From positions 1-31,542 of the IMG/VR virus record IMGVR_UViG_3300025635_000106: a DNA stretch of 31,542 nucleotides; one strand, 5' to 3'. The notes below the pieces were generated by a model, which ran no database searches, was not told the DNA's origin, and saw only the letters and a program-made list of their open reading frames with translations. This document shows positions 1-31,542 of the stretch, piece by piece; the first letter of the stretch is position 1, and the number at the start of each line of letters is the position of its first letter. The position numbers and the translations under genes are program-made. Source of the DNA: a virus. Lineage: Duplodnaviria; Caudoviricetes.

Positions 1-2
1 GT

Positions 3-452
3 TCTAGGATGAACGTCAAAAACACAGGAATTTATAACTTTCAATGGTCTGGTCAGTTTGAAAATACGGACTCACAAGACCATGACGTTAGGGTTTGGCT
101 AAAAATTAACGGAACTAATCTTACTGGCTCAACAGGATTCTTTGCTGTACCTAGTAAACATGGCTCAGTTGATGGTCGTGGTTTAGTTGGATGGAATTAT
201 TATTTAAGCCTAAATGCAAATGATTATGTCGAGTTATGGTGGGAGACTGATAACGCCTTGGTAAGCCTCCAAGCCTATGCTGCTGGAACAAATTACCCAT
301 CTACAGCGTCCTTGATTACTACTATGAACTACATCTCTCCGTCAGCATTGACAAATATCTATGCTAGTTCTCAAGGACAAGGTACGGCAACGATTACCCA
401 CTTTGCAAATTCAACGGCAAATAAGACCTACAGATATGCAATTATTGGTTGA
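3..452 (+). CDS. Virion/tail structural protein, probably 5'-truncated, with a C1q-like beta domain
   Basis: Frame is open upstream of ATG 9 to the window edge; GIYNFQWSGQF...LNANDYVELWW resembles a C1q/TNF-like fold. Confidence 0.55.
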   Translation, partial: SRMNVKNTGIYNFQWSGQFENTDSQDHDVRVWLKINGTNLTGSTGFFAVPSKHGSVDGRGLVGWNYYLSLNANDYVELWWETDNALVSLQAYAAGTNYPSTASLITTMNYISPSALTNIYASSQGQGTATITHFANSTANKTYRYAIIG

Positions 453-464
453 TTTTAATAATTT

Positions 465-503
465 ATGTATAATGGATTCCGTGGATGACCCATCTTGGAA
501 TCC
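465..503 (+). promoter_or_regulatory. Putative -10 box (TATAAT 468-473) followed by a leader hairpin
   Basis: GGATTCC-gtg-GATG-acc-CATC-tt-GGAATCC at 474-503; SD AGGAG upstream of ATG 523. Confidence 0.5.
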
Positions 504-522
504 GAACTTTTAGGAGTAAAAG

Positions 523-1437
523 ATGGCTACTACTACCACATCCACAGTCGCACCAGAAATAGCACCATACCTGACGTATGGTTTGCAACAGGCATCTAAC
601 CTTTATGGTGCTGGTGGGCCACAATACTACACAGGCGAAACCTTTGTAGCACCATCTCAGACTACACAAGCTGGTGTTCAAGCATTAGAGACTCGTGCTT
701 TAGCTGGTAGCCCCTTAACTGGACTTGCTCAACAACAATTACAGGGAACTTTGGGCGGTGCTTATCTGGGTGGAAATCCTTTCTTTCAAGGTGCGTTTGC
801 CCCTGCTGCACAAGCTGCTCAACAACAGTTCCAAAGCACATTGGGCGACATTGGCTCTAAAGCAAGCCTAGCAGGGCGTTATGGCTCTGGTGCTATGGGT
901 AACCTACAGAATCGTGCTGCTGGTCAATATGCACAAGCATTGACTAACACAGCAGGTCAACTGGCTTATCAGAACTACGAGCAAGAACGAGCAAGACAGC
1001 AACAAGCTATTGGTGCTGCGCCAGCATTGGCTCAAGCTGATTACCAAGACATTAACCAGTTGCTACAAGCAGGTCAGTTGCGTGAAGGCTACCAAGGTCA
1101 ACAGTTGGGTGCTGACATTCAGCGTTTTAACTTCTTGCAAAATCAGCCACAACAGAACTTACAAAACTATATGTCATTGGTATATGGCAACCCATTAGGA
1201 CGTGTGGGTTCTACTACGGCATCTGGTGCTGCTGATACTTCTACCTTGCAAAAAGTTTTGGGTACGGCTGCTACTGGTGCTGCTGTTTACAAGAATTTAG
1301 GCTCACCTAATCTTAACTTCTTAAACCCATTTAGTTCTTTTTCTGGTAGGCCTGTTGATGCTTTGAATTCGTCAGCGTATGGTAGCGGTTTACCTGCTTT
1401 CCAAGCAATGCAAAATGACATTTATGGTATAGGTTAA
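523..1437 (+). CDS. Putative internal virion (DNA ejection/pilot) protein
   Basis: Gln/Ala/Gly-rich with no Cys or Trp; lies after tail genes as in podoviruses; good RBS. Confidence 0.6.
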   Translation: MATTTTSTVAPEIAPYLTYGLQQASNLYGAGGPQYYTGETFVAPSQTTQAGVQALETRALAGSPLTGLAQQQLQGTLGGAYLGGNPFFQGAFAPAAQAAQQQFQSTLGDIGSKASLAGRYGSGAMGNLQNRAAGQYAQALTNTAGQLAYQNYEQERARQQQAIGAAPALAQADYQDINQLLQAGQLREGYQGQQLGADIQRFNFLQNQPQQNLQNYMSLVYGNPLGRVGSTTASGAADTSTLQKVLGTAATGAAVYKNLGSPNLNFLNPFSSFSGRPVDALNSSAYGSGLPAFQAMQNDIYGIG

Positions 1438-1439
1438 TT

Positions 1440-2843
1440 ATGGCTGGACTATTAGACATTTTTGGAACTAGCGGGGCAGACACAATGGGTCTGTTGGGTA
1501 TGTCACAAGCTGACATTGCTCGTAATCGTGAAGACGCACAAGCACAAGCCTTGTATGCACTAGCAGGGCGTTTATTCCAAGGTGGGAATACTGGACAGTC
1601 TATTGTTGAAGGCTTACAGCGTGGTCAGCAAGCCTATCGTGGTGGTATGAATGAGGCTATGCAAAGCCAATTGCAGAATGTTCAATTGCAAGATATGTTG
1701 CGTAAGCGTAAAGAAGATGAAGCAAGGCGTGAGCAAGAAAAACAAATGCGTTTACTTGCGCCACAAATCTTTACCACTACAACTACGCCAGAACAAGTTA
1801 CTTACGAAGGCGTACCAAGCCAATTCCCTGCTCGTGACGATGAAGGTAACTTAATGCCAAACATGGCTGTAAGACCTGCTCAGACTACACGCTCTGTTGA
1901 CACCAATAAGCTACAAGCCTTGGCTATGTTGTCTCCTGACCCATTAACATCTTTAGCAAGCATGGCTAAACTTGTTCCTGACTTGCGTAAAGCAGGATTT
2001 ATTGGTGCTAGTCAACAAGAAGATAATCCGTTTGCTATTTACTTGGCAGACCCTAATTTGCCTAAAAATCTAAAACCAATTGTTCAGCAATATTCAAAAA
2101 CTTGGCAGAATTTAGACCCTGCTGTTGTTGATGCTCGTGTTGCACAAATTGGTCAACAGTTGCAAAAGAATTCTGAGTTTCAACAAGTACAAGCACGAAT
2201 TGAGGCTCAAGAAAAACAACTTAATGCTTTTAAAGAACAAGGTCTTGCTCAAACTGCTGCTGCTCAAGCAGTATCACAGCAAATTGCACTTGGTAATCAA
2301 CAATTGACTCGTATGCTTGCAGAGCAAAAACTTGATGCTGCTAAGAATAAACCATTGCCAGCAAGTTTGCAAAAATCTGAAGATGAGGATTTGCAAGCTA
2401 TCAATAGCTACAAAGCTACACAGAAAGAGTTGTTTGCACCAATTAACGCATTGACTCCAGACCCTGTTACTAAGAAGCCAAAGTTAGTTCTTGGCCCTGT
2501 TCAAAATCTGCGTTATCAAGCAGCCAACTTAACTGGCGACTCAACAGAAGAAAGTCGTGCTTACGCAGATTTGCAATCAGCAGTAAAAAATGCAGTTAAC
2601 TTAAAGGTTAGCGCAGAAAAAGGCGTACAGACTGACAAAGATGTGTTGCGATTTGCTGATGCTTTGATTGCTGCATCTGGTAAAAACGACACTAAAGCAA
2701 CATTGGACGCATTGAAGAAATTTAATGACTCAATTGCTACTGCACAGGAAAATACAGTCAAACTTATTGAACAGCGCAGAAAGTCTCAGGGTGTAGCACC
2801 TTTATTTGGTGATACAGGTAGAAATGTTAATGTGAACTACTAA
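1440..2843 (+). CDS. Putative internal virion (ejection) protein
   Basis: 467 aa, helical/coiled-coil, MAGLLD N-terminus, second of three large genes. Confidence 0.55.
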   Translation: MAGLLDIFGTSGADTMGLLGMSQADIARNREDAQAQALYALAGRLFQGGNTGQSIVEGLQRGQQAYRGGMNEAMQSQLQNVQLQDMLRKRKEDEARREQEKQMRLLAPQIFTTTTTPEQVTYEGVPSQFPARDDEGNLMPNMAVRPAQTTRSVDTNKLQALAMLSPDPLTSLASMAKLVPDLRKAGFIGASQQEDNPFAIYLADPNLPKNLKPIVQQYSKTWQNLDPAVVDARVAQIGQQLQKNSEFQQVQARIEAQEKQLNAFKEQGLAQTAAAQAVSQQIALGNQQLTRMLAEQKLDAAKNKPLPASLQKSEDEDLQAINSYKATQKELFAPINALTPDPVTKKPKLVLGPVQNLRYQAANLTGDSTEESRAYADLQSAVKNAVNLKVSAEKGVQTDKDVLRFADALIAASGKNDTKATLDALKKFNDSIATAQENTVKLIEQRRKSQGVAPLFGDTGRNVNVNY

Positions 2844-2844
2844 T

Positions 2845-4470
2845 ATGCCATATTCCATAACTACAAAAGACGGAATTACGATTCCAGATATTCCTGATGA
2901 TGTTGCGCCAGATGCACCAGAATTAAAGGCAATGGTTGAGAGAATTCGTGCAGGTCAAAAGCCTACCGAAAAGCCTATGGCTTCTTCTCAACCACAAATG
3001 TCTGCTGCTGATGTGGCAGTTAGTGCTGTAAAGAACTTTCCTAGTTCTGTCGGCTCAATGCTTGGTGATATATATCAAGCGGTATCTAGCCCTGTTCAAA
3101 CAACTAAGGCTGTTTTAGACCTTGGTGCTGGCATCTTGCAAAACGCATTGCCAGAGCGATTTGTGCAAGCAGTTGGCGAAGACAAAGCAAGCCGTGATTT
3201 AGCTTCTAAAGTTGGTCAGCATTATGTACAGCGTTATGGTAGCGTAGAAGGTGCTAAACGTGCCTTGGCTACTGACCCTGCTGGAGTTATGGCAGACCTT
3301 TCTACTGTCCTTACAGGCGGTGCTATGTTGCCTACTAGGGCAGCACCTGCATTGGCTACTGCTGCTCGTGCTGTTGACCCTTTAATGTTAGCTGCTCGTA
3401 CTACTGGAAAAACACTTGATGTTTTAGGTGGTGCTACTAAGGCTGGTCTTGGATTGCAAACTGGCGTAGGCTCAGAGGCTATTGGTCAGGCTTACCAAGC
3501 TGGTAAAACTGGCGGTGAAATGTCTGAATTGTTTAAGGCTAACTTGCGTGGTGAAGTTCCACAATTAGAAGTTCTTGATGCTGCCAAACAAAACCTAGCT
3601 GAAATGGCTATTGAAAGACAGCGCATTTATCGTGAAGGCATGAAGAACATTAAGGGCGATAAAACTATTCTTTCGCTTACTGGTGTGGATAACGCTGTCA
3701 AGCAAGCCTTAAACAAGATTACTTTTAAAGGTCAAGTTAAGAATGAAGTTGCTTTTGAAAGATTGTCAGAAGCACAAGCTAAAGTAGATGCTTGGAGAAA
3801 GCTAGACCCTGCTCAGTTTCATACGCCAGAAGGCTTAGATGCTTTGAAACAGCAGATTGGCGATATTCTTGAGAAGATTCCTTACGAGCAAAAGACTGCT
3901 TTAAATTCAGTCAATGAAGTCTATAACGGAATTAAGTCTGAGATTGTTAAACAAGCACCAACTTATTCAAAAACAATGAAGTCGTATTCTGATGCAACAG
4001 ATACGATTCGTGAAATTGAAAAGGCTTTGTCTCTTAACAATAAAGCATCAGCAGATACAGCAATGCGTAAGTTGCAGTCTTTGATGCGTAACAATGTTAA
4101 TACAAACTATGGTCAACGCTTAAATCTTGCTAGAGAACTTGAGCAAGCTGGTGGCAGACAAATGATGCCAGCATTGGCAGGTCAAGCCCTTTCTGAGTGG
4201 ACACCAAGAGGACTGCAACGAGCAACTTCAATTCCTACTGCGTTTTTAGCGCAAGGTGTTGGTGGTTTACCACTTGCAGGGGCATCATTGGCTACTTCAT
4301 CTCCTCGATTGATGGGTGAAGCTGCTTATGGTGCAGGTCGTGTCGCTAAAGGTTTGCTTGATGTGCAAAACAGGATGCCAGACATAGACTATCCAACAAT
4401 GTTCAATTTGTTGTACCAAGCACAACAACCAACTAAAATTGACTTAACTGGAATGGCTAACGCCAACTAA
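2845..4470 (+). CDS. Putative internal virion (DNA transfer) protein
   Basis: 541 aa, Ala/Gly-rich helical, C-terminal SSPRLMGEAAY-type segment. Confidence 0.55.
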   Translation: MPYSITTKDGITIPDIPDDVAPDAPELKAMVERIRAGQKPTEKPMASSQPQMSAADVAVSAVKNFPSSVGSMLGDIYQAVSSPVQTTKAVLDLGAGILQNALPERFVQAVGEDKASRDLASKVGQHYVQRYGSVEGAKRALATDPAGVMADLSTVLTGGAMLPTRAAPALATAARAVDPLMLAARTTGKTLDVLGGATKAGLGLQTGVGSEAIGQAYQAGKTGGEMSELFKANLRGEVPQLEVLDAAKQNLAEMAIERQRIYREGMKNIKGDKTILSLTGVDNAVKQALNKITFKGQVKNEVAFERLSEAQAKVDAWRKLDPAQFHTPEGLDALKQQIGDILEKIPYEQKTALNSVNEVYNGIKSEIVKQAPTYSKTMKSYSDATDTIREIEKALSLNNKASADTAMRKLQSLMRNNVNTNYGQRLNLARELEQAGGRQMMPALAGQALSEWTPRGLQRATSIPTAFLAQGVGGLPLAGASLATSSPRLMGEAAYGAGRVAKGLLDVQNRMPDIDYPTMFNLLYQAQQPTKIDLTGMANAN

Positions 4471-4478
4471 GGACTTAT

Positions 4479-5126
4479 ATGCCAAAAGTAAAAATTAGTG
4501 AGTGGAGTGCGACTCCAGCAAATAACACAGACATTGATGGTATCAATATCGCAGAGGGTTGTGCGCCATCTGGAATTAACGATGCTATCCGTGAGTTAAT
4601 GGCTCAAGTTAAAGACTTGTACGCTGGAACTAGCGGTGACTTAATTGCTGTTGCTGGAGGTGGAACAGGGGTAGGAACAAGCACAGGCTCTGGCAATAAT
4701 GTATTGTCAACAAGTCCTACTCTTGTGACTCCATTATTGGGGACTCCAACATCAGGAAATTTAAGTAATTGCACAGCCGATGGAACAGACTCCGTTGGTT
4801 TTAAAAATATTCCTATTAACAGCCAAAGCGCAGCATATACAGCAGTATTGGCAGACGCAGGAAAAGTAATATTCCATCCATCAACTGATGCAAATGCAAG
4901 GACATTTACAATCCCTGCAAATAGTTCTGTAGCTTATCCACTTGGTACTGCAATCACTTTTATCAATATGACAAGTCAAGCAGTAACTATTGCGATTACT
5001 ACTGACACTATGTATTTGTCTTCTGCTGGCACAACAGGCTCACGCACTTTGGCTCAGTATGGCTCTGCTACTGCAATTAAAATGACTTCAACAACTTGGC
5101 TAATCTCAGGGAGTGGATTGACATGA
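4479..5126 (+). CDS. Tail fibre/spike-associated protein
   Basis: Thr/Ser/Gly-rich; GGTG and VLSTSPTLVTP motifs; C-terminal TWLISGSGLT. Confidence 0.6.
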   Translation: MPKVKISEWSATPANNTDIDGINIAEGCAPSGINDAIRELMAQVKDLYAGTSGDLIAVAGGGTGVGTSTGSGNNVLSTSPTLVTPLLGTPTSGNLSNCTADGTDSVGFKNIPINSQSAAYTAVLADAGKVIFHPSTDANARTFTIPANSSVAYPLGTAITFINMTSQAVTIAITTDTMYLSSAGTTGSRTLAQYGSATAIKMTSTTWLISGSGLT

Positions 5127-5767
5127 GTGGTGCATTACAAGCAGTATTCCAAAACCAAAGGTCATTTGGCTTAACCATAGGTCAAGCATTGGGCGGTGGT
5201 TTTTATGCTGGTCAAATTTCCACAACAGGCAATAGTGTCGCTACTCATTATCTGATTGCTTCTCCTAAGTCTTCTGGAGAAAGCACAGCAATGACATGGA
5301 ATACTGGTGGTGGTGCTGGTGGCGTAGGCTCTGACATAGATGGGCCAGCCAATAGTGCAGCATTGAATAGTTCAACTTATCCAGCAGCGCAGTTCTGTGA
5401 AGGTCTTAGTATTGGTGGTTTTTCTGACTGGTATTTGCCAGCTAAAAATGAGTTGGAGGTGGTTTATTACAACTTAAAACCATCAGCCAATACAAACAAT
5501 ACTGGGTCAGGAATAAACCCAAACGCTGTTCCTGCAAGAGCCTCTACTTACACATCAGGCACTCCAGCAGTCACATCTGCAACTTTGTTTCTATCAGGGC
5601 AAGCGCAAGAGTATAACGAAGTTAATTACTGGACAAGTCAGGGTGACCCAAGTATAGGTAATCGGGCGCAAGTGCAAAGTTTTTATAGAGGTGCTCAAGG
5701 AAGTATTTATAAGGCAACTAGTGGAAATAATTACAGAACTAGAGCAGTTCGTAGAGTTGCCGTTTAA
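5123..5767 (+). CDS. DUF1566/Lcl-like (C-type-lectin fold) putative receptor-binding protein
   Basis: GGFSDWYLPAKNELE, YWTS and terminal RAVRR motifs; ATG 5123 overlaps upstream stop (ATGA). Confidence 0.65.
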   Translation: MSGALQAVFQNQRSFGLTIGQALGGGFYAGQISTTGNSVATHYLIASPKSSGESTAMTWNTGGGAGGVGSDIDGPANSAALNSSTYPAAQFCEGLSIGGFSDWYLPAKNELEVVYYNLKPSANTNNTGSGINPNAVPARASTYTSGTPAVTSATLFLSGQAQEYNEVNYWTSQGDPSIGNRAQVQSFYRGAQGSIYKATSGNNYRTRAVRRVAV

Positions 5768-5779
5768 ACAGGAAAAAGT

Positions 5780-6211
5780 ATGAGATACATTTGCGTAACT
5801 GAAATTGATGCCGTAACTGGCGTAGTCTGTACAGTTGAGCCACAGCGCACAGGCCCATCAATGCCTAACGTCAAAGGCTTGTCGATTTTGTGGCAAGACA
5901 GTTCAACATGGCCTGTTGAATTAGCGTCTGATGGCACATATTTGCGTGCGCCTAAGTATTACGGAACTTGTGACGATGATGCTGATACATCTGTAGCTGG
6001 CGTATTGCAAGTATTGACTGAAGAAGAATACAGCGCAGCCAAAGAAGCCGAGCATCAAGCCCGAAAACCATTCCCATCATGGATTGGCTACTCAAGCACA
6101 ATGACTTGGGGCGCACCAGTATCAAGACCCATTGATGCAATTATGAATGGTGGCAATGTACGTTATCAATGGGATGAAGCAACAGTAAGTTGGATTCCAC
6201 AAAACTCTTAA
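5780..6211 (+). CDS. Hypothetical tail-associated protein
   Basis: RBS AGGA; C-terminal KPFPSW...YQWDEATVSW motif typical of phage tail-region proteins. Confidence 0.55.
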   Translation: MRYICVTEIDAVTGVVCTVEPQRTGPSMPNVKGLSILWQDSSTWPVELASDGTYLRAPKYYGTCDDDADTSVAGVLQVLTEEEYSAAKEAEHQARKPFPSWIGYSSTMTWGAPVSRPIDAIMNGGNVRYQWDEATVSWIPQNS

Positions 6212-6212
6212 T

Positions 6213-7034
6213 ATGAAAGAGTTTTTCTTCATCTCTGGTTTGCCAAGGTCAGGCTCAACCCTGCTCTCGGCTATTCTGCGTCAGAATCCTGACTTCTACG
6301 CTGATATTTCCTCTCCAGTACAAGGCTTGGTGGCATCAACCATCAATGTCATTACAGGAAGCGAAAGCAACCACTTGATAGATGAAGACAGACGCAAACA
6401 CATTTTAAAGTCTTTGTTTAATGCTTACTACGAATCTGTAAGCCCTAAGACTGTATTTGACACTAGCAGGGGATGGACTGCCAAAACATCATTGCTAAAA
6501 GACTTGTACCCACAGACTAAGATTATTTGCTGTGTGCGTGATTTGCCTTGGATACTAGACAGTTTTGAGCGTATTGCTGCTAAGAATTCACTTTATGGTG
6601 CAACCTTAGTTGACGATGAGGCAAAGCAAACAGTCACCACAAGATGCGATGCTTTGATGGATGTTAAAAAAGAAGGTCAAGTGGTCAAGCCTTATTACTT
6701 CTTAGAAGAAGGATTATTGCTAAACCCAGACATGATTTTATTGGTTGAGTATGAATCTTTGTGTAAGCAACCAGAAAGTGTGATGCGTGAGATTTATGGG
6801 TTTATTGGTAAGCCCTACTTTGACCATGACTTTAAGAATGTTGAATACGAAAACGAAATGTTTGACAAAGCGTTAAACATGAAAAGTTTACACACAGTCA
6901 GAAAAGAAGTTTCTTGGCAAGAACGTCCATCAATACTTCCCAAATCAGTTTGGGATAAATATAATGGTAAAGAGTTCTGGCGTACATCAGTACCAGAGTT
7001 TGCAATCAAACAACTGTATAAGGTCAAGGGATGA
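6213..7034 (+). CDS. Sulfotransferase family protein
   Basis: 5'-PSB loop GLPRSGSTLL, 3'-PB motif VRDLPWILDSF, VEYESL. Confidence 0.85.
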   Translation: MKEFFFISGLPRSGSTLLSAILRQNPDFYADISSPVQGLVASTINVITGSESNHLIDEDRRKHILKSLFNAYYESVSPKTVFDTSRGWTAKTSLLKDLYPQTKIICCVRDLPWILDSFERIAAKNSLYGATLVDDEAKQTVTTRCDALMDVKKEGQVVKPYYFLEEGLLLNPDMILLVEYESLCKQPESVMREIYGFIGKPYFDHDFKNVEYENEMFDKALNMKSLHTVRKEVSWQERPSILPKSVWDKYNGKEFWRTSVPEFAIKQLYKVKG

Positions 7035-7819
7035 AACGCATATTAGTTATGGGTTTACCTAATGCGGGTAAAACTACTTTAGCACAGCACATTCTTGAAC
7101 ACTTGCAAAACGAGCGTAAGACAGTCATGTGGCTTAACGCTGATGATGTTCGCAAGCAGTTTAATGATTGGGACTTCTCCTATGAAGGGCGTATTCGTCA
7201 AAGTCTAAGGATGCGTGATTTAGCTGATAGCTACGATGTGGACTATGTTATTTGTGACTTTGTAGCCCCTCTTGTTGAGATGCGTAACAACTTTAAAGCA
7301 GATTGGACTGTCTGGGTTGATACCATTGATAAGGGTAGGTTTGAGGATACAAATAAGATATTTGTTGCGCCAGAGCAGTATGACTTTAGGATTACTGAGC
7401 AAAAGGCTGAGAAGTGGGGTGAGTTCATTGCTGCACATATCTTGGATAACCGAAAGCGTCCTGTCTTTGATTGGCAGAAAGAAACTGTGCAGATGCTTGG
7501 CAGATGGCAACCTTGGCATGAGGGTCATCGTAAGTTATTTGAGAGAGCCTTGGCTAAAACTGGTCAAGTGGTCATTCAGATTAGAGACTGTCAAGGCTGG
7601 AACGGCTCAAACCCTTTTGCGTCTAATCAGGTTAAGAACTTTATCAAGCGTGATTTAGACCCTTTATATCAAGGTCAGTACGAGATTCAGCTTGTGCCAA
7701 ATATTGTTAACATCACATATGGCAGGGATGTGGGATATAAGATTGAGCAAGAATCTTTTGACGATGCTACTCACGCAATATCAGCAACCAAGATACGCAA
7801 AGAAATGGGTATGGGTTGA
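7031..7819 (+). CDS. Adenylylsulfate-kinase-like domain fused to an HxGH nucleotidyltransferase domain
   Basis: P-loop GLPNAGKTT, LNADDVR, ICDFVAP; C-terminal GRWQPWHEGH and ISATKIR. Confidence 0.8.
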   Translation: MKRILVMGLPNAGKTTLAQHILEHLQNERKTVMWLNADDVRKQFNDWDFSYEGRIRQSLRMRDLADSYDVDYVICDFVAPLVEMRNNFKADWTVWVDTIDKGRFEDTNKIFVAPEQYDFRITEQKAEKWGEFIAAHILDNRKRPVFDWQKETVQMLGRWQPWHEGHRKLFERALAKTGQVVIQIRDCQGWNGSNPFASNQVKNFIKRDLDPLYQGQYEIQLVPNIVNITYGRDVGYKIEQESFDDATHAISATKIRKEMGMG

Positions 7820-7822
7820 ATC

Positions 7823-8050
7823 ATGGAAAACGAAGTCACACACAAGCAAATCTACGACAGACTCGTTGAAGTCGAGAATAAGGTAGATAGCATAGACAAG
7901 AACACAAAAGGTCTTGTAGAGGCTATAAATGCCCTTGATGGGGCTTTTAAGGTGCTTGGATGGGTGGCTTCTATTGCCAAGCCAGTATTGTGGGTGGGTG
8001 CGTTAATTATGGCTGCTGGTGCTGTCTGGCAGACTTGGATTAAAAAATGA
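7823..8050 (+). CDS. Small coiled-coil plus transmembrane protein (lysis region)
   Basis: N-terminal coiled coil, C-terminal hydrophobic helix. Confidence 0.6.
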   Translation: MENEVTHKQIYDRLVEVENKVDSIDKNTKGLVEAINALDGAFKVLGWVASIAKPVLWVGALIMAAGAVWQTWIKK

Positions 8051-8139
8051 AAGATTGGGCTTTCGCTTTTACGAGCGCAGCCCTTTTCTGCATTACTGTC
8101 GTATGGTGTTTTTACATCATCGTTTGGGCTATGACGTGA
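8047..8139 (+). CDS. 30-aa membrane peptide (not in ORF track)
   Basis: MKDWAFAFTSAALFCITVVWCFYIIVWAMT; ATGA and GTGA overlaps with both neighbours. Confidence 0.5.
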   Translation: MKDWAFAFTSAALFCITVVWCFYIIVWAMT

Positions 8140-8420
8140 AATGGGTGGCTGCACTTGTTTTAGTTCTAGCACTTCACTCCACAGGCAAAGACCTATGTAG
8201 TGTTCGTGAGTTTTACTCAATTGCTTGGGGTATCCATGACCCTACTGAACGACATAGAAAGATGCTTGAGTGGCTTACAAAACATCAGCAATTATGTAAA
8301 AGTACCGACTTTATCGTTATCTGGAACAATTTAAGTGAATGGGCTGGTAATTCTGATTCGCATGACATAAGAGCATTGGTTATATCTGGGTATAAGAACG
8401 CACTTGGGAGAGAAAAATGA
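8136..8420 (+). CDS. Hypothetical protein with signal-peptide-like N-terminus
   Basis: GTG 8136 gives MKWVAALVLVLALHS...; stop overlaps next ATG. Confidence 0.55.
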   Translation: MKWVAALVLVLALHSTGKDLCSVREFYSIAWGIHDPTERHRKMLEWLTKHQQLCKSTDFIVIWNNLSEWAGNSDSHDIRALVISGYKNALGREK

Positions 8421-8653
8421 TTGACAAAATCAGGTGGTTTCCCATTGTTGATGCTACTGGTTACCCTCAGAAAACTGATAGCACTCAAAGACGAATTGAG
8501 AAGCACCAAGAAGAACACAGAGCCATTGTGAAGGCTGCCAAAGCAGAGGAAAAGTTAGATGACTTGCTGTTTGAGTTGTACTGTAAGAAAGCAGAACAAC
8601 AAGAGATAAGGCTTGAGATATTCACGAATCGTAAACTAGACTTTTATGTGTGA
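8417..8653 (+). CDS. Hypothetical protein
   Basis: ORF coupled to upstream stop; fills the operon. Confidence 0.55.
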   Translation: MIDKIRWFPIVDATGYPQKTDSTQRRIEKHQEEHRAIVKAAKAEEKLDDLLFELYCKKAEQQEIRLEIFTNRKLDFYV

Positions 8654-8659
8654 GGATGT

Positions 8660-8905
8660 ATGGAAGACGTTAAATCTAAATTGACTTTCTATGTGACATT
8701 TATGGTTAGCTTTACTTTGTGTCTGTCAGTCTTGGCAATGATGGCTGCTTTTGTTCTTGGTCTATGGGCTAAAGAAGTTGATAATGCCGAGATATTTAAA
8801 CTGTTAAGCCCTGCATTTCAGACCATTATTGGTGGCTTTATTGGTTTGTTAGCTGGCGTGAAGTTATCTCACGATGACGATAAAAAAGGATGTAAAAATG
8901 CTTGA
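8660..8905 (+). CDS. Two-TM membrane protein, holin candidate
   Basis: Two hydrophobic helices, charged C-terminus, RBS GAGG, upstream of endolysin. Confidence 0.5.
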   Translation: MEDVKSKLTFYVTFMVSFTLCLSVLAMMAAFVLGLWAKEVDNAEIFKLLSPAFQTIIGGFIGLLAGVKLSHDDDKKGCKNA

Positions 8906-9392
8906 TATTCTTTCTGGTGGTTTACTAGGCTCTATCTTTGGTGGCATCTTTAGGATGGCCCCAGAAGTTCTTAAATGGATGGATAAGAAGAATGAGCGTG
9001 AGCATGAACTCAATATGTTCAAGTTTCAATGTGACTTGGAGGCTCAAAGAGGCGCACAAAAACTCGCAGAAATAGGCGCACAAAGAGAAGCTGCCATTGA
9101 CGTAGGGGTCATGGATGCCTTTAATAACGCTATTACACAGCAAGCAGAGATGGTTAAAGCGGCTGGTGGATGGGTGGCTAGCCTTTCTGCTTCTGTGCGT
9201 CCTGTGGTCACATATTGGGTTCTGTTTGTTTGGTCGTTTATCCATGTTTGGTTTGCTTGGAACGCATGGTTAGCAGGTGCGCCAGCTACAGAAGTCTTTA
9301 AAACAATGATGACACCAGACTTTTCTGCTTTGCTCTCAGGAACAATTAACTATTGGTTTCTTGATAGAACTTTGTCTAAGCGTGGCATATGA
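8898..9392 (+). CDS. Membrane protein, holin-like
   Basis: Start ATG 8898 after AAGGA; SVRPVVTY...TM...YWFLDRTL pattern; directly before lysozyme. Confidence 0.55.
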   Translation: MLDILSGGLLGSIFGGIFRMAPEVLKWMDKKNEREHELNMFKFQCDLEAQRGAQKLAEIGAQREAAIDVGVMDAFNNAITQQAEMVKAAGGWVASLSASVRPVVTYWVLFVWSFIHVWFAWNAWLAGAPATEVFKTMMTPDFSALLSGTINYWFLDRTLSKRGI

Positions 9393-9832
9393 ACTTAGAA
9401 CTGGCTGCATCTTTATGTAAGCAGTTTGAGGGGTTTAGAAGTAAACCCTATCTTTGCCCTGCTAACGTAGCTACGATTGGTTATGGCTCAACCTACTATG
9501 CTGATGGGCGTAAAGTTAACCTTGCAGATTCTCCAATAGATGAAGAAAATGCAAGGATATTGCTAATGTATGAATTGGAACATACCTACTTACAGGGTGT
9601 TTTGCGTAACTGTCCAATTCTTATGACGGATGAGCGTAAGTGCAATGCCATTGTAGATTTTTGCTATAACTTAGGCGTTGGAAGACTTCAAACTTCTACT
9701 CTCAAGCGAAAAATAAATGCCCAAGATTGGGAAGGTGCTAAAGAGCAACTGATGCTGTGGAACAAAGGCGGTGGTAAGGTTCTGGCTGGCTTGACAAAGC
9801 GCAGAGTTGCTGAGTGTGCATTATTAAATTAA
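9389..9832 (+). CDS. Endolysin, GH24 phage lysozyme
   Basis: FEGFRSKPYLCPANVATIGYG (E-x8-C-x5-T triad), FCYNLG, GLTKRR. Confidence 0.92.
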   Translation: MNLELAASLCKQFEGFRSKPYLCPANVATIGYGSTYYADGRKVNLADSPIDEENARILLMYELEHTYLQGVLRNCPILMTDERKCNAIVDFCYNLGVGRLQTSTLKRKINAQDWEGAKEQLMLWNKGGGKVLAGLTKRRVAECALLN

Positions 9833-9862
9833 AATGTCATAATATCCATATAAGGTGTTGAT

Positions 9863-10237
9863 ATGTCTAATATACCTACACCAGAAGACGCACAACTCTT
9901 TGCACAAAGTGTCAGAAAATGGCAGCAAATTTTGAGTTTGGGTGATTGGCGAATTGAGAAGGGTAGCAAGCCAGCTAAAGAAGCTATGGCTTCTGTGGAG
10001 TTTAATCAGACAGCTAGATTGGCTACCTACCGACTTGGTGACTTTGGTGCTGAAAAGATAACACCAGATTCACTAGATAGAACGGCACTACACGAGTTAC
10101 TTCATATATTTCTATATGACTTGCTGTGTGTAGCTACAGACCCTAAGTCTTCTGATGAGGAGATAGAGATGCAAGAGCATAGAGTTATCAATTTGCTAGA
10201 GCAACTATTGTCTAAGGATTCCAATGGGCAGTCATAA
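9863..10237 (+). CDS. HEXXH metallopeptidase-like protein
   Basis: TALHELLH motif with downstream EH. Confidence 0.55.
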   Translation: MSNIPTPEDAQLFAQSVRKWQQILSLGDWRIEKGSKPAKEAMASVEFNQTARLATYRLGDFGAEKITPDSLDRTALHELLHIFLYDLLCVATDPKSSDEEIEMQEHRVINLLEQLLSKDSNGQS

Positions 10238-11210
10238 TGAAACTTGTACGGATATGGAGTTCATCCAGTTATGGGGTCAACTTCAGTCTGCCACAAAAAT
10301 AGCTGAACATCTTGGAATACACAACAGGGCAGTTCATCTACGCAGAAGGTATATTGAAAAAAAATACAACATGGTGCTTAGTGCAAGTGACCATCGTGGT
10401 GATTTGTACAACAAAAACAAACCCAAGTCATTCTCTCCTTTAAAGCAAGTAGAACTAGGCATACTGGACGGAACAGTTATTGTGTTCTCAGATGCTCACT
10501 TCATTCCTAGTCAGCGTACAACAGCGTTTAAAGGGCTTCTATGGGCTATCCAAGAGTTCAAGCCCAAAGCTATTATTTGCAATGGGGATGCGTTTGATGG
10601 TGCTTCTATATCCAGACATGATGTAACTGACCAGCCCCAGACTTCTGTTATCCAAGAACTAAAGGCTTGTCAGGGTGCGTTGGGTGAGATTGAGGAAACC
10701 GCTAAAGCAGCAAGACACAATGTAAAGCTAGTGTTTACATGGGGAAATCACGACATTAGGTTTGGCAATCGTTTAGCCCAACACGCACCACAATTTAAGG
10801 ATGTTGTCGGGTTTAAGTTGACAGACCATATCCCAGATTGGGACTTCTGCTGGGCAGTATGGCCTACAGACAGCGTAATTGTTAAGCATCGTTACAAAGG
10901 TGGTGTTCACGCTACTCACAACAATACTGTAAACGCTGGTGTGTCCATCGTTACTGGACACTTGCACTCTTTAAAAGTTACTCCATTTTCTGACTACAAC
11001 GGATGTAGATACGGAGTAGATACAGGGACGCTTGCTGAGACTGATGGCCCACAGTTTACTTATGCTGAAATAAACCCAAGTAACCACAGGTCAGGCTTTG
11101 CTATTCTGAATTTCTTTAACGGACAGCTATTAACACCTGAGTTAGTCCAGAAGTTTGACGAAGACCAGATTCAGTTCAGGGGCGAAGTCATTGATGTAGG
11201 TGCATTTTGA
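10224..11210 (+). CDS. Calcineurin-like metallophosphoesterase with N-terminal HTH-like segment
   Basis: SDAH, GDAFD, GNHD and GHLH motifs. Confidence 0.85.
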   Translation: MGSHNETCTDMEFIQLWGQLQSATKIAEHLGIHNRAVHLRRRYIEKKYNMVLSASDHRGDLYNKNKPKSFSPLKQVELGILDGTVIVFSDAHFIPSQRTTAFKGLLWAIQEFKPKAIICNGDAFDGASISRHDVTDQPQTSVIQELKACQGALGEIEETAKAARHNVKLVFTWGNHDIRFGNRLAQHAPQFKDVVGFKLTDHIPDWDFCWAVWPTDSVIVKHRYKGGVHATHNNTVNAGVSIVTGHLHSLKVTPFSDYNGCRYGVDTGTLAETDGPQFTYAEINPSNHRSGFAILNFFNGQLLTPELVQKFDEDQIQFRGEVIDVGAF

Positions 11211-11350
11211 GTGCATGGCTAATCATTCTGACAGGGGCAATTTACGCCTATATTGCTGCTGAACAACTGTTCAAAGGCAACCCAAGCATGGCGGTGGTGT
11301 ACGCAGGTTATGCGTTTTCAAACGTGGGTTTGTACTTATTGGCTAAGTAG
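11207..11350 (+). CDS. 47-aa two-TM membrane protein (not in ORF track)
   Basis: TTG start overlaps upstream stop; MSAWLIILTGAIYAYIAAEQLFKGNPSMAVVYAGYAFSNVGLYLLAK. Confidence 0.55.
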   Translation: MSAWLIILTGAIYAYIAAEQLFKGNPSMAVVYAGYAFSNVGLYLLAK

Positions 11351-11651
11351 TATCTCTTTGGAAGACTCCGTTAGGCAATAGTATGCCTCCCCGATTCTTA
11401 ATCTGGTCATATGCTATTTCCATACATTTTACTAAGTTTATGTCTTGCAGTACACAGTAGTTAATAAGACAGACCATGACATCACCAACAGAATCAACAA
11501 TAGCGTCCTCGTCATTTTTAATCGTGGCATCTGCTAGTTCTCCCATCTCCGACATTGCTTTGAGAAGCTGAACTTCTGGGCTGCTGTTAGGAATAATTTT
11601 TCTGGCTTCTGACCATTGAATTATCTTCATCTCTATATTTGCGTATGACAT
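11343..11651 (-). CDS. mazG: MazG-like nucleoside triphosphate pyrophosphohydrolase
   Basis: QLLKAMSEMGELAD...DSVGDVMV...AYDQIKNR; likely start ATG 11651. Confidence 0.85.
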   Translation of the reverse strand: MSYANIEMKIIQWSEARKIIPNSSPEVQLLKAMSEMGELADATIKNDEDAIVDSVGDVMVCLINYCVLQDINLVKCMEIAYDQIKNRGGILLPNGVFQRDTT

Positions 11652-11653
11652 AA

Positions 11654-12034
11654 CTATCCTTTCGAGTTTGCAAATTCGTACCACATAACATAAAAGTCTT
11701 TGAGAAAATCAAGACCCTCACCAATTTTTACGCACTTACCCAAAATGACTTGGAACACATCTCCAACTTCAGTTTGTTCGTTGTCTGTGTTACCGATAAT
11801 GACTAACACAGTAAACTTAGGAACTTGAGCAAAAGCCTTTAGTAGCAATTGCTGACCAGTAGCCATATTCTCATTAGGTTTCTTCCACTCTCCGATTAGG
11901 AAATGTCCCTTTCTCTCGCAAATCATGTCTATATTGCTAGGCAAGAAATGCGTATTTTCGGGAATCAACCCTTGGAAATCACGGAAGTCAGTATGGGTTG
12001 CATACTGATTTCTCATAGTGGTGAGGGTACTCAT
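11654..12034 (-). CDS. Hypothetical protein, possible PD-(D/E)XK fold
   Basis: SNIDMICER...LIGEWK pattern. Confidence 0.5.
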   Translation of the reverse strand: MSTLTTMRNQYATHTDFRDFQGLIPENTHFLPSNIDMICERKGHFLIGEWKKPNENMATGQQLLLKAFAQVPKFTVLVIIGNTDNEQTEVGDVFQVILGKCVKIGEGLDFLKDFYVMWYEFANSKG

Positions 12035-12082
12035 TGCTCGTCTGCAAGCCGAAAAAGCCTTTGCACAACTTTCCCCTCGTAA

Positions 12083-12334
12083 TCAGAACGGAACGTCCGA
12101 ATCATCAAACTCAGCCTTTTTAGGCTTTGTTGGCTTGTTTAAAGAAGCATCAGCGTTTTTATTCTTGATGGACAGGGACATGAACTTAGCCCCATCCTTG
12201 CTGACCTTTAGCCAAGCAGATAGCCAATATTCTACGCCATCTACATTTAAGCTGCCTTTGTAATCAGGAAACTTAGCATCGTCTTTGCGGTCATTCTTAA
12301 AGAGTGAGCCTCGGTTTGTATTATCGTATTCCAT
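12083..12334 (-). CDS. Small single-stranded DNA-binding protein (DUF736-like)
   Basis: GSLFKN...PDYKG...LSAW; acidic tail DDSDVPF; follows ERF gene. Confidence 0.75.
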   Translation of the reverse strand: MEYDNTNRGSLFKNDRKDDAKFPDYKGSLNVDGVEYWLSAWLKVSKDGAKFMSLSIKNKNADASLNKPTKPKKAEFDDSDVPF

Positions 12335-12336
12335 AT

Positions 12337-12945
12337 TTATCCTTTAGCGTTCTTTAACGCACTTCTTACTTTACTAGGAAGCAAAGTCCATAGAGCAACT
12401 TTCTGTTCGCTATCTAAGTTCTCTGCTTCCAACTTCACCCAAGCACTCTTAGGTTCTTCTTTATCACAGAGAGCAATTAACTCCATTGCTAACTCTCTGA
12501 GATAATTCTGTTCATCCTCTGGGATGGTATCCATTGCACCCTGAGTAGGCGTGATGATTATTTTTTCTTCCTTGATGGGTGCAGAGGAATCCAGAGCGTC
12601 ATGCTCAACAATCTCCATTGCTGTGACCCATAGGTAACGTCTGGTGTATGTCTCGACTGCACCAAGGTTCTGAATGGGATGGCAACCTTTAAGGTTAGCA
12701 TCTGCCATTGGTGATGTGATGATGATGTTAGTGCCATCGTCTGTGTCTGTGATGGTCAGGCTTGCTATCTCTGTATCGTATGACACTACACCACACAGAC
12801 CGACTTCATTAAAGATTTGGTTAATCGTGGGGATAAAGTCACCAAGTTCAAAGTAACTGTAGCCAGCAAACTTGTTGTGACCAGACTTCTTTAAGGGTGC
12901 GTTTTGCAACATGATTCGTGCTGCCATTAACTTCTTGTGTACCAT
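12337..12945 (-). CDS. erf: ERF superfamily single-strand annealing protein
   Basis: KKSGHNKFAGYSYFEL; IQNLGAVETYTRRYL motif. Confidence 0.85.
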   Translation of the reverse strand: MVHKKLMAARIMLQNAPLKKSGHNKFAGYSYFELGDFIPTINQIFNEVGLCGVVSYDTEIASLTITDTDDGTNIIITSPMADANLKGCHPIQNLGAVETYTRRYLWVTAMEIVEHDALDSSAPIKEEKIIITPTQGAMDTIPEDEQNYLRELAMELIALCDKEEPKSAWVKLEAENLDSEQKVALWTLLPSKVRSALKNAKG

Positions 12946-12946
12946 T

Positions 12947-13123
12947 TCATTTTCCTTTATTTAAATATTCTTCAATCATTGCTTCTTTGTCATCATCGTA
13001 TAAATCCTCAAAAGGTACGAAGTGATTTTCTCCACAGCATGAGCCAGATGTTTTAGGCTCAGTACAGTAGCAGCAGTAGTCACCATGCGATAAATCCTTG
13101 ATTGCGTCTTGTCTTGTAATCAT
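12947..13123 (-). CDS. Small Cys-rich (zinc-binding) protein
   Basis: YCCYC...SCCGENHF; start ATG 13123 overlaps upstream stop. Confidence 0.6.
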   Translation of the reverse strand: MITRQDAIKDLSHGDYCCYCTEPKTSGSCCGENHFVPFEDLYDDDKEAMIEEYLNKGK

Positions 13124-13275
13124 TGGATTCTTTCGATAGGCTTTGCTACAAGCCACTTGTCACCCAACTGGCGTACTGACTTCACCCATTGCTTTTGGTA
13201 GCTTCTAATGACTGCTGGAGGGGCATCGTAGGTGCGGAATATCTTACGGACATGGGTTAGGTAGTGTGTGTTCAT
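13120..13275 (-). CDS. 51-aa hypothetical protein (not in ORF track)
   Basis: MNTHYLTHVRKIFRTYDAPPAVIRSYQKQWVKSVRQLGDKWLVAKPIERIQ; start and stop overlap both neighbours. Confidence 0.6.
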   Translation of the reverse strand: MNTHYLTHVRKIFRTYDAPPAVIRSYQKQWVKSVRQLGDKWLVAKPIERIQ

Positions 13276-13367
13276 TAGCCTCTCCATGCAAGTAGTACAC
13301 CGATACCGCCAAAGATAACGATGGCTAACACATACTCAACTAGCGTCTGAATAATCTTACTTTTCAT
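13275..13367 (-). CDS. 30-aa membrane peptide, first gene of leftward operon
   Basis: MKSKIIQTLVEYVLAIVIFGGIGVLLAWRG; SD TAAGGA. Confidence 0.6.
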   Translation of the reverse strand: MKSKIIQTLVEYVLAIVIFGGIGVLLAWRG

Positions 13368-13494
13368 TTTGATTTCCTTAAAAATACCCACTTACGTTTT
13401 GTTGTGGGCTGACGTGAGTATAGCAAAGTAAACAGACTATTGTCTAGGTGCTTTCCCTAAGTCAACATTTTGTTGATTTTGCTATACTTTAGAG
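13368..13494. promoter_or_regulatory. Divergent early promoter region
   Basis: Extended -10 TGCTATACT on both strands (minus 13425-13417, plus 13480-13488); palindrome TCAACATTTTGTTGA at 13462-13476. Confidence 0.7.
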
Positions 13495-13647
13495 ATGGAC
13501 AAACAAACTGCTATCACACTTGCTGGCTCACAGAGTGAGCTTGCTAGAATCCTCGGCATAACTAGGGCTGCTGTCTTTTTATGGAAGAAAGTTCCTCAGT
13601 TACGCATTTATCAACTAAAAGAACTCAAACCAGAGTGGTTCAAATGA
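13495..13647 (+). CDS. cro: Cro-like HTH regulator (not in ORF track)
   Basis: MDKQTAITLAGSQSELARILGITRAAVFLWKKVPQLRIYQLKELKPEWFK; first gene of rightward operon. Confidence 0.85.
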   Translation: MDKQTAITLAGSQSELARILGITRAAVFLWKKVPQLRIYQLKELKPEWFK

Positions 13648-14012
13648 CACAAGAAGCAGTTATCCGATGCCTACAAAACGGCCCACTTACATCCTACCAA
13701 CTAGAGGATTTAACAGGCATACCAAGACTATCTATTGCAGCTTGTTGCACAAAGATGAGTTACAAGAAGAAATTAAAAATTGGAAAAATTAAGATGGGAC
13801 GTTCTTGGGTTTCTCAGTACACGTTAGAGCCACACATGATTGAGGCTGAAAAGGCTGCCAATGATGAGCCTTACGACAAGCTAAATCCTTTTGACATTCG
13901 CAATGCCAAGGGTATCTTTAGCAAAGCTGAATATGCTTCTATGAATTCCCAAGCTAAAAGATTGCTTGGTAAATCGTTTTCAGAAGATATTACAAACAAC
14001 CAGTTTATTTGA
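13644..14012 (+). CDS. Winged-HTH-like hypothetical protein
   Basis: Start ATG 13644 overlaps cro stop; LQNGPLTSYQLEDLTG HTH-like segment. Confidence 0.55.
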   Translation: MTQEAVIRCLQNGPLTSYQLEDLTGIPRLSIAACCTKMSYKKKLKIGKIKMGRSWVSQYTLEPHMIEAEKAANDEPYDKLNPFDIRNAKGIFSKAEYASMNSQAKRLLGKSFSEDITNNQFI

Positions 14013-14023
14013 TACAATGTTTT

Positions 14024-14090
14024 GAAACACGGCTAGGTACGAAGTCATGAGCGTACTGAAAAGAGAAGTCTCCCCTCCTGCCGCAGTTTC
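14024..14090 (+). ncRNA. Candidate structured leader RNA (three-way junction) upstream of replication gene
   Basis: Outer stem GAAAC-a-CGGC/GCCG-ca-GTTTC; inner GGTACG/CGTACT and GAG-aagt-CTC; extended -10 TGATACAAT at 14010-14018. Confidence 0.45.
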
Positions 14091-14121
14091 TTTCTAGGGA
14101 GAATTGGAACATGAGACTACT

Positions 14122-14889
14122 ATGCACTACTACAAGTTCAATATTGCCGACTATCGGAAAGACACAGGGCATCTTTCTACAATAGAACACGGCATTTACC
14201 GCCAGTTGATTGATTGGTATTACCTTGATGAACAACCCATACCAGAAGAAACCCAAGTGGTTATCAGGCGGTTACGTTTGGGTTCTGATGAGGTTAAATT
14301 TCTTCAAAATGTTCTGTCAGATTTCTTTGTTTTGGGCAAAACAGGATACACACACAAGCGCATTGAAGTAGAGATTAAAGACTACTCTGAACAAGCAGAG
14401 AAAAACAAGAACAATGGGAAGCTAGGTGGTAGGCCAAAGAAAACCCACTCGGTTACTTCTGGGTTGCCAGATGAAAGCCAAAATAACCCTAACCATAAAC
14501 CATTAACCATTAACCATAAACCATTAGAGAAGAAGATACTCGGCAAACGCCTCGCTTCTGATTTTAGTTTTCCAAAAGAATGGGAAGAATTCTGTCAAAC
14601 AGAACGCCCAGAACTTAGCCCTGTTAAAACCTTTGACCAGTTTAAAGATTACTGGATAGCCCAAGCAGGTCAGAAGGGTGTGAAACTGGATTGGTTTGCT
14701 ACTTGGCGTAATTGGGTGAGAAGCACTAACGCGCCAAAGCAAAACCCTGCCGACATTGTGAGGCTCACAGTTCCGAGCAAAAATGAGCCTGACCCTGCTT
14801 TAGAAAAGATTAAAGCTGATGCTTTGAAGGCTGCGCCTATTCCGCTAGAAGTCTTGGCAAAGATGGCTGAGTTGCGGAGAAAAGCATGA
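14122..14889 (+). CDS. Replication initiator, DUF1376/YdaU-like
   Basis: MHYYKFNIADYRKDTGHLS...EHGIYRQLIDWYY; NGKLGGRPK; C-terminal KLDWFATWRNW. Confidence 0.8.
   Translation: MHYYKFNIADYRKDTGHLSTIEHGIYRQLIDWYYLDEQPIPEETQVVIRRLRLGSDEVKFLQNVLSDFFVLGKTGYTHKRIEVEIKDYSEQAEKNKNNGKLGGRPKKTHSVTSGLPDESQNNPNHKPLTINHKPLEKKILGKRLASDFSFPKEWEEFCQTERPELSPVKTFDQFKDYWIAQAGQKGVKLDWFATWRNWVRSTNAPKQNPADIVRLTVPSKNEPDPALEKIKADALKAAPIPLEVLAKMAELRRKA
14490..14524 (+). repeat. Five tandem 7-mers (WAACCAT) inside the initiator gene
   Basis: TAACCAT AAACCAT TAACCAT TAACCAT AAACCAT. Confidence 0.85.
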
Positions 14890-15119
14890 AAGACTTGTTT
14901 GGTGACGAAGAATTTAATTGGGAGAAGGAGTGGGTTGGTATGCCTGAGTTTATTCAAGATGACCTGACTGAGATACACAGCATTACTGTCCACTTCCTGA
15001 CAACAGAAGACATGATTAAGTTTTCTGAGTTGATTGGCAGAAACATCACATTCACAACCAAGAGCGTTTTGTTTCCTGTAACCCAGACAGAAAAAAAGGT
15101 GTGGGTAGATGAATCCTAA
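14886..15119 (+). CDS. Small acidic protein, glycosyltransferase partner candidate
   Basis: EWVGMPEF motif; overlaps both neighbours. Confidence 0.6.
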   Translation: MKDLFGDEEFNWEKEWVGMPEFIQDDLTEIHSITVHFLTTEDMIKFSELIGRNITFTTKSVLFPVTQTEKKVWVDES

Positions 15120-15966
15120 ACACCCTGTTTACATTGTCTCCAAAGGCAGATGGGAATCTCGTCTGACGAGCAAAGCATTTGAAGAAATGAAAGTTCCGTA
15201 CTTTATCGTTGTTGAGCAACAAGAATACGACAACTATGCGTCAGTTATTGCGCCAGAGAAAATCCTAGTTCTTGATAAACAATATCTGCGTGATTACGAT
15301 ACTTGCGACAACTTGGGAAACACTCTGGGAGTTGGGCCTGGCGCAGCAAGGAACTTCTGCTGGCAGCACTCAATCTCTATCGGTGCATCTTGGCATTGGG
15401 TGCTGGACGACAACATTGATGGCTTCTGTCGCTTAAACCGCAACGAGCGTCACAAGGTTACTTCTGGGACTATCTTTCGCATTGCAGAGGACTTTGTTGA
15501 GCGTTACGAGAATGTCTCTCAGGCAGGGTTTGAGTATCGTTTCTTTGCTGGTGGCAGCAGACGCAAAAAGCCTCCGTTTCGACTTAACACTAGGATTTAC
15601 TCTTGCATCTTGAACAGGAACGATGTTCCTTATCGCTGGAGAGGTAGATACAACGAAGACACAGACCTTTCGCTGCGGATGCTCAAAGATGGCTGGTGTA
15701 CTGTTTTGTTTCAATGCTTCTTGCAAAACAAAGCTGCTACACAAACTGTCAAAGGCGGTAACACAGCAGAGTTTTACGAAAAAGAGGGAACACTTCCTAA
15801 ATCACAGATGCTGGTTGACTTGCACCCAGATGTGTCAAGACTTGCGTTTCGCTATGGCAGACACCATCACCATGTTGATTACAGCAGTTACCAAAAGAAT
15901 CAACTGGTACGCAAAGAAGGAATATTTCCAGAAGGCGTAAACAATTATGGGATGAAACTTGCATGA
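15109..15966 (+). CDS. GT-A glycosyltransferase, TET-associated/GREB1-like type
   Basis: PVYIVSKGR, GPGAARN, HWVLDDNI, RIYSCIL, YNEDTDLSLR, KGGNT. Confidence 0.75.
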   Translation: MNPKHPVYIVSKGRWESRLTSKAFEEMKVPYFIVVEQQEYDNYASVIAPEKILVLDKQYLRDYDTCDNLGNTLGVGPGAARNFCWQHSISIGASWHWVLDDNIDGFCRLNRNERHKVTSGTIFRIAEDFVERYENVSQAGFEYRFFAGGSRRKKPPFRLNTRIYSCILNRNDVPYRWRGRYNEDTDLSLRMLKDGWCTVLFQCFLQNKAATQTVKGGNTAEFYEKEGTLPKSQMLVDLHPDVSRLAFRYGRHHHHVDYSSYQKNQLVRKEGIFPEGVNNYGMKLA

Positions 15967-16181
15967 ATTTTCAATGGGATTTAGATGACTCCAGCCGAAT
16001 CAGAACACTTCAGAAACTGCGAAGCCCAAGAGTGGATACGCAGGTTCAACAAAAAGAAATTGACGATTGGCTCAAGCAAAGCGTTGCTCTGGTGGCAGGG
16101 AGTGTGCGTGGACTTGGAACGAATCAGAGGCGCATCCGCTACTTTGGATTTGAGAAACCGCATGACGAGGCTACGAAATGA
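15963..16181 (+). CDS. Hypothetical protein (frame A of dual-coded segment)
   Basis: ATGA overlaps at both ends. Confidence 0.35.
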   Translation: MNFQWDLDDSSRIRTLQKLRSPRVDTQVQQKEIDDWLKQSVALVAGSVRGLGTNQRRIRYFGFEKPHDEATK

Positions 16182-16200
16182 GGAGAGCAGCAAGAGTTGA
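15985..16200 (+). CDS. Hypothetical phage protein (frame B of dual-coded segment)
   Basis: EHFRNCEAQEW...ERIRG...LRNRM resembles small proteins that follow phage replication genes. Confidence 0.5.
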   Translation: MTPAESEHFRNCEAQEWIRRFNKKKLTIGSSKALLWWQGVCVDLERIRGASATLDLRNRMTRLRNEESSKS

Positions 16201-16444
16201 TGCTAACCAAGACCAGATAGTTTCTGCCTTGCGTGGTGCTGGCGCATACGTCTGGATTATTGGCTTACCAGTTGACTTGCTGGTTGGCTACAAGGGTCAC
16301 ACCTTTCTGGTGGAGATTAAAACGGACTCTAAAAAGCGTTTAACGAAGCTACAAGCCGACTTTTTCGAGAATTGGTCAGGTAGTACCTTGGCAAGAATAG
16401 ATTGCCCAGAAGCTGCTCTACGGATGATTGGAGTAGTCAAGTGA
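16178..16444 (+). CDS. VRR-NUC/PD-(D/E)XK nuclease (resolvase-like)
   Basis: ARVDANQ...PVDLLVGYKGHTFLVEIK...LTKLQ. Confidence 0.75.
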   Translation: MRRAARVDANQDQIVSALRGAGAYVWIIGLPVDLLVGYKGHTFLVEIKTDSKKRLTKLQADFFENWSGSTLARIDCPEAALRMIGVVK

Positions 16445-16773
16445 AAGCACCTTACAAGGCCATCGAATACATCATTGAAAATTCATGCAAATATGCGGAA
16501 GCTAAAGCACAAAGAATCTACCTTGAGGAGTTCCGCAAAACCAAGAAGGCTCTACTGATGAAGGATGCAATGGCTAGAGGGATAGATTCTGCCGTGGCTC
16601 AAGAGCGTGAAGCCTATGCTCACATTGAGTATGCTGATTTGCTCAAAGGACTGATGATTGCCATTGAGAAAGAAGAAACCTTAAAGTGGATGCTGACTGC
16701 TGCCCAGATGAAGGCAGATATATGGCGGTCTGAGCAAGCAAGTGAGCGTCTTGGCGTAAAAACCACAGAGTAG
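16441..16773 (+). CDS. Helical hypothetical protein
   Basis: GTG 16441 overlaps upstream stop; coiled-coil, AQEREAYA motif. Confidence 0.6.
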   Translation: MKAPYKAIEYIIENSCKYAEAKAQRIYLEEFRKTKKALLMKDAMARGIDSAVAQEREAYAHIEYADLLKGLMIAIEKEETLKWMLTAAQMKADIWRSEQASERLGVKTTE

Positions 16774-16870
16774 GGAAAATACTTAGATATATTTTTCAAC
16801 AAAGCGTTGAGAAAACTATACACTTACGTCAGCCCAAGCAATTCGCAAGGGTACTTTTAAGGACTACAAA
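16771..16870 (+). promoter_or_regulatory. Internal promoter/leader, second copy of the leftward early promoter element
   Basis: TAGGGAAA..AC.TAGA; TCAAC-N5-GTTGA at 16796-16810; -10 TACACT at 16819-16824; ACGTCAGCCCA; TTTTAAGGA SD. Confidence 0.65.
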
Positions 16871-17122
16871 ATGAAATACGAATTTGACACAACAACTGGT
16901 GAAGGTTCTGTAATCGTTACTGTCGTAATGGAATACGAGCGTGACGAAGAAGGAACTTACAACGAGAACATTGATGAAGTCTGGTTTGAAGGACGTAACG
17001 TCATGGGCATCTTTACTGATGCACAGTTTAAAGAATTAGAGATTGAGGGCTGTATGCGTCTTTCTAAGCACATCTTGGAGGAAGCTGACCATGCAAAAAT
17101 CATGGCTTACGAGGCTGAGTAA
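16871..17122 (+). CDS. Acidic hypothetical protein
   Basis: Strong SD TAAGGA; 83 aa. Confidence 0.65.
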   Translation: MKYEFDTTTGEGSVIVTVVMEYERDEEGTYNENIDEVWFEGRNVMGIFTDAQFKELEIEGCMRLSKHILEEADHAKIMAYEAE

Positions 17123-17207
17123 ACAGGCGGTTTGGCGACTAATTCTTATTTCACTAGCTGCCTTTTGGTGGCTGGTGGTTTATTTCATAGGGGTTTGGTA
17201 TGACTGA
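17091..17207 (+). CDS. 38-aa membrane peptide (not in ORF track)
   Basis: GGAGG upstream; MQKSWLTRLSKQAVWRLILISLAAFWWLVVYFIGVWYD. Confidence 0.45.
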   Translation: MQKSWLTRLSKQAVWRLILISLAAFWWLVVYFIGVWYD

Positions 17208-17271
17208 AAAAACTTGTCCTCCTTGTCATGGAAACTGTAACCAAGGCAGAAACTGCCCTGCGAGGAAATAA
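17200..17271 (+). CDS. 23-aa Cys-rich peptide (not in ORF track)
   Basis: MTEKTCPPCHGNCNQGRNCPARK; TAATG overlap with next gene. Confidence 0.5.
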   Translation: MTEKTCPPCHGNCNQGRNCPARK

Positions 17272-17468
17272 TGAACAGAGAAGACGTTATTCGCATAGCA
17301 CTAGAAGTTGGCTTCTATGATGATGAAGTTAATAAATGTCAATTGATGCTTGAGCGATTTGCTTATCTGATTGCTCAACAAGAACGAGAGCGTATTGCTA
17401 AAAAAATAGAGCAATTACCTTTTGGTGATACTGCTGCTAGTTTTGGTGTTTATGTAAGAGAAGCATGA
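17271..17468 (+). CDS. Hypothetical phage protein
   Basis: MNREDVIRIA...LERFAYLI...ERERIAK pattern; SD GAGG. Confidence 0.65.
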   Translation: MNREDVIRIALEVGFYDDEVNKCQLMLERFAYLIAQQERERIAKKIEQLPFGDTAASFGVYVREA

Positions 17469-17490
17469 AGTCTTGCATTGAAAGGAAAAT

Positions 17491-17661
17491 ATGAGAGTAA
17501 GAATTAGACAAGATGTTGATGGGATGTGGATTGTTGAAAGTAAAAAATGGTATGAGTTTGAGTGGCGTTGTCAAAAATGTGTGCTTGGTGATGACGCAGA
17601 AAAGAGAGCATTGGAATATGCTCGTCTGCTGCTAAACCCTGTAATCATAGAAGTCACATGA
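17491..17661 (+). CDS. 56-aa hypothetical protein (not in ORF track)
   Basis: SD AAAGGA; MRVRIRQDVDGMWIVESKKWYEFEWRCQK...; ATGA overlap with next gene. Confidence 0.6.
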   Translation: MRVRIRQDVDGMWIVESKKWYEFEWRCQKCVLGDDAEKRALEYARLLLNPVIIEVT

Positions 17662-17915
17662 ATAACAGACCCAATAACAGGGAACGGCTGCACTTGGCAA
17701 AGATTAAAGAAATGTCTTGTGGGGTCTGTAACGCTTCTCCTCCAAGCGATGCACACCATATTGTTCAGCATAACCAATACTTATGTATTCCTTTATGTAA
17801 GGATTGCCATCAAGGGCCACATAATGGCATACATGGGTCAGCTAGGATATGGTCTGTGATGAAGTTGGATGAGATGAGTGTTTTGAATATGACGCTTGCA
17901 AAACTTTTTAATTAG
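17658..17915 (+). CDS. Zinc-binding HNH-like nuclease (Ref/DUF968-like)
   Basis: CGVC, DAHH, IPLCKDCHQG, GIH. Confidence 0.7.
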   Translation: MNNRPNNRERLHLAKIKEMSCGVCNASPPSDAHHIVQHNQYLCIPLCKDCHQGPHNGIHGSARIWSVMKLDEMSVLNMTLAKLFN

Positions 17916-17951
17916 CGCACAATGGACGCACTCAGTTGCCATTGAGACTTT

Positions 17952-17978
17952 AGAGGGACTTGTTCCCTCTTTTTTTTT
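17952..17978 (+). terminator. Rho-independent terminator ending the early/middle region
   Basis: AGAGGGA-cttgt-TCCCTCT followed by T8. Confidence 0.85.
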
Positions 17979-18011
17979 GTGAGATAATAAATAAACTCCA
18001 TAGGGATAACC

Positions 18012-18518
18012 ATGTCTGGTTTACTTGAGCCATCCGTAAAAATTGAGATTGAGATACAAAGCCAAGAGAAAAAAGGCGAAGCGTGTCCAGTTGCCACAGG
18101 TGACGTAGAAATCAATCTTGAGTGTCGTCAGAAAGCCATTGACAAGGCTAACTATGGCCCAATGAATCCCAATGAGCCAAGCATGGAATACTGGCGTGAT
18201 ATTTCTAAGGCTTGGAGAATCTCACCTGCACAGGCTAAAAAGTCTCGTTGCGGTAACTGCGCTGCTTTCATTCAAACCCCTAAGATGCTTGCTTGCATTG
18301 AATCAGGTTTAGAGATGAATGGCACAGAGATGGATGCTTGGGAAGTCATTGATGCTGGCGACTTAGGCTATTGCGAAGTGTTTGATTTTAAGTGTGCTTC
18401 CAAGAGGACTTGTGAAGCATGGATTAGTGGTGGGCCTATAACCGAGGATGAATATGATGGGAACGACAAATCAGCAGGCGATGGAAATGATGCAGAAACT
18501 TATGCAGAAGAAGACTAA
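18012..18518 (+). CDS. Cys-rich hypothetical protein (possible metal/FeS binding)
   Basis: RCGNCAAF...GYCEVFDFKCASKRTCEAW. Confidence 0.6.
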   Translation: MSGLLEPSVKIEIEIQSQEKKGEACPVATGDVEINLECRQKAIDKANYGPMNPNEPSMEYWRDISKAWRISPAQAKKSRCGNCAAFIQTPKMLACIESGLEMNGTEMDAWEVIDAGDLGYCEVFDFKCASKRTCEAWISGGPITEDEYDGNDKSAGDGNDAETYAEED

Positions 18519-18591
18519 ACCTGCATCTAAGCCTATGCCTATGCGTGGAGAGCGTACAGCTAAAAACGCATCAAAGAAAGCTAAAAAATGA
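18454..18591 (+). CDS. 45-aa basic Met/Lys-rich protein (not in ORF track)
   Basis: GAGGA upstream; MMGTTNQQAMEMMQKLMQKKTKPASKPMPMRGERTAKNASKKAKK. Confidence 0.5.
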   Translation: MMGTTNQQAMEMMQKLMQKKTKPASKPMPMRGERTAKNASKKAKK

Positions 18592-18746
18592 TGGGCTTGT
18601 ACGCAAATATCGCTGCGAAGAAAAAACGCATCGAATCACAAAAGGCTGCTGGCAAGACCCCAGAGCGTATGCGTAAAGTAGGTAGCAAGGGTGCGCCTAC
18701 TGCTGATGCTTTTAAACAAGCAGCTAAGACTGCTAAGAAGAAATGA
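18588..18746 (+). CDS. 52-aa basic protein (not in ORF track)
   Basis: MMGLYANIAAKKKRIESQKAAGKTPERMRKVGSKGAPTADAFKQAAKTAKKK; ATGA overlaps at both ends. Confidence 0.65.
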   Translation: MMGLYANIAAKKKRIESQKAAGKTPERMRKVGSKGAPTADAFKQAAKTAKKK

Positions 18747-18994
18747 TTAAACGAGGTTCTGAGCAGTTTTCTGGCTATAACAAGCCCAAAGCTACTCCTA
18801 ACCATCCCACTAAGTCTCATGCTGTATTGGCTAAGTCTGGTGAGGATGTAAAGCTAATTCGTTTTGGTCAACAAGGGGCTAAAGGCTCACCTGATGGCAC
18901 GAAGCGTAACGATGCGTTTAAGGCTCGTCACGCTGAGAATATTGCCAAGGGTAAGATGAGTGCAGCGTATTGGGCTAACAAGGTAAAGTGGTAA
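18743..18994 (+). CDS. Small basic phage protein
   Basis: KLIRFGQQG...FKARH...SAAYWA motifs. Confidence 0.7.
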   Translation: MIKRGSEQFSGYNKPKATPNHPTKSHAVLAKSGEDVKLIRFGQQGAKGSPDGTKRNDAFKARHAENIAKGKMSAAYWANKVKW

Positions 18995-18996
18995 TC

Positions 18997-21123
18997 ATGG
19001 CAGATTTAGGTGCAGCATTTGGATTTTATCCACAGTTAAACAGGCGCAGACAGGGTAGCCCTGCTGATTCTGCTAATCTGCCTGTTGACGTTCTCAGGGG
19101 ACGTTTAGCGGGTTTGCTAGGCTTACCTGCTGACATAGCTAATTTACTTAGGTCACCAAGCCCCACAGAGATGTTTGGGGATACCAGCTATGAAGCACCA
19201 GCGCAGTTTCCTTACACAACAGAGAAGTTCTTAAAAGATTTACCACTTGCCCCTACGTCAAGAGTTGGTCAGGTAGCAGGTCAAGCAGCGTCATTTGTTC
19301 CGCTAAATCCAATGCCAGCCGTTAGGGGTGTGCAAAAGGTAGGACAAGTAGTAGGCGAAGAACTGGCTGCTACGATGATGGGTCAGCGTCCTAACAGCAT
19401 GATGAGCAAGGTAGTTCCACAGCCATTGTTTGCTGTTGCCCCAGAGCAAGGATTGTTATCTACTAAGGTAGAGCCTATTGAAAGCCTATTGCAGACTAAG
19501 CCACAAGCACCAGTTTCTGACATTGGTTTCTATTCAGCTACTGAGCAAGCAGCGTTGAACTTAGGCAGAAATAAGGGAACTGGTCAGTCTTTCATTAACG
19601 ACTTGATGAAAGCACCTGATGTTAAGAAGGAAGAACTGGCTTATACAGGGTTAGATGATTTCCTGAGAGACAAGCCTAATGTTACTAAACAAGAAGTTCA
19701 AGACTTTTTGGCTAACAATCGTGTTGAAGTTCAAGAAGTAACTTATGGCAAACAAGACTTTTCTAAATTACCAGATACACAATTACAAGATGAATATGTA
19801 AGAGTTAGAGGCTATAAGCCAGTAGATAATTATGGTGACGCAATGTCACGAGAAGAAATAATAAGTGAATTATCAGGCGCAATGGGAACAGATTTAACTC
19901 AATATGGAAAATATCAATTAGCGGGTGGTGAAAACTATCGTGAGATATTATTAAAATTACCAGAGGCAAAACCAAGCCCTTCAATAGAAATACAAAAACA
20001 AAACAGACGTTTAGAAATTACAAGAGAACTTCAAGATGATTTTTCAATGAGTGGCGATTTTGAAAGGGCGGCTAAATTAAAAGCTAAAGCTGATGCCATT
20101 GAAGAATCTATTAAAGAATTAGAAAAATTGCCTATTCCAAAACAAACAGAAAATTATCAATCTTCTCACTTTGACCAACCAAACATCCTAGCCCACATGA
20201 GGGTTAATGACCGAGTAGATGCTGATGGTAAAAAGATGCTATTGGTTGAGGAAATTCAATCTGATTGGCATCAGGCTGGTAGGGAGAGGGGTTACAAAAC
20301 CAAAGAAAGTTTGGAAAAATGGTATAGCCAAAACAAACTTGATGATGACCCATCTTTTGCTGACTTAAATAGTGAGCAAAGAAGCGTTATTGAGCGTAAT
20401 AGAAGTGCTGGAATGGGTGGTGATAATGCAGTACCAGACGCACCATTTAAAGACACATGGTATCAACTAGCATTAAAGCGACTAACCAAGTACGCTGCCG
20501 AAAATGGCTATGAGCGTATAGGCTTGACTACTGGTAAACAACAAGCAGGTAGATATAAGTTAAGTAATGAAGTTGATGAAATAAATGTAATTGGCAGAAC
20601 TAATATGGCTACTGGTGAAAAATCAAAATCAGTTGCTTTAGATATGAAATCTGGTCAATCTTTACGGATTGGTGTTAACAATGATGGAATTGTTGACAAT
20701 GTAAGCGATGAAAGCATTAAGAATTTCATGGGCAAAAATCTTTCTGAAGTTGTAGGTAAAGACATAGCTAAAGAAATTATGCTTAACAATAAAAAAACCA
20801 TTAGTGGCGAAGGTTTAGATATTGGTGGCGAAGGAATGAAGAAATACTATGACGAGATTTATCCTAAGTTCTTGGATAAGTACGGCAAAAAGTATGGCGC
20901 AAGCGTAGGTGAGACACAGATAACAACAGATTACGCTAGGGATGCAAGTGGGATTCCTGCTCAGCGTCCATCAAAAGAAACAATCCGTTATCTGGACATT
21001 ACTCCTCAAATGAAAGAGGGAACATCTAAGGGTCAACCCTTATTTGCTGCTACTCCATTACTACCAGCAACAAGCCTACTAGACGAAGAAAAGCGCAAAG
21101 AAATTACAAGTCTGTTAGAATAA
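18997..21123 (+). CDS. Large uncharacterised protein with EEIQSDW domain (polyvalent/virion-protein-like)
   Basis: GFYS, VKKEEL, NYREILL, SSHF...LAHMR, LVEEIQSDWHQ, PDAPFK, GMKKYYD motifs; probable ATG 18997. Confidence 0.6.
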   Translation: MADLGAAFGFYPQLNRRRQGSPADSANLPVDVLRGRLAGLLGLPADIANLLRSPSPTEMFGDTSYEAPAQFPYTTEKFLKDLPLAPTSRVGQVAGQAASFVPLNPMPAVRGVQKVGQVVGEELAATMMGQRPNSMMSKVVPQPLFAVAPEQGLLSTKVEPIESLLQTKPQAPVSDIGFYSATEQAALNLGRNKGTGQSFINDLMKAPDVKKEELAYTGLDDFLRDKPNVTKQEVQDFLANNRVEVQEVTYGKQDFSKLPDTQLQDEYVRVRGYKPVDNYGDAMSREEIISELSGAMGTDLTQYGKYQLAGGENYREILLKLPEAKPSPSIEIQKQNRRLEITRELQDDFSMSGDFERAAKLKAKADAIEESIKELEKLPIPKQTENYQSSHFDQPNILAHMRVNDRVDADGKKMLLVEEIQSDWHQAGRERGYKTKESLEKWYSQNKLDDDPSFADLNSEQRSVIERNRSAGMGGDNAVPDAPFKDTWYQLALKRLTKYAAENGYERIGLTTGKQQAGRYKLSNEVDEINVIGRTNMATGEKSKSVALDMKSGQSLRIGVNNDGIVDNVSDESIKNFMGKNLSEVVGKDIAKEIMLNNKKTISGEGLDIGGEGMKKYYDEIYPKFLDKYGKKYGASVGETQITTDYARDASGIPAQRPSKETIRYLDITPQMKEGTSKGQPLFAATPLLPATSLLDEEKRKEITSLLE

Positions 21124-21165
21124 AGTATTACTTAACCTTGACCAACCCTAGAGGAGTCAAACAAA

Positions 21166-21408
21166 ATGGCACAAGTCGGAAGACCAATAAACAAACTTCA
21201 TCAGGAAGATGTACGCAAAAAGATACAAGTAAGTCAATTACTAAATGTTTTGCAAAATCATGCACTTGGTGAAACTGAGGAACTTAGTCCTACAAGGATG
21301 AAGGCTATTGAGATACTATTGCGTAAATCAATGCCTGACATGGCTTCAGTTACCATAAGTGGCGACTCAGACCAACCACTTCAGCACATCGTTACATGGG
21401 CGAAGTAA
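21166..21408 (+). CDS. terS: Terminase small subunit (putative)
   Basis: Directly upstream of and overlapping terL; SD GAGGAG; KAIEILLRKSMPD. Confidence 0.65.
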   Translation: MAQVGRPINKLHQEDVRKKIQVSQLLNVLQNHALGETEELSPTRMKAIEILLRKSMPDMASVTISGDSDQPLQHIVTWAK

Positions 21409-22658
21409 TCGAAATTCCCTATAAGCCAAGGGAACACCAACTAAAGGTTCACGAGTTACTGGAAGGCAAACGCTTTGCAGTAGTAGTTGCACATCGTAGG
21501 TTTGGTAAGACTGTTGCAGCACTTAACCACTTAATTCGTGAGGCGGTGCTAAACGAGAAAGAAACACCCAGATACGCTTACATTGCGCCTACCTATGGAC
21601 AAGCAAAGCGTGTGGCTTGGGACTATCTCGTTAAATACACTACTCCGCTAGGCGGTACTAACAACATCTCAGAGTTGCGAGTTGACTTCTGGGGTAGGCG
21701 TATCCAGTTGTACGGCTCAGACAATCCTGATTCCCTCCGAGGTCAATTTTTCGATGGGGTCATCATCGATGAGGTGGGTGACCAGAATCCTAAGATATGG
21801 ACTGACATTGTGAGGCCCGCCTTGACTGACCGCAAAGGATGGTGCTTATTCATTGGTACGCCAAAGGGACACAACCACTTCAAAGAACTGCGAGACAGGG
21901 CAGAGAAAGAAGAAGGATGGGGTTTGCTAGAGTTCAAAGCCTCTGAGACAGGGGTGGTTGACGATATAGAACTGAAGCAAGCCAAGAATGAGATGGGTGA
22001 GGATAAGTACCGCCAAGAGTTTGAATGTAGCTTTGACGCTGCTGTAGAGGGTTCTTACTTTGGTCAAATCCTAAATGAACTGGAAGAAAAGAAGCATATG
22101 CAAGAGATTCCCAGAGAGGAACTGAGCAGAACATTTACTGCTTGGGACTTGGGAATGGGGGACTCTACGTCTATCTGGGTGGCTCAGTTAGTGGGTACTG
22201 AGGTGCGTCTGATTGACTACTACGAGAATCACGGAGTAGGCTTAGACCACTATGTGAAGTGGATTAAGGACAACGACTATCTCAAAGCAGAGCATATTCT
22301 TCCGCATGACGTTAGGGTTAGGGAATTAGGCACAGGTAAGAGCAGAATGGAAATGCTTGAGGAAGCTGGATTAGAGGTAAAGATTGCACCCAGAATGGGA
22401 CTAGATGATGGCATCCAAGCAGTAAGACGATTGCTGCCAAGGTGCTGGTTTAACGTGCCAAAGGTGCAAACAGGATTGAATTGCCTGAGAAACTACCGCA
22501 GAGACTACGATGAGAAGCGTAAGATATTCTATGAAAGACCACTACACGATTGGTCAAGTCATGGCTCTGATTCGTTCCGTTACTTAGCCCTTGGATTGGA
22601 TGAGGGGCATTCAACGTGGTCTAAGCCGATTAACCAAACTCCGAAATGGATTGTCTGA
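21396..22658 (+). CDS. terL: Terminase large subunit
   Basis: AHRRFGKT, GVIIDE, IGTPKG, nuclease AWDLG and SHGSDSFRY. Confidence 0.95.
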   Translation: MGEVIEIPYKPREHQLKVHELLEGKRFAVVVAHRRFGKTVAALNHLIREAVLNEKETPRYAYIAPTYGQAKRVAWDYLVKYTTPLGGTNNISELRVDFWGRRIQLYGSDNPDSLRGQFFDGVIIDEVGDQNPKIWTDIVRPALTDRKGWCLFIGTPKGHNHFKELRDRAEKEEGWGLLEFKASETGVVDDIELKQAKNEMGEDKYRQEFECSFDAAVEGSYFGQILNELEEKKHMQEIPREELSRTFTAWDLGMGDSTSIWVAQLVGTEVRLIDYYENHGVGLDHYVKWIKDNDYLKAEHILPHDVRVRELGTGKSRMEMLEEAGLEVKIAPRMGLDDGIQAVRRLLPRCWFNVPKVQTGLNCLRNYRRDYDEKRKIFYERPLHDWSSHGSDSFRYLALGLDEGHSTWSKPINQTPKWIV

Positions 22659-22837
22659 TGTATGTGCAAATGCAAGGTGTAAATTTAGCACCTAAAGTAA
22701 AAGAACTTGAAAAGCGTATCGAAATGCTTGAAAATATGGTAAAAGAGTTACAATTGGATAAACCCAGAATGGGACGCCCTCCAAAGGACAAGCATGGCAC
22801 AGAACGAGTTAATGTCGATAATCCAAGCAGAGATTGA
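22658..22837 (+). CDS. Small coiled-coil protein
   Basis: TGATG overlap with terL; ELEKRIEMLE; GRPPK. Confidence 0.5.
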   Translation: MYVQMQGVNLAPKVKELEKRIEMLENMVKELQLDKPRMGRPPKDKHGTERVNVDNPSRD

Positions 22838-24926
22838 CGATGCAATTGGATTTATTGAAAGCGAAACTGTTGAGCAGCGCAAACAGGCTCTGGAGGCTTA
22901 TCTACGACAGCCATATGGTAATGAAGTTGAGGGTAAATCTCAAATCGTTACTGGAGAAGTGGCAGAAGCGATAGATGGTGCGCTACCTAGCTTAGTTCGT
23001 ATCTTTACAGGCTCAGACAATATCGTAGTCTTTGAGCCACAAGGCCCGAAAGATGAAGCCTCTGCAAAACAGGCCACAGACTACTGTAATTGGGTTTTCA
23101 ATCGTGATAACGCTGGTGTAGCTATTCTGCATGATTGGTTCAAAGATGCTTTGATGCAAAAGAACGGCATCGTTAAAGCGTATTGGGAAGATAAAGAAGA
23201 CATTACTAAAGAGCGTTACTTTGACTTGTCTAACGATGAGTTAGCAATGCTGATGAGTGATGAGACTATGGAGATTGTCGAACAAGATACGACAGAGTTT
23301 CCAATATTTGACCCAATGGGACAGCCAGTTATAGACCCTATGGGTATGCCTGTGATGGGTGCTACACACAATGTTGTGGTGCAGCAAAAGAAAAAGTCAG
23401 GCAAAGTAACGATTGAGAACGTACCCCCAGAGGAGTTCTTGATTAGCAAAAAGGCTAGAACTATTGCTGATTCACCTTTCGTAGCCCACAGGCAGATGTT
23501 GACTCGTAGCACGTTGGTTGCTATGGGCTTTAACAAGAAGCAGATTGAAGGCTTGCAGATGGGTGATGCACTAGCGTACACACCAGAGCGTGTGGCTCGT
23601 TACTCTGCTGGTGAGCAACCTTACCAAGTTCAGACAGATGACCCCTCAATGCAAGAGATTGAAGTCTTTGAGTGCTATGTCAAAACTGATATAGATGGCA
23701 AAGGCATTGCTTCATTGGTTCAAGTGTTCTACGCTTCTAATGAGATTCTTGAAGACGAAAAAGGTAAGGAAATGGTTGAGGAAGTGGACTATGTTCCTTT
23801 TCACTCAATCTGTCCTATCCCAATTCCGCACAAGTTCTTTGGTAACTCGTTAGCTGACAGAACAGTTGACCTACAGTTAATCAAGACCACTATCACTCGT
23901 CAGATGTTGGATAACTTATATCTGACAAACAATGCTCGTGTGGTTGCTGTGGAAGGTCAAGTAAACCTTGATGACTTGCTGACTTCTACTGCTGGTGGTG
24001 TTATTCGTGCTAAGTCACAAGGTGCTGTTCAACAGTTGGTTGTTCAGAACGTGGCTAATCAGGCTTTCCCAATGCTTCAGTATCTGGACACAGTACAGTC
24101 TAAACGTACTGGTGTATCTGATGCTTCACAGGGCTTAGACCCTGCTATCTTGCAGAACGTGACTGCTGCTGCGGTTGCCTCAATGCAACAAGCTGGCGCA
24201 GGTAAGATTGAACTGATGGCTCGAATCTTTGCTGAGACAGGTGTTAAGTCTTTGTTCCAAGGCATCTTGCACTTGCTCTGTAAGTATCAGGACAAGGCTC
24301 GTGTTGTGCGTATGCGTGGTGAGTTCGTAGAGTTTGACCCTAGAACATGGGCTAACCAATATGATGTGTCTATCAATGTAGGTTTGGGTGCTGGCAATCG
24401 TCAAGAGCAGATGGCTATGTTGTCGATGGTTCTTGCTAAACAAGAGCAGTTGATTGCTCAGTACGGCCCTGCTAATCCTTACGTTTCACCTGCTCAGTAT
24501 CGTGGCACGTTGGGACGCATGGTTGAGATTGCTGGCTTTAAAGATAGTGCTGAGTTCTACAAAGCGATTACGCCAGAGCAAGACCAAGCGTTGAGCAATC
24601 CTCCTCCACAGCAACAGCAGATGCCTCCAGAGGTTCAAGCATTGATGGCTAAGACTCAAGCTGAGATACAAGCCAACCAAGCTAAAGCACAAGCTGACTT
24701 GCAGATGCAACAACAGCAGATGCAGATTGATATGCAGATGGCTGAACAGAAGGCTGCTCTTGAAATGCAATTGATGCGTGAGAAAGAGATGGCTAAGTTG
24801 CAATTAGAGCGTGAGAAACAACAGGCTTACTTCGCATTGAAGCAACAAGAGTTTGAAGCAGAAGCCCAATTGAAAGCAATGAAGATTGGTGCTGGCATTA
24901 CATCCAACGTAGAGATTAGAGGTTAA
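22794..24926 (+). CDS. Portal protein with long Gln-rich C-terminal helix
   Basis: Follows terL; 710 aa; WFKDAL..KNGIVK, VPPEEF, TGVSDASQG. Confidence 0.9.
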   Translation: MAQNELMSIIQAEIDDAIGFIESETVEQRKQALEAYLRQPYGNEVEGKSQIVTGEVAEAIDGALPSLVRIFTGSDNIVVFEPQGPKDEASAKQATDYCNWVFNRDNAGVAILHDWFKDALMQKNGIVKAYWEDKEDITKERYFDLSNDELAMLMSDETMEIVEQDTTEFPIFDPMGQPVIDPMGMPVMGATHNVVVQQKKKSGKVTIENVPPEEFLISKKARTIADSPFVAHRQMLTRSTLVAMGFNKKQIEGLQMGDALAYTPERVARYSAGEQPYQVQTDDPSMQEIEVFECYVKTDIDGKGIASLVQVFYASNEILEDEKGKEMVEEVDYVPFHSICPIPIPHKFFGNSLADRTVDLQLIKTTITRQMLDNLYLTNNARVVAVEGQVNLDDLLTSTAGGVIRAKSQGAVQQLVVQNVANQAFPMLQYLDTVQSKRTGVSDASQGLDPAILQNVTAAAVASMQQAGAGKIELMARIFAETGVKSLFQGILHLLCKYQDKARVVRMRGEFVEFDPRTWANQYDVSINVGLGAGNRQEQMAMLSMVLAKQEQLIAQYGPANPYVSPAQYRGTLGRMVEIAGFKDSAEFYKAITPEQDQALSNPPPQQQQMPPEVQALMAKTQAEIQANQAKAQADLQMQQQQMQIDMQMAEQKAALEMQLMREKEMAKLQLEREKQQAYFALKQQEFEAEAQLKAMKIGAGITSNVEIRG

Positions 24927-24928
24927 TC

Positions 24929-25906
24929 ATGGCTACACAAGCAGAACTAACACAGGCTTTAGTTAATCTTTTACAGACTGACCCTAACGCTGCTTATGGC
25001 GATATTGTCAAAGCTGCTTCTGCGTATGGCATTACGCCAGCACAAGTACAGGCTACATTTGCAACATTGCCAGCAGGTAACGATAGGACTGCTGTACCTG
25101 ATTACACACCAGCGCAAACAGCTACGATTAACAATGCTATTAACTCTACAGACCCTATTGCACAGGCTTGGGGTAGAGCAGAGCAAACTGGCGATTATGG
25201 TCAGATTGCAGAGTTGGTTAAAGGAATCCCTGCGCCTACATTGTTGTCTAAGTATGGTTTGACAAACAAAGACATTAGTTATATCTACTCTCGTCCTACA
25301 GTAACAGACCCATTGTCAACGGCATGGATTAACGCTGAGAAAACAGGCGACTACACAGGGATTGCTGGTTTGCTAAATGGCATTTCTGCTGACCAACTAA
25401 AGTCAACATATAACCTTGGTCAAGCAGATATTGATTACATTGCTTCTCGTAATGGTATTGCAGGTAAGTTGCCAGCAAACTGGACAGGTATGCCAATTAA
25501 AAAAGTGGGTACTGATACAACTACTATTACTGGTACACCTATTCAACAAACAGCACCAGTTGGTCAATTCCGTGAGTTGTTCCCATCGTTTGCAGAATCC
25601 AAGCGTTTAGCGGGTGAGATGGTTGCTAATCGTCCCACTACGCAAAGCATTGTGAATATGATTTCAAGACCACAAGACCCTAACCTGATTTCTGCTTATC
25701 AAGCTGCTGAGAAGTCAGGCAACTATGGTGATGTGGCAAACATGATTCAAGGGATGCCAATGGGTAACATTCAATCTACTTATGGATTGTCTAATGCTGA
25801 TATGCAATACATTATGAGCAGACCAGAAATTGCTGCTTCATTGAATAAAACAGGAACAACTGCTGCGCCTAATTTAAGCAATGTCTTGAGCATGATTTCT
25901 AAGTGA
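24929..25906 (+). CDS. Hypothetical protein with three ~50-aa internal repeats
   Basis: DP...A(W/Y)..AE.(T/S)G(D/N)Y...A....G........Y.L...D..YI.SR three times. Confidence 0.65.
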   Translation: MATQAELTQALVNLLQTDPNAAYGDIVKAASAYGITPAQVQATFATLPAGNDRTAVPDYTPAQTATINNAINSTDPIAQAWGRAEQTGDYGQIAELVKGIPAPTLLSKYGLTNKDISYIYSRPTVTDPLSTAWINAEKTGDYTGIAGLLNGISADQLKSTYNLGQADIDYIASRNGIAGKLPANWTGMPIKKVGTDTTTITGTPIQQTAPVGQFRELFPSFAESKRLAGEMVANRPTTQSIVNMISRPQDPNLISAYQAAEKSGNYGDVANMIQGMPMGNIQSTYGLSNADMQYIMSRPEIAASLNKTGTTAAPNLSNVLSMISK

Positions 25907-25913
25907 GAACAGA

Positions 25914-26999
25914 ATGAACTATCAAGAACTGCGTAGTCTTGTTGGTGGTGCTAGTCCACAAAGTGCTAGTTATCAAGATATTATTTCTGGTATCCAAAGC
26001 CAGTACACACCACAGACGCAGTTTGCGCCTACACGTTCATTGCTAGATACATTGGGTGAGCAGTTGCCTGACCAACCTAGAATTGCTTATGGCTCGTTGC
26101 TACAGGCTCAACCTAGAAAACTGCCTATACCAATGGCAGCAGTTTCAATTAAGAATCCAGATGCAGCAGCAAGCGTAGATTCTGGCGTTATTAACCTTGG
26201 TGCTAATACTGCAAACACAGGGTTAGGCGGTGGTCAAGATTTAAGCAAAACACTTGTTTATAACAATGACTTTACTAATGTTGGTGGCACTACAGGCGGT
26301 ACATCTGGAGTAAACACAGGATTGTTTGGCACTAATGTCACAGGAACAGATGTAGCCAATGTTGCAGGGACAATAGCACCGATAGCTGCTTTAGCGGGTA
26401 ACTCAGACCTAGTTAAAACAGCGATTGCACTAAACCTAATTGGTTCTGCTGCTGACATTAAGACAGACCAAGATGTAATTAACTTGGGTACAAAGATAGC
26501 GATGTTGGCGGCAGGGCCAGCAGGTAACGTTTTAGCCGCAGGGCTTGGTGTAGCTACAGACAATACACCTTTGACAGTTAACGCTTTGCTTGGACTGACA
26601 AACCCAACCCTAAGTCTTGTTAATAGCATTGCAGGTAACCTAACTGGTTACAGTCTAGGCGACATTGTTAATGGCTTGCTAAACGCACCAGAAGGCTCTG
26701 TTTCTGAGTATGGTCTATTGGGTGCTGCTAACCTAGCAAATACTGCTGACGCAAGCAGAAGAAGGGCAGCGGCTGCCTATGACAGCATGGATGCAAACAC
26801 TTTAAGGGTGCTTGCTGAACTTGGTGACCAAGAGGCTATTGCCACAATTAGGTCTATGTCTAGTGGTAGTAGTTCTACCTATAACCCAATAAGTGACTTA
26901 TCTACTGCTAGGGGTAACAGTTACTTTAACTTGTTTACTCCAGTTGGCGGTGTAGCAAAACCCAACCCAACTATAACGAGGGCTATCCTTGCTGAATAA
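25914..26999 (+). CDS. Gly/Ala/Thr-rich hypothetical protein
   Basis: 361-aa ORF with hydrophobic glycine-zipper-like middle. Confidence 0.6.
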   Translation: MNYQELRSLVGGASPQSASYQDIISGIQSQYTPQTQFAPTRSLLDTLGEQLPDQPRIAYGSLLQAQPRKLPIPMAAVSIKNPDAAASVDSGVINLGANTANTGLGGGQDLSKTLVYNNDFTNVGGTTGGTSGVNTGLFGTNVTGTDVANVAGTIAPIAALAGNSDLVKTAIALNLIGSAADIKTDQDVINLGTKIAMLAAGPAGNVLAAGLGVATDNTPLTVNALLGLTNPTLSLVNSIAGNLTGYSLGDIVNGLLNAPEGSVSEYGLLGAANLANTADASRRRAAAAYDSMDANTLRVLAELGDQEAIATIRSMSSGSSSTYNPISDLSTARGNSYFNLFTPVGGVAKPNPTITRAILAE

Positions 27000-27237
27000 C
27001 GACAAAGCAGTTTTGGCTCAATGGGCTAAAAACTTACTAAATGATGACTTTTTCAAAGAAGTTATAGATAACTTGAAAAAAGAACAGATTAGTGTGATAA
27101 TTAACACAAGTGCAGAAGAATGTGATAGGCGTGAAGATGCTTATCGGCACATTAAGTCTATTGAACTGATTACAGGACACCTAGAAGGTTTAGCCTCGGA
27201 AACTGTAATTAGAGAGAAGAAGTGGAAAATTCTGTAG
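26989..27237 (+). CDS. Small head-region protein
   Basis: AKNLLNDDFF...REDAY pattern; precedes scaffold. Confidence 0.65.
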   Translation: MLNNDKAVLAQWAKNLLNDDFFKEVIDNLKKEQISVIINTSAEECDRREDAYRHIKSIELITGHLEGLASETVIREKKWKIL

Positions 27238-27289
27238 GGTTTACCCTACCCTCCGTCCAGAAGGTTTCTGGCGATTATTGAGATGACAA

Positions 27290-28219
27290 ATGGAAAACAC
27301 CAACCCTAATGGGAGTGAAAGCCTAGATGTAAACCAAGCTGCTTCAGCGTTAATGGGGCTAATGGGTGACTCTGAGGAAGCCGAACAAGGCCAAACCGAA
27401 GAACAGCCAGAAGAACTACAAGCGTCTGATGAAGTTGAATATTCTGAGGAGGAATCCGAAGAACAACCAAAGCCAAGATATAAAGTCAAGGCATCTGGTG
27501 AGGAAGTCGAAGTAGAACTAGACGAACTTATCAAAGGTTATCAACAAGGTACGGACTACACTAAAAAGTCTCAGGCTCTAGCTGAACAACGTAAAGCAAT
27601 TGAAGCTGAACGTAGTCACTTAGAGTATGTGAAACAAGAACGACAGGCATACGCCCAGAAGTTGCAAGCGTTGGATAGCTTCCTTACGCAGCAACATCAG
27701 GGTGTGGACTTAGAAGTTTTAAAGGAAACAGACCCTATCGGTTATGCGGTAGCGGTAGCTGAACAGAGCCAGCGTGAGAAGCAGTTAGCAGTAGTCAGGA
27801 ATGAACAGCAACGAATTGCCCAACAGCAACAATCCGAGCAACAAGCCTCTCTGCAAAACCATCTCCGTCAAGAATCTGAGAAGCTAGTTAGTCTGATTCC
27901 TGAGTTAGCGACACCACAGGGTGATGCGGTACGGAAACAAATCCGTGACTATGCGAAGTCTGTAGGTTGGTCTGACCAAGAACTCAGTTCCGTGTATGAC
28001 AGTCGTGCTGTGATGACCTTGTATAAGGCAATGAAGTATGAGCAACTTCAAAAGAGCAAACCAGAGTTGAATAAAAAACTTGTGGCTGCCCCTAAGATGA
28101 TGCGTTCTGGTACTTCAGTTCCCCAAGCTAAGTCTTCACAAGACAAACAGGCAATGCAAAGGTTGCGTGAGACAGGAAAAGTCTCAGACGCTGCCAGAGC
28201 ATTTGAACGATTTTTATAA
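27290..28219 (+). CDS. Capsid scaffolding protein
   Basis: Acidic N-terminus; YKVK..GEEVEV.LDEL.KGYQ...DYTKK; directly before capsid gene. Confidence 0.8.
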   Translation: MENTNPNGSESLDVNQAASALMGLMGDSEEAEQGQTEEQPEELQASDEVEYSEEESEEQPKPRYKVKASGEEVEVELDELIKGYQQGTDYTKKSQALAEQRKAIEAERSHLEYVKQERQAYAQKLQALDSFLTQQHQGVDLEVLKETDPIGYAVAVAEQSQREKQLAVVRNEQQRIAQQQQSEQQASLQNHLRQESEKLVSLIPELATPQGDAVRKQIRDYAKSVGWSDQELSSVYDSRAVMTLYKAMKYEQLQKSKPELNKKLVAAPKMMRSGTSVPQAKSSQDKQAMQRLRETGKVSDAARAFERFL

Positions 28220-28237
28220 ATTTTGGAGTATTAAATT

Positions 28238-28559
28238 ATGGCTACCTATCAAACATATACCGCAATCGGTATGAGAGAAGACCTTTCGGATGTTATCTAC
28301 TCGATTTCACCAACAGATGTTCCATTTATGTCTTCCATTGGCAAGACTAAGGCAACTGCTGTTCTGCACGAGTGGCAAACAGACAGCTTGGCTGCTGCAA
28401 CTTTGGATAACTTCACAGTTGAGGGTGCAACAGCATCTGACGCTACTATGTCTCCAACTACTCGTGTTGGCAACCGCACTCAGATTGCACAGAAAACAAT
28501 CAAGATTTCTGGCACTTTGCAGTCAGTTGACAAAGCTGGTCGTAAGTCTGAAAAGGCGT
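28238..28559 (+). CDS. Major capsid protein, exon 1 (DUF5309/SU10-like)
   Basis: REDLSDVIYSISPTDVPF, HEWQTDSL, NRTQI, AGRKSEKA; SD GGAG. Confidence 0.9.
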
Positions 28560-28876
28560 TAGCTTTACATTAAGCGCCCATATTCGGTAACGAATATTGT
28601 AAAAACTAGGTGAATTGCTGGAAACTCCTTAGAGCCTCTAACACTACAGCATAGCTAGAAATGGCAAGTGCGAATGTTTGAAAAGATAGAGGATTGGACA
28701 ATCAGCAGCCAAGCACCCGAAAAGGTGAAGGTTCAACGACTAGGGAGTAATCCCGTAGAGCCAAGTGGCTCGAAGCGCCTAGCCCCAGAAATGGGTGATG
28801 ATATAGTCTGTTCTCATATGAAAGTATGAGCCTCGAAAGAGGGTTATGGAAATAACGAGCCATAGCAAACACCAAG
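28560..28876 (+). ncRNA. Group I self-splicing intron (IA2-like), 317 nt, no homing endonuclease ORF
   Basis: P AATTGCTGGAAA, Q AATCAGCAG, R GTTCAACGACTA, S GATATAGTC; P1 with U.G wobble; P3 and P7 pairings; terminal G; splicing restores the frame. Confidence 0.93.
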
Positions 28877-29505
28877 ACCAATTAGCTAAAGCGTCCAGCG
28901 AAATCAAGCGGGACATGGAAACAACCCTGTTGAGCAACCAAGTTGCTGCTAACGGCAATTCTTCTACTGCTCGTAAATTGGGCGGTCTGCAAGCATGGTT
29001 GAATTCTAACTATGATGGCGGTACTTCTGGCGTTGCTGGTGACTTGGGTACTACTGCTCGTACAGATGGTACAAACCGCACTTTCACAGAGGCAATTTTG
29101 CAAACTGTTGTTAAAGAAGTTTACGCTTCTGGTGGCAATCCTAAAGTATTGATGGTTAACCCTGCTCACAAGCAATTGGTTTCTGCCTTTACTGGTATTG
29201 CTGCACAGCGTTTCATGGCCCCTAGCAATACGCCTACAACCATCATTTCGGCTGCGGACGTTTACCTGTCAGATTTCGGTGCAATCTCAATTGTTCCCAA
29301 CAGGTTCATGACTTCCACTAACTCATGTGGCGAAACAGCGTTTATCCTTGACCCTGACATGGCTGCTATTGCTTATCTGCGTCCTTTCCAGACCAACGAG
29401 TTGGCTGTAACTGGCGACAACGAAAGCACTCAGTTGCTGTGCGAGTACACCTTGGAAGTGAAAAACCAAGCTGCTCACGGCATTTTGGCTGACTTGACAC
29501 CTTAA
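28877..29505 (+). CDS. Major capsid protein, exon 2
   Basis: (Y)QLAKASSEIKRDME, RKLGGL, YLSDFG, LRPF...LAVTGD...EYTLEVKN..AHG. Confidence 0.9.
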
Positions 29506-29523
29506 TCTAAGGTAACCCAAAAG

Positions 29524-29559
29524 ATGCCTCAGACTTAAACCTCTGGGGCATTTTCTTTT
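29524..29559 (+). terminator. Rho-independent terminator after capsid gene
   Basis: ATGCCTCAGA-cttaaacc-TCTGGGGCAT followed by TTTCTTTT. Confidence 0.8.
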
Positions 29560-29584
29560 CTACTCAAACTGATAGAATTAGGCT

Positions 29585-29899
29585 ATGCAAAATCCTAACA
29601 ACTTTAGACAAACTGCTGTTCACGCTGATGGTGAGGGCGGTATCGTTATTCAGACTCGTCAAGATGTGTCTGATATTGTTGAGCAAAATAAAAAAGAATA
29701 TAACTCGTATGACGAGAGAGCAAGATGGTCTGACCAATTGTTTGGTAACAAGGTTGCATCTATTCCAATGACAGTCATTGATGACCTTAACAAAGCTGGA
29801 ATCATGCGTGGCTTTGCTGTTCTTGATGACAAGCGTTTTGCTGCTTGGTTAAATGACCCAATGAATCGTGCATGGCGCACTAGGACAGGAGTTGTATGA
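29585..29899 (+). CDS. Conserved-type hypothetical protein after capsid gene
   Basis: QDVSDIVEQNK...KVASIP...WLNDPMNRAWRT. Confidence 0.7.
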   Translation: MQNPNNFRQTAVHADGEGGIVIQTRQDVSDIVEQNKKEYNSYDERARWSDQLFGNKVASIPMTVIDDLNKAGIMRGFAVLDDKRFAAWLNDPMNRAWRTRTGVV

Positions 29900-30516
29900 G
29901 TTTTGCTACCTACTCTGATTTGCAGACTTCAATAGCTAATTACTTGGCTAGGTCTGACCTGACAAGCATCATCCCAGACTTCATTACTTTGGCTGAGAAT
30001 CGTTTGCGTAGAGAACTACGGATTCGTCAGATGCTCAAGTCTGTAACAACTAGCACAGTCTCTGGTGATGCAACTGTAGAACTACCTAGCGACTTCTTAG
30101 AGATTCGTGACTTTGTAGTGATGACTAACCCAATTCAACCATTGAGTTACTCTAGCCCCTCAACATTATCTAATGACCCAAGAACATCAGAAGTTGGTGT
30201 TCCTAAGTCTTACACTATTCTTGCTTCTGAGTTTCAGTTAGCACCTGCACCTGATGGCGTATATACGTTAAAGATGCTTTATTACTCTGCGCCTCCGTAC
30301 TTGACTAGCAGTAACACATCTAATGTTTTCTTGAATGTTGCACCTGATGGTTTGCTATATGGTGCATTGGTTGAAGCAGAGCCTTACTTAATGAATGATG
30401 CTCGCATCAATACATGGGGTTCTATGTATGACAGAGCGATTTCTTCTCTCACTAGGTCTGATGAAAATACTCAGTATTCTGGTGTTCCGTTAGCAATGAA
30501 ATTAACTGCAAGGTGA
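29896..30516 (+). CDS. Head-tail adaptor protein (putative)
   Basis: YSDLQTSIANYLARSDLT..IPDFITLAE.R, APAPD, LLYGALVEA.PYL. Confidence 0.7.
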   Translation: MSFATYSDLQTSIANYLARSDLTSIIPDFITLAENRLRRELRIRQMLKSVTTSTVSGDATVELPSDFLEIRDFVVMTNPIQPLSYSSPSTLSNDPRTSEVGVPKSYTILASEFQLAPAPDGVYTLKMLYYSAPPYLTSSNTSNVFLNVAPDGLLYGALVEAEPYLMNDARINTWGSMYDRAISSLTRSDENTQYSGVPLAMKLTAR

Positions 30517-30520
30517 AAAT

Positions 30521-30907
30521 ATGGCTGAAATGTCTAACTACTTGGAAAATGCTCTTATCAATGTTACGTTGAGAGCAACTAGCTACACAGCACCAACAAC
30601 TGTTTATGTGGCTTTGTACACAACTGACCCAACTGACGCTGATACTGGAACAGAAGTTTCTGGCACTAACTATGCTCGTCAGTCTGTTGCTTTTGGTGCG
30701 CCTAGCAATGGTGCAACTACAAACTCTGCTGCTGTTGAGTTTCCTCAAGCTGGCAGTTCATGGGGAACAGTCACGCACATTGGATTGCGTGATGCCTTGA
30801 CAACAGGTAACTTGTTGTATCACACAGCATTGGATTCTTCTAAAACTATTGCAAGTGGTGATGTGTTCCGTATTGCTACAGGTTCTTTGTCAGTAACATT
30901 GGCATAA
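30521..30907 (+). CDS. Small virion structural protein
   Basis: SNYLEN, YVALYTTDP, YARQ, WGTVTH.G..DA...GN.L. Confidence 0.7.
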   Translation: MAEMSNYLENALINVTLRATSYTAPTTVYVALYTTDPTDADTGTEVSGTNYARQSVAFGAPSNGATTNSAAVEFPQAGSSWGTVTHIGLRDALTTGNLLYHTALDSSKTIASGDVFRIATGSLSVTLA

Positions 30908-30908
30908 G

Positions 30909-31499
30909 ATGGCTGATTTACTGCCTCCGTGGACAATTGACTCGCTAGACAATTTAAAGTCTAGCATTGATGACTTAACACTCACACTCGATAGTTCACT
31001 TTACACAACCTCTGTAACCCTATGGGATGCCTATGGGTCTGTAACTGCGTCTGCAAGCGTTACGGCTAGTGGCACATTGGTTCAAAATGCTAGTGGGGCA
31101 ATAGATGGTGTAGCGACAGTAACGGCAAATGCCACAAGGATTCAATTTGCAAGCGCAAGCATAACTGCAAATGCAAGTGTTTCTGCAAGTGGAACAATTG
31201 TCCAATTTGGTAGTGCGTCTATAAATGCAAATGCAACATTTACCGCAAATGGTGGAATTATTGCTGAAGGCTCTGCAAGCATTGAAGCAAATGCAACAGT
31301 AAATGCAGCAGGAACATTGATAAACAATGCAAGTGCATCTATTACTTGCTTGGCAACAGTAACTGCTAAAGGCGTTATTCTTGGTGATAATTGGACTCCA
31401 GTAGCAGGAGACACAAACACATGGACTCCAGTATCGGCTAATGACAATACATGGACTACACAGTCTCAAGGAAGTAACACATGGCTACGACAAGGGTAA
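30909..31499 (+). CDS. Ala/Ser/Thr-rich repetitive virion protein
   Basis: Repeated ASASI.A.A.V.A.G units; C-terminal (N/T)WT repeats. Confidence 0.65.
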   Translation: MADLLPPWTIDSLDNLKSSIDDLTLTLDSSLYTTSVTLWDAYGSVTASASVTASGTLVQNASGAIDGVATVTANATRIQFASASITANASVSASGTIVQFGSASINANATFTANGGIIAEGSASIEANATVNAAGTLINNASASITCLATVTAKGVILGDNWTPVAGDTNTWTPVSANDNTWTTQSQGSNTWLRQG

Positions 31500-31542
31500 C
31501 ATTTGGTGAATGGATGCCTGACCAATCAGGTATCTCTGGCGC
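31481..31542 (+). CDS. Start of next tail gene (3'-truncated)
   Basis: AAGGA SD; MATTRVTFGEWMPDQSGISG... runs off the window. Confidence 0.6.
   Translation, partial: MATTRVTFGEWMPDQSGISG

Follow-up and report, generated by a model that had tools for sequence, protein, structure and literature searches.

The major capsid protein gene of an uncultured freshwater phage is split by a group I intron without an ORF, an element of an already known kind. The intron is very probably a working ribozyme that removes itself efficiently and at low cost and that persists selfishly within a gene of high conservation. Rather than switching capsid production, it likely rides along as an optional element. The window, which is the whole stretch of DNA analysed (31,542 nt), is a 31.5-kb virus record estimated to be ~95% complete. 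Its head module is ordered terminase, SU10-type portal, scaffold, capsid, adaptor. The joined exons give consecutive PF17236 segments set in this module, identifying an SU10-type capsid, and the closest cultured capsid is that of Methylophilales phage Venkman (57% identical). A promoter scan of the window gave results at chance level. The features of the capsid locus are as follows.

27290-28219, plus strand, head scaffolding gene, upstream (phrog_3927, E 4.9e-55)
28238-28559, plus strand, capsid exon 1, 107 codons and the first base of Tyr108 (PF17236 SU10_MCP profile 8-105, E 5.6e-33; phrog_1328 major head protein)
28560-28876, plus strand, ORF-less group I intron of 317 nt that follows U28559, ends in G28876 and matches RF00028
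28877-29505, plus strand, capsid exon 2 (PF17236 profile 108-292, E 1.3e-58)
29521-29554, plus strand, terminator-like hairpin 3' of the capsid gene, from a consensus scan alone

Elsewhere in the window, no DNA polymerase or nucleotide-reductase gene was seen. After the tail-fibre region (6213-7819) lie an adjacent pair of genes for a 273-aa phrog_27463 protein, presumably sulfotransferase-like by its motif, and a 262-aa kinase (phrog_10255) whose second half is nucleotidyltransferase-like. A glucosyltransferase-like gene (phrog_842) occupies 15109-15966, and just 5' of the terminase genes a 711-aa protein (18988-21123) resembles part of a very large phage protein family (phrog_7348).

The first-pass annotation had called a group I intron from the letters alone, and all of the coordinates and motifs it listed are at the places given. 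The Infernal check that it proposed gave a full-model match to RF00028 (84.4 bits, E 2.5e-20, gathering score 50), the sole Rfam family above gathering score within the 31.5-kb window. The intron has stops in all three frames, and its longest stop-free run is 56 codons. Joining 28559 to 28877 produces a 316-aa capsid frame in which the Tyr108 codon is restored. Because 94 U/G joins in the searched range also keep the frame open, the intron boundary needs outside evidence. Intron-less capsid homologues, the other comparison proposed at first pass, read KAGRKSEKAYQLAK across the junction with no gap, and in 76 of them the intron is absent at exactly that point. The 28559/28876 join also had the top alignment score to an intact homologue (292 vs 279 for the runner-up join), and the solved capsid 9ny2_A has no break at the intron site. 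The P9.0 pair U28811-A28875, beside the terminal G, is A-U in 14/19 homologous introns and U-A in 5/19. This compensatory flip is therefore an independent mark of the intron 3' end.

Secondary structure was examined in an alignment of 19 introns at codon 108 (site 108), comprising the window and 18 other loci. They are 19 of the 20 distinct intron-plus-flank sets; L222, with a short exon 1, was left out. In the named structure 99.0% of 1672 helix cells are paired and 23/88 pairs have two-sided changes, a covariation count that is inflated by the relatedness of the 19 introns. Shuffled controls were 92.7% paired with 17.3 two-sided changes (0/500 as high), and slid controls were 31-41% paired. 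The two-sided changes are located in P5, the P5 extension, P6a, P7.2, P9, P9.2 and P9.0. The intron structure is kept by selection. Its elements are listed below.

28555-28559 plus U28560 with guide 28573-28578, plus strand, P1; U28559.G28574 is the 5' splice site, 6/6 pairs are invariant in the 19 introns, fold -7.0 kcal/mol
28571-28573, plus strand, in-frame stop TAA in the P1 loop; unspliced RNA would yield a 111-aa fragment
28580-28597, plus strand, P2 hairpin, from a motif check and pair counts in 19 homologues
28606-28808, plus strand, catalytic core, from the Rfam alignment and pair counts on 19 homologues
28606-28612 with 28776-28782, plus strand, P3 of the core
28616-28621 with 28702-28707, plus strand, P4 of the core
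28626-28628 with 28696-28698, plus strand, P5 of the core, with its extension at 28635-28692
28708-28732, plus strand, P6/P6a of the core
28738-28742 with 28804-28808, plus strand, P7 of the core
28743-28754, plus strand, P7.1, 100% paired
28758-28771, plus strand, P7.2, 100% paired with 4 two-sided changes
28784-28795, plus strand, P8 of the core
28811-28875, plus strand, 3' domain: P9.0 (28811-28812 with 28874-28875), P9 (28813-28830), P9.1 (28831-28842) and a long P9.2 (28843-28866), with two-sided changes in P9.0, P9 and P9.2
28877-28892, plus strand, exon 2 start with a predicted P10-like pairing, 28887-28892 with the intron 5' loop 28562-28567, from a fold comparison of alleles

Every cell of P3, P4, P6 and P7 is paired in the 19 sequences. 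Since these helices are mostly invariant, support for the P3-P7 pseudoknot and for P4-P6 comes from the consensus match, not from covariation. The G-C pair 28738-28808 in P7 is, from knowledge of the family, taken to be the G site. Subgroup IA2 is defined by P7.1 and P7.2 hairpins between P7 and P3', and on these hairpins the intron may be assigned as IA2-like. Elements of this sort define group I classes (PMC3984707, available text), and the IA2 subgroup has been reported as heterogeneous.

Most of the structure drawn at first pass was upheld, namely P1, P2, P3, P4, P7, P8 and the P7.1 and P7.2 hairpins taken as the IA2 hallmark. P5 with an extension longer than the Rfam consensus, P6/P6a, P9.0 and P10 are parts beyond that drawing. 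Of three proposed P9 hairpins with GNRA loops, the two GAAA-capped ones hold. The third, as a short GNRA-capped stem, was 72.6% paired (264/500 shuffles as high) and was replaced by the longer P9.2, a 7-bp stem (28843-28849/28860-28866) with a 10-nt loop that is 100% paired and has 3 two-sided changes. For the P10-like pairing, no partner outranks the 5' loop of the same allele for 9/10 exon-2 variants, L205 being the exception; the predicted duplexes are 6-10 bp and their strongest pairs lie 11-16 nt inside exon 2. The in-frame TAA is where the first-pass annotation put it, and a stop (TAA or TGA) falls at the same position, the fifth intron codon, in 19/19 homologues.

The intron is rare among close alleles. 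In the best 80 of 594 confirmed viral loci, the intron occurs at the same codon in 3, there is no interruption in 76, and 1 gives no information. Both exon proteins of the intron-less loci L004, L006, L007, L009 and L010 are identical to those of the window. Members of this intron family were recovered by two motif scans from 26 distinct viral contigs, and they also occur in 9 metagenome records, some of which are likely the same DNA. All 28 measurable copies from P2-based scans are ORF-less and 315-320 nt long, and no longer site-108 copy was present among the 25 loci of a P7-based scan. The exon pentamer required for P1 is present in 19/19 aligned intron-bearing alleles vs 1/76 intron-less alleles.

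Two capsid clades that are 44-52% identical share the site-108 intron family, with introns 83-100% identical, and the intron tree disagrees with the capsid tree. Segment-wise comparison of the clades revealed that the 5' loop tracks the host clade and that inner parts have been swapped. Because these mosaics keep the host-clade 5' loop, exchange between resident introns explains the tree conflict. Whole-intron jumps across distant capsid clades were rejected, as recombination between resident introns suffices. The window intron is one of the site-108 mosaics: its P9 region (28811-28876) is 1 base from that of L225 and its P5 extension 19 bases, and other segments have other nearest neighbours. 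Intron-mediated capsid chimeras were also sought, and none was found; in 19/19 measurable loci, identity to the window rises and falls in step for exon 1 and exon 2.

Firm transfer, as judged from sequence comparison, appears within a clade alone, at L213. The L213 intron is identical to that of the window, in a capsid with 80% identity across the opening 128 aa of exon 2. The exon match extends 31 bases upstream and 16 downstream, followed by divergence. Homing co-converts exons and reverse splicing does not, according to the available text of PMC2504315. The co-transferred exon flanks therefore suggest that the intron moves as DNA, by homing or plain recombination, and not by reverse splicing.

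No endonuclease ORF was found inside a loop of the site-108 intron in 28/28 measurable copies, and HNH, HNH_3 and GIY-YIG genes were found in 0/5 near-complete intron-bearing relatives. The ~95% complete window contains no convincing homing nuclease. It has an 88-aa nuclease-like ORF (16178-16444) weakly like the phrog_93 endonuclease and an 85-aa nuclease-like ORF with CxxC motifs (17658-17915, phrog_1588); neither has a Pfam match, and nothing marks either as a homing nuclease. A nuclease, if needed, would have been lost or would be supplied in trans. Collaborative homing (PMC3984707, available text) likewise pairs an ORF-less intron with signs of DNA-level spread, but it uses a free-standing or trans endonuclease, and none was found in the window or the five relatives. 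A second site in the same gene, at aa 19, presents three states. An HNH ORF lies in the 5' portion of the intron in L086 (795-1742), L109 and L111, a 568-nt deletion of the HNH ORF is seen in L123, and the intron of L106 is ORF-less. This is the usual gain-and-loss cycle. Co-conversion of site 108 from an HNH-bearing site-19 intron was rejected, as the site-108 loci of the P7 scan have no site-19 intron; their extra introns are near aa 26 and 241.

The capsid gene as a site for introns was examined with one 16-nt core motif in 9/64 parts of the collection, which gave 120 loci. The motif was derived from the window intron and the loci were not dereplicated, so that they form a biased sample and not a census. 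The SU10-type capsid family of the window is matched by 24 of the 120 loci. Within this family there are about seven intron sites, near aa 19, 26, 48, 58, 108, 116 and 241, those near aa 26 and 48 being placed by tblastn breaks alone. Automatic boundary calling gave no call for L111, L119, L153, L183, L186 and L196 and doubtful calls for L086, L109, L123, L146, L155, L162 and L198. An Rfam match was obtained in 20/20 loci tested, 19 from the SU10-type capsid family and one from a Vibrio phage.

The first 80 motif loci include 16 SU10-type capsids and 10 loci beside other major head protein families, 26 in total, and 8/10 of the latter have an Rfam match. The ten (L082, L094, L114, L121, L126, L129, L141, L142, L145 and L158) have the core motif beside eight other major head protein families, and L082 and L141 have two Rfam matches apiece. 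In five near-complete relatives, chosen for their site-108 intron, 8/8 Rfam matches lie in the capsid gene and none elsewhere. With the window included, all 9 of the introns in six near-complete genomes (31-37 kb) are in the capsid gene, with as many as three in one gene. New here are the SU10 capsid with introns at about seven sites and the confinement of all introns of six genomes to the capsid gene. The site-108 intron has also moved between phages with flanking exon DNA, a nuclease not being found.

Several other observations were made during these scans. Two or three ORF-less capsid introns, near aa 26, 108 and 241, are present in L241 (G004), L247, L239, L240, L249 and L252 (G005). A recurrent HNH frame 5' of the intron core and a dUTPase frame 3' of it occur in L088, L097, L100, L110, L143 and L152. 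Introns also occur in tape-measure genes (L099, L125) and in psbA (L113, L135, L136). A DNA match to Pseudomonas phage Pa_WF01 was set aside, its intron being in an RNA polymerase gene and not in a capsid gene.

Public sequencing runs were used to look for the intron in RNA. Part of the capsid gene is held by 24 runs from rivers, lakes and other freshwater, 21 of them on record as RNA, and four RNA runs were examined, all as assembled contigs and not as reads. Contigs of 2/4 runs (X1 and X3), from separate studies, contain a joint from the terminal G to intron base 5 (28876->28564), and the two sides of the joint have no letters in common. At 343 nt, the X1 record equals 313 nt and an overlap of 30 nt, a length that matches assembly of a closed circle. 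In the X3 record 131 and 186 letters flank the joint. Among 58 DNA loci that contain the P7 motif, drawn from overlapping sets without dereplication, no tandem or back-joined form was present. These results suggest that the back-joined contigs are likely the excised intron circle and that the intron likely splices itself out in nature. Two features are involved.

28564-28876, plus strand, circular intron form of 313 nt, from back-joined RNA contigs in X1 and X3
28562-28565 with 28572-28575, plus strand, predicted alternative 5' helix after exon 1 release, from RNAfold of the freed 5' end

In the predicted alternative helix C28563 lies opposite the guide G, so that circularisation would occur at U28564 and the cut would fall at the observed joint. 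Three of its pairs are kept in 19/19 introns, and two other registers are equal in pair count. P1 with exon 1 attached has a fold energy of -7.0 kcal/mol vs -3.3 kcal/mol for the alternative helix. Because P1 is far more stable with exon 1, these predictions make it most likely that the circle forms after the first splicing step. A circle can also arise through 3' splice-site hydrolysis without exon ligation.

The first-pass annotation had asked for RNA spanning the exon junction; the contigs of the four RNA runs contained no ligated exon junction of an intron-bearing allele. Exon-spanning contigs occur in all 4 runs and were rejected as spliced product, because they have intron-less codons between 28557 and 28879/28885 and so come from other alleles. 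Since intron-less alleles are contiguous as well, junction reads are informative solely with the codons of the window allele. Two more contigs fit a free intron and were too weak to count, an intron-only contig in X2 (28566-28779) and a contig in X6 that ends at 28876 with two unaligned letters beyond. An X3 contig skips 52 bases of the P5 extension (window 28637-28690), and loose ends occur in further contigs at 28613 and 28715; these are likely related introns with different peripheral parts. Group I splicing is known to yield shortened circles afterwards, and their biological significance is stated as unclear in the available text of PMC3679873. In Tetrahymena a linear intron likewise gives rise to a shortened circle after splicing; those circles are described in vitro (PMC3679873), whereas the present ones come from environmental RNA contigs and an uncultured phage. 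We found no paper on phage intron circles in metatranscriptomes, within a literature coverage that is incomplete and leaves most subscription papers outside.

The splicing steps proposed here follow the family mechanism (PMC3984707, available text). Ribosomes would stop at the P1-loop codon. A guanosine bound in P7 would then cut after U28559, P9.0 and P10 would position G28876, and exon joining would restore Tyr108. The freed intron 5' end could refold with C28563 opposite the guide G, where the terminal G would attack. Spread would occur by DNA-level gene conversion between co-infecting phages, as suggested by the travel of the intron with short flanking exon stretches. The capsid gene is a likely target because it ranks with the best-conserved sequences of small phages and no DNA polymerase or nucleotide-reductase gene was seen in the window.

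Other explanations were weighed against a working passenger intron. It is scarcely credible that the capsid gene is a defunct pseudogene, or that the insert is the relic of a dead intron or was created by assembly. The failure to see the ligated junction of the window allele in the RNA contigs examined would fit such a reading. Against it, each exon is intact and their proteins reach 100% identity to intron-less ones, 4 further viral contigs have introns 99-100% identical to that of the window and 26 have the family, compensatory changes maintain the helices, and the back-joined RNA begins precisely at the terminal G. We also consider it very unlikely that the intron spreads as RNA, with circles or linear introns reverse-splicing into the capsid mRNA of other phages and then being copied to DNA. 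A circular form in environmental RNA, the fact that no nuclease was found in the window and five relatives, and one intron family at the same codon of capsids 44-52% identical are all points in favour of such a route. The observed circle is without the first 4 intron bases, however, and because these are missing it cannot restore a whole intron. Moreover, transfers include flanking exon DNA, unlike reverse splicing (PMC2504315, available text), P1 would mispair in 75/76 intron-less alleles, and the cross-clade similarity is segmental with a 5' loop for each host clade, as expected of recombination between residents.

A regulatory role, put forward at first pass as a GTP/Mg-sensitive gate on capsid synthesis, is very unlikely; in it, splicing would respond to GTP or Mg and hold back capsid production in a starved host. 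It draws on the stop at the fifth intron codon in 19/19 homologues, on the requirement of splicing for guanosine and a divalent metal (PMC3984707, available text) and on the same switch idea proposed for other phage introns, where a GTP 'on-switch' is already published as a hypothesis (PMC11878797, available text). These features are generic, however, and most near-identical phages do without the intron: among the best 80 of 594 loci 76/79 informative close alleles lack it, five of them with identical exon proteins. An early in-frame stop is common to many bacterial group I introns and is thought to aid folding (PMC3984707). Rfam found no riboswitch or aptamer family in the window at E<=1, and thus nothing of the known families that would mark an allosteric intron. 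The scatter of introns over about seven sites, with as many as three in one gene, is what invaders would give and not a kept control element. Group I introns bind GTP at concentrations well under those in cells. The capsid intron of Mycobacteriophage LittleE is described as efficiently spliced (PMC3706429, available text). Another reading, speculative and on balance unlikely, is that the site-108 intron is a still-spreading immunity allele. The intron and recoded exon bases would shield the capsid gene from the nuclease of rival phages and would be copied in when that nuclease cuts an intron-less neighbour, the capsid gene being the sole intron refuge in small freshwater SU10-type phages.

The first-pass annotation had set the capsid location against the best-known phage introns, which lie in DNA-metabolism genes; its surprise value is not supported, capsid-gene introns being already in print, one of them proven by RT-PCR (PMC3706429, available text). 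That one, in LittleE, is also a putative group I intron in the major capsid gene that is absent from close relatives, and its splicing was shown by RT-PCR and protein sequencing. The LittleE intron is 819 bp with an endonuclease ORF, in the HK97-like capsid gene of a siphovirus (PMC3706429), whereas the present one is 317 nt, ORF-less and in an SU10-family capsid. Lactococcus phage Tuc2009, from another host group than the window phage, has a group I intron in its major head protein gene too (PMC3706429, PMC2504315). Uncultured crAss-like phages also have group I introns in the major capsid gene, several per gene; these were found via intron-encoded protein domains in large gut phages with many genes hit (PMC7886860, available text), whereas those described here mostly lack an ORF and, in six genomes of 31-37 kb, occur in the capsid gene alone. 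With the phage IA2-type introns (T4 td/nrdB/nrdD, SPO1, Twort) the window intron shares a common core with P2, P7.1, P7.2, an extended P9 region and an early in-frame stop. Twort orf142 has three ORF-less introns. This is a tail tube protein gene (PMC11878797), and short ORF-less introns are abundant in Jug phages (PMC12880540), both according to the available texts. No paper on introns in SU10-type capsids was found within an incomplete literature coverage, and precedents for ORF-less capsid introns may exist in the supplement of PMC11878797.

A cultured relative was found in Vibrio phage 1.232.O (MG592596.1), the top match among annotated phages (78.6% over 220 nt). It contains an unannotated 313-nt ORF-less group I intron near the capsid gene 3' end (L201:2465-2777), with an Rfam score of 83.1 bits, directly 3' of a capsid CDS annotated as 289 aa. 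Removal of the 313 nt gives a 317-aa capsid in which 46 of the last 47 positions match the intact capsid of Vibrio phage 219E41.1. The capsid belongs to a different family, with a weak PF13252 match. A free-standing HNH gene lies directly 3' of the 1.232.O capsid gene, and both gene and intron are absent in 219E41.1. An intron with an adjacent HNH gene is the layout of collaborative homing, and 1.232.O is a cultured system that permits a bench test of it.

What is added is modest, namely environmental evidence for a circle, a hot spot for introns in the capsid gene and a cultured relative open to testing. The element is of an ordinary sort in a less-studied place, and its use is practical as well as comparative. 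In annotation, a capsid gene with an ORF-less intron is broken up without notice; the capsid of 1.232.O is 28 residues short in GenBank. The preference of phage group I introns for DNA-metabolism genes has been called unexplained or mysterious (PMC12350094, PMC11878797, available texts), and the 26/80 loci beside a major head protein, in a biased sample, favour 'most conserved gene available' over 'metabolic switch'. If the immunity-allele reading were true, late-stage infection by phages in lakes and rivers would have a stable RNA marker in the excised circle. The back-joined contigs offer a direct view, in metatranscriptomes, of splicing by uncultured phages.
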